From assembly GCA_965209035.1 (NCBI GenBank), contig OZ242372.1, forward strand, positions 928,001 to 992,000: a DNA stretch of 64,000 nucleotides, read 5' to 3'. Under the pieces are notes generated by a model, which ran no database searches, was not told the origin of the DNA, and was given only the letters and a program-made list of their open reading frames with translations. Each line of letters starts with the position of its first letter. Positions within the stretch are counted from its first letter, which is position 1. Shown one piece after another: positions 1 through 64,000 of the stretch. The position numbers and the translations under genes are program-made. Source of the stretch: Gammaproteobacteria bacterium (GTDB lineage Bacteria > Pseudomonadota > Gammaproteobacteria > CBDBNL01 > JAAOII01).

Positions 1-10825: not shown

Positions 10826-11476
10826 CTAAACCCACCAGGTCTTCGGATTACCCACCGGTCGCTTGCGTAATAACAGAACCACTCCCTTAATAAAACGAAT
10901 CAATGCCCAGATATTAAGCATAGCATAGGGCAACACCGCAAGTCCGAGTCTACCGATTAGGCTTAACCCGTTGCCGCCAAACTCCAAACGCATACCGCGC
11001 ACATGACTGTTGTCCAACAGAAAATGAAACCCTTCATTACCAAATTCCAAGTAAGGCACCCGGGAAGAGCCGTTCAACATAAACCAAAAGTCCGTATCCC
11101 GGATTTCCAGGTAGGGGATAACATCCCCGCCCGCTCTTTCAAATAAGAATTGAAACTGCTCACCCGGAAAACCAAAGAACGGAATGAAAGCGCCGAAAAA
11201 ACCAATGAGAACCCCCCAAACAAAAATAGTAATGAGGATGAAATAAAGAACAAACAACCAAAAACCGCGTATCTGATAAGCAAAGTGTGTCCGCTCCTTC
11301 TCATTCGCATCACCAATAGAAATGTAAGCAAGGATCAACCCGATAACAGCCAACATCCCCCAACTCACCGCCGCCAGAAAGAACAGCCAGTAAATGAGCA
11401 TTGGCAGTTTTGTTTTCATGGGATCTATTGTAGGGTTTATAGGCGGGGACTCAATTTTTGTTTGTTGTGTATGCAC
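10826..11476 (-). CDS. DUF4870-like inner membrane protein, paralog B with expanded loop
   Basis: ERTHFAYQIRGFW and NPKTWW; paralogous to 8697-9161. Confidence 0.7.
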   Translation of the reverse strand: MHTQQTKIESPPINPTIDPMKTKLPMLIYWLFFLAAVSWGMLAVIGLILAYISIGDANEKERTHFAYQIRGFWLFVLYFILITIFVWGVLIGFFGAFIPFFGFPGEQFQFLFERAGGDVIPYLEIRDTDFWFMLNGSSRVPYLEFGNEGFHFLLDNSHVRGMRLEFGGNGLSLIGRLGLAVLPYAMLNIWALIRFIKGVVLLLRKRPVGNPKTWWV

Positions 11477-11652
11477 TCACCCGGCGCAGTGCTGTTTGTG
11501 TTTGTGTAAAAAGTCATCGGAACCTGACCTCAAAGTTCTTTGCCAAAGATCCTATTGCATAAGATCTCTCGGGCAGTTTTACATTATTTTTACCGCTTTA
11601 ATTTTATTGTTGAGGGAAGCGGACAGACCTCATAGTCATAGTAGTACCCGCT

Positions 11653-13353
11653 CTAAAAATTACAAAAGAAATCCGTAATTCTTTTAACGATCTTGTTGTG
11701 ACGATCCGCGAGTGTAGCGGGCGACCAAATAGGCTCTTGCTTGGAAAGGTCAAGGACATCCTGCACTTTTGATTTCTTATAATATTTTTCTTGCTTGCGC
11801 CGAAAAAATTCATTACTTGCCGAAATATTAATTTTCCATTCGCAAGGAACCAGGTTGCCGAGACGTTGAATATCCCTGTCATAATCTTCCTTTGTCCAGC
11901 CATCATAATTAATCCAGTCCCGCGGCAAAATATGTTCTATATGTAGCTTACTTCTCTTCCATAACAAGCCTAGATCAAGAATACTACAAAAATCTTCATC
12001 GCTTTGCTTATCGTTGAGTCCCGCTCCTATGAGAATAATTCCTCTCTCATATCTTCTGAGAGGAAATGATTCTATACGTCTTTTGAATTCCTCCAAATCA
12101 TTATCTTTCTCCAAATTATTTTTATATTCTTGTCTATAATCCTTGCCATGCATAATGTTTCTACACACTTTGAATGTCGTGTCTTTGACAGTATTTACTG
12201 AATTGTGATTCACCCCCTTGATATAAAAATATTTTACCGTCCATTGAATCAATTCTTCAAATTTATGAGCAAGTTCGCTACCGACTTCTATCTTAAGATT
12301 GCCATCGCCATCCCATGCGTCGTCGGCATACTTATGCAGAAATACATATAAAGGATATTGCCAATAATCATTAGGATAAAACTGTAATATTTTCCACCAC
12401 TTCTTTATGGTCGGCTGGACTTCCCATGCACCCTGATTAATATGATCCAATTTTTTCAATACGGATGTCGTATTATCATAATTGTTAAAAACTTTTTTCT
12501 TTTTATCAAAATATTTTCTGAGTGCCGTTTCTTTGAGTATGCGTGTATCTGCCGACCGTAACAAATGCATATAAACCCTAAAAAGCCGCAAGTGATCTTT
12601 CAAACCATTCCAAGTTTTAATAAATTTTTGCTTTGACTTTTGTGACGATATGTTTTTATACATTTTTACTTTGAAAATATCCGTGTCATTGAGGGGTGTA
12701 CCTCTATCATTAAGGGTCTCAAATATGGTTAGTGCATCCTCTTGAGAACCACATTCTACCGGAAGAAGGACTACCTTATTCAAGAGTGTTGCTATGAATG
12801 AATGAAGTTTTTGGCTATCCTCATTTTCTTGTCCGTGCCACTCATTAATTTTTTGTTCAAATACCTTATAGTTTTTTGCAAAAGGACTATCTCCTAGTAT
12901 CTCCTCACCATTAGGCAATATAGTTTGTTTCAATGCAGCGTTATCTTCTTCTACAGATTGGGATTCTACACGAGGCTCATCTTTAAGTAGTTTTCCGCTA
13001 ACAGGATCCTTTTTTAGTAAATATTCTTGTAATGTCCCGTAAGTTCTTGCCACTCTGTAAAGAGCTTTGATGAGAAGCGAAAGACTAATAAGCCTTTGTT
13101 GACCATCAATCACCCAAAAAGAATCTTGACTGTCAGAATCTTTACATAGTGTAATCGTTCCAAGAAAATATTCTTCGTTCTTGCTTTGGCTTACCTGATC
13201 CCCTTCAATTTGAGTCCAAAACTCTTCCAGGTCGTCCCACAGTTTTTCACACTGCTCTTCGTCCCAGGTATAGGGTCGCTGATAGTCCGGAATAATATAT
13301 TCATCCGCAAATATCTTCCGAATCTTCTTGGGATGCGCTTCAAGTGCTTTCAT
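11653..13353 (-). CDS. DUF262-DUF1524 (GmrSD/SspE-like) putative modification-dependent nuclease
   Basis: IPDYQRPYTW, IDGQQRL and FETLNDRG (DUF262); IEHILP...LGNL...N HNH motif (DUF1524). Confidence 0.88.
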   Translation of the reverse strand: MKALEAHPKKIRKIFADEYIIPDYQRPYTWDEEQCEKLWDDLEEFWTQIEGDQVSQSKNEEYFLGTITLCKDSDSQDSFWVIDGQQRLISLSLLIKALYRVARTYGTLQEYLLKKDPVSGKLLKDEPRVESQSVEEDNAALKQTILPNGEEILGDSPFAKNYKVFEQKINEWHGQENEDSQKLHSFIATLLNKVVLLPVECGSQEDALTIFETLNDRGTPLNDTDIFKVKMYKNISSQKSKQKFIKTWNGLKDHLRLFRVYMHLLRSADTRILKETALRKYFDKKKKVFNNYDNTTSVLKKLDHINQGAWEVQPTIKKWWKILQFYPNDYWQYPLYVFLHKYADDAWDGDGNLKIEVGSELAHKFEELIQWTVKYFYIKGVNHNSVNTVKDTTFKVCRNIMHGKDYRQEYKNNLEKDNDLEEFKRRIESFPLRRYERGIILIGAGLNDKQSDEDFCSILDLGLLWKRSKLHIEHILPRDWINYDGWTKEDYDRDIQRLGNLVPCEWKINISASNEFFRRKQEKYYKKSKVQDVLDLSKQEPIWSPATLADRHNKIVKRITDFFCNF

Positions 13354-13482
13354 AATGATAATAGTTGTAAGGAGTTGCCCTTTTGAAATAACGAGATCCG
13401 TCCACCTGTTTTCGGATTAGCCTGAATCGCTTTCATAATGATAATAATGATGAAAAAGCGGCAGGAAGGCATTGAGTTACAG

Positions 13483-13704
13483 TTATTTGATATGTCTTGT
13501 TATGTCGTTAGTCGTCAACGGATGCTCCCAAGAAGGAGGCTCATATTGAACTTCCACTTGTTTGGCAGTGAGCAAAGAAAGATAATCATTCATTCTCCTC
13601 GCATCATCGCACCCCTTACTCAGATCTTCTAAAATTTGAAGAACCGTTTTATCTTCTTTACTGATTAAAGTTTGTTTTTTATTATTTTTCATTTTTGTTT
13701 TCAT
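13483..13704 (-). CDS. Small hypothetical protein in the defence island
   Basis: 73-aa ATG ORF co-oriented between res and the DUF262 gene; no recognisable motif. Confidence 0.35.
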   Translation of the reverse strand: MKTKMKNNKKQTLISKEDKTVLQILEDLSKGCDDARRMNDYLSLLTAKQVEVQYEPPSWEHPLTTNDITRHIK

Positions 13705-13757
13705 TTTTTGTTCATTGTCTATTAAAGTCTATTAAAAAATCAAGCAGATGTTAGCCT

Positions 13758-16690
13758 CTACCGTATTCCCGGCAAGGGAATGTCTGTAATAGAATCAATC
13801 CAATAATCTCTATAGCCTGCCGCCACTTGCATCCTATCGCCTCCCCAAAAGCGTAAGTAAACTTTAATATCTTCCAGCCCGTGTCCGTGAAAGGTTTTTT
13901 CTTTCCCGGGCATACCAAAGAAAGATTGATACCCATCGGCTTTGCGTTGATAATCGGCATAGGCCATCCCCTTGGGATCTATAAAGCAGATAGAATACTT
14001 GTTGTCTTTTTTTAGCCAAAATATAAAGTCCGGATTAAATTTGGCTATCTTGTTGATGTTGGCATTGTAATAGGGGATATATACGGCGTCCAAAGCCTCG
14101 TCTAACTTGGAAAACATCCACCAGTCGCATTCACTGAAATGATTGATATTCTCTTCCAAGCATTCAATAAACTGTTTTTCACTCGGGACATTAATAATAT
14201 GGGTTAAGTAATCAATCTTGTCTCCCTCGGAAACAAACAAAGGGTGATAATAGTGGTCGGCAAGATATTTTATATTTACCTCGTTATTGTTTATAGAAAA
14301 ACTTCCGGCATCGTGCCACAGGTCCCGTTGCTTATCGTATTCTTGTCTGCCCACACGCTCAAGAAGATCATCTAATTCGGATGATTTTTGAGGATAGTTT
14401 TTTATAACACCAATTTTTTCTTTTAAGGTAGTATAGTCACCGGGATTTCCTCTAAATTGGATTTTCTTAAAATGAATAATTTCTTTATCTAACTTCTTAA
14501 ACTCTTTGAATTCATCAGACTCTAAAGCAAAATAATGCATCATTCTTTCCAAAGATCTTTGGGGGTTATTGAGAACCCTGGCCTCCGCGTGGTCATAATG
14601 ATCTTTCGGTTTGTTTAGTGTTTCATGTATCTTGTATAGAATTCGGGGTTCGCAATCGTATTTCATTAAAGCCACCTTATCCCCGACATCGTTTAGAAAA
14701 TGTTCGGAGGATGTTAAGTCTTGTCGGCTAATTGGATACTTACTCATCTTTTTGGTCTCTATTAATAATTCGGATGACTTCTCATAAACCGGTATCAGTA
14801 GTTTTCTTGTTTCAGATTCTTGATTAAGAATGAACAGATCTCCCAGTGGTTTATATTCCGCTTCGCCCTTCATATGCTCCGTGACGGACTTTAGATTCTG
14901 TGCATTCGTACCAAAAATAAACAGGCTTTCAAGCATGGGAGTATTTTCTTTTAGTTCATCGTAGAGCTCCGTTTTTACCTCTTTACTGTCGTGCAGAGAT
15001 GACAGACGCTTCCTTTTATTTTCCATAGGCTCTATACGCACACCGCGCCCGATAGACTGCAGAACAAATTTTTTGGAATCCTTCCCCTTGCCAATATTAA
15101 CAAAAAGGATAATGTTCGGGCGGTTAGAATCCCAACCCTCATAGAAAGTACGTGATCCCATCAGAATATTTATATCGGATTCTCTGTTATTAAGAGCGCC
15201 AAAAATACTTTCGTCATCATAACGCTCGGTGATTTCTTTATTTTCCAGGATGCTTTTTATCCAACCGGATATATCACCAATTTTAATCAGCGCAAAGGGT
15301 TTTTCAGATGTATGTAGTTTGAATGCTATTTCTTGTTGATTGCCGGGGATCTTAAGCACTTCAAGTTTACCGGGAATGCCGGTATTAAAGACATCCTCTA
15401 AAACATTCTCATATCCTATTTGGGGTAGTTCGGATTCGCTGATTTCAATTTCTTCTTTTCCAAAGAAATATTTGGCATCTCGCATTTCATCTGTCAATTC
15501 TTCCTTTGCCAGTTCAAATAAATTGTCTTTTATTTTGTTGCCCGCTATTTTTTCTATTTCTTTAAAGAACAATGCCAGGTCCGGTTCTTGTTTGGCGTCC
15601 GGTTTTTTGCTCTTGGGATTAACTGAATTGACAAGAGTTAAAAGCATCGGCTTATGATAATAGCCGGCACCTACCGCGCTTACTTTTTTATAGTGACTGC
15701 TAATATAAGTTTGCAAGATAAGTGCTTTTAGGACAACTTTTTGCTTCTCTATATCCGAAAAATCGGTTTCTTCATCAAACCCCTCTATACTATTTTCCGA
15801 CAAATAGATCCGTTTGCCGTAGCCCGCATCTATAAATTTTTCGAGGTTAAAGTTAAAGGCACAGGTAGACCTATCATGGTCTTCGGTGAAGGTAGCCGAA
15901 AAATTAAACAAAAAAGCATTGCGTGAAAGAATAGAATAGAATATTTGTCTTTTACTATCCCCGTTACGCCCTCTATGGGCCTCATCCAAAAAAATAAACC
16001 AGTTACCCCGGTTGTCATAATCTCTAAAATCAATCATGTTTTCTTTGCGTTCATCGGAGATTAAGTCAGAGCGATAATAAAACACCTTTATCTCATCGCC
16101 CGAGAACAGGTTAGAGTTTTCGCGCTTCACCCGGTCATATTCTTTTAAGTTTATTAATTTTATTTTCACGGGGGAGTGTTGATTAAACTCATTCACCAGT
16201 ATCTCAAACTGGCGAATTAAATTTTGGCGATGAGCTAAAAACAGAATATCATGCTCGGGAATCTTCTCTCCGGAAACAAGATTTCCTATTATCTCAATCA
16301 ACTTAATAATCACCAGCGTTTTCCCGGAGCCGGTAGCCATCCAAAAACTCATCCGATTAATAAAATGGGTGAAGGATATTTCGTCGTTATTTATAGGATA
16401 GTCATTGCCATAATCTTCCAAGAGATATTTATTCGCCTTACTTTTTTATATCCTTTAAATGCTATGTTGTCTGTTTGGTACATTTCAAAAAAATTGCTTT
16501 TCTTATTTTCCGCTTCATTGGCATAATACAGCCAAAGAGTTTTAAGGGCATTTTCCAAAGCCCTTTGTTGAAAGTCAAACAGATACTTCTTATCGGAAAA
16601 ATACTTCAACACAACGCCCTCATGCCAATCTTGTGGCAGGTCATTATTAAAGTCGGTTTTCTTTAGGATGTCTTCAAGCGTTTGGGTCAT
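13758..16690 (-). pseudogene. res: Type III restriction enzyme Res subunit 1, split by a frameshift near 16442-16447
   Basis: ORF 16391-16705 encodes the N-terminus (LFDFQQRAL). ORF 13758-16421 has MATGSGKT, DEAH, EGWD, QSIGRGVR and PDFIFW..IDPKG. Both parts are collinear with the intact paralog 19470-22415. Confidence 0.85.
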
Positions 16691-19116
16691 TTTGCCTCCC
16701 ACCAAATGAGAGGTTTGATTCGTTTGTAGTCCAAATCCTTTGTATTAATTTTTGTATCATCGGCAAAGATAACTTCCTCTTTTTTAATTGCCTTAATCCA
16801 CTTACCGGTCAGGTTGGACAGGGTTTCCGCTATGTCTATATTGGGATAGATCGCATTTAAATTCACTTGAACCTTATTATTTTTACAATCAATCTCGAGG
16901 CTACTCAGCATTTTTTCGTCTTTCATAAAGACATATTCCAGATAGGGTGATCTGTCCGAAACAGAAAGTAAATCACCATCTCCGTATTGACACTTAGCCA
17001 ACGCTTCCTCATATTGCTCCAGTTCGTAATACTTGAAAAAGCCCCCGCCCTTGTATGCGGGCATTTCTTCAGAAATACCAGTATTATCGTAAGATAATAC
17101 TTTTTTCATTCTGGGTAAGGCTACCGTGTAAAAATGCTCACCCATCTCTACGCCAAGCCATTTTCTATTCAGTTTATGCGCGACTGCGGTTGTGGTGCCG
17201 GAGCCGAGAAAAAAATCGCATACCATCTCACCGCTTGCAAGAGAAGAGGTTGTGATTGCTCTTTCAATGATTTTTTCATTGTTCTCAGTTGTAAAGCCCC
17301 AGGTTGAAGAGTATCCCACAAAATCTGTCCAATTATCTGTTAATTTTTGATTCTCTGACTCTTCTGTTTGGGGGACTCCGCTATCACTCCGTCTAATTTT
17401 ATTCTCTTTTTCCAGTTCAAAAATGGAATGCTGACTTAATGCCCAGTGCCGCCCATCCGGGGGCAATAGTTCTTTTCCAAGTATTATTCTCGCTCTTGTT
17501 GCCATATTTCCGTTTTTTTCTCTCAGATTATCTTGTGAAAATAGGTTAACATGCTCATCGGGCAATGGTGACCACCGAACTCCCGGCAAGTGCATCCCTC
17601 TCCATTTCGGATTCTCCCTTTTCTTTGTGGATGTGGTAAAAGAAAATAAGTTAGTTTTTGAATAAAAAAGTAAAGAGTCGTGCCCGCTATGATATCTGTT
17701 GATTTCTTCCGTTAACTTTGCTGACTTGCTAACAATGATCTCATTTTGATAATTTAATATCTCATCCATCAAACATCTCACAATCCAATTCCCGTTATAA
17801 TCACAACGAACAAAAATACTGCCCTTTGCATTCAACCATTCTTTGGACAGGTGCAGACGATTTTCCAGCAAAGTAGCCCAGTTGGAATCCTTGTAGTTAG
17901 TGCGATATAAAAACCGATCGCCGGAGTCTAAGTTAAACGGCGGATCAATATAAATGGTTTGCACCTTTTCTCGAAACTTCGGCAATATGGTATTGAGTGC
18001 TTGATAGTTCTCACTCTTTATCAGCCAGCCGTCCAGAGCCTCGTCTAAGTTATCAAATTGAGCCAGAATATCCAACTCCAGATCCTTAAAGTATTTTGTA
18101 TCAATCGGCGCTTTGGGGTTGGCTTCGTCTATATCCAATTCTTTCCATTCCCGGACTTGTTTTTTATAACCCTGATGCTTTTTAATTTTATTTACAAGAT
18201 TTTTCTCCAATCGGTTCATCGTAATAACATAGTTGCTACTTTTGACAAACTTCGGCTTGTTCCATATCCGCACCAACTCATCTTCAAACTGCGATATAAA
18301 ATCAATCATCTTGAAAGCAACTTTTTTGAGGATTTGTAACTGATTGACCCGATCCCCGCTCCATTCGTCGGCCCCTTCCCAGAAATATTGATAACCCCAA
18401 AGTTTAAACTGCTCTTGGAGAAATCCCTTCGCATTCTTGTTTATGAAAAAATCTACCTCGCTTTGTCGCCCAAAAATTCCAAAAGCACGTTCCAACTGAT
18501 CTTGAGTGATCCTTATATCCAATTTTTTTATTGCCTTTACCGTATCATCCGGATCTGTCCTTTTGCCATTTTCCGAGTAAGCGACATCAAACTTTATGAC
18601 CTGATCCCCGGCCTTCTTTAAATTAAAAAGGATGGATTTTCTTTCATTCGCTTTCTTGTTTTCCAGCTGAGAAGCATCAAAGAAAAATTTCAACCCATCA
18701 AACTCTACCTCTTGGCTTGTTAAAATGCTGTCCGTCTTGACATAGTAAAGCATCTGCGTCTTCCAGAACAACATAACATCCTTTTCATTGGTATAGACCT
18801 TTTCATAGATATTGTTATGAAAAGGAGTATCATTAAAATAAATGGAGCCATTCTGTGTGAAATAGCGATGAAAAAAGGAATGAAGTTTGTCAAATAATTC
18901 GTCTCTAAAACGAGGGTGATCCTCCAGGGCTTCCTCGATATCTTGCTCTAACAGATTCTTAATTTTTCTGTAATAGCCCGACTTTATATTCATCAGGTTG
19001 ACAAAGCCGCCCTTACCCTCAACCTTGGCCCCAATAAAGACATCTCTTAAAGCGGAATAAAATTTTTGTTCTTTTGTTTGTTCTTTTGAAGGCATACTAT
19101 TGACTATTTTATACAA
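16687..19116 (-). CDS. mod: Type III R-M methyltransferase Mod 1
   Basis: IYIDPPFN (motif IV) precedes DFFLGSGTT (motif I), beta-class order; overlaps the res start. Confidence 0.92.
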   Translation of the reverse strand: MYKIVNSMPSKEQTKEQKFYSALRDVFIGAKVEGKGGFVNLMNIKSGYYRKIKNLLEQDIEEALEDHPRFRDELFDKLHSFFHRYFTQNGSIYFNDTPFHNNIYEKVYTNEKDVMLFWKTQMLYYVKTDSILTSQEVEFDGLKFFFDASQLENKKANERKSILFNLKKAGDQVIKFDVAYSENGKRTDPDDTVKAIKKLDIRITQDQLERAFGIFGRQSEVDFFINKNAKGFLQEQFKLWGYQYFWEGADEWSGDRVNQLQILKKVAFKMIDFISQFEDELVRIWNKPKFVKSSNYVITMNRLEKNLVNKIKKHQGYKKQVREWKELDIDEANPKAPIDTKYFKDLELDILAQFDNLDEALDGWLIKSENYQALNTILPKFREKVQTIYIDPPFNLDSGDRFLYRTNYKDSNWATLLENRLHLSKEWLNAKGSIFVRCDYNGNWIVRCLMDEILNYQNEIIVSKSAKLTEEINRYHSGHDSLLFYSKTNLFSFTTSTKKRENPKWRGMHLPGVRWSPLPDEHVNLFSQDNLREKNGNMATRARIILGKELLPPDGRHWALSQHSIFELEKENKIRRSDSGVPQTEESENQKLTDNWTDFVGYSSTWGFTTENNEKIIERAITTSSLASGEMVCDFFLGSGTTTAVAHKLNRKWLGVEMGEHFYTVALPRMKKVLSYDNTGISEEMPAYKGGGFFKYYELEQYEEALAKCQYGDGDLLSVSDRSPYLEYVFMKDEKMLSSLEIDCKNNKVQVNLNAIYPNIDIAETLSNLTGKWIKAIKKEEVIFADDTKINTKDLDYKRIKPLIWWEAK

Positions 19117-19469
19117 AAAGAGATACTAAGAAACCCCAACAACCGGCAATACAACCCCCTTTTTGTCCGTGTAAAAATTCTTTTTGTGTCTGCCCCAATC
19201 GGGCGATAACAAATAACGGGAGGGTCCGGTCCGGCACAACATAGCTCATCTCAGATCAAGAGATTAAAAGAGATTTTTTCATCTGCGCGCTAACAATCAG
19301 CCGGAATAATCACTTCCGTTGTTCGGCAGCATTTGTTCCATATGTCCTTTTATAAATTTGAGGAAGACGGATCAAGAAACTGACAAAAGTTTTTTAGCCG
19401 TTTATGCAATTATCTCTCTGCCATTTCATTCATTCGAATAAAAGAGAAAAATTTCTGAGCAAGATCCTG

Positions 19470-22415
19470 CTATAAAGATTGCGTGATTTTGTCCGTAAAG
19501 TGTCTAAATCCGTTTATCCAATATTTACGATAACCCAGGGGGAAACTGTCAGCCTGTTCATTAAAGAAAAACAACGAAACTCGAACCTTGAGACCGTGTT
19601 CCTCAAAAACTCTTTTCTCTTTATTTTGTTTGGTAAACAGAAGATCATATCCGTCCGCTTTATATTCATAATCTGTATGAGCACCTCCTTTGGGGTCAAT
19701 GAAAACTATGTGATAATCATTTTCTTTCTTGAGCCAAAAAATAAAATCGGGATTAAATTTTGCAATTTTGGAACTCTGTTTATTGTAGTAAGGGATATAA
19801 ACGCTGTCCAAACTTTCATCCAGTTTGGAAAACATCCACCAGTCAAAATTTCCGTCCAATAACTCTCCTTCCGCCTCCAGTTTGTTTATGAACTTTACCT
19901 CGCTTTTTACTTTGATGATATGATTGAGATAATCCATCTTCTCTGATTGCGACACCAATAGCGGATGATAATAGTGATTAGGAATGTACTTAATATTAAC
20001 TTTTTTATATTCTCCCGCTTTCTCAAACAATTTTTTTTGTTGATCATAAGCATCTTGATCCCCTTGCTCAAAGATGCCCTTAAGTTCTTCCTTTTTCCGG
20101 GGAGTGGTTTTTATCACTTCTATTTTTTCTTTTAATTTTTGATACTCCTCTTCTGTTCCTCTGAATTTAATTTGTTTGAAATGAACAATTTGGTTATCCA
20201 AACTAATGATTTTATGAAAATCTTCTCCTTCAATTCTTAAATAGTTAAGAATTCTTTTTAGCAATAACTCCGGTTCGCTCAAAGAATCATTAATGATCTT
20301 GAAATATTTTTTCCGTTTGTTTTTCGCCATGACTTTTTTTGCAGATTGCAATTCTTTGGGCTTGAAGCCAAATTTTAGGATTGCCGTTTTTTCCCCGATG
20401 TAATCCAGAAACTCTATTGCCAAATCAATATCTCTTTCACTGATGGGGTGCCTGAAAACCGTGTCTGACTCAGTCGGTGTCTTCCCCAATTTTTTATAAG
20501 AAGGGATAAGCAAGGATCTGCTGCCGGCATCTTGATTAAGATCAATGATTTGCCCGATTTCTCGGTCCGGTTCGGAACGTTCTTTCTTTAATTCGGTTAA
20601 AACACTTCTTAATGCCTCCGCTTTTGTACCAAAAATAAACAAACTCTCCGGAAACGGAGCATGTTTTTTTATCCGCTCATAAATATCCGGTTCTATTTCT
20701 TGGGAATTGAATAACTTAAGCAGCCTCTTTCTCTTATTTTTTAGGGGCTCAATTCTCACCCCGCGCCCGATAGATTGTTGGACAAACTTCCGCGCGGCCG
20801 CATGAACGCCGATATTGATAAACAAAATAATATTCGGGCGATTGGAATCCCAGCCTTCATAAAACGCTCGCGAACCCATTAAGATATTGATTTGAGAATC
20901 GTCTTGGTTAATCTGTTCAAAGATACTTTGATGCTCAAAACTTTCCGTGATTTCATATTCCTCAAGTGTATTATTTAACCATCCGGAGATGTTGCCAATT
21001 TTTATGAGGGCAAATGGTTTGTCGGATGTTTGTAACTTAAATGCCACTTCCTTGTTATTATTTGGAATTTTTAGGACCTCAATATTACCGGGAGTTTCCG
21101 CATGAAATACAGCCTTTAGGACATCCTTGTATTTTATTTCTTCCAAATAATTCTCATCGTCCTCAAGTCGCTCGTTATCAAAAATACTTTCTTGTTGCAG
21201 ATCTGCCGACAGATCTTGCTTGGCTTGGTTGAACAGGTCGGGTGTTATTCGATCAAGTGCCACTTTTTTTATTTCTGAAAAAAATAATGCCAGGTCCGGT
21301 TCATCTCCCAGACTCGACTCATTTACCGAATGAACCAATGTCATCAATAGCGGTTTGTGATACAAATTGTCTCCCTGTTCTTTTATTTTTTCACAGTGTT
21401 TATTAATGTATGTTTGTAAGATAAGCGACTTCAAAATAATTTTTTGTTTCTGTTGCGGCGCGAAATCGTTCTCTGTCCCAAATCCTTCTATAGATTTTTC
21501 CGATAAGTAAATATGCTTTCCATATCCCTCTTGGATAAATTTCTCCAGATTGAAATTAAAAGCGCAAGTTGCCAGATCCAGAGGGTCGGTAAAGGTGGCG
21601 GAGAAGTTAAATAAAAATCCTTGTCTGGCAAGAATGGAATACAGGATCTGGCGTTTACTGTCCCCGCTTTTGCTTCCTTTGTGTGCCTCGTCCAAAAAAA
21701 CAAACCATTTTCCGTGATTATCATAATTTCTAAAATTGACTTGGTTTTTTTTCTGCTCGTCGTCCATTAGATCAGAGCGATAATAAAACACAGTGATCCT
21801 ATTTTTATCCGAAGAAACAGTATGATGTTTTACCTGTTCATACTCTCTTAGATTTTTTAAGTTGATCTTTAAATCATGGTGGTAGCGATTATATTCGTCC
21901 ACATGCTTTTTGAATTGCTCCAACAGATCTGCGCGATGTGCCAAGAACATAATATCGTTTTGCGGTAACTGCTTGTTTTTGATGAGTTCACCTAAAAATT
22001 CTATCAATTTAATAATCACAAGTGTTTTACCGGAGCCTGTTGCCATCCAGAAACTCATCCGGTTGATAAAACAGGAAAAGGGAACTTCCGAATTATCTAC
22101 GGGAAAATCTTTCTCGTGCTCGGCAAGATATCGATAGCCTTTGTTTTTTATGCTAACGCCCAACTTACCCCCAATTCCATTTTCCGTATAAAAATAAGAT
22201 AATTTGTTTTTATCGCCCCGGTTTTTTTCATAGAAAAACCATAAGCCTTTCAGAGCACTGATCAGGGCATCTTGTTGAAAGTCAAAAAGATTTTTATTTT
22301 CTGAAAATTGTTTTAGTTCTTGAAGTTGCCACAAGTCGGATGCCTCATTTTCAAAAGGGACATCTTCCAAAATATCGGACAAAAAAGCATGGGACATGGT
22401 TTTTATTCCCACCAA
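19470..22415 (-). CDS. res: Type III restriction enzyme Res subunit 2 (intact)
   Basis: MATGSGKT, DEAH, YEGWD, QSIGRGVR and a C-terminal PD-(D/E)xK nuclease motif. Confidence 0.92.
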   Translation of the reverse strand: MVGIKTMSHAFLSDILEDVPFENEASDLWQLQELKQFSENKNLFDFQQDALISALKGLWFFYEKNRGDKNKLSYFYTENGIGGKLGVSIKNKGYRYLAEHEKDFPVDNSEVPFSCFINRMSFWMATGSGKTLVIIKLIEFLGELIKNKQLPQNDIMFLAHRADLLEQFKKHVDEYNRYHHDLKINLKNLREYEQVKHHTVSSDKNRITVFYYRSDLMDDEQKKNQVNFRNYDNHGKWFVFLDEAHKGSKSGDSKRQILYSILARQGFLFNFSATFTDPLDLATCAFNFNLEKFIQEGYGKHIYLSEKSIEGFGTENDFAPQQKQKIILKSLILQTYINKHCEKIKEQGDNLYHKPLLMTLVHSVNESSLGDEPDLALFFSEIKKVALDRITPDLFNQAKQDLSADLQQESIFDNERLEDDENYLEEIKYKDVLKAVFHAETPGNIEVLKIPNNNKEVAFKLQTSDKPFALIKIGNISGWLNNTLEEYEITESFEHQSIFEQINQDDSQINILMGSRAFYEGWDSNRPNIILFINIGVHAAARKFVQQSIGRGVRIEPLKNKRKRLLKLFNSQEIEPDIYERIKKHAPFPESLFIFGTKAEALRSVLTELKKERSEPDREIGQIIDLNQDAGSRSLLIPSYKKLGKTPTESDTVFRHPISERDIDLAIEFLDYIGEKTAILKFGFKPKELQSAKKVMAKNKRKKYFKIINDSLSEPELLLKRILNYLRIEGEDFHKIISLDNQIVHFKQIKFRGTEEEYQKLKEKIEVIKTTPRKKEELKGIFEQGDQDAYDQQKKLFEKAGEYKKVNIKYIPNHYYHPLLVSQSEKMDYLNHIIKVKSEVKFINKLEAEGELLDGNFDWWMFSKLDESLDSVYIPYYNKQSSKIAKFNPDFIFWLKKENDYHIVFIDPKGGAHTDYEYKADGYDLLFTKQNKEKRVFEEHGLKVRVSLFFFNEQADSFPLGYRKYWINGFRHFTDKITQSL

Positions 22416-24781
22416 ATAAGATTCTTTATTTCCCGGTAATCCAAATCTTTGGTATCCGTCTCGGTGCCATCATCAAATTCTACCTTATTTTCTTTAATGG
22501 ACTTAATGGCCTTGCCCGTTAGATTAGACAGGGTCTCCGCAATGTCTATATTGGGATATAGTTTGTTTAGATCTATACGCACTTTATTATTTTTATAATC
22601 AATCTCCATTGCCTTGCACATCTTCTCATCTCTCAAGAAGACATACTGTTCATAATCAGTCTCATCGGGCCTGCCGAGCATATCGCCATCCGCATACTTG
22701 CACCCGGCAAGTGCCTCTTCGTATTGTTCCAATTCATAGTATTTAAAAAAGCCGCCGCCTTCCCAGTTTATGTCTTTGGACAAATGCGGACTACGTTTTT
22801 GTGGTGTGTTTGGTAAACTAAATTCTCGATCTCCGTTTAGCACAATCTTCATTCTGCCAAGTATTCCAACTTTTTTTATCTTGTTATTATCCGAATAAAA
22901 ATTATCAATATAACCGCACCCTTCCACCGCAATCCACTTACGATTAAGTTTTTGGGCAACCGCACAGGTGGTGCCGGAACCGGAAAAAAAGTCTAAAACG
23001 AGATCACCCGGCTTGGAACACGATTGAATAATGCGTCTCAGTAGATTTTCCGGCTTTTGTGTTTCAAAAGAAAAACTTTCCGTTTCTCTGGGCTCTGAAT
23101 ATTGGAATGAGTATATTGTATTCCAAACCGTTCCAATTCTTTTGGCTCTCACATCAACCGCCTTTTTCTCCAACTTTCCGTTTTCCCATTTTTCAATGTA
23201 AAGATGCTCTTTATCATTACCCATAAAATCCAACCAGCCTATTTTCTTATCCTTCTCTTCTTTCAACGGTTCCCAAAGCTTAATAAAACCGGTGTTACCG
23301 GGTTCTTTGGGCGAAAACATGATCTTATCCGCTTGTCTTATCCAATTATTTCTTTGTGTTTTAAAGCCGGAAATATTTTCACCCGTATTCCAGGTTATAA
23401 ACGCTTGATCCTTTACCGAAACTCCTTGAAAGACATCTACCAAAAGGTGCCGTCCCAAATAATCGGCATAGTGATCTAACTGCAGATATAAGTAACCCGA
23501 ATCTGACAAGAAGTCTCTTGCCAATATCAGTTTATCTCGCATCAGCGATAACCAACTCGCATCCTGAAATCTATCCACATACTCAAAATCGCTGCCGGTA
23601 TTAAACGGCGGATCAAGATAAATGGTTTGCACCTTGTCTTTGAACTTCGGCAGGATCGTATTTAATGCTTGGTAGTTTTCACTCTTAATAAGCCAACCAT
23701 CCAACGCCTCGTCCAGATGATCAAACTGAGCCAGAATATCCAACTCCAGATCCTTAAAGTATTTTGTATCAATCGGCGCTTTGGGGTTGGCTTCGTCTAT
23801 ATCCAATTCTTTCCATTCCAGAACTTGCTTTTTATAACCCGGATGCTTTTTGATTTTATTTACAAGATTTTTCTCCAATCGGTCCAGCGTAATAACATAG
23901 TTGCTGCTTTTGACAAACTTCGGCTTGTTCCATATTTTTACCAACTCATCCTCAAATTGAGAAACAAAGTCTATGAGTTTAAAGGCTATGCGCTTAAGAC
24001 TCGCAAGCTGATTAACTCTTCTCGGTGTCCATTCCGTCTTCTCTTCTGTCCCTTGCCAAAAATATTGATAACTCCATAATTTAAATTGCTCTTGCAAGAA
24101 GGACTTGGCATTCTTGTTGATAAAAAAATCTACCTTGCTTTGTGCCTTAAAGATCCTGAATGCTCTTTCCAATTGTTCTTCGGTGACTCTGCTTCTCTTT
24201 GTTTTCAGTTCCTCTAATATCTCATCTGTTTTAATTGTTGACCCATTGGTGGAATATTGAACATCAAAAGTTATGACTCTATCCCTAACCTCCTTTAAAT
24301 TAAAAATTAAGGAGTTTTTTTCATTCGCCTTCTTGTTTTCCAGTTGAGAGGGATCAAAGAAAAACTTCAACCCATCAAATTCTATTTCTTGGCTTCTAAA
24401 AATACTGTCCGTTTTGACATAGTAAAGCATCTGCGTCTTCCAGAACAACATAACATCCTTTTCATTGGTATAAACCTTTTCATACACATCGTTATGAAGC
24501 CCGGTATCATTAAAATAAATGGAACCGTTTTGTGTGAAATAGCGATTGAAAAACGAATAAAGTTTGTCAAATAATTCGTCTCGGAAGCCCGGGTAACCCG
24601 TGAGTTCTTTATTGATATCCTTGTTTATTTGTTCCTCAATTTTCTTATAGTAGTTGGCTTTTATCTTCATTAAATTGATAAAGCCGCCCTTACCCTCAAT
24701 CTTCGCCCCAATGAAGACATCTCTTAAAGCGGAATAAAATTTTTGTTCTTTTGAAGGCATACTATTGACTATTTTATACAA
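22403..24781 (-). CDS. mod: Type III R-M methyltransferase Mod 2
   Basis: IYLDPPFN, TQKPE and DFFSGSGTT. Confidence 0.92.
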   Translation of the reverse strand: MYKIVNSMPSKEQKFYSALRDVFIGAKIEGKGGFINLMKIKANYYKKIEEQINKDINKELTGYPGFRDELFDKLYSFFNRYFTQNGSIYFNDTGLHNDVYEKVYTNEKDVMLFWKTQMLYYVKTDSIFRSQEIEFDGLKFFFDPSQLENKKANEKNSLIFNLKEVRDRVITFDVQYSTNGSTIKTDEILEELKTKRSRVTEEQLERAFRIFKAQSKVDFFINKNAKSFLQEQFKLWSYQYFWQGTEEKTEWTPRRVNQLASLKRIAFKLIDFVSQFEDELVKIWNKPKFVKSSNYVITLDRLEKNLVNKIKKHPGYKKQVLEWKELDIDEANPKAPIDTKYFKDLELDILAQFDHLDEALDGWLIKSENYQALNTILPKFKDKVQTIYLDPPFNTGSDFEYVDRFQDASWLSLMRDKLILARDFLSDSGYLYLQLDHYADYLGRHLLVDVFQGVSVKDQAFITWNTGENISGFKTQRNNWIRQADKIMFSPKEPGNTGFIKLWEPLKEEKDKKIGWLDFMGNDKEHLYIEKWENGKLEKKAVDVRAKRIGTVWNTIYSFQYSEPRETESFSFETQKPENLLRRIIQSCSKPGDLVLDFFSGSGTTCAVAQKLNRKWIAVEGCGYIDNFYSDNNKIKKVGILGRMKIVLNGDREFSLPNTPQKRSPHLSKDINWEGGGFFKYYELEQYEEALAGCKYADGDMLGRPDETDYEQYVFLRDEKMCKAMEIDYKNNKVRIDLNKLYPNIDIAETLSNLTGKAIKSIKENKVEFDDGTETDTKDLDYREIKNLIWWE

Positions 24782-24960
24782 AAGAGATATTAAGAAACCC
24801 CAACAACCAACAATACAACCCCCTTTTTATCCGTTTAAAAATTTCTTTTGTATCCGCCCGATCGGGCGGTAAAGAAATAACGGGATGGTCCGGTCTGGCA
24901 CAGCACTCGGATAATTTTCGGGGCATTTTCAAAGCATTCCCGAGATGATACAAAGAGTTT

Positions 24961-25230
24961 TTACTCGCCGTCGCCGGCAGACCCGCCTATTAGATGATCG
25001 CGAATAAACGCCAAAATTTCTTCTCTCGCCACATCCGCCGTTCTGCCGGGAATCCAATTGCCGACCGGTTCAATATTTGCCCCGGTCAGTTCATTAAAGT
25101 CCCGAATGAACAGATTCATTGACTTGCTCGCACCTTCCGTGTGTGCCTTGGCCAATGCCTTTTGGAGTTCGTCTCTTTTGTCCATCATTTGGTAAATATT
25201 ATATGAACTATCCGGGATGAGAATCGGCAA
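24961..25230 (-). CDS. Hypothetical protein or C-terminal gene fragment
   Basis: 89-aa ORF with a TTG start, co-oriented with its neighbours; no motif recognised. Confidence 0.3.
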   Translation of the reverse strand: MPILIPDSSYNIYQMMDKRDELQKALAKAHTEGASKSMNLFIRDFNELTGANIEPVGNWIPGRTADVAREEILAFIRDHLIGGSAGDGE

Positions 25231-25244
25231 GCAAAAGTGCCGCC

Positions 25245-25583
25245 CTACATTTTCATCACTTCTCGCACTTCCACGGTGGATTTGTATTTAACAGCTGGGC
25301 CGTCCCGGACGATCCGCACCGCCGCATCAATGTTGTCGGCAAGGATGATGCTGTAAGCGATCACTCTGTTGCCATCCGCGGTCTGCATCGGTTTGTCGGC
25401 GACTTCCGTTGCTGACAAAACGACCTTGCCGTCTTCCATAACGGGCGCACCGATGTCCGCGAGAACGCCGTCTTTTTTCAACCGGGCAAACCAGTTGGAC
25501 CAATCTTGCATTTCCTGTTCACTTGCCGAAGGATCCGGTGCGGGTTCCGGCACAGCCCGATAGATTAAAAGATATTTTTTCAT
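25245..25583 (-). CDS. YciI/DGPF-like protein
   Basis: MKKYLLIY...W..WF...AYSIILADNIDAAVRIV...VEVRE pattern. Confidence 0.75.
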   Translation of the reverse strand: MKKYLLIYRAVPEPAPDPSASEQEMQDWSNWFARLKKDGVLADIGAPVMEDGKVVLSATEVADKPMQTADGNRVIAYSIILADNIDAAVRIVRDGPAVKYKSTVEVREVMKM

Positions 25584-25612
25584 AGTATTGTTTGTATTGT
25601 TTGTTTATTTAT

Positions 25613-25765
25613 TTAATAGTATAGTAATAAATCTTGGCGGTGTTTCATCATGTCTTAATGATACGATAGTGTTTAATAATAGAGTAATAAATCTTGGCGG
25701 TATTTCATCATGTCTTACATGATACGACAGTGTTTAATCATAGAGTAATAAATCCAGGCGGTGTT
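25613..25765. repeat. ~60-bp tandem repeat, about 2.4 copies
   Basis: AGTAATAAATCTTGGCGGT..TTCATCATGTCTTA.. at 25623 and 25683, partial at 25744. Confidence 0.85.
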
Positions 25766-25835
25766 GCCGATACGAGTTCCGAGGCAGGTTCCGATACGGG
25801 TTCCGATGCGAGTTAATTGCCCGTTCACAAATCAC

Positions 25836-26891
25836 TCACAAATGCCGAACCCGAATATTCGGGCGGGCGGCGGCGATGGTTTCGCTGATGCAATGGCGAT
25901 GGCAATGCGCGGGCAACTTCTCAAAACAGGTGATGGCGACACGGCGGTAATCATCCAGCTTGCTTTCCAGGTCTTGCACCAGAGATTGTTTATTTTGCAG
26001 TTCCCGGCGATACCGGACAAACGGCTTTTCGGTAACGACGGCGTTTTTGGACGCCCGCCGAATATGGTAGGGGACACCGAGTCCGGGCATGCCCGCATAC
26101 GGAATGCCAACCTTCGGTAAGATCCTTGCCATGTCCTCGCGGGAAAAACCGGGTTTGTGACTGACCGGATTGGCGCGCACATCGCACAACAGACGCACCC
26201 GCTCGGCGATGAGAGTATTCACATATCTTTCAAACGAAATGCCTTCATAGCCGATGGTAAACAGCGTCTTTTCATCTGTCGCATCCTCCGTATCCTCCGC
26301 AGAATCAGCCGTGGCGAAACTGCCAAGGCGTGCCGCATCATAATAAGGATACTTGCGGGAGACGATGTTTGCCAGAGCCGCACCGCGCAATTTTCCGTAA
26401 GTCCGGATGAGTTCCGACAGACTCTGCAAATCCAACGCCCTGATCTGCGGCGGGCTAACTCGGGCGCGCAAATACCCGCCCTCTGCACCTGAAACGCCGA
26501 CACATCCTTTGCCGACAAGATACCGCAAATCCAGATCGCATGACAAGGAATAACAGCCATCCTCGTAGGGGATGAATTCATAAAGATACGCGCTGTCGCC
26601 GCGGGCAAATTCTTGTCCGAACAAAAACAACAATTTTTGGATGTCGGTTTTGGCGGTGCTTTCACTCACACGGCCCACACCGCCCTCGCCCGCATCACTC
26701 ACATCACCTAACCCGGCGATAAGGCGTAACAGAACACGCTGGCGATAATAGCGCGGAGATCTTGCCGCTTCCCGGGGATTAAACTTTAATTTTGTCTCGC
26801 CCGCTTCGGGCAAGTCATCCGACTCAAACAGGTCGGCCGACATTGGCGGCAGCCGCGATCCTGAAGATCCGGAAGATCCCGAAGCATTCAT
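25836..26891 (-). CDS. DUF488-domain protein with N-terminal wHTH-like extension
   Basis: LFTIGYEG, DVR.NP.S.KPGFS and C.E..P..CHR motifs. Confidence 0.8.
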   Translation of the reverse strand: MNASGSSGSSGSRLPPMSADLFESDDLPEAGETKLKFNPREAARSPRYYRQRVLLRLIAGLGDVSDAGEGGVGRVSESTAKTDIQKLLFLFGQEFARGDSAYLYEFIPYEDGCYSLSCDLDLRYLVGKGCVGVSGAEGGYLRARVSPPQIRALDLQSLSELIRTYGKLRGAALANIVSRKYPYYDAARLGSFATADSAEDTEDATDEKTLFTIGYEGISFERYVNTLIAERVRLLCDVRANPVSHKPGFSREDMARILPKVGIPYAGMPGLGVPYHIRRASKNAVVTEKPFVRYRRELQNKQSLVQDLESKLDDYRRVAITCFEKLPAHCHRHCISETIAAARPNIRVRHL

Positions 26892-26920
26892 CTACTCATC
26901 TCGTCCCATCCCATCTCATC

Positions 26921-27589
26921 TCATCCCACGGATTTTGCCGCAATCAGACTCAGATGCGTATAGGGCAGACCGGTTTCGGTATGCCAGGTATTAAACAATT
27001 CCTGCGCCTCTCGCAGTGTCTTTTGAGAGGCGGGTTTGCCGGTGAGGAGGCCGCGCTCGGTCAGGCAGGTCATCACATCCGGGGTGAGGATAAAACCGTC
27101 CCAACCGGCGCGCCGCAAAAAATACTGGCCGGTCATGCCGCCGAGACGGGATGCCCGCTGTTTGAAAAAGCCCAAAAGTCCCGTCTGATCTCCCGGCTTC
27201 CATTTGGTCAAGAACTTTCCAAAGCCGCCGTATTGATCTCGGATTTCCATAACAAAACCCACATTATGCCGGACCGCGTAAACTTTACGCATATTGCGAA
27301 CAATTCGCTCGTCGGCGGCATAGGCCTCCCATGCTTCGTCCGGCAAAGAATGCAGCCTCTCCGGGTCAAACAGATAAAAGGCTTCTTCAAAGCCCCGCCA
27401 CTTATGGCGAATGATTTGCCAAACAAACCCCGCCTGAAAGATCGTCATGGTCATTAAAGACAAAAAATAACTGTCCGGCTGGCCCGCAGTTTTCCGGGCG
27501 GTCGGCACCTTGGGAAGATCGGCGAGCAGGTTTTGCTCGCCTCCCTTAAGTTCGGCAGCCCGGCGCAAAATATCGTCAAAGTCCGACAT
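26921..27589 (-). CDS. DNA-3-methyladenine glycosylase I family protein
   Basis: IFQAGFVWQII..KW.GFEEAF..FDP and IVRN..KV motifs. Confidence 0.85.
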   Translation of the reverse strand: MSDFDDILRRAAELKGGEQNLLADLPKVPTARKTAGQPDSYFLSLMTMTIFQAGFVWQIIRHKWRGFEEAFYLFDPERLHSLPDEAWEAYAADERIVRNMRKVYAVRHNVGFVMEIRDQYGGFGKFLTKWKPGDQTGLLGFFKQRASRLGGMTGQYFLRRAGWDGFILTPDVMTCLTERGLLTGKPASQKTLREAQELFNTWHTETGLPYTHLSLIAAKSVG

Positions 27590-27823
27590 ACCGAAATCCC
27601 GTTAATCTCCCGACTTCAAGAATTCGGGATATGCGGCAAGCCCGCGTTCTTCTGTGCCGGAGCCTTCATATTCTTCGGTGTCCGACATCCGAATACCCGT
27701 TGTTTTCTTTAAGAGATACCAAACAACCCGAGATGTTGGATGTTATAAAAACAAACAGGCAATCACCGCCGGTGAACCGGGTTCTTTTTGTCGGCTTAAA
27801 AATCATGACAGACCGGCACTTTT

Positions 27824-29353
27824 TTATTCTTCATCAAACAGGCCGGGAGGGTTCCCAGACCGGGGCGGCTTTTCCGCGTCTGTCGCCGGGACATCACGCT
27901 CACCGGGCGATGCTGCTGCTTCCGTTCCCGGTCCCAGTTTCTGTTCTTGCTCCTTTTCGTTACCCCGTTCGCCGGCAGTTCCCCGCGAAGGTGTCGAGGA
28001 CACCGAGGGCGCATAGACGCGCCGCACCTGTGTATCCAAGCCGCCGCGCGCAAGGCGTAATTGCAAAATGTCGCCGGGTTTTGTATCAAACGCGTTTTTG
28101 ACGGTCCGACCCAGACTGTCCAACGCCAAGGCGTAGCCGCGTTCGAGAACACGTGTTGGATTAACGGTCCGCAACGCCTCTTTTTGGGTTTTCAATTCCA
28201 CTTCAACCTTTTGCATCCTGTTGCGCATGCGTTCTCGCAACAACGATTTTGCATCTCGCAACTTGTAGCGCAACTCGGCAAGCTTGGTGTCCGCCCCGCT
28301 CCGGTGCAAACACTCCGCCAGGCGAAAGAGATCCTCTCTTTTGTCGCTCAACAGAATACGCAACCCGCCGATGAGATCCTTTTGAGCACGGCGTAATCTT
28401 TCGGCAAAAGCCCGAACGGGGTTGGCAAACAGTAACCGTCTTTGCATCTCGTCGTTGCGCTGCATCTGTTCTTCCAATCTTTCCAGCAGTTCGTTGCGCA
28501 TTCTGCGACTATCGGAATGCAGGTCACGGATCACGGCGGCGGAGTCTAAGCTGAGTTCCTCGGCCGCGGCCGAAGGCGTCGGCGAGCGTTTGTCCGCCGC
28601 CAGATCACACAGCGTCAAATCAATTTCGTGGCCAACCGCACTAACAACCGGCAGGTCGCTCGCGGCAATCGCGCGCACCAGTTCTTCTGTGTTGAAGCAA
28701 CTCAAGTCTTCCGCCGAGCCGCCGCCGCGCGTAATCAGCACCGCATCAAAGCGGTTGAGTTGATTGGCTTTCGCCAGGGCGGCGACGATCTCCTGTGCCG
28801 CCCCCTTCCCTTGCACCTGTGCGTGAATCAGCGACACCCGCATGCACGGCATACGCCTGTCCAAAACTTGATTCAGATCGTGCAGGGCGGCGCCACTTTT
28901 CGAAGTGATCACACACAAACGCAGGATGACAGGCGGCAAGGGTTTTTTGCGTTCGGCATCAAACAGTCCTTCCGCATGCAGTTTTTGTTTAAGTTTTTCA
29001 AACTGAGTATGCAGATCGCCGACGCCCTCGCCGCGGATCTCCCGGGCGACGAGTTGAAACCGACCTTGCGATTCGTAAAAGGCAGCCTTACCGGACAGGA
29101 CGACCATATCGCCTTCCTTGGGCGCGGGATGCACCCGCAGATTGGCGTTTTTGAACATCACACAACTTAACAGGGCCTGCTCGTCTTTGAGAGAAAAATA
29201 CCAGTGTCCCATTTTGGAAACGGTGAAGCCGGACACCTGCCCGCGCACATGAATGCTTGCCGGAAAATGCTCCGCCAACAGGGCCTCCAACTCCGCAAAG
29301 ACCTGTGAAACACCCAGCGGGTGATTGGCGGAAGTTGAAATGTGCATACTCAT
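27824..29353 (-). CDS. xseA: Exodeoxyribonuclease VII large subunit
   Basis: GHWYFSLKD, RGGGSAEDL, SAVGHEID, TPSAAAE, VLERGYA. Confidence 0.96.
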   Translation of the reverse strand: MSMHISTSANHPLGVSQVFAELEALLAEHFPASIHVRGQVSGFTVSKMGHWYFSLKDEQALLSCVMFKNANLRVHPAPKEGDMVVLSGKAAFYESQGRFQLVAREIRGEGVGDLHTQFEKLKQKLHAEGLFDAERKKPLPPVILRLCVITSKSGAALHDLNQVLDRRMPCMRVSLIHAQVQGKGAAQEIVAALAKANQLNRFDAVLITRGGGSAEDLSCFNTEELVRAIAASDLPVVSAVGHEIDLTLCDLAADKRSPTPSAAAEELSLDSAAVIRDLHSDSRRMRNELLERLEEQMQRNDEMQRRLLFANPVRAFAERLRRAQKDLIGGLRILLSDKREDLFRLAECLHRSGADTKLAELRYKLRDAKSLLRERMRNRMQKVEVELKTQKEALRTVNPTRVLERGYALALDSLGRTVKNAFDTKPGDILQLRLARGGLDTQVRRVYAPSVSSTPSRGTAGERGNEKEQEQKLGPGTEAAASPGERDVPATDAEKPPRSGNPPGLFDEE

Positions 29354-29686
29354 TATGTTGATTCAGTGATTCGATTAAATCTCTCGCTCTTGTCTAATCC
29401 TAGTTTGTCCGCCTGTCCTTAAACGCTACTCCCGCATCTGCCCGCAAACAGCAAGTCGGGCGAGCCGGACTATTTAACTCTTGATTGTCCTGCCTTCCTT
29501 GATTTCTATTGATTCGTATTCGCACCTGAATTGCTTTTGGAACTTTTGGGTTTTTCATGCTTTTCGTGTCTTTCATATCTTCCGGATCCCTTTCAAATCT
29601 CCTGCGAGTCTCTTCCCCGCATCAATATCAATAAAGAGAGAGCAGTACAAAAGCACGGAGTTCCTGTCTGCGAAACACCCGAAACA

Positions 29687-29760
<74 letters not shown>

Positions 29761-29947
29761 TCGCTATTATATACCTTGTTTGTCGGTTTGTTGGCATGAT
29801 CTTGCGGTTTCTTACCTCTGCCAAGATTTTTACCCGCGGGCATGCATCACAGAGAGGGGGGGGATATAGAATATTGCGTATTGCGTATTGCGTATTGCGA
29901 GCCGGCAAGGGCGGGCGGACTATGTAAACCAAACCAAACTGCCATAT

Positions 29948-30066
29948 CTATTCGGGACCTATTCGGGGCCTATTCGGGACCTATTCGGGGGCTATTCGGG
30001 GCCTATTCGGGGCCTACTCGGGGCCTACTCGGGGCCTACTCGGGGCCTACTCGGGGCCTACTCGGG
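29948..30066. repeat. 11-bp minisatellite (CTA[T/C]TCGGGGC), about 11 copies; a 7-bp (TATTGCG)x4 run lies nearby at ~29872-29899
   Basis: Directly visible tandem units. Confidence 0.9.
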
Positions 30067-30227
30067 TTGCATCTTATCCCAAATACTCAGGCATTCGTCG
30101 GCCCGCCCGCTTCCTTCTATTTCCCCTATTCCCTCTATATAATGCTCCTTTCCATACAACGGGAAAACAGTTCACAGATTTGCCGCTTTTTGTCTTATAA
30201 TTTCGTCTAAATGCAAATGAATATATT

Positions 30228-31085
30228 ATGACAAAGCACTCACCCTATTTGTTGCGGCTGTTCTTCTTGTTCTTTGGATTGTTCTTCGGGGCAATCCTTT
30301 TGAGCGGTTGCTCCGAACCCGACGAAGAAACACTGGCACTGATTGAAAATATGACAGTAGAAACAATCTCTCTGCCGGAAGGCAACGGTCATCTCGCCTA
30401 TGTGCGTGCCGGCGATGTCGGCAGTCAGAAGGTGATTTTTCTGCACGGAACGCCCGGAGATCGCGGGGCATGGAACGACTACATTGCGGATGTCCCCGCA
30501 GGGTTGGAATACATCCTGGTGGACCGCCCCGCATTTGGCGACAGTGATCCGAGGCGAGTGCTTTCCCTTGAAGCGCAGGGAAAGATTCTTGCCGCTTTAT
30601 TGCAGCCGGATGCGCTGGGGAATCTTCCGATATTGGTGGGACATTCTTATGGCGCCACCCTGGCCGCCTGGATGGCGGCCGAATACCCGGAAAAAGTCGG
30701 GGCAATCTTTTTGCTTGCCGGCTCCATGACTCATCTGCTGGACAGACCTTACCTGTTGCAGAGATGGGGCGTGCATCCGCCTTGGCGATGGCTAATTCCG
30801 GGCGGCATGCGCAAAGCCAACGACGAGGTGGTTGCTCTGGACGACGAACTGGTCGGTTTTGAAGAAAAGATGCGCAGCATCACCGCACCGGTTGTGGTTT
30901 TACAAGGACGCAAAGATTTTCTCGTTTCCTATAAAAACTTAAGGGTGATCCGAAAAAACATGATCAACTCCGCCAAAATAGATATCACCCTGTTGCAAGA
31001 CGCCGGACATTTCTTACCCTGGAACTACACGGAGCAAGTTAAATCTCTGATACAAAAAGCGGTGAACTATAGCCGCACGCATTAA
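30228..31085 (+). CDS. Alpha/beta hydrolase lipoprotein
   Basis: Lipobox LSGC, HGTPG oxyanion loop, GHSYG nucleophile, D (GRKD) and H (GHFLPW). Confidence 0.9.
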   Translation: MTKHSPYLLRLFFLFFGLFFGAILLSGCSEPDEETLALIENMTVETISLPEGNGHLAYVRAGDVGSQKVIFLHGTPGDRGAWNDYIADVPAGLEYILVDRPAFGDSDPRRVLSLEAQGKILAALLQPDALGNLPILVGHSYGATLAAWMAAEYPEKVGAIFLLAGSMTHLLDRPYLLQRWGVHPPWRWLIPGGMRKANDEVVALDDELVGFEEKMRSITAPVVVLQGRKDFLVSYKNLRVIRKNMINSAKIDITLLQDAGHFLPWNYTEQVKSLIQKAVNYSRTH

Positions 31086-31152
31086 AGAAAGGGAATGATA
31101 CACTTGTTAACCCATGAAAAATAAGTATCATTAATATTAGAGGCAAGACTAA

Positions 31153-32224
31153 ATGATAATGCTTCCGGCTTTTTTAACGCTATTAAAGACAAGAAAGAAA
31201 GAGTATCAATAACAACCGTTATGCTTTGTTTGAAACTTTCTGCCTTATAATTCACAAATAATGATAATGCTTCCGGCTTTTTTAACGCTATTAAAGACAA
31301 GAAAGAAAGAGTATCAATAACAACCATTATGCTTTGTTTGAAACCTTCTGCCTTATAATTCACAAATAATGATAATGCTTCCGGCTTTTTTAACGCTATT
31401 AAAGACAAGAAAGAAAGAGTATCAATAACAACCGTTATGCTTTGTTTGAAACTTTCTGCCTTATAATTCACAAATAATGATAATGCTTCCGGCCTTTTTA
31501 ACGCTATTAAAGACAAGAAAGAAAGTGTCAATAACAACCGTTATGCTTTGTTTGAAACCTTCTGCCTTATAATTCACAAATAATGATAATGCTTCCGTTC
31601 ACGCGGCTTTTTTAACGCTATTAAAGACAAGAAAGAGTATCAATAACAACCGTTGTGCTTTGTTTGAAACCTTCTGCCTTATAATTCACAAATAATGATA
31701 ATGCTTCCGGCCTTTTTAACGCTATTAAAGACAAAAAAGAAAGTGTCAATAACAACCGTTATGCTTTGTTTGAAACCTTCTGCCTTATAATTCACAAATA
31801 ATGATAATGCTTCCGTTCACGCGGCTTTTTTAACGCTATTAAAGACAAGAAAGAAAGAGTATCAATAACAACCGTTATGCTTTGTTTGAAACCTTCTGCC
31901 TTATAATTCACAAATAATGATAATACTTCCGGCTTTTTTAACGCTATTAAAGACAAGAAAGAAAGAGTATCAATAACAACCGTTATGCTTTGTTTGAAAC
32001 CTTCTGCCTTATAATTCACAAATAATGATAATGCTTCCGGCTTTTTTAACGCTATTAAAGACAAAAAAGAAAGAGTATCAATAACAACCGTTATGCTTTG
32101 TTTGAAACCTTCTGCCTTATAATTCACAAATAATGATAATGCTTCCGTTCACGCGGCTTTTTTAACGCTATTAAAGACAAAAAAGAAAGTGTCAATAACA
32201 ACCGTTATGCTTTGTTTGAAGCCT
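31153..32224 (+). repeat. Tandem array of ~108-bp units (9 full plus 1 partial)
   Basis: Unit starts (ATGATAAT) at 31153, 31261, 31369, 31477, 31583, 31695, 31801, 31917, 32025 and 32133; unit lengths 106-116 bp. Confidence 0.97.
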
Positions 32225-35200
32225 ATCGCAGCAATCACAAACCGACCGGCCGGGAGATTGTTATCCCCTTTATTAATTGGCGGATTTTTGCTCCCCCTTC
32301 TTTCCGCTTGTGAAAGCGGAGCTGGAAGTGATGGCAACAGCGCCGTCGCTGACGTTCCCGGGCCGGTTATCCCTTCCGCTCTCCCCGCGATCTCTGACTT
32401 GGAAGTCGTACCGGATCGGAATCTATTGAACTTCAGTTGGACCAATCCGAACCGAAATGACATAGTCGGGTTTAATATTACCCGGAGCAGAGCGGAACAG
32501 GACGAAATATTCTCACTCACGGAAGTTGATACCCGCCCTTTGGCAAAGATACGCTATATCATGGATGACGAAGATCTTAGCGAAGCCCGTATCTACACGG
32601 TGAGTGTGACGGTAATTTATGAAGGCAGCCGGGTAGCCGTGTCAAACTTTTTACATCGCCGACCCGGCGAAAACACAGACGGCGACGGATTCCCGGATAT
32701 TATAGATGCGGACGACGACAATGACGGAATTGATGATTATGTGACAAGCGGGATAGCGTTGGATGCTTGCCCGAGGGGTGAAACCGATTGGCTCGCCAAT
32801 GCGACGACGGACAACGATCGTGACGGCTGTCGCGATCGCGATGAGGACCCGGACGATGACAATGACGGGGTGACGGATGCGAACGATGCGTTTGCCAAGG
32901 ATGCCTGTGCGAGCATTGACACCGATAACGATACGCAACCGGATACTCTGGTTACCAACTGCTCAACTTCTTTGGCGGAAGACCCGGACGACGACAATGA
33001 CGGTGTAAATGATGCGAACGATGCGTTTGCCAAGGATGCTTGCGCGAGTATTGACACCGATAACGATTCGCAACCGGATACTCTGATTGCCGGCTGCCCA
33101 ACTACTTTGGCGGAAGACCCGGACGACGACAATGACGGGGTGACGGATGCGAACGATGCGTTTGCCAAGGATGCCTGCGCAAGCATTGACACAGATAACG
33201 ATTCGCAACCGGATACTCTGGTTCCCAACTGCCTAACTACTTTGACGGAAGACCCGGACGACGACAACGACACAGTAAATGATATTGCAAGCGACGGGAC
33301 CGAATTGGATCTGTGCCCGAGAGGCGAGACCGCCTGGCTTGCCAATGCGACAACGGACCATGATGGTGACGGCTGTCGCGATCGCGATGAGGACGCGGAC
33401 GACGACAATGACGGAGTTGATGATTATGTGACAAGCGGGATAGCGTTGGATGCTTGCCCGAGAGGCGAGACCGCCTGGCTTTCCAATGCGACGACGGACA
33501 ACGATCGTGACGGCTGTCGCGATCGTGATGAGGACCCGGACGATGACAACGACGGGGTGACGGATGCGAACGATGCGTTTGCCAAGGATGCTTGTGCAAG
33601 CATTGACACCGATAACGATACGCAACCGGATACTCTGATTGCCGGCTGCCCAACTACTTTGGCGGAAGACCCGGACGACGACAACGACACAGTAAATGAT
33701 TTTGCAAGCGACGGAACTATCTTGGATCGCTGTTCACCGGGGGAAATCGGCTGGCTTTCCAATGCAACAACGGACCATGACGGTGACGGCTGTCGCGATC
33801 GCGATGAGGACCCGGACGACGACAATGACGGTGTAAACGATGTCTTCCGGACGAACGGGACTGCGTTAGATGCCTGCCCGAGAGGCGAGACCGGTTGGCT
33901 TTCCAATGCAACAACGGACCATGACGGTGACGGCTGTCGCGATCGCGATGAGGACCCGGACGATGACAATGACGGGGTGACGGATGCGAACGATGCGTTT
34001 GCCAATGATGCCTGTGCAAGCATTGACACAGATAACGATATGCAACCGGATACTCTGGTTCCCAATTGCCAAACTTCTTTAAAGGAAGACCCGGACGACG
34101 ACAACGACACAGTAAATAATTTTGCAAGCGACGGAACTATCTTGGATCGCTGTTCACCGGGGGAAATCGGTTGGCTTTCCAATGCAACGACGGACCATGA
34201 TGGTGACGGCTGTCGCGATCGCGATGAGGATACGGACGATGACAATGACGGGGTGGCGGATGCGCAAGATCTGTGTCCGCGAGGTGTGCTCCGTTGGAGT
34301 TCGGGTTTGACGACAGACCAGGATCGTGACGGTTGCAGAGATCGCGACGAAGATGCGGATGACAACAATAACAGTTTGATAGAAATCAATACGCTGGACG
34401 CACTGGCATTGCTGCGCGATGACCTGAACGCCGACGGTGCGGACGATGGCTATCTTGCCGAAATTGTCGTGCCGGATTGGGCGGGCTGTCCCGCTGCAGG
34501 TTGCATTGGCTATGAATTGATGCGCTCTCTCAATTTTAGTGATATCCATTCTTACGCATTAGGCAGTACCAATAGAAGTGTGTGGACCGGCGGCAACGGC
34601 TGGTCGCCGATTGGCTCTTGCGCCGCCGATGACAGTTGTCTATTCTATAGCGGAATTTTTGACGGCAATAATCATAGTATTTCCAATCTGTTCATCTCGG
34701 CGGGTAATGCGGTTAATGGCGTAGGTCTGTTTGCCGCGACGAGTGGGACTGTGCAAAACTTACATCTGCCGGCTGCGAGTGTCAGCGGCGGCGGCAAGAA
34801 TGTGGGCTTGCTGGCGGGTAACGGGCGCAATGCCTATTTTGAGAATATTTGGGTTTCGGGAACGGCGATAAGCCCGGCTGCCGATGGCATAGGTACTTTT
34901 GCCGGGGATGCCTCGGGTGCAACTTTGATGCAAATAGTTGTTAATGGCAGTTATGTGTCCGGCAATGCAAGTGTCGGCGGTTTGGTCGGCAACGGCGAAA
35001 GGGCCCGAGTTTTTCGTTCGTCCGTGTCCGGTGCGGTCCTATTGGGTAACGCATCTGTGGGCGGTTTGATCGGAGCCGGCGAAAGCAGCCGGATTAGATT
35101 TTCATCCGTGTCCGATGGCAGCGTATCCGGCACCGAAAATGTCGGCGGTCTAGTCGGGGCCGGCGGAAGAACTCGCATCACCTCTTCGTCCGTGTCCGGC

Positions 35201-36238
35201 AGTGTTGTATTTGGCAGCGGCAATTTTGTCGGCACTCTGATCGGAGACGGCAGTAATTCTCGGATTAGTTATTCGTCCGTCTCGGGTGGCAGCGTATCCG
35301 GCCGGGAGTCTGTCGGCGGCCTGGTCGGGCGTATAGAGGGCCGGAATTCTCAAATGATTCATTCCTATACTGCCGAGGTTAATGTATCCGGCACTCTAAA
35401 TGTGGGCGGCCTGGCAGGACACAGCACTGATACTCCGATGAGTCATTCGTATATTCTCGGCGGCACCGTATCCGGCAACTCAAATGTCGGCGGCTTGATT
35501 GGACAGGGCGCGGATTTTGTGCTTAATCATTCATATGCACTCGGAAGCAATGTATCCGGCAATGATGAAAATGTGGGCGGTTTGGTCGGCGCCGGCACCG
35601 ATATCCGGATTAGCGATTCGTATGCGTCCGGCGGCCCCGTATCCGGTAATTCAAGTGTCGGCGGTCTGGTCGGCTCCGGCACAGGCGGTCTAATTAGGCG
35701 TTCATACGCATCCGGCGGCCCCGTATCCGGTAACTCAAATGTCAGCGGCCTACTCGGATCCGGCACAATGTCTTCCCTCGATTCTCATTGGGATAAGAAT
35801 ACTACCGGTCAAGCTCTATCCGGCGTTTTTGGCGTGCTTCCCAGATCTACAAGTGACTTGCAAGCACCGATTGGTGCCGGCAGTAGTATCTACTCGCTTT
35901 GGGGGGATGTCTGGTGCAATCCGAACACAATTGAAGTGATAGAAAGTCGGGCACAACCTGCCGCAGACTTTGTCCGTGTTTGGAATTTCGGCAGCAGGAC
36001 TCAATATCCCGCCCTGTACTGCACACCGGGCGGAATTGCGGTCCAACGCCCCGATGATGCGTTTCCCGCGGATGCTTGTGCAAGTACAGACATTGACGGC
36101 GACGGTTTTCCGGAGGATCTGATTGTCAACTGTCCGGCAACCACATCCTTGCTGGCGGATAATTGTCCGACAGTTTTCAATCCGACACAGGCGGATACGG
36201 ACAACGACAATACGGGCGACGCCTGTGACAACGACTAA
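32207..36238 (+). CDS. Giant surface lipoprotein: FN3-like domain, thrombospondin type-3-like Ca-binding repeats, GLUG-motif beta-solenoid (alternative GTG start at 32189)
   Basis: Lipobox LSAC; many DxDxDGC/DPDDDND repeats; repeated VGGLVG/VGGLIG; terminal DNCP..NP.Q.D.D.D..GDACD. Confidence 0.88.
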   Translation: MLCLKPIAAITNRPAGRLLSPLLIGGFLLPLLSACESGAGSDGNSAVADVPGPVIPSALPAISDLEVVPDRNLLNFSWTNPNRNDIVGFNITRSRAEQDEIFSLTEVDTRPLAKIRYIMDDEDLSEARIYTVSVTVIYEGSRVAVSNFLHRRPGENTDGDGFPDIIDADDDNDGIDDYVTSGIALDACPRGETDWLANATTDNDRDGCRDRDEDPDDDNDGVTDANDAFAKDACASIDTDNDTQPDTLVTNCSTSLAEDPDDDNDGVNDANDAFAKDACASIDTDNDSQPDTLIAGCPTTLAEDPDDDNDGVTDANDAFAKDACASIDTDNDSQPDTLVPNCLTTLTEDPDDDNDTVNDIASDGTELDLCPRGETAWLANATTDHDGDGCRDRDEDADDDNDGVDDYVTSGIALDACPRGETAWLSNATTDNDRDGCRDRDEDPDDDNDGVTDANDAFAKDACASIDTDNDTQPDTLIAGCPTTLAEDPDDDNDTVNDFASDGTILDRCSPGEIGWLSNATTDHDGDGCRDRDEDPDDDNDGVNDVFRTNGTALDACPRGETGWLSNATTDHDGDGCRDRDEDPDDDNDGVTDANDAFANDACASIDTDNDMQPDTLVPNCQTSLKEDPDDDNDTVNNFASDGTILDRCSPGEIGWLSNATTDHDGDGCRDRDEDTDDDNDGVADAQDLCPRGVLRWSSGLTTDQDRDGCRDRDEDADDNNNSLIEINTLDALALLRDDLNADGADDGYLAEIVVPDWAGCPAAGCIGYELMRSLNFSDIHSYALGSTNRSVWTGGNGWSPIGSCAADDSCLFYSGIFDGNNHSISNLFISAGNAVNGVGLFAATSGTVQNLHLPAASVSGGGKNVGLLAGNGRNAYFENIWVSGTAISPAADGIGTFAGDASGATLMQIVVNGSYVSGNASVGGLVGNGERARVFRSSVSGAVLLGNASVGGLIGAGESSRIRFSSVSDGSVSGTENVGGLVGAGGRTRITSSSVSGSVVFGSGNFVGTLIGDGSNSRISYSSVSGGSVSGRESVGGLVGRIEGRNSQMIHSYTAEVNVSGTLNVGGLAGHSTDTPMSHSYILGGTVSGNSNVGGLIGQGADFVLNHSYALGSNVSGNDENVGGLVGAGTDIRISDSYASGGPVSGNSSVGGLVGSGTGGLIRRSYASGGPVSGNSNVSGLLGSGTMSSLDSHWDKNTTGQALSGVFGVLPRSTSDLQAPIGAGSSIYSLWGDVWCNPNTIEVIESRAQPAADFVRVWNFGSRTQYPALYCTPGGIAVQRPDDAFPADACASTDIDGDGFPEDLIVNCPATTSLLADNCPTVFNPTQADTDNDNTGDACDND

Positions 36239-36410
36239 GACAAGGTGCCGGATGATACAAATGAACAATTCCCCCACTGCCGTTTGGGTAAACCGGGCAG
36301 GAAAGGTCCTTAAGAAGGCCCTTAAATCGGCTGAATTGTACAATTACAGTTAAAGAGCAATGTAAAAACGGATTGCCCTTATACTTTAACAAGATGTTTC
36401 GCTATTTCTT

Positions 36411-37115
36411 ATGAACACACAAACTGTCAAACAACCCGAAGGCTCCGGTCTGAAAGGGCGCGAAGTCCTTGGCAAGGATATAGAGGTATATTCCAATGCC
36501 CGGGACCCCTACTGCCATCGGCTGCGCTTTGCCCTGCGGATAAAAAATGTCCGCCCCCAATTCATAGAAGTGAATGACATCGGCAGACCTCCCGCCACTC
36601 TGCGTGACATTAATCCGCGCTGTAAGGATCATGCCGTCCCGACTCTGGTGGAACGCGATCTGGTGATCTACCATCCCGACATCCTGATGCGGTACATTAA
36701 CGACAAGTTCCCAAGTCCGCCGTTGTTTCCTCAGCACCCGGGAGAACTCGCCCGATACAATATTCAACTTTGGCAAATCAAAGAAAGCATCGTTGAACCT
36801 TGTGATGTCATTCTTGCCGGCAAAAATCGCTACAAGTCCTCCAAGTTGGAAAGCAACCTGCTGAGCGAAGTGGTGATGCTAACCTATCGGGACGAAGATC
36901 GGTTTGCCGTTTCGGAGTATCCAAAAACACGCCTGCCGGATATGATTGATTGTATGTTGGCGCCGGTTCTCTGGCGTTTTTCGGTTCTTGGAATTAACAT
37001 ACCGAACAATGTTGCCAAATACCGCAAGTTAACATCCTATATGCAATGGCTGTTTCGTCAACCCACTTTCATAGAAAGTTGCACCGAAGCGGAACTGGAA
37101 ATGTTCACCGACTAA
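36411..37115 (+). CDS. sspA: Stringent starvation protein A-like (GST fold)
   Basis: YS...DPYCHRLR, INP....VPTLVERDL, YINDKFP.PPL, DCMLAPVLWR, F.ES.TEAE.EM. Confidence 0.8.
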   Translation: MNTQTVKQPEGSGLKGREVLGKDIEVYSNARDPYCHRLRFALRIKNVRPQFIEVNDIGRPPATLRDINPRCKDHAVPTLVERDLVIYHPDILMRYINDKFPSPPLFPQHPGELARYNIQLWQIKESIVEPCDVILAGKNRYKSSKLESNLLSEVVMLTYRDEDRFAVSEYPKTRLPDMIDCMLAPVLWRFSVLGINIPNNVAKYRKLTSYMQWLFRQPTFIESCTEAELEMFTD

Positions 37116-37298
37116 GCGGTTCATCTGATCCTCTCATCTTATCCTCGCGGGAAGGGAGGAGGGAGGAGGACTAATGCACTCGCCCTCGCATCGCAAAGAG
37201 AAAGTTGCACCGAAGCGGAACTGGAAATGTTCACCGACTAAGCGGTTAATCTTGTCCTCTAATCTGATCCTCGCGGGAAGAGGACTAATGCACTCGCC
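37073..37298. repeat. Tandem duplication of the sspA 3' end and downstream DNA (offset 126 bp)
   Basis: 49-bp identical block at 37073-37121 and 37199-37247, followed by degenerate copies of ATCCTCGCGGGAAG...GGACTAATGCACTCGCC. Confidence 0.9.
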
Positions 37299-37353
37299 GC
37301 TTTCCCCTACATTTTCCTCTATATTTTCCCGGGGCTTCCCCCTGCACTTCCCC

Positions 37354-38778
37354 CTATATTTTTCCGGGGGCCTTCCCCTGCGGCGACTTCTTCCGGCTTT
37401 GTGTTTCCGCCGCCGCCATCTCAAACATCGTTTCAATGGCATGGCCAATATGGCTACTCGTCCGAATGCGGGCATCAAACGATTTGGCCGGGGCGTTCGC
37501 CTCCGGCACCAGCAGATTATGAAAGCCGTGCCGCACCGCCGCCTCTATTCTTTCCTGTCCGTAAGCGGACGGCCGGATCTCACCGTTTAGCCCCACCTCG
37601 CCGAACGCGGCAAACTTCGGCGGCGGCACCTTGTTTTTCAAAATAGACACCACCGCCAAGAGTAACGGCAAGTCCGTGGCGGTCTCTTCCACCCGAAGCC
37701 CCCCGACCAAACTGATATAGATATTGTTATTCTTCGGCGAGATGCCGCAATGACAATTAAGCACCGCCATTAATAATCCCGCCCGATTCGCATCCATCCC
37801 AATCACAATCTGACGCGGATAAGCGGTAACCTGCGAATCCGCCAAGGACTGAACCTCCACCAGCATAGGGCGGCTGCCTTCGCGCACAATACCGGTAACA
37901 CTGCCGGCAATCGGCGTATCGGAACGGGACAAAAAGATCGCGGAAGGGTTGCGAACGCCCTTCAAACCGGTTTCGGTCATCGCAAAGATGCCAACCTCAT
38001 TAACCCTGCCGAAACGATTCTTCAAAGCGCGCAGTGTTCGATAGCGCGTATCTTCCGTGCTTTCCAATAACAGGGAAGCATCCACAAGATGCTCCAAAAC
38101 GCGCGGCCCCGCCAGAGAACCCTCTTTGGTAACATGACCGATGATTAACACCGCACAACCTGCGGACTTCGCATACTCCATCAATCGCATCGCACACTCG
38201 CGCACCTGGGCAACTCCGCCGGCGGTGCCGCTCTGCTCTGCCGAGTGCATCACCTGAATAGAATCTATGACCATCAGATCCGGTTTATCCCGCTCCATAG
38301 TCGCCAGAATTTTTCCCAGGTCATTGGCCGCGAGAACCCGAATCGGGCACTGACTCACCCCCAGCCGCCGGGCATGCAGCACAATCTGGCTCTCGGACTC
38401 CTCACCGCTGACATAACAGACGCGATAATTACGCGACAGATCGGCCATGGCTTGCATCAGCAGGGTGCTTTTGCCCGCCCCCGGACTCCCGCCGATCAGA
38501 ATCACCGAGCCCGCAACCAGACCGCCGCCCAGCACCCGGTCCAACTCGGCCGAGCCGGTGGAAAAGCGAATGTCCTCTCGGATTTGTATATCGCCGAGCA
38601 GTTTAGCCGGCGGCAAGGATTTTAAGGCCTTTAATGCCTTTTGTGTGTGCCGCGACTTCTCGGCAACATTGTTGTCTTCCTTTAAAGTGTTCCACTTGCC
38701 GCAGTGGTTACACTGTCCCTGCCAGCGAGAATGGCGACCGCCGCAATCGCCGCAGATGTAAACCGAATCTTTTGCCAC
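37354..38778 (-). CDS. radA: DNA repair protein RadA/Sms
   Basis: C4 zinc finger, GSPGAGKST, KNRFG and a Lon-like C-terminus. Confidence 0.97.
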   Translation of the reverse strand: MAKDSVYICGDCGGRHSRWQGQCNHCGKWNTLKEDNNVAEKSRHTQKALKALKSLPPAKLLGDIQIREDIRFSTGSAELDRVLGGGLVAGSVILIGGSPGAGKSTLLMQAMADLSRNYRVCYVSGEESESQIVLHARRLGVSQCPIRVLAANDLGKILATMERDKPDLMVIDSIQVMHSAEQSGTAGGVAQVRECAMRLMEYAKSAGCAVLIIGHVTKEGSLAGPRVLEHLVDASLLLESTEDTRYRTLRALKNRFGRVNEVGIFAMTETGLKGVRNPSAIFLSRSDTPIAGSVTGIVREGSRPMLVEVQSLADSQVTAYPRQIVIGMDANRAGLLMAVLNCHCGISPKNNNIYISLVGGLRVEETATDLPLLLAVVSILKNKVPPPKFAAFGEVGLNGEIRPSAYGQERIEAAVRHGFHNLLVPEANAPAKSFDARIRTSSHIGHAIETMFEMAAAETQSRKKSPQGKAPGKI

Positions 38779-38828
38779 TGTCTTAACTGTTTTAACTGTC
38801 TTAACTGCCTTATGCGGGTATTAACCGA

Positions 38829-39551
38829 TTAAGGCGCCAGGTACCGGGTTCGCCAGTTTCCTCTCCACCCGGTATAACACAACCGGCGATGCAAACGATT
38901 CGGCGCACCCTGCCAAAACTCAAAATAATCCGCAGCCACCGCATAGCCACCCCAATCTTTTGGGCGCGGCACCTCCCGATTGGCAAACTTCTTTTCCGCG
39001 GCGGCCGCACTCGCTTCCAATTCCGCCGGGTCCTTCAAAACGGAACTTTGCGGCGATGCCCATGCTCCAAGGCGATGGCCGCGCGGCCGCGTCGCATAAT
39101 AGGCGTCGGAATGCCGGGACGGCACCCGGCTCGCCTTCCCTTCAACGCGCACCTGGCGTGCCAACTCTTCCCACCAAAAGGTCAAAGATACCCGGTTTTG
39201 GGCCGTCAGTTGCATTCCTTTGGCACTGAGATAATTGGTATAAAAAACAAAAGCGGGCAGCGCGAAACGCAACGGGCTGCTATCCGATCCGGCAGCATAC
39301 AGCTGTCGCAACAAAACGATGCGCCCGTGCGGTCGCCCCCGGGCATCCGCCGTCGCCAAATGCATCGCATTGGGTTCTTGCATATTGCTCTTCTCCGCCG
39401 CCGCCAGCCACTCGGAGAACAATTCCAAAGGTTCCGCCGGCGGAGTCAAAAGAGCGGAGGAAGTATCGGCGACATACTGCCGGCGGCGGTCAAGTGCCTG
39501 GGCATTGCCCGCCCGCTTGCCTCCCTTAAGAATAAAGTTAAAAAAATTCAT
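38829..39551 (-). CDS. pdxH: Pyridoxamine 5'-phosphate oxidase
   Basis: EPNAMHLAT, RIVLL, FYTNY.S.KG, RQVRVEG, EFWQG.PNRLH.R. Confidence 0.95.
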   Translation of the reverse strand: MNFFNFILKGGKRAGNAQALDRRRQYVADTSSALLTPPAEPLELFSEWLAAAEKSNMQEPNAMHLATADARGRPHGRIVLLRQLYAAGSDSSPLRFALPAFVFYTNYLSAKGMQLTAQNRVSLTFWWEELARQVRVEGKASRVPSRHSDAYYATRPRGHRLGAWASPQSSVLKDPAELEASAAAAEKKFANREVPRPKDWGGYAVAADYFEFWQGAPNRLHRRLCYTGWRGNWRTRYLAP

Positions 39552-39648
39552 TTATCTTATCTTAAGAGCATCCTCAAGATATCGCCTCCCGGCAGCATCC
39601 AAAGCGTCCGCCAAAGCAGCCGTCCAAGCCCTTTCGTTAGCCGCAGGG

Positions 39649-40656
39649 TCACAATAATCGCGCCAGTTCGTTTTGCCAAAGTGCGAATTCCTCGCCCCCC
39701 GCATCTTCGGGGAAAATCGTCCGCTCCGGGATTTGTATATTCCGCGGCGAACGCGGCGCATTCATATGCTCCAAGTGATTGAGCGCACGGCGAATCGCAT
39801 CCGCATCATTGCACACCAAAAGAAAATCATTGCCGGCATCCAATGCGTCCTCAACCGCCTGTTCCATCCGATCGGGATACAGTTTCCCCACAGCCCCCAT
39901 TGTCAAATCATCGCATAGGATCGCCCTGTCATAATCCATCTCCCGTCGCAGTTTTTCTTGCAACCAAAAAGGGGAAAAAGTCGCCGCCCGATAGTCCGCT
40001 TTCGGGTAAACAACATGCGCGGTGAGCACGCCGTGCAGCGAATTCAAGCAGCGCTCAAATGCCGACAAGTCCGCCATCACTTCGGATAACTCGCGGGCAT
40101 CTTGCGGCAATTCCAGATGCGAGTCGGCACGCACCTTGCCGTGGCCGGGAAAGTGTTTGCCGATCGCGGCAACCCCGGCCGCCGCCAGACCTGCCGCATA
40201 AGCGGTCGCCAACAGAGCAACAATATCGGCATCGGCCGCAAAAGAGCGACCTCGCTTGCCACCGATGACCTCACCAAGGCGGGCGGTAACATCCAAGACA
40301 GGGGCATAATTCACATTCACCCCCGCCCGCCGCAACTCAACTCCCGCCAGTTTGCCGCAGATGCCGGCGAGAGACTGCGCCGACTCCGGGTCCCGCGCAA
40401 ACATCTTGCCAAGTTCGGCGGCGGCCGGCAACCTTGTAAAGTCCCGTAAAAATCGTTGCACTGCGCCGCCTTCGTGGTCAGCGGAAATTAGAATATCGGG
40501 ACAAACCGAGCGTGCCTCGGCGGTCAGCGCGCACAACTGCCCAAGGCTCTCATAGTTGTAGGCAAAAAGAATCAAACCACCGCTGTAAGGATGTTGCAAT
40601 CGCTCTTTCTCCTCGGCACTTAAACGAACCCCGGCGGGACTCCAAATCACTGTCAT
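39649..40656 (-). CDS. nagZ: Beta-N-acetylhexosaminidase (GH3)
   Basis: DHEGGAVQRF, KHFPGHG.V.ADSH and DDL.M motifs. Confidence 0.95.
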   Translation of the reverse strand: MTVIWSPAGVRLSAEEKERLQHPYSGGLILFAYNYESLGQLCALTAEARSVCPDILISADHEGGAVQRFLRDFTRLPAAAELGKMFARDPESAQSLAGICGKLAGVELRRAGVNVNYAPVLDVTARLGEVIGGKRGRSFAADADIVALLATAYAAGLAAAGVAAIGKHFPGHGKVRADSHLELPQDARELSEVMADLSAFERCLNSLHGVLTAHVVYPKADYRAATFSPFWLQEKLRREMDYDRAILCDDLTMGAVGKLYPDRMEQAVEDALDAGNDFLLVCNDADAIRRALNHLEHMNAPRSPRNIQIPERTIFPEDAGGEEFALWQNELARLL

Positions 40657-40873
40657 AATCTCTATTTTACATTTTATTGTTTGTCATGCATATGCCTTCC
40701 CTTGCCCCACCCCGCCCTGCCTTGTCCTCTCCCTGTCCGGCATCCTCCCGGCAAGGTTCCGGACGCGGGTGGTGGAATGGCGTGTCCTCACATTAAAAAG
40801 CCCATTTTTTACAAATACGCAGAGTCCAAAACTGGGACGGGTCATACAAGTTAAAGAAATAGCCGGCGAAATA

Positions 40874-40882
40874 TGGTATACT
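40874..40882 (+). promoter_or_regulatory. Putative extended -10 promoter of the lipoprotein array
   Basis: TGGTATACT, then an AAGGA RBS at ~40900 and ATG at 40913. Confidence 0.5.
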
Positions 40883-40912
40883 ATAACTATTCCTTATTTA
40901 AGGAACTTTATT

Positions 40913-42808
40913 ATGAATTCACAATTACAAAAAGAAATTATGAAAATATTTGCAATAAAAACTATCAGTAGCAACTGCATTGCATGCATTGCCGCGGTCG
41001 GACAACCGGCGCGCGGCAGGATAAAGTTATTCAATCTATTATTGACAATCACTCTGTCGGTCGTCCTACTCGCCGCCTGTGGCGGTAGTGGCAGCGGTTC
41101 CGGTGGCGGTGCCCCGGACGCGGATGGGGACGGCATTGCGGATGCGAAAGATAACTGTCCGATGGTTGCCAATGATGACCAAACTAATACGGACAATGCT
41201 ACTGACGGCGGTGATGCCTGTGACCCGGATGATGACAATGATGGGGTGGAAGATACAGCGGATGACTTTCCGTTGGATGCCTGTGCGAGTGTGGACACAG
41301 ATCAAGATGGTGATCCGGATCAGTTGGTTGCCGGTTGTGACACAGACTTGGAAGAAGATCCGAACGATGACAATGATGCATTTGATGATGTGGACGAGGT
41401 GGACGACAATAACAATCGCCTCATAGAAATCCACACTTTGGATGACTTGGCACGGCTGCGCGTTGATCTGAATGGCAATGGGACGGCTGATCGGACGATC
41501 GACGGGATTACCGCTATGGGAAATACCGGCTGCCCCGACGACGGCTGTAATGGCTACGAATTGACCCGCTCGTTGAATTTTAGTGATCCGGAATCCTACG
41601 CGAACCGCAGTAAAATGGATGACTGGACAAGCGGCAGCGGCTGGCAGCCAATCGGCTCTTGCGGTGCTGTGGATAGCTGCACCGCTTATACGGCTGTGTT
41701 TGATGGTCGGGATCACACGATTGCCGATCTGTTCATTTCTGTGAGTAATAACAATGGAGTCGGATTGTTCGGCGCGTTGCGCGGCCGTCTTCAAAACTTG
41801 CATCTGTTAAATGTGGATGTGAATGGCGGTGGTGATGATGTGGGCGCACTGGTCGGCCATGGCAAGAATGCTCGTTATGAGAATCTGTCGGTTACAGGTG
41901 GCAGTGTGCTGGGTCCGTCGTCCTTCGAGGGCGTAGGCGGACTGGCCGGGGATGCTGCTTCTGCTAATATGCGCGATGTGCATGTATCCGGCGTAGATGT
42001 TGCCGGGGGGACGGATAATGGCGATAGTACTGTTGGCGGACTGATTGGGCTTGGGATTAATGTGATTATTCGCTATGCTTCTGTGTCCGGCGGCTCTGTT
42101 TCCGGGGGGCAGTCTATTGGCGGACTGATTGGGATTAGTAATAGTGCTAATATTCGCTATGCTTATGTGTCCGGCACAACGGTTGCCGGTAAGATAGGTG
42201 AGATAGGCGGGCTGCTTGGGAATGGAGCTGCTGCTAAGATTCGCTATGCATATGCGTCCGGCGTCAATATTTCTGCTGGCGGTAGAGCTGGCGGGCTGAT
42301 GGGGGCCTTTCAGCAAGAAGCAAGTCTTCGCCATACTTATGTATCCGGCGGAAATATCGAAGTTACAAGTCGTGGTGTTAATGGTGTTGGCGGACTGGCT
42401 AGCGATGCGTTGAGTTCTATCATTGGTTATTCTTATGCCGCCCCCGAACGACTGACTTCAGATTTCTCCACTAATATTGGCGGCTTGGTTGGGTTTAATC
42501 CTCCCGCCTCCGCCAATTTTTCTTATTGGGACACTGAAACCACCGGGCAGTCTGCGAGTGCCGGTGGTCTCGGCATGGGCCTGCCCACTGCCGCACTGCA
42601 ATCGCCGACTAACTTCACGGGCGTAGACAATATCTATGCCGACTGGGGTAACTTCTGGTGCGACCCAGCCACGGGCGATGAGATGGAAAGTGCCGCCGAG
42701 TTGGAGGCACCGTTCATTCGTGTCTGGGATCTGGGCACAAGTTCCCAATACCCGGCTCTGAACTGCATGCCCGGCGGTCTGGCGGCACAAGGCCGAGACA
42801 AACAATAA
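40913..42808 (+). CDS. TSP3-repeat/GLUG surface lipoprotein, array copy 1
   Basis: CIAC leader, lipobox LAAC, Gly linker, DxDxDG repeats, GYELTRSLNF, GGLIG repeats, QYPALNC. Confidence 0.88.
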   Translation: MNSQLQKEIMKIFAIKTISSNCIACIAAVGQPARGRIKLFNLLLTITLSVVLLAACGGSGSGSGGGAPDADGDGIADAKDNCPMVANDDQTNTDNATDGGDACDPDDDNDGVEDTADDFPLDACASVDTDQDGDPDQLVAGCDTDLEEDPNDDNDAFDDVDEVDDNNNRLIEIHTLDDLARLRVDLNGNGTADRTIDGITAMGNTGCPDDGCNGYELTRSLNFSDPESYANRSKMDDWTSGSGWQPIGSCGAVDSCTAYTAVFDGRDHTIADLFISVSNNNGVGLFGALRGRLQNLHLLNVDVNGGGDDVGALVGHGKNARYENLSVTGGSVLGPSSFEGVGGLAGDAASANMRDVHVSGVDVAGGTDNGDSTVGGLIGLGINVIIRYASVSGGSVSGGQSIGGLIGISNSANIRYAYVSGTTVAGKIGEIGGLLGNGAAAKIRYAYASGVNISAGGRAGGLMGAFQQEASLRHTYVSGGNIEVTSRGVNGVGGLASDALSSIIGYSYAAPERLTSDFSTNIGGLVGFNPPASANFSYWDTETTGQSASAGGLGMGLPTAALQSPTNFTGVDNIYADWGNFWCDPATGDEMESAAELEAPFIRVWDLGTSSQYPALNCMPGGLAAQGRDKQ

Positions 42809-42841
42809 CGCAATGATCACCATTAATGATTTTCTAACTAT

Positions 42842-44773
42842 ATGATTAATCCATTACAAAAACAAACTATTATGAACACATTTAAACTAAATGCTCTCAG
42901 TAACAACTGCATTGCATGCATGGCCGCGGCCGGGCAAACGGTGTGCAATGGCACAATGTTATTATTGACAATCGCCCTGTCAGTCGTCCTGCTAGCATCT
43001 TGTGGCGGCGGCGGTTCCGGCGGAGGCGGTGGTAACCCTCCACCGATAGCGGACGCGGATAAGGACGGCATTGCGGATACGGCGGATAACTGTCCCTCGG
43101 TTGCCAATGCGGACCAAAACAACACGGATTTCACGGCGGACGCAACAACGGGAGACACTCTCGGCGATGCCTGTGATCCGGACGATGACAATGACGGTGT
43201 GCATGACGCGGCGGATGACTTTCCTTTGGATGCCTGTGCAAGTGTGGACACAGATCAAGATGGTGATCCGGATCGTTTGGTCTTTGCAGACTGTGACACA
43301 GACTTGGAAGAAGATCTGAACGATGACAATGATGCATTCGATGATATAGACGAGGTGGACGACAATAACAATCGCCTCATAGAAATCCACACTTTGGATG
43401 ATTTGGCGCGGCTGCGCGTGGATCTGGATGGTAATGGGACCGCGGACCGGACGATTGCCGGGATTACCGCTATGGGAAATACCGGCTGTCCCGCCGACGG
43501 CTGTAATGGCTACGAATTGACTCGCTCGTTGAATTTTAGCGATCCGGATTCCTACGCGAACCGCAGTAAGATGAATGACTGGACAAGCGGCAGCGGCTGG
43601 CAGCCAATCGGCTCTTGCGGTGCTGCGGATAGCTGCACCGCTTACACGGCGGTGTTTGATGGTCGGGATCACACGATTGCCGATCTGTTCATTTCTGTGA
43701 GTAATGACAATGGAGTCGGATTGTTTGGCGCGTTGCGCGGCCGTCTTCAAAACTTGCATCTGTTAAATGTGGATGTGAATGTCAATGGCGGTGGTGATGA
43801 TGTGGGCGGACTGGTCGGCAATGGCAAGAATGCTCGTTATGAGAATCTGTCGGTTACAGGTGGCAGTGTGCTGGGTTCGTCGTCCTTTCAAGGTGTAGGC
43901 GGGCTGGCCGGGGATGCTGCTTCGTCTAATATGAACAATGTGCATGTATCCGGCGTAGATGTTACCGGGGAGACTACGGCTCTGGGTGCGGGTATTGTTG
44001 GCGGGCTGATTGGAAATGGACAGTCTGTTACTATTCGCTATGCTTCTGTATCCGGCGGACATGTTTCCGGGAGGAATAATGTTGGCGGATTGATTGGGTT
44101 CGGTCGTTCCGCTAATATTCGCTATGCTTCTGTATCCGGCATAACGGTTGCCGGTGAGAAGACTAGTATAGGCGGGCTGATTGGGAATGCAGATCCTGCT
44201 AATATTCGCTATGCATATGCGTCCGGCGTAATTATTTCTGCTGGCGGTAGAGTTGGCGGGCTGATTGGGAACTTTCAGGATGGAGCAGATATTCGCCATG
44301 CTTATGTGTCCGGCGGAAATATCGAAGCTACAAGTGGTGGTATTAATGGTGTTGGCGGCCTGATTGGCGATGAGAGGAGTTCTATAATTTATTATTCATA
44401 TGTTGCCTCCGGACGACTGACTTCAGATGCCTCCACTAATATTGGCGGCTTGGTTGGGTTCAATTCTCTTGCCTCCGCCAATTCTTCTTATTGGGACACT
44501 CGAACCACCGGTCAGTCTGCGAGTGCCGGTGGTCTCGGCACGGGCCTGCCCACCGCCGCACTGCAATCGCCGACTAACTTCACGGGTGCGGATAATATCT
44601 ATGCCGACTGGGGTAACTTCTGGTGCGACCCGAATACGGGCGACGAGATGGAAAGTGCCACCGAATTGGAGGATCCTTTTGTTCGTGTCTGGGATCTCGG
44701 GAACAGCACACAATATCCGGCTCTGAACTGCATGCCCGGCGGCCTGGCTGCACAAGGCCGAGACAAACAATAA
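42842..44773 (+). CDS. TSP3-repeat/GLUG surface lipoprotein, array copy 2
   Basis: Same architecture; lipobox LASC. Confidence 0.88.
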   Translation: MINPLQKQTIMNTFKLNALSNNCIACMAAAGQTVCNGTMLLLTIALSVVLLASCGGGGSGGGGGNPPPIADADKDGIADTADNCPSVANADQNNTDFTADATTGDTLGDACDPDDDNDGVHDAADDFPLDACASVDTDQDGDPDRLVFADCDTDLEEDLNDDNDAFDDIDEVDDNNNRLIEIHTLDDLARLRVDLDGNGTADRTIAGITAMGNTGCPADGCNGYELTRSLNFSDPDSYANRSKMNDWTSGSGWQPIGSCGAADSCTAYTAVFDGRDHTIADLFISVSNDNGVGLFGALRGRLQNLHLLNVDVNVNGGGDDVGGLVGNGKNARYENLSVTGGSVLGSSSFQGVGGLAGDAASSNMNNVHVSGVDVTGETTALGAGIVGGLIGNGQSVTIRYASVSGGHVSGRNNVGGLIGFGRSANIRYASVSGITVAGEKTSIGGLIGNADPANIRYAYASGVIISAGGRVGGLIGNFQDGADIRHAYVSGGNIEATSGGINGVGGLIGDERSSIIYYSYVASGRLTSDASTNIGGLVGFNSLASANSSYWDTRTTGQSASAGGLGTGLPTAALQSPTNFTGADNIYADWGNFWCDPNTGDEMESATELEDPFVRVWDLGNSTQYPALNCMPGGLAAQGRDKQ

Positions 44774-44835
44774 CGCAATGATTACCATTAATGATTTTGA
44801 AACTATATTACAAATCAACTACAAAAAGAACTATT

Positions 44836-46752
44836 ATGAAAATATTTAAAAGACAAACTATCAGTAGCAACTGCATTGCATGCATTGCCGCGGTCGGGCA
44901 AACAGCACGCGGCGGGACAAAGTTATTCATTCCATTCTTGACAATCGCCCTGTCGGCTGTCTGCATTGCCCTACTCGTCGCCTGTGGCGGCGGCGGTTCC
45001 GGCGGAGGCGGCGGTAACCATCCACCGATAGCGGACGCGGATGGAGACGGCATTGCGGATACGGCGGATAACTGTCCCTCGGTTGCCAATGCGGACCAAA
45101 ACAACACGGATTTCACGGCGGACGCAACAACGGGAGACACTCTCGGCGATGCCTGTGATCCGGACGATGACAATGACGGTGTGCATGACGCGGCGGATGA
45201 CTTTCCTTTGGATGCCTGTGCGAGTGTGGACACCGATAAAGATGGTGATCCGGATCGTTTGGTTTCTGCAGACTGTGACACAGACTTGGAAGAAGATCTG
45301 AACGATGACAATGACGCGTTCAATGATGTGGACGATCTGGACGACAATAACAATCGCCTCATAGAAATCCACACTTTGGATGACTTGGCGCGGCTGCGCG
45401 TGGATCTGAATGGCAATGGGACGGCTGATCGGACGATTGCCGGGATTACCGCTATGGGAAATACGGGCTGTCCTGACAGCGGCTGTAATGGCTACGAATT
45501 GACCCGCTCGTTGAATTTTAGCGATCCGGATTCCTACGCGAACCGCAGTAAGATGGATGACTGGACAAGCGGCAGCGGCTGGCAGCCAATCGGCTCTTGC
45601 GGTGCTGCGGATAGTTGCACCGCTTATACGGCGGTGTTTGATGGACGGGATCACACGATTGCCAATCTGTTCATTTCTGTGAGTAATGACAATGGAGTCG
45701 GATTGTTTGGCGCATTTCGCGGCCGTCTTCAAAACTTGCATCTGTTAAATGTGGATGTGAATGTGAATGGAGATGGTGATGATGTGGGCGCACTGGTAGG
45801 CCATGGCAAGAATGCCCGTTATGAGAATCTGTCGGTTACGGGTGGCCGTGTGCTGGGTCCGTCGTCCTTCGAAGGTGTAGGCGGACTGGCCGGAGATGCT
45901 GTTTCTGCTAATATGAGTTATGTGCATGTATCCGGCGTAGATGTTGCCGGGGGGACGGATAATGGCGATAGTACCGTTGGCGGACTGATTGGAGATGGGC
46001 GGTCTGCTAATATTCGCTATGCATCTGTGTCCGGCGGCTCTGTGTCCGGAGGGCAGAATGTCGGCGGACTGATTGGGAATGGAGATTCTGCTAATATTCG
46101 CTATGCATCTGTGTCCGGCATGACGATTCCCGGTGAGAGTACTAATATAGGCGGACTGATTGGGAATGGAGCTGCTGCTAAGATTCGCTATGCATATGCG
46201 TCCGACGTAAATATTTCTGCTGGCGGTAGAGTTGGCGGGCTGATTGGGATCTTTCAGCAAGGAGCAGATCTTCGCCATGCTTATGTGTCCGGTGGAAATA
46301 TCGAAGCTACAAGTCGTGGTATTAATGGTGTTGGCGGACTGGCTAGCGATGCGTCGAGTTCTATCATTGGTTATTCTTATGTTGCCTCCGGACGAGTTAC
46401 TTCAGATGCCTCCACTAATATTGGCGGCTTGGTTGGGTTTAATCCTCCCGCCTCCGCCAATTTTTCTTATTGGGACACTGAAACCACCGGGCAGTCTGCG
46501 AGTGCCGGTGGTCTCGGCACGGGTCTGCCCACTGCCGCACTGCAATCGCCGACCAACTTCACGGGTGCGGATAATATCTATGCCGACTGGGGTAACTTCT
46601 GGTGCGACCCAAATACGGGCGACGAGATGGAAAGTGCCGCCGAGTTGGATGCGCCTTTCATTCGTGTCTGGGATCTGGGCACAAGTTCCCAATATCCGGC
46701 TCTGAACTGCATGCCCGGCGGTCTGGCGGCACAAGGCCGAGACAAACAATAA
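44836..46752 (+). CDS. TSP3-repeat/GLUG surface lipoprotein, array copy 3 (ORF open from 44791)
   Basis: Same architecture; lipobox LVAC. Confidence 0.88.
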   Translation: MKIFKRQTISSNCIACIAAVGQTARGGTKLFIPFLTIALSAVCIALLVACGGGGSGGGGGNHPPIADADGDGIADTADNCPSVANADQNNTDFTADATTGDTLGDACDPDDDNDGVHDAADDFPLDACASVDTDKDGDPDRLVSADCDTDLEEDLNDDNDAFNDVDDLDDNNNRLIEIHTLDDLARLRVDLNGNGTADRTIAGITAMGNTGCPDSGCNGYELTRSLNFSDPDSYANRSKMDDWTSGSGWQPIGSCGAADSCTAYTAVFDGRDHTIANLFISVSNDNGVGLFGAFRGRLQNLHLLNVDVNVNGDGDDVGALVGHGKNARYENLSVTGGRVLGPSSFEGVGGLAGDAVSANMSYVHVSGVDVAGGTDNGDSTVGGLIGDGRSANIRYASVSGGSVSGGQNVGGLIGNGDSANIRYASVSGMTIPGESTNIGGLIGNGAAAKIRYAYASDVNISAGGRVGGLIGIFQQGADLRHAYVSGGNIEATSRGINGVGGLASDASSSIIGYSYVASGRVTSDASTNIGGLVGFNPPASANFSYWDTETTGQSASAGGLGTGLPTAALQSPTNFTGADNIYADWGNFWCDPNTGDEMESAAELDAPFIRVWDLGTSSQYPALNCMPGGLAAQGRDKQ

Positions 46753-46811
46753 CGCAAGGATTACCATTCATTATTTTAGAACGATATTACAAATCAACTA
46801 CAAAAAAAATT

Positions 46812-48707
46812 ATGAAAATATTTAAAGCACAAACTATCAGTAACAACTGCATTGCATGCATGGCCGCGGCCGGGCAAACGGTGCGCAATGGCACAATGTT
46901 ATTATTGACAATCGCCCTGTCAGTCGTCCTGCTAGCATCTTGTGGCGGCAGCGGTTCCGGCGGAGGCGGTGGTAACCCTCCACCGATAGCGGACGCGGAT
47001 AAGGACGGCATTGCGGATACGGCGGATAACTGTCCCTCGGTTGCCAATGCGGACCAAAACAACACGGATTTCACGGCGGACGCAACAACGGGAGACACTC
47101 TCGGCGATGCCTGTGATCCGGACGATGACAATGATGGCGTGAATGACGCGGCGGATGCGTATCCTTTGGATGCCTGTGCAAGTGTGAACTCGGATGGCGA
47201 TCTAATGCCGGATCGTTTGGTTGCCGGTTGTGACACAGACTTGGAAGAAGATCTAAACGATGACAATGATGCATTCGATGATATAGACGAGGTGGACGAC
47301 AATGGTAACGGCCTCATAGAAATCCATACTTTGGATGACTTGGCGCGGCTGCGCGTTGACCTGGATGGTAATGGGACGGCTGACCGGACGATTGCCGGGA
47401 TTACCGCTATGGGAAATACCGGCTGCCCCGACGACGGCTGTAATGGCTACGAATTGACTCGCTCGTTGAATTTTAGCGATGAGACATCCTACGCGAACCG
47501 CAGTAAGATGGATGACTGGACAAGCGGCAGTGGTTGGAATCCAATCGGTTCTTGCGGTTCTCCGGATAGTTGCACCGCTTATACGGCGGTGTTTGATGGT
47601 CGGGATCACACGATTGCCAATCTGTTCATTTCTGTGAGTAATAACAATGGAGTGGGATTGTTTGGCGCATTTCGTGGCCGGCTTCAAAACTTGCATCTGT
47701 TAAATGTGAATGTGAATGTGAATGGTGGTGGTAATGATGTGGGCGCACTGGTAGGCCATGGCAGGAATGCTCGTTATGAGAATCTGTCGGTTACGGGTGG
47801 CAGTGTGATGGGTCCGTCGTCCTTCGATGGTGTAGGCGGACTGGCCGGGGATGCTGTTTTTGCTAATATGCGCGATGTGCATGCACTCGGCATAGATGTT
47901 GCCGGGGGGACATTTAATAATGCTAATAGTGTTGGCGGACTGATTGGAGATGGGCGGTCTGCGATTATTCGCTATGCATCTGTGTCCGGCGGCTCTGTTT
48001 CCGGGAGGCAAAATGTCGGCGGACTGATTGGGACTGGGAGTCCTGTTAATATTCGCTATGCTTATGTGTCCGTCCTAACGGTCGCCGGCATTCGTGATAT
48101 AGGCGGGCTGATTGGGATTGGGAGTGGTGGTTCTAATATTCGCTATGTATATGCGTCCGGCGTCAATATTTCTGCTGGCGATAGAACTGGCGGGCTGATA
48201 GGGGGATTTCAGAATGCAGATCTTCGCCATGCTTATGTGTCCGGCGGAAATATCGAATCTACAAGTGGTAGTTCTACTGGTACGGGCGGACTGACTGGCG
48301 ATGGGTTGAACTCTATCATTAATTATACTTATGCCGCCCCCGAACGACTGACTGCAATTGTCACCACTAATCTTAACGGCTTGATTGGGGCTACCGCACA
48401 TTCCGCCGCCGCTGATTCTTCTTATTGGGACACTGAAACCACCGGGCAGCCTGCGAGTGTCGGTGGTCGCAGCATGGGTCTGCCCACCGCCGCACTGCAA
48501 TCGCCGACCAACTTCACGGGGGCGGATAATATCTATGCCGACTGGGGTAACTTCTGGTGCGACCCGAATACGGGCGATGAGATGGAAAGTGCCACCGAGT
48601 TGGAGGATCCTTTTGTTCGTGTCTGGGATCTCGGGAACAGCACACAATATCCGGCTCTGAACTGCATGCCCGGCGGTCTGGCGGCACAAGGCCGAGACAA
48701 ACAATAA
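46812..48707 (+). CDS. TSP3-repeat/GLUG surface lipoprotein, array copy 4
   Basis: Same architecture; lipobox LASC; start chosen by homology (MKIFK). Confidence 0.88.
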   Translation: MKIFKAQTISNNCIACMAAAGQTVRNGTMLLLTIALSVVLLASCGGSGSGGGGGNPPPIADADKDGIADTADNCPSVANADQNNTDFTADATTGDTLGDACDPDDDNDGVNDAADAYPLDACASVNSDGDLMPDRLVAGCDTDLEEDLNDDNDAFDDIDEVDDNGNGLIEIHTLDDLARLRVDLDGNGTADRTIAGITAMGNTGCPDDGCNGYELTRSLNFSDETSYANRSKMDDWTSGSGWNPIGSCGSPDSCTAYTAVFDGRDHTIANLFISVSNNNGVGLFGAFRGRLQNLHLLNVNVNVNGGGNDVGALVGHGRNARYENLSVTGGSVMGPSSFDGVGGLAGDAVFANMRDVHALGIDVAGGTFNNANSVGGLIGDGRSAIIRYASVSGGSVSGRQNVGGLIGTGSPVNIRYAYVSVLTVAGIRDIGGLIGIGSGGSNIRYVYASGVNISAGDRTGGLIGGFQNADLRHAYVSGGNIESTSGSSTGTGGLTGDGLNSIINYTYAAPERLTAIVTTNLNGLIGATAHSAAADSSYWDTETTGQPASVGGRSMGLPTAALQSPTNFTGADNIYADWGNFWCDPNTGDEMESATELEDPFVRVWDLGNSTQYPALNCMPGGLAAQGRDKQ

Positions 48708-48740
48708 CGCAATGATCACCATTAATGATTTTCTAACTAT

Positions 48741-50588
48741 ATGATTAATCCATTACAAAAACAAACTATTATGAACACATTTAAACTAAATGCTCTCAGT
48801 AACAACTGCATTGCATGCATTGCCGCGGTCGGCCAACCGGCACGCAGCGGTATCATTTTATTATTGACAATCGCCTTGTCGGTCGTCCTACTCACCTCCT
48901 GCGGCGGTGGTTCCGGCGGAGGCGGCGGTAACCATCCACCGATAGCGGACGCGGATAAGGACGGCATTGCGGATACGGCGGATAACTGTCCCTCGGTTGC
49001 CAATGCGGACCAAAACAACACAGATTTGGCGGCGGATGCAACAACGGGAGACGCTCTGGGCGATGCCTGTGACCCGGACGATGACAATGACGGTGTGCAT
49101 GACGCGGCGGATGACTTTCCTTTGGATGCCTGTGCGAGTGTGGACACGGATGGCGATAAGCTGCCGGATAGTTTGGTTGCCGCCGACTGTGAAACAGACT
49201 TGACAGCAGATCCGGACGATGACAATGATACAGTCGATGATGTGGACGATCTGGACGACAATAACAATCGCCTCATAGAAATCCACACTTTGGATGACTT
49301 GGCACGGCTGCGCGTTGATCTGAATGGCAATGGGACGGCTGATCGGACGATCGACGGGATTACCGCTATGGGAAATACCGGCTGCCCCGACGACGGCTGT
49401 AATGGCTACGAATTGACCCGCTCGTTGAATTTTAGTGATCCGGATTCCTATGACGATGACAGCGGTAGCAGCGATAAGATGGATGCCTGGACAGATCGCA
49501 GCGGCAGCGGTTGGCAGCCCATCGGCTCCTGCAGTGATGCAATTACTTGCACCCCTTATTCGGCGATGTTTGATGGTCGGGGTTATGTTGTTGCCGATCT
49601 GTTTATCAATGCGAGTGATGATACGGATGGTGTGGGGTTATTTGCTGCGTTCAATGGCAGTATGCAAAACTTACATCTCTTGGATGCGAATGTCCATGGC
49701 GGTGACTCTAATGTGGGTCTGTTAGTGGGTCAGGGTGTGAATGCTCGCTTTGAGAATCTGTCGGTTTCAGGAATCTTGATGAGTCCGCAGGCTACTACTG
49801 TGGGTGGCCTGGCCGGCGATGCGGGAGGGGCTATGATTCGTCATTCTTATGCATCCGATATTGTTGTTTTCGGTCTTGCTAGCGTGGGCGGTCTGGCTGG
49901 CAACGGTGCTAAATCTCAGATTCGCTATTCCTATGTCATCGATACCGCTGTGTTCGCCGGGCAAAGTAGTGACGAATCTACGGTCGGTGGTCTGGTCGGC
50001 GATGGGTTCGATGCTATTATTCTGGCTGCGTATGTGTTAGATTCTTCTGTTTTCGGTATAGGTAGAGGGATCGGTGGTCTGGTCGGCAATGGGCGAGAAG
50101 TTAGTATTACTGCTGCGTATGTGTCCGGCGGAAGCGTTGCCGGGGGGAGCGAGAGCGATGAAGTCGGTGGTCTGTTAGGTCGAGGGATCAAGGCAAAAAT
50201 TCGTTATTCTTATGTAGCTGTCAGGGTTTCCTCGCTTAGAACAGTAGCTCCTATTACCGGCGGCTTGTTCGGTGCTGCTCCGGCGATAAAAATCGACGCT
50301 TCTTATTCGGATACTCAAGTCACCACACAGTCAACCAGTCACCCTTCTGTTGATGTTTCCGGTGTGGATAAGAACACGATAGAATTACAATCGCCGAGCG
50401 ACTTCACCGGGACAGATAATATTTACGCCGATTGGGGCAATTTTTGGTGCGACCCGAATACGGGCGAAGTGGTGGAAAGTACAACCGAGTTGGCTCCTCC
50501 ATTAAGGCGTCTGTGGGATCTCGGAACGGCCGAACAATATCCCGCGCTCAACTGCACACCCGGCGGTGTGGAAAGGCAGCGGCGATAA
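48741..50588 (+). CDS. TSP3-repeat/GLUG surface lipoprotein, array copy 5
   Basis: Same architecture; lipobox LTSC. Confidence 0.88.
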   Translation: MINPLQKQTIMNTFKLNALSNNCIACIAAVGQPARSGIILLLTIALSVVLLTSCGGGSGGGGGNHPPIADADKDGIADTADNCPSVANADQNNTDLAADATTGDALGDACDPDDDNDGVHDAADDFPLDACASVDTDGDKLPDSLVAADCETDLTADPDDDNDTVDDVDDLDDNNNRLIEIHTLDDLARLRVDLNGNGTADRTIDGITAMGNTGCPDDGCNGYELTRSLNFSDPDSYDDDSGSSDKMDAWTDRSGSGWQPIGSCSDAITCTPYSAMFDGRGYVVADLFINASDDTDGVGLFAAFNGSMQNLHLLDANVHGGDSNVGLLVGQGVNARFENLSVSGILMSPQATTVGGLAGDAGGAMIRHSYASDIVVFGLASVGGLAGNGAKSQIRYSYVIDTAVFAGQSSDESTVGGLVGDGFDAIILAAYVLDSSVFGIGRGIGGLVGNGREVSITAAYVSGGSVAGGSESDEVGGLLGRGIKAKIRYSYVAVRVSSLRTVAPITGGLFGAAPAIKIDASYSDTQVTTQSTSHPSVDVSGVDKNTIELQSPSDFTGTDNIYADWGNFWCDPNTGEVVESTTELAPPLRRLWDLGTAEQYPALNCTPGGVERQRR

Positions 50589-50648
50589 CGCAATGATTAC
50601 CCTTAATGATTTTGGAACTATATTACAAATCAACTACAAAAAGAAATT

Positions 50649-52454
50649 ATGAGCATACTTATTAAAAGACAAACTATCAGTAGCAACTGCATTGCATGCA
50701 TTGCCGCGGTCGGGCAACCGGCACGCGGCCCAATGTTATTATTGACAATCGCCTTGTCGGTTGCCCTACTCGCCGCTTGTGGTGGCGGAGGTGGTGGTTC
50801 CGGCGGGGGAGCGAACACCGACTTCGATGGAGACGGAATTGAGAACTCGGCGGATGCCTGTCCGCGCGGCGATACGGACTGGACTTCCAATGCATCTACG
50901 GACAATGATGGCGATGGCTGTCGCGACGACAGCAACGAGGATTTGGACGATGACAATGATGGTGTGGAAGACACAGCGGATGCGTTTCAGAGGGATCGCT
51001 GCGCGAGTGTGGACACGGATCGCGATGGTCTGCCGGATAATTTGGTGACCGGTTGCCAAACAACCTTGAGGGCGGACCCGGACGATGACAATGATGAGAT
51101 CTTGGATGCGGCAGATGTGGACAAAAATGGTAACAGCCTCATAGAAATCCGCACTTTGGATGATTTGGTACGGCTGCGCGATGATCTCAATGGCAATGGA
51201 ACAGATGATGGGAGGTTTCCCGAGATTATCGCTATGGGTTCTGTGGGTTGCCCGAGTTCCGACTGTACCGGCTACGAATTGACTCGCTCGTTGAATTTTA
51301 GCGATCCGGATTCCTATGACGATGACAGCGGTAGCAGCGATAAGATGGATGCCTGGACAGATCGCAGCGGCAGCGGTTGGCAGCTCATCGGCTCCTGCAG
51401 TGATGCAACTACTTGCACCCCTTATTCGGCAGTGTTTGATGGTCGGGGTTATGTTGTTGCCGATCTGTTTATCAATGCAAGTGATGATACGGATGGTGTG
51501 GGGTTATTTGCTGCGTTCAATGGCAGTATGCAAAACCTGCATCTCTTGGATGCGAATGTCCATGGCGGTGACTCTAATGTGGGTCTGTTGGTGGGTCAGG
51601 GTGTGAATGCTCGCTTTGAGAATCTGTCGGTTTCAGGAATCCTGATGAGTCCGCAGGCTACTACTGTGGGTGGCCTGGCCGGCGATGCGGGAGGGGCTAT
51701 GATGCGTCATTCTTATGCATCCAATATTGTTGTTTCCGGTCTTGCTAACGTGGGCGGTCTGGCTGGCAACGGTGCTAAATCTCAGATTCGCCATTCCTAT
51801 GTCATCGATGCCGCTGTGTTCGCCGGGCAAAGTAGTGACGAATCTACGGTCGGTGGTCTGGTCGGCGATGGGTTCGATGCTATTATTCTGGCTGCGTATG
51901 TGTTAGATTCTTCTGTTTTCGGTACACACAGATCGATCGGTGGACTGGTCGGCAATGGGCAAAGAGTTAATATTACTGCTGCGTATGTGTCCGGCGGAAG
52001 TGTGTCCGGGGGGAGTCTGAGCAATGACGTCGGCGGTCTGATGGGTCAGGGAATTCAAGCTAAAATTCGTTATTCTTATGCAGCTGTCAATGTTTCCACG
52101 CTTAGAACAGTATCTCCTGTTATCGGCGGCTTGTTCGGCACTGCTCCGGGGACAACAATCGATGCTTCTTATTCGGATACTCAAGTCACCACACAGTCAA
52201 CCAGTCAACCTTCTGTTGATGTTTCCGGTGTGGATAAAAACACAACAGACTTACAATCACCGACCGACTTCACCGGGACAGATAATATCTACGCCGACTG
52301 GGGTAACCTCCGGTGCGATCCAAATACGGGCGAAGTGGTGGAAAGTACGACCGGGTTGGATCCTTCATTTAGACGTCTGTGGGATCTCGGAACGGCCGAA
52401 CAATATCCCGCGCTCAACTGCACACCCGGCGGTCTGGCAAGGCAGAGGCAGTAA
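50649..52454 (+). CDS. TSP3-repeat/GLUG surface lipoprotein, array copy 6
   Basis: Same architecture; lipobox LAAC. Confidence 0.88.
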   Translation: MSILIKRQTISSNCIACIAAVGQPARGPMLLLTIALSVALLAACGGGGGGSGGGANTDFDGDGIENSADACPRGDTDWTSNASTDNDGDGCRDDSNEDLDDDNDGVEDTADAFQRDRCASVDTDRDGLPDNLVTGCQTTLRADPDDDNDEILDAADVDKNGNSLIEIRTLDDLVRLRDDLNGNGTDDGRFPEIIAMGSVGCPSSDCTGYELTRSLNFSDPDSYDDDSGSSDKMDAWTDRSGSGWQLIGSCSDATTCTPYSAVFDGRGYVVADLFINASDDTDGVGLFAAFNGSMQNLHLLDANVHGGDSNVGLLVGQGVNARFENLSVSGILMSPQATTVGGLAGDAGGAMMRHSYASNIVVSGLANVGGLAGNGAKSQIRHSYVIDAAVFAGQSSDESTVGGLVGDGFDAIILAAYVLDSSVFGTHRSIGGLVGNGQRVNITAAYVSGGSVSGGSLSNDVGGLMGQGIQAKIRYSYAAVNVSTLRTVSPVIGGLFGTAPGTTIDASYSDTQVTTQSTSQPSVDVSGVDKNTTDLQSPTDFTGTDNIYADWGNLRCDPNTGEVVESTTGLDPSFRRLWDLGTAEQYPALNCTPGGLARQRQ

Positions 52455-52844
52455 CGCAATTAACGCAGAACGAACACAGGCTTTCCGTTAGAGCAAAGTA
52501 ACCCGGGCGGTCAGGCCTCCCACTTCGGCACAATCTACCCGCTCGGCACTTCGGTGCCATCTAAGCTAACAAATCTGCCTAACTAACCAGCCCGCCCGGT
52601 ACTTCGGGTAGCAACACACAACAACCCACAAACAACACAGCACCTCAAAACCGGGCGAGATGATCCATCCTTATGCATCTATACAGCCCCGGCAAGTTGT
52701 TTTCCGATTGCCGTAAAATAAACTGATAAGAAGTAAAAGCGGGGTGCGGTTCTGCCCGGTGCAATTATTCCCGGATAAAAGAAGATCTGTCCCCCGTGGC
52801 ATTTAAAAAGAAAAAATAAAAGAAAAATTGACGAGGTAATCAAA

Positions 52845-54554
52845 ATGAACAAAGACCAGCTACCAAGCAGGCACGTTTCCGTAGGACCGGAAAGCGCACC
52901 GCATCGCTCCTACTACTATGCGATGAAAATGACAACCGAGCAGATTAATCAGCCTTTTGTCGGCGTGGCAACCTGCTGGAACGAAGCAGCCCCCTGCAAC
53001 ATAGACCTGGCACGCCAAGCCCAGGCCGTAAAAAAAGGCGTTAACCGGGCAAAGGGAACACCGCGCGAATTCACAACCATCACGGTAACCGACGGCATCG
53101 CCATGGGACACAGCGGGATGAAGTCTTCGCTGCCGAGTCGCGATCTGATTGCGGACTCTGTTGAAATGACCATGCGCGGACACTGTTACGATGCCCTGGT
53201 CGGGCTGGCAGGATGTGACAAGTCCTTGCCGGGAATGATGATGGCAATGTGCCGCTTAAATGTCCCTTCGGTTTTTATTTACGGCGGCACCATCCTGCCC
53301 GGCCGTTACAAGGGCAAGGATGTGACCGTTGTGGATGTCTTTGAAGCGGTCGGCACCCATGCGGCCGGCAAGATGAGCGATGCCGATCTGACGGAATTGG
53401 AACAGTGTGCCTGTCCTTCCTCCGGTTCCTGCGGCGGACAATTTACGGCAAACACCATGGCATGCGTATCCGAAGCCATGGGACTTGCCATTCTCGGCTC
53501 GGCCGGCGCACCCGCCCCCTATACCTCCCGGGATGCCTATTGCGAAGCGAGCGGCGTTCTGATCATGGAGTGCATTAAAAACAACTTGCGGCCGCGCGAT
53601 ATTGTGACAAGAAAATCTTTGGAAAACGCGGCGCGCGTCGTTGCCGCATCCGGCGGCTCCACCAATGCCGGCTTGCATCTTCCCGCCATCGCGCATGAAT
53701 GCAACATTAAGTTTGATCTGAACGATGTCTGCAAAATCTTTCGCGAGACTCCTTATATTGCCGACCTCAAGCCCGCCGGCAAGTATGTTGCCAAGGATCT
53801 GTTTGAAGTCGGCGGTGTGCCCATCATTCTCAAAACACTGGCGGACGGCGGCTATCTGCACACCGATTGCATCACCGTGAACGGCAAGACGCTGGGAGAA
53901 AATTTGAGCAAGATGAAGTTTCCGTCCAATCAAGATGTCGTCATGCCGATTGACAAGCCATTTAGCATGACCGGCGGTGTGGTCGGTCTGCGAGGGAATC
54001 TGGCGCCGGAAGGTGCTATCGTCAAGATCGCCGGGATGCGGCAATTACAATTTCGCGGTCCCGCGCGCGTGTTTGACCGCGAAGAAGATGCTTTCCGGGC
54101 GGCGGAGAAGCGAGAGTATCGGGCGGGCGATGTCATCGTCATTCGTTACGAAGGGCCCAAAGGCGGCCCCGGTATGCGGGAAATGCTGGCGACCACGGCG
54201 GTACTTTCCGGCCAAGATGCCGGCGGCAAGATTGCCCTGATTACGGACGGGCGGTTTTCGGGTGGCACCCGCGGCTTTTGTGTCGGCCACATAGGACCGG
54301 AGGCCGCGATAGGCGGTCCCATCGGTCTGCTGGAAAACGGCGACATGATCCTGCTGGATGCGGAAAAAGGGATCATTTCCGTGGAACTGGACGAGACCGA
54401 GCTTGCCCGGCGCCGCAAGTTGTGGCGGGCGCGCACCAATGATTTTCAGTCCGGCGCTCTCTGGCGTTATGCTCAAACGGTCGGCCCCGCTTTTCTGGGT
54501 GCCGTCACGCATCCCGGCGCGGCCAAAGAAACTCATGTTTATGCGGACATATAA
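52845..54554 (+). CDS. ilvD: Dihydroxy-acid dehydratase
   Basis: [56 protein letters not shown]. Confidence 0.97.
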
Positions 54555-54638
54555 TGACAGAGTCATGACAGCAACACTTTGTTTTTCAAACACGGATTAG
54601 TTTATAATAAAAATAAAAAACAAGAGGTCAAAAATCAA

Positions 54639-55100
54639 ATGATAAAAAAACTCAAAAACATCGTCATCGTCCCGATGAGCGGGATACTTTTTTTAGTCGG
54701 TTCCAACAGACAAGAAGTTTGTTGTGTCCCGCCAAAAATTTCGGTTGTGCCGCAATTATTACCCCGCCCGGTTCGCACCGCAAGATCGGCAACTCTTTTT
54801 GCCGTTCTATTCTTGCTTCTGAGTGGCTGTGCTAATTTCGTGGTCCTCAGTCCGGCCGGCAGTCTGGTCCGACTCATTTCCGCGGAAGAAGCCGAAAACT
54901 GCGAAAAGATCGCCGATACCGTTGTCATGGTCGCCGCCAAAGTTGGGGTCATTCGGCGCGATCCGGAAAAAGTGCAAGTGGAAGCCCAAAACATCGCCAA
55001 GAATTCGGCACCGGATTTTGATGCCAATGCGGTTACTCCCCTAAGCGAACTGGGCGAAGATGGCAAGCAAACTTTTGGGATCTATCAATGTCCCGAATAA
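54639..55100 (+). CDS. DUF4156-like lipoprotein (start uncertain)
   Basis: Lipobox LSGC, V.LSPAG..V, C, AKNSA...ANAV and terminal YQC. Confidence 0.7.
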   Translation: MIKKLKNIVIVPMSGILFLVGSNRQEVCCVPPKISVVPQLLPRPVRTARSATLFAVLFLLLSGCANFVVLSPAGSLVRLISAEEAENCEKIADTVVMVAAKVGVIRRDPEKVQVEAQNIAKNSAPDFDANAVTPLSELGEDGKQTFGIYQCPE

Positions 55101-55688
55101 TTGATTGGTTTGGGGAATGATATACAATACTCCTCAGTCTTAAAAAGTGAATGTTTCATAGTGATAAAAACACAAACTAACTTTAATAACGGGTATTTCT
55201 TAGAGCCGGAGGTGATAAAGACTATTCGTGCTTTTCATGATGAAAATAAACCCCCATATCTTGTTAATAAGTTATCGGAGAAATTTGATATAGAGGGGGT
55301 TTATCTTACGGGAATGCCCGAAAATATATCGGGTTGTATTAAGAAGACGGAAACAGGAAAATATGAAATATTACTTAATAGAGATGAACACCATAATCGC
55401 AGACGCTTTACGGCCGCACACGAATTAGCCCATCTTCTGTTACACAGAGATGATATAGGAGATGGGGTAAATGATGATGTTTTGTATCGCAGCAAGCTAT
55501 CTACTTTTCAAGAGGTGCAAGCAAATCAATTGGCGGCGGATATTTTAATGCCTTTTGATAAGATTTATGCTTTACTGCAAACAGGAACAAAATTACGCGA
55601 GTTACCTTCTATTTTTGAAGTTTCAAACATAACGATGTGTATTCGTCTTGATATCAGTGAGTTTGTGCTATTTAGCCCAAATCAATAA
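55101..55688 (+). CDS. ImmA/IrrE-family metallopeptidase (start uncertain)
   Basis: RRRFTAAHELAHLLLH (HExxH), E.QAN.LAADILMP and F.VS motifs. Confidence 0.88.
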   Translation: MIGLGNDIQYSSVLKSECFIVIKTQTNFNNGYFLEPEVIKTIRAFHDENKPPYLVNKLSEKFDIEGVYLTGMPENISGCIKKTETGKYEILLNRDEHHNRRRFTAAHELAHLLLHRDDIGDGVNDDVLYRSKLSTFQEVQANQLAADILMPFDKIYALLQTGTKLRELPSIFEVSNITMCIRLDISEFVLFSPNQ

Positions 55689-55843
55689 AGACGATGGCTT
55701 GCAAGGATAGCCACGTATGTGCCAATTTAGAGTATTGTCCAATTATCTTCGAAGGTATGATTGCCGTTTCGTTTATAGTTCCTTAAAAAATAACAATTTA
55801 TTACTGCCACAGGGAAGCGTTTAACTTATGGCTTATATAAGAG

Positions 55844-56668
55844 ATGAATAAGTCAGTAGTGATGTACAAAAGAGAAACAGAGATAAAAATGGGGGATAAC
55901 TTTGATAAGTTCTATACGAACAATGAGGTTGTTCGCGAGTGTTTGAAGCATTTGGATATAGCATCTTATGATTTTGTTATTGAGCCGTCAGCGGGTAGCG
56001 GCGCTTTCTACCATTCCATTAATCACAAGAATAAGGTTGGTTTGGATATCAAGCCGGAGCATTGGGAAATAATCAAGCAGGATTGGTTTTCTTATGTTGT
56101 TAGCGAGGATTATAAAAATGTCTTGGTTGTGGGTAATCCTCCGTTTGGTAAGTTCCATAAGTTGTCTTCCGCATTTTTAGAGCGTGCTTTTTCTTTTGGT
56201 AATATTCAAACTGTGGGTTTTATTCTTCCCGATGTGTATAGGAAATATACAAGACAGAGAATCATACCGGATCATTGGAGGATAAAGAGCATAGTTAATA
56301 TAGGCGAGAATGCTTTTATGTTTGAGAATGAGGTAAGGCATATTCCCTGTTCCTTCTTTGTCTTTGATAAGTCAAGGGGGCGGGATTTAAGGGATAACCC
56401 TTATCAGCATGCGGACAAGGTGGATTTTTATTTTGGCACTAAGAACTATTTTGATTTATTTTTATTTGGTGCGGCACCCAAGCGGATTATAACTAATCCT
56501 AAGCCGAATAACAGAGGGCATTTTATTAAGTCCAAGATTGGGGCGGACAAGTTAATCAATAGATTACTGGCTATTAATTGGCGGGGCTTATCCGGTGCCG
56601 GCGGGGGTGTGTATTGGTTAACTCAGGGGGAGATCATCAAGCATTATTACGACGCCTACTGTGTATGA
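55844..56668 (+). CDS. Orphan N6-adenine-type DNA methyltransferase
   Basis: DKFYT, IEPSAGSGAF (motif I) and VGNPPFG (motif IV). Confidence 0.82.
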   Translation: MNKSVVMYKRETEIKMGDNFDKFYTNNEVVRECLKHLDIASYDFVIEPSAGSGAFYHSINHKNKVGLDIKPEHWEIIKQDWFSYVVSEDYKNVLVVGNPPFGKFHKLSSAFLERAFSFGNIQTVGFILPDVYRKYTRQRIIPDHWRIKSIVNIGENAFMFENEVRHIPCSFFVFDKSRGRDLRDNPYQHADKVDFYFGTKNYFDLFLFGAAPKRIITNPKPNNRGHFIKSKIGADKLINRLLAINWRGLSGAGGGVYWLTQGEIIKHYYDAYCV

Positions 56669-56800
56669 ATATACCGATTAATTTAAGAGTACATTATGCC
56701 CCGGGTTTATGCCCTTGGTCCATAATTATTTCTTAAAAAACAAATAAACAAACTATCTATTACGGCAAACTATTACAACAATTTATTACAACAAACTATT

Positions 56801-57361
56801 ATGGAAAATACAAGAAAAAATACTTTGGCGATTGACGAGCAATTCATTGAACGCTGGTCTTCTCGTCAATTTAATGGAACTGCGTTGACTGAAAACGAAC
56901 TGGCGCAGATCTTTGAAGCCGCCCGTTGGTCGCCCTCTTGCTTTAACGAGCAACCGTGGTTCTTTCTCCTGCCCGAAAACCCGGCGCGACATGCAAAATT
57001 TTTATCTCTTCTTATGGAAGGAAACCGTGCTTGGGTGGAAAAGGCGGGACTGCTGTGTTACCAAATATCCGCCCGTCACTTTCGCCACAACGACAAACCC
57101 AATCGTCACTATGCGTATGACGCGGGTGCGGCCTGGATGGCACTGGCTTTGCGCGCCCATTCCATGGGTCTCAGTGCCCACGCCATGGCCGGATTTGACG
57201 CGGAGAAATCCTATGCCGTTTTGGGAGTGGACAAAAGCAAATACGAAGTTCTGTCCGCCATCGCCATCGGTTGGCCGCTTGAAGAAGCCAAACAGACCGA
57301 AGAGCGCACGGAACGCAAATCACTTTCTTTGGTTCACGGCACCAAGATGCCGGCGGGTTGA
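56801..57361 (+). CDS. Nitroreductase family protein
   Basis: RWS.R.F, EAARWSPSCFNEQPW, YDAGAAW, H.MAGFD. Confidence 0.93.
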   Translation: MENTRKNTLAIDEQFIERWSSRQFNGTALTENELAQIFEAARWSPSCFNEQPWFFLLPENPARHAKFLSLLMEGNRAWVEKAGLLCYQISARHFRHNDKPNRHYAYDAGAAWMALALRAHSMGLSAHAMAGFDAEKSYAVLGVDKSKYEVLSAIAIGWPLEEAKQTEERTERKSLSLVHGTKMPAG

Positions 57362-57671
57362 GGAATTAAGAGATCAACAAAAAAGCAGCCGCCCGAAAAT
57401 AACTCAACAGCAATCAAACAGCAGCCCAACAATAGTCCAATAATAGCTCAACAATAGACCGATAATTTGCCCCTCGGTAGTTTACGGCTGCTACGCGATG
57501 ATTCGCCGGTGGGGATAGTTGGTAGCGGTTGGCCGAATTAAGGGATTAAGGACTTAAGAGATTAATCAAAAAGCAGCCCAACAGCAATTTACCCCGGGTA
57601 GTTGGTGACGGTTGGTTGGGTAGTTAGTTGGTTGATTGGTGGCGGTTGGTTGGCAGTTGGGCAGTTAGGTA

Positions 57672-57958
57672 GTCGGCCGGGCAGGTTGGTGACGGCTTAG
57701 TGTTTACCCCTTTTGCAGAAGCCTCTGTAACCAGTTAACCAAAGCATCGCAGCCGCGCACCACATTCGGGGCCGCGGACATCAAGGCGTTCGGATTGGCG
57801 GGGTTGGCTGTGGTTGATTGGGCAATTGGGTAGTCGGTCGGCCGGGCAGGTTGGTGACGGCTTAGTGTTTACCCCTTTTGCAGAAGCCTCTGTAACCAGT
57901 TAACCAAAGCATCGCAGCCGCGCACCACATTCGGTGCCGCGGACATCAAAGCGTTCGG
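57672..57958. repeat. 122-bp duplication of the aminotransferase 3' end (offset 165 bp)
   Basis: 57672-57793 versus 57837-57958 with two mismatches. Confidence 0.92.
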
Positions 57959-59212
57959 GTCCGCAATAGATTTCGCAGCATCTTTCGCAGCACCTTCCGA
58001 AGCATCTTTCGCAGCGTATTCCCCTATTTCCCGCAAACGCTCCAGCATCGCGCCGCCCTCATAATCCACGGTTGCCAAACGCACCGCAAAACAATCCGGC
58101 GGCATACCAAAGTCTTCCGCGGGTAGCAAGACAACTCCCGCTTCTTCCAACAGAACATCGCACAGAGTGCGACTGTCGGCGATACCTCTTGCCCGCAAGG
58201 CGGCGGCATGGCGATTGAAGTCCGGAAAAAGATAAAACCCGCCGGCTGCCGGCAAGCAATCCAACCCGCCCTCTGTTAACCTGCCGCACACATAACGGGC
58301 AACCATCCCGTGAATACGCGTACATTCCTCCAAGTAACGATTGATTTCCGCATCATCGGAATAGGCGCGACAGGCCGCATATTGAATCGGCGAAGAAACA
58401 CAACTGAAAGTCTCACTAATCAGGGCCGCAAGAGCCGGCATCATCTCGCTTAAAGCGGGCGGGACAAAAGCAAACCCCAATCGGTAACCGCCGGCCGAGA
58501 AGGCCTTGCTTAACCCGGAAGTTACAATCGTCCGCTCCGGCGCATAGGCGGAAATGCCGGGCATTCCCTTGCCGTCAAAAGACACCTGCGCGTAAATCTC
58601 ATCCGACAGGATGAACAACCCGTGTTTGTCGGCAAACCGAGCGAGCGCGCGCAGTTCGTCATCCGCAAACACCGTGCCGAGAGGATTGCTCGGGCTATTG
58701 ATCAGCAGAAGTTTTTGATCTTCGCCGGCTTTGTTCGCCGCTTCAATCGCGTCTTCCAATGCGTCCAGGGATAGTCTGTATCCCGATTTGAAGTCGCCGC
58801 GAACGGGCAGCGTCAGTTTGCCGATGAGTTGTGCCTGCGGATGATAACTGACCCAGCAGGGAGCCGGCAACAAAAGAGCCCCTTCCAAAACAAGCATCAG
58901 GTCAAACAGCAATTCCTTGCTTCCCGGGCCTACAATAATATTTTCCGCCTCCCACTCATAGCCGCGCTTTGAAAAATAAGCGGCAATGGCCGCACGCAAC
59001 TTGGGCAAGCCGAAGGTCGGCTGGTATTCTTTTTTGTCGCTGTGTGCTTCCAACTCGCTCCGAATCGCCGGATGCACCGGGAACGGCGACTGTCCAAAAC
59101 CGAAATGGGTGATCTTTTGACCGGCGGCACGCATCTGCAATGCGCGTTGATTGATGGCAAGGGTGGCGGACTGTCGCACCCGTTCCACTTTGGGGTTAAT
59201 TTTAACGATCAT
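57869..59212 (-). CDS. Class I/II PLP-dependent aminotransferase (aspartate aminotransferase-like)
   Basis: NSPSNPLG, SDEIY and SGLSKAFSAGGYRLG (PLP lysine). Confidence 0.93.
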   Translation of the reverse strand: MIVKINPKVERVRQSATLAINQRALQMRAAGQKITHFGFGQSPFPVHPAIRSELEAHSDKKEYQPTFGLPKLRAAIAAYFSKRGYEWEAENIIVGPGSKELLFDLMLVLEGALLLPAPCWVSYHPQAQLIGKLTLPVRGDFKSGYRLSLDALEDAIEAANKAGEDQKLLLINSPSNPLGTVFADDELRALARFADKHGLFILSDEIYAQVSFDGKGMPGISAYAPERTIVTSGLSKAFSAGGYRLGFAFVPPALSEMMPALAALISETFSCVSSPIQYAACRAYSDDAEINRYLEECTRIHGMVARYVCGRLTEGGLDCLPAAGGFYLFPDFNRHAAALRARGIADSRTLCDVLLEEAGVVLLPAEDFGMPPDCFAVRLATVDYEGGAMLERLREIGEYAAKDASEGAAKDAAKSIADPNALMSAAPNVVRGCDALVNWLQRLLQKG

Positions 59213-59360
59213 AGGGAATAGAAGTTTTTTGATATGCTTCTTTCATTTTATACGGTGATTTTTTAAAAATGGCGATTTATTGCCATAAACCGCCTGTTTG
59301 CCAAGCATAACAAGTAAAATTTCTGCGATAACGAATGGGTTTTTTCCCTCCCCCCCTTAA

Positions 59361-59409
59361 TAAAGGATAAAGGATAAAGGATAAACGATAAACGATAAAG
59401 GATAAACTA
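59361..59409 (+). repeat. 7-bp tandem repeat (TAAAGGA/TAAACGA) x7 abutting the pstC start
   Basis: Directly visible. Confidence 0.9.
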
Positions 59410-61661
59410 TGATAAGAAGCATGACAAAAACTACAAAAAAACGGATCGTCTATCGCCACACACTTGACCTGGCGGCGGAAACTCTGATTCGCCTCGGCGG
59501 TATTGGCGTCATCCTTGTCGTGATTTTGGTTTTCGTTTACTTGTTACGCCAGGTCATGCCTTTGTTTGGCACCCCCGAATTAAGTTTACAAGACAAACAC
59601 AGTATCCGGCAGGACAGCCAACAGCAACACGGCGAAGAGATTTTTCATCTTGCCCTGGAACGACAAAATCAAATCGTGGCGCAACTCGTTGAAAGCCCGG
59701 GTGCCGTCCGTCTCGTGTTTTATGATATCAGCCGCAAGTTGGAGCTGCCCCAACACCTCATATCCGCCGATAAAATTCAAACATTCGCCGCCGACTCTCC
59801 CCAAAGACGCACCCTGGCAATCAGTGTCAGTGCCAACAATGGCGAGGTGATTCTGTTACGCCACAATTACGAAGAAGATTTTTCCACCGCCACAAGATTA
59901 ATGGTCCCGCAGGTATCCTATCCGTTCGGCGCCGAGCCGATTGCCTTGTCTTCCTCGCGTCTGACACAGATCGCCTTGTTGAGCGACCAACGGCAGCTAA
60001 CGCTGATCGGCTATGATGCGGCCGGCGAACTGCACGGCAAGAGTCTGCTGCGTTCGGAAAACCTGATTACCGGCGAGATTGCGCGCGAAGAAAATGACCT
60101 CAAACTACCGCGCCTCGCCCGGCAACCGGACTTCATGCTTCTTTTTGAAAGCCAACTGTTTCTCCTTGCAGCTGGCCGAGACGGCGATGCCACCGTCATC
60201 CGCTTGGACGGCAGCCAACCCGCTCAAAACATCCGATTGACGGCGCCGGGCATCCGACTGACCGGCGTTTGGCGCATGCTCGGCGACTATTCCATACTCA
60301 CGGCGGATGCAACGGGGAGAGTCACACAGTGGTTTATGCGCACCGGCGAGGGACAACGCAAAGAACTCGCCAAAATCAGGCACTTTGATGTCGGCGAACC
60401 GGTTGCATCGATCCGGCCGGTCGAGAACAGTAAGAGTTTTTTGGTTCTAACCGAAAGCGGCCGGTTACTGTTTGTCAATGGTCCGGCCCAACGCATCAGT
60501 TTGGACGAAATCCTGGTGAACTCAGCGGCGGAACTCAAAGACCTTGCCGTTTCGCCGCGCGCCAACGGGTTAATCACAATCAACCGGCAAAGCGAATTAT
60601 CTTTTTACAACATCAACAATCCGCACGCCGAGATCTCGTTGCATCGCCTGGTAGGGAAAATTTGGTATGAAAATTACGAGGAACCCTCTTGGGCATGGCA
60701 GGCCTCCTCCGCCGCGGACGATTTTGAACCCAAGTACAGCGTCATCCCTCTGACTTTCGGCACCCTGAAAGCCGCCTTTTATGCGATGCTCTTCAGTGCG
60801 CCGCTGGGAATTGCGGCTGCCATCTATACTTCTTTTTTTATGGGCGCCGGATTGCGGCGCAAAGTGAAGCCCGTCATAGAGCTCATGGAAGCATTCCCGA
60901 CCGTGATTCTGGGCTTCATTGCCGGCCTGGTGCTTGCCCCCTATTTTGAAAAGCATCTGCCCGGCATTTTTACGCTGCTCATCCTGTTGCCGCCGGTTAC
61001 CATCGCTTTTGGTCTGCTATTTAGTTTGTTGCCGTTTCGCTACCGCAACGCCGTAGGCCCCGGCTGGATGAGTCTCTTCTTGATCCCGCTGTTCCTGCTG
61101 ACCGGATATCTTCTGATGCAACTAAGTCCCATAATGGAGTTGATTTTGTTTGACGGCGATCTGCGCGTCTGGTTATCACAGAACGGCATAGACTACAATC
61201 AACGCAACGCAATGGTAGTCGGCATCGCCATGGGGTTGGCGGTGATTCCTTCCATTTACTCTATCGCCGAGGATGCTCTGTTTTCGGTACCGAGCAATAT
61301 GGTTCAAGGAGCCTACGCACTCGGCGCCACGCCACTGCAAAATGTGCTGCGCATCGTCCTGCCCGCCGCACTCAGCGGTATTCTGTCGGCATTAATGATC
61401 GGCTTTGGCCGAGCCGTCGGCGAAACGATGATTGTGCTCATGGCAACCGGCAATACGCCGCTGATAGATATGAGTATCTTCACCGGTCTGCGCACCCTTG
61501 CCGCCAACATCGCGGTGGAGCTGCCCGAATCGCCGGTCGGCGGTTCGCATTTTAGAATTCTCTTCCTGTGTGGCTTGATTCTGTTTGTCTTCACTTTTAT
61601 CATCAATAGTCTGGCGGAAGTCATCCGACACAGAATTCGCAAAAAATATGCGAACATATGA
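59409..61661 (+). CDS. pstC: Phosphate ABC permease PstC, long form with large periplasmic domain
   Basis: FGTLKAA, KPVIELMEAFPTVILG, GRAVGETMIVLMATGNTP. Confidence 0.93.
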   Translation: MIRSMTKTTKKRIVYRHTLDLAAETLIRLGGIGVILVVILVFVYLLRQVMPLFGTPELSLQDKHSIRQDSQQQHGEEIFHLALERQNQIVAQLVESPGAVRLVFYDISRKLELPQHLISADKIQTFAADSPQRRTLAISVSANNGEVILLRHNYEEDFSTATRLMVPQVSYPFGAEPIALSSSRLTQIALLSDQRQLTLIGYDAAGELHGKSLLRSENLITGEIAREENDLKLPRLARQPDFMLLFESQLFLLAAGRDGDATVIRLDGSQPAQNIRLTAPGIRLTGVWRMLGDYSILTADATGRVTQWFMRTGEGQRKELAKIRHFDVGEPVASIRPVENSKSFLVLTESGRLLFVNGPAQRISLDEILVNSAAELKDLAVSPRANGLITINRQSELSFYNINNPHAEISLHRLVGKIWYENYEEPSWAWQASSAADDFEPKYSVIPLTFGTLKAAFYAMLFSAPLGIAAAIYTSFFMGAGLRRKVKPVIELMEAFPTVILGFIAGLVLAPYFEKHLPGIFTLLILLPPVTIAFGLLFSLLPFRYRNAVGPGWMSLFLIPLFLLTGYLLMQLSPIMELILFDGDLRVWLSQNGIDYNQRNAMVVGIAMGLAVIPSIYSIAEDALFSVPSNMVQGAYALGATPLQNVLRIVLPAALSGILSALMIGFGRAVGETMIVLMATGNTPLIDMSIFTGLRTLAANIAVELPESPVGGSHFRILFLCGLILFVFTFIINSLAEVIRHRIRKKYANI

Positions 61662-63358
61662 AGTCCGGTAATATGAAAAACAAGACCGGCTGGCGACATT
61701 TTTTCCGCAGCGGCGATTACGGCATATGGCTGTTCGCCGGAGCACTTGCCTGCTGTCTCATTCTTGTCGGCTCGGTGATGCTGCTCATTCTGACAAAAGG
61801 CTTCGCGCACTTTATGCCCGGACAGCTGCATTCTATGGAAGTGCGCTCGGGCGAAGAGTCCGTTTCTCTGGCGGGTGAAATTGTCAACAGCGAAACCATC
61901 ACAAGGGCGCAGCTGCTCGGCAGCGGTTATGAGCCACAGGAAATAGCGGATCTTTACGAACGCATCTTACTTAAGATCGGCAATCGCGAGTTCGGCGGCG
62001 GTGATTTTGTATGGGTTGTCCGGGACAGCATCACCCGGCAAACGATGCCCGAAGAACTCACCGCCATAGAACGCAGGGAATACGGTAACTTTTACGGTTA
62101 TCCTGTGGCGATGACCATTGGCGGCGCAGCACCCCGCAGATACGATTTGGCGGAAACCGAGCAGGCCGAATGGGCAAAAGCCTTGTCGCAAACTGTCCGT
62201 CGCGCGCGCAAACTCTTTGAGGAAGCACAAAAACTGGAAAAAAACGAACTGCGCGATCTGAACTATGGGATGGAAAAATTGCGATTAAAAGAAAGACGCC
62301 TCGTCTTGGAGAACCGGGCAACCGAAGCCGCCATAGCAACGATTAACCAAAGGCGCGAAAAATTCGCAAAAGAATATGAGATCCTGGCGACGCAACTGGG
62401 CAAGATTAATCGGCAACTGCAAAGAGACACTCTGATCATGCGCACCGCCGCCGGCACGCAAACGGATATCCCGTTTGCACGCATCGTGCGTTTGTATCAA
62501 ACCAACAAACTGGGTCTTGCCGGCAGACTGCGTATTTATGGTATGCGTTTGGCGGAGTTCGTCGGCGGCGAGCCGCGCGAAAGCAACACCGAAGGAGGCA
62601 TCTTTCCCGCAATTTTTGGAACTGTGATCATGGTTTTTTTAATGACCCTCTTCGTTTTGCCGCTGGGTGTGATCGCATCCGTTTACCTGTATCTTTACGC
62701 CAGACAAAATCGGTTGACGCGCTTCGTGCGTATTGCCGTTAACAATCTTGCCGGTGTTCCTTCCATCGTTTACGGAATGTTTGGGCTGGGCTTCTTTGTT
62801 TATACCCTTGGCGGCAGCATAGACCGGGTATTTTATCCCGAAGCCCTGCCGGCGCCCACCTTCGGCAGCGGCGGTATTCTTTGGGCGTCTCTCACGCTTG
62901 CCCTGCTCACCCTGCCGGTGGTCATAGTTGCCACCGAAGAGGGGCTCGTGCGCGTTCCGCGCAATCTAACCGAAGGGAGCATGGCCCTGGGCGCCACCCG
63001 GCTGGAAACACTGCTCAAGATTTCCATCCCGATTGCCAGCCCGGCCATCATGACGGGAATGATTCTCGCCATTGCCCGGGCGACCGGTGAGGTCGCGCCG
63101 CTGATGCTGGTGGGCGCGGTCAAGTTGGCACCCGCTCTGCCCTTGGACGGCAACTTCCCGTTCATTCATCCGGAAAGAAAATTCATGCATCTCGGATTTC
63201 ATATTTTTGATGTGGGATTTCAAAGCCCGAACATAGAAGCGGCGCGGCCGCTGGTGTACTCCACCGCCGCGCTTCTTATCATGATCATTATTGTTCTCAA
63301 CGCCACGGCGGTTTACCTGCGTAACCGACTGCGCGAGAAGTTTAAAAATTTAAATTAA
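61658..63358 (+). CDS. pstA: Phosphate ABC permease PstA
   Basis: PRESNTEGGIFPAIFGT, NLAGVPSIVYG, ARATGEVAPL. Confidence 0.95.
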   Translation: MKSGNMKNKTGWRHFFRSGDYGIWLFAGALACCLILVGSVMLLILTKGFAHFMPGQLHSMEVRSGEESVSLAGEIVNSETITRAQLLGSGYEPQEIADLYERILLKIGNREFGGGDFVWVVRDSITRQTMPEELTAIERREYGNFYGYPVAMTIGGAAPRRYDLAETEQAEWAKALSQTVRRARKLFEEAQKLEKNELRDLNYGMEKLRLKERRLVLENRATEAAIATINQRREKFAKEYEILATQLGKINRQLQRDTLIMRTAAGTQTDIPFARIVRLYQTNKLGLAGRLRIYGMRLAEFVGGEPRESNTEGGIFPAIFGTVIMVFLMTLFVLPLGVIASVYLYLYARQNRLTRFVRIAVNNLAGVPSIVYGMFGLGFFVYTLGGSIDRVFYPEALPAPTFGSGGILWASLTLALLTLPVVIVATEEGLVRVPRNLTEGSMALGATRLETLLKISIPIASPAIMTGMILAIARATGEVAPLMLVGAVKLAPALPLDGNFPFIHPERKFMHLGFHIFDVGFQSPNIEAARPLVYSTAALLIMIIIVLNATAVYLRNRLREKFKNLN

Positions 63359-63404
63359 AAGAGGGTAAACCCGAAAAAACAATAAGCAATTAAATAATTA
63401 ACGA

Positions 63405-64000
63405 ATGCCGACAGATCCACAAACAAACGAACATACCCCCGTTATCAGAGTGCAGGGAGTGCATGTTTACTACGGCGAAGCCTGCGCCTTAAAAAATATC
63501 TCCATGGACATCGGCGAAAAGAGAGTCACCGCCTTCATAGGGCCGTCCGGTTGCGGCAAGTCCACTCTGTTACGATGCTTCAACCGAATGAATGACATGA
63601 TCCCCGACTTTCGCGTGGAAGGGACTATTTTACTCAACGAAGACAACATCTATGATCGGGAAACGAACCCCGCCGAGCTGCGCCGCAAGGTGGGCATGGT
63701 ATTCCAGAAACCCAACCCCTTTCCGAAGAGTGTTTACGAAAATGTCGCCTTCGGTCTGCGGATTGGCGGAATGAAAAATAAGAAAAAGATCGCCGAGATC
63801 GTCGAGAAATCCTTGCGCGAATCGGCTCTTTGGGATGAAGTCAAAGACCGGCTCAACGAAAATGCCTTGTCCCTGTCCGGCGGGCAGCAACAGCGTTTGG
63901 TGATCGCCCGGGCAATTGCGGTGCAACCGGAAGTCTTACTGTTGGACGAGCCGGCATCCGCCTTGGATCCCATATCCACGCTAAAAATAGAAGAACTGAT
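63405..64000 (+). CDS. pstB: Phosphate ABC ATPase PstB (truncated by window end)
   Basis: My translation from ATG 63405 gives [45 protein letters not shown] and [11 protein letters not shown]. Confidence 0.95.

Follow-up and report, generated by a model that had tools for sequence, protein, structure and literature searches.

A ten-unit tandem array of promoter-like box, leader and first codons at the start of a large lipoprotein gene

Results

Layout of the array and its neighbours

The window analysed here is a stretch of 64,000 nucleotides (C1:928001-992000) of a 2.24-Mb, two-contig genome, and positions given without a contig prefix refer to it. An alpha/beta-hydrolase gene, whose product has a lipoprotein-like N-terminus, is followed by a tandem array and then by a gene for a large lipoprotein (Table 1). 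The hydrolase stop codon lies 66 bp 5' of the array, and no terminator-like site was found on the + strand between the two. The N-terminus of the lipoprotein, MLCLKPIAAITNRPAGRLLSPLLIGGFLLPLLSAC, reads by eye as a lipoprotein-type signal peptide with the lipobox LLSAC. The protein combines calcium-binding TSP3-like (DxDxDG) repeats with a GLUG beta-helix part, and Tandem Repeats Finder detects coding repeats in its gene at 32846-34251. Its first 200 residues give 97 matches in the same genome. An in-frame GTG at 32189, common to the closest paralogue, is an alternative start codon. Since the ATG of the paralogue is ACA in the array gene, translation here should begin at either the ATG at 32207 or the shared GTG at 32189. 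By eye, no Shine-Dalgarno sequence stands at working distance before either of these codons.

Tandem Repeats Finder reports the array in one row (31152-32224; period 108, 9.8 copies, 92% matches, 5% indels, score 1762). Cutting at the recurring anchor AATGATAAT delimits units that start at 31152, 31260, 31368, 31476, 31582, 31694, 31800, 31916, 32024 and 32132. Units 1-9 measure 108, 108, 108, 106, 112, 106, 116, 108 and 108 bp, and unit 10 is partial and continues into the gene. The ten-unit tandem array of the original prediction is borne out by both the Tandem Repeats Finder row and the unit table, as is its claim that there are no unique spacers, the units abutting directly. At 32% G+C, the array stands well below the chromosome (49%).

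Each unit comprises a -10-type box, a leader of roughly 85 nt and the first six codons of the lipoprotein gene. Common to all nine full units are a T6 run, a purine tract that reads GACAAGAAAGAAAGAG or a variant of it, and a start codon that opens a nine-codon frame; the TAA that ends this frame sits inside a perfect TATAAT in every one of them, which agrees with the claim of one such box per full unit. Equally as claimed, only the last unit enters the 1,343-aa frame, the ATG of unit 10 at 32207 opening a frame that runs to 36238. The 25-nt part of the unit that bears the TATAAT is absent 5' of unit 1.

Table 1. Features of the locus and related features elsewhere in the genome. C1-prefixed positions are contig coordinates; all others are positions in the window.
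Feature	Position	Strand	Basis or remark
tRNA	29687-29760	-	Rfam; 5' of the hydrolase gene
Alpha/beta-hydrolase gene, 285 aa	30228..31085	+	ORF; Pfam Abhydrolase_1 2e-19, Abhydrolase_6 2.4e-13
Promoter-like site TTGTTA-16-TATCAT	31104..31131	+	9/12 consensus matches; unique DNA just 5' of unit 1
Second promoter-like site	31131-31160		Consensus scan; edge of unique DNA 5' of the array
Tandem array	31152..32224	+	Ten head-to-tail units, 106-116 bp (modal 108), no spacers
Eight decoy ATGs	31221, 31329, 31437, 31543, 31761, 31877, 31985, 32093	+	Each opens a 9-codon frame
Decoy GTG of unit 5	31655	+	Replaces ATG; decoy frames span 31221..32122
Nine TATAAT boxes	31246, 31354, 31462, 31568, 31680, 31786, 31902, 32010, 32118	+	One per full unit (31246..32123)
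8-bp insert, unit 5	31596..31605	+	Unit alignment
8-bp insert, units 7 and 10	about 31814-31823 and 32146-32155	+	About 14-24 nt into the unit
Lipoprotein gene, 1343 aa	32207..36238	+	ORF; Pfam GLUG 7e-11
Closest paralogue	C1:1308991		1235-aa open frame; 62% identity over the first 200 residues
Arrays 5' of a family lipoprotein (1874 aa)	C1:381464	-	106 bp x 3, 16 bp x 6, 9 bp x 5
uvrD start-region array			116 bp x 4.9
recN/radC junction array			332 bp x 5
iPGM gene (here called gpmI) start-region array			165 bp x 3.6
AIR-synthase-like gene start-region array			92 bp x 3
SnoaL-like gene start-region array			247 bp x 2.9

Two minus-strand frames, of 151 and 111 aa, exist within the array because 108 is a multiple of three, and they are interrupted at the units of 106, 112 and 116 bp. 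These unit lengths disrupt every reading frame across the array. The 151-aa frame has no Pfam match and was ruled out as a gene. A CRISPR array was ruled out as well, the units abutting without spacers. The true CRISPR arrays of this genome lie at C1:1956421-1963216.

Unit variants and the history of the array

Pairwise, the units differ in 0-14 columns, units 1 and 3 being identical. By type they run a a a b c b c a a, followed by a b/c hybrid. The 8-bp insert that had been claimed for units 5, 7 and 10 is found by alignment in these units; it converts GCTTCCGGC to GCTTCCGTTCACGCGGC, upstream of the T6 run. A 2-bp loss turns GTA into GTG in units 4, 6 and 10, and AAAAAAG is present in the purine tract of units 6, 9 and 10. 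Variation in AAAG number, also claimed, was recovered in unit 5, which is one AAAG short, but the purine tract varies in further ways. The higher-order dimer proposed for units 4-5 and 6-7 is clear from the differing columns, of which there is 1 between units 4 and 6 and 5 between units 5 and 7, against 13 between units 4 and 5.

The decoy frames encode MLCLKPSAL in six of the nine full units and MLCLKLSAL in units 1 and 3, and that of unit 5 is of the MLCLKPSAL type apart from its GTG start. The earlier statement that most units read MLCLKPSAL followed by a stop is correct for the six, but not for units 1, 3 and 5. The decoy frame grows to 15 codons in units 4 and 6 if it is read from an in-frame GTG 18 nt further 5'. 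Several variants are common to non-adjacent units (the insert, the b-c dimer present twice, the identity of units 1 and 3), which argues for repeated unequal exchange between units. This amplification history, as read from the variant pattern, is well supported.

Support from sequencing reads

Logan contigs were available for three runs (X1, X2 and X3) of one sample, which is probably the source sample. In all three runs a contig stops at 31181 and the next restarts at 32191. The word depth of the two flanks was 20.4/22.3 in X1, 23.3/23.8 in X2 and 30.4/34.3 in X3, and the summed word depth of the array bins reached 105-152 (maxima of 133, 126 and 152 in X1, X2 and X3, respectively), sums that overlapping unitigs make unusable as a copy number and that we read only as a several-fold excess. 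Read in this way, the words of the array are several-fold deeper than the flanking single-copy DNA in three runs. Taken together, the deeper array words and the ordered series of unit variants that the assembly shows make a collapsed or stuttered artefact unlikely. The read-depth check against a single-copy artefact, advised along with the original prediction, is hence favourable to the array.

A fourth run (X4), from another sample, was sampled thinly as raw reads, about 12/100 of them being read. Its matching reads are 90-99% alike, 48/53 of them at 90-95%. Depth was about 0-6 on 30200-30805 and from 32321 onwards, with none on 30806-32320.

Uniqueness of the unit and a single-copy paralogue

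When the genome was searched with unit 7 (blastn), 10 matches fell in the array and one, of 48 nt at 75% identity (E 0.015), in the leader of the closest paralogue; the remaining matches outside the array were at chance level. The search for the unit at other loci, which had been suggested as a check, shows it to be unique except for this weak match to one paralogue leader. An interspersed repeat family (MIRU, REP or Correia-like) was accordingly ruled out, the unit being confined to one locus.

The leader of the paralogue (C1:1308891-1309100) carries, once, the same order of elements as a unit junction followed by the last unit, and no internal direct repeat was found in it. The elements succeed one another in the order TTTGA.., TGCCTTATAATT (12/12 identical), a stretch of 42 nt (44 in the unit) and GACAAAATGGAAAGAG, which corresponds to GACAAGAAAGAAAGAG of the unit; in the paralogue, the 42-nt stretch is followed by the GACAA..GAAAGAG element and then by the start region and signal peptide. 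The existence of a colinear, single-copy leader suggests that what is repeated is the ordinary promoter-leader-start module of the two genes, with one copy in the paralogue and ten here.

Other proposed kinships were rejected after comparison with shuffled sequences. A local alignment made to trace older, decayed units 5' of the paralogue leader was matched by 53/300 shuffles. Homology of the unique DNA 5' of unit 1 with the unit itself was equalled by 31/300 shuffles, and homology of the same DNA with the DNA upstream of the paralogue by 143/300. A derivation of the 25-nt TATAAT part from codons 6-13 of the gene was rejected too, since 3193/20000 shuffles score as well, and 19763/20000 in the case of the paralogue.

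Searches for the locus in relatives returned little. A DNA search of 41 genomes matched the hydrolase part only, in 2 of them. In a protein search of the five genomes of the family, the best matches outside the source genome had 31-36% identity, the other four lacking the locus. Assembled-genome contigs yielded only two distant hydrolase relatives (31-32%), in Pseudomonadales MAGs, and in metagenome contigs a 27-nt unit junction had 0 exact matches and the hydrolase 0 relatives.

The TATAAT box as a putative promoter element

The last TATAAT (32118), 83 bp 5' of the ATG at 32207, is likely to be the -10 box of the lipoprotein gene, and it is reasonable to suppose that the units have promoter activity. 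The box lies within the longest identical block, TGCCTTATAATT, of the alignment with the paralogue leader, at matching spacing. An identical block of 12 nt in a leader of ~65-70% identity would arise by chance about once in five alignments, as a rough estimate, and the genome outside the array contains 3 copies of TGCCTTATAATT, the expected number being about 0.3 by our own estimate. GCCTTATAAT ends 10 nt 5' of the mature end of tRNA-Pro(GGG) at C1:311037, the textbook position for a -10 element, and it also precedes a lysS-like gene, a methylase gene and an ABC-ATPase gene. TATAAT as such is common, with 966 copies outside the array on both strands. GCCT+TATAAT was rejected as a genome-wide extended promoter motif, GCCT not being among the 15 most enriched 4-mer prefixes.

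The boxes of the array have neither a -35 element nor a TG extension. A simple sigma-70 consensus scan found no site inside the units, which it passes over because their TATAAT lacks both a -35 partner and the TG. The TTGTTA-16-TATCAT site listed in Table 1 could drive a transcript that reads through the whole array. Counted together, the promoter-like sites found in 30900-32500 number 2 against a shuffle mean of 4.0, and are not significant alone.

Other tandem arrays of the genome

Run on the whole genome, Tandem Repeats Finder gave 387 rows, 288 of them with a period of at least 40. A crude six-frame filter for non-coding arrays (no long frame over the array, period at least 30, at least 2.5 copies and at least 80% matches) was passed by 32 long-period arrays. 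A long frame starting inside the array was flagged in 9/32, from which three were dropped and six kept. Those dropped were C1:1123666 and C1:1261458, where the translations look non-genic by eye, and C1:1288512, where the first start of an amidase gene lies 53 nt past the array. The six that were kept contain the start codon of the next gene, encoding RadC, an AIR-synthase-like protein, UvrD, iPGM, a SnoaL-like protein and the 1343-aa lipoprotein. Where the units were read (uvrD, iPGM and AIRS-like), each holds the start and first codons, and the last copy alone enters the gene. The filter flagged a further feature, the 3' end of a gene, in 9 arrays.

The lipoprotein array resembles the other five start-region arrays in that leader, start and first codons are copied, and it shares their mutational background. 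It differs from them in having the most copies, a conserved TATAAT block and a surface protein instead of a housekeeping enzyme downstream, and its unit sequence is unrelated to theirs. Its copy number is the highest among the long-period non-coding arrays, which could hint at selection above mere tolerance. That the same architecture stands before uvrD, radC and the iPGM gene suggests a mutational habit of the genome at large, on which selection acts as a filter, and no gene-specific device.

Discussion

We consider it rather probable that the array is a minisatellite which the genome tolerates, and that any effect on expression is modest at most and not selected. A segment of ~108 bp, comprising a -10-type box, a leader and six codons, would first have been duplicated in tandem, and unequal recombination or replication slippage between the copies would then have expanded and reshuffled it to ten. 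The genome appears prone to tandem duplication everywhere, and selection would remove those duplications that fall inside genes. Duplications that straddle gene boundaries or lie between genes would persist because one intact gene copy is left. Since every unit is a complete box-leader-start module, any exchange between units should leave the gene intact, and the array would be tolerated. By the same reasoning, a complete module is always kept before the gene, so the array cannot be an on/off switch. The protein would be made from the last unit alone, and the nine upstream units would amount to spare boxes and nine-codon decoy starts. If the boxes fire, as their conservation hints, the spare copies would add read-through transcripts, and copy number would shift expression by degrees. 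Expression would fall instead if transcripts start 5' of the array and output is lost to the decoy starts or to untranslated stretches. What stands of the earlier interpretation is the unit as a promoter-like box, leader and first codons amplified by unequal exchange, as the colinear paralogue supports; its alternative of small RNAs or peptides lacks support.

Several other explanations ascribe a function to the repetition itself. It is possible, though we doubt it, that the array is a selected copy-number rheostat or contingency locus, in which the promoters are active, array length shifts often through unequal exchange and thereby sets the level of this variable surface lipoprotein in a population, and selection keeps the array long. 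A perfect TATAAT in 9/9 full units and an ATG in 8/9 speak for this account, and the TATAAT block is common to the paralogue leader. The copy number, highest among the long-period non-coding arrays, and the membership of the gene in a large surface family that changes fast and gives 97 matches in the genome speak for it too, and there is a published precedent in Mycobacterium tuberculosis, where repeats in promoters are proposed to modify promoter strength (PMC12817950). Against this, start-region arrays also stand before uvrD, radC and the iPGM gene, where surface variation would be senseless, no -35 or extended -10 accompanies the boxes, and the resemblance among the units (0-14 differing columns) is too close for their conservation to reveal much about constraint. 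A bolder form of the argument, which we find unlikely, would make start-region minisatellites a working regulatory layer of this genome. Six or more loci would frequently change their unit number and so give lineage-specific expression of surface lipoprotein, repair and metabolic genes, stacked promoters raising output and decoy starts lowering it, and the ten copies here would mark selection for high or variable output of one member of the hypervariable lipoprotein family. The opposite sign of effect follows if the array is a long decoy leader, transcribed only from upstream (from TTGTTA-16-TATCAT or by read-through from the hydrolase gene), such that more units lower expression. The short frames would act as upstream ORFs, or the units as untranslated stretches, by ribosome capture or Rho-dependent polarity. 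We regard this as distinctly unlikely. The only promoter-like sites with a -35 do lie just before the array (31104-31131 and 31131-31160), the hydrolase gene has no + strand terminator after it, and every unit presents a start codon and a stop nine codons on. Yet the upstream site has only 9/12 matches and shuffles give more such sites (2 against a mean of 4.0), no Shine-Dalgarno sequence was seen by eye at working distance before the decoy ATGs, and the paralogue retains its TATAAT about 105 nt 5' of the start region, as would suit a promoter located within the unit.

The remaining alternatives deny that the array is a set of copied gene starts, or that it exists. The proposal that each unit is a separate small RNA or small peptide gene draws on the promoter-like box in every unit and on the T6 run about 30 nt later, and we hold it to be very improbable. 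A search of 29000-33000 against Rfam (E up to 1) matches only the tRNA at 29687-29760, and no terminator-like site was found on the + strand. The GC-poor hairpin before the T6 run reaches -0.8 kcal/mol, or -3.2 with the 8-bp insert, and neither value beats shuffles; whole units and the true leader also fold no better than shuffles on either strand (z 0.09 to 1.11). Small RNAs thus find no support in the Rfam search, the terminator scan or the folding. The case for peptides fares no better, the decoy frames being truncated copies of the first residues of the signal peptide, and the 151-aa minus-strand frame, which has no Pfam counterpart, is interrupted at each unit whose length cannot be divided by three. 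An assembly artefact, with one or two units at the true locus, is extremely improbable. In its favour, no read or contig examined spans the array. Against it, word depth in the array exceeds that of the flanks several-fold in 3/3 runs, the assembly contains ordered unit variants that collapse or stutter would not yield, and many other such arrays are present in the genome.

The significance of the array depends on which of these readings is correct. If copy number sets expression, the locus would be a clean natural case of graded control by a promoter minisatellite without an off state, and the gene so controlled would belong to a large and variable family of surface proteins in a bacterium that is uncultured and probably associated with a host. 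As known now, and as the tolerated minisatellite that we favour, it is one more case, and the largest, of the habit of this genome of amplifying gene starts. It also carries a warning for annotation, since nine of the starts in the array are false and a frame of 151 aa on its minus strand is spurious.

Contingency loci of short repeats, among them the 7-bp repeats upstream of hmw1A and hmw2A of Haemophilus influenzae and homopolymer tracts, tune or switch expression by slippage. Their units are of 1-9 bp and act through promoter spacing or the reading frame. The present array is like them in placing repeats before a surface-protein gene, and unlike them in having a self-contained unit of 106-116 bp, whose exchange cannot turn the gene off; the size of the unit, with its own box, leader and start, rules out a simple-sequence contingency locus. 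The multicopy small RNAs LhrC1-5 of Listeria are encoded in tandem units of ~110 bp, with strong intrinsic terminators and stable folds. The unit length and the promoter-like box in each unit are similar here, but the units have neither terminators nor stable folds, and by these two properties membership of the multicopy small-RNA class was rejected.

A parallel on the scale of the genome is Ehrlichia ruminantium, which has a small genome rich in tandem repeats (PMC10710844). Our genome is likewise small and holds many non-coding, long-period tandem repeats. In E. ruminantium, as Collins in 2005 and Frutos in 2006 reportedly found, long-period non-coding repeats are numerous, expand and contract actively and vary between strains. 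The two organisms differ in phylum and lifestyle, and the strain variation has been demonstrated in Ehrlichia, whereas a single genome is at hand here.

The closest likeness at the level of the locus is to the promoter tandem repeats of M. tuberculosis. These comprise repeats of 57 bp at dop, 58 bp at lpdA (VNTR3690) and 54-56 bp at cysG (QUB15), which lie directly 5' of genes. Their number differs among lineages and also inside cultures, slippage or recombination makes them grow and shrink, and a gradual change of promoter strength has been proposed as the effect (PMC12817950). Like those at dop, lpdA and cysG in that account, our array consists of head-to-tail copies of a putative promoter-bearing segment before a transcription unit. 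Compared with the units described there, its unit is twice as long, takes in a whole leader, a start codon and six codons, and is present in ten copies; furthermore, copy-number variation and transcription starts are documented for the M. tuberculosis repeats. Bacterial intergenic minisatellites or VNTRs are abutting, non-coding, head-to-tail copies of a unit of ~10-100+ bp, and of such copies the array is built. Judged by this architecture, the array belongs to a known kind of bacterial minisatellite, apparently the same kind as the promoter repeats of M. tuberculosis but longer.

Main array region in reads from a second sample, and its minus-strand frames

In the raw-read run X4, which comes from a sample other than that of runs X1-X3 (about 12 in 100 reads examined), there are reads matching the first two thirds of the upstream hydrolase gene and the lipoprotein gene, mostly at 90-95% identity. 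Depth is ~0-6 on window 30200-30805 and 32321-33200, and no X4 reads fall on window 30806-32320, which contains the main array of ten ~108-bp units. A related strain or species might lack the array region or differ in it, but coverage is too thin for a firm reading.

Two minus-strand frames stay open across the array solely because the 108-bp unit length is divisible by three; they are interrupted at units of other lengths, and neither has a match in Pfam. Gene callers could nonetheless annotate them.

Repeat arrays and minus-strand frames of the main array. Coordinates are those of the window or of contig C1 of the host genome (G000).
Feature	Location	Strand
60-bp x 2.5, followed directly by 12-bp x 3.4	window 25612-25807	
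TATTGCG x 4	window 29872-29899	
CTATTCGGGGC x 10.8	window 29948-30066	
151-aa open frame	window 31082-31537	minus
111-aa open frame	window 31792-32127	minus
16-bp GCGCATTAAAAAAG[CA]T x 6	within G000:C1:381464-382130	
106-bp x 3	within G000:C1:381464-382130	
9-bp ATGAAAAAA x 5	within G000:C1:381464-382130	
Two related AT-rich 41-bp repeats, ~17 units together	G000:C1:818678-819359	
102-bp x 7.9, non-coding	G000:C1:1564260-1565370	
Two long arrays, period 62-63	G000:C1:1956421-1963216	

Other repeat arrays in the window and the host genome

The two short-unit arrays, TATTGCG and CTATTCGGGGC, lie between a minus-strand tRNA (window 29687-29760) and the hydrolase lipoprotein gene (start 30228), in what is likely the control region of the latter. 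The 60-bp and 12-bp arrays closely adjoin the 3' end of a DUF488 gene (25836-26891, minus strand), outside the gene.

On contig C1, three unlike arrays in succession precede the minus-strand gene for a 1874-aa member of the large surface-lipoprotein family. The 41-bp repeats, most units of which carry TATATAAT- or TATAGAT-like words, stop 37 bp ahead of the start of a minus-strand gene of 375 aa; they could be another stacked-box array, or else an array of binding sites. The 102-bp array is bordered at either side by a ~100-nt stretch in direct repeat, forming a higher-order repeat. Finally, the two long period-62-63 arrays combine a constant part, GTCAAGGGGGGCAATAAAATTTCTACTGTTGTAGAT, with variable parts; they look like CRISPR arrays.
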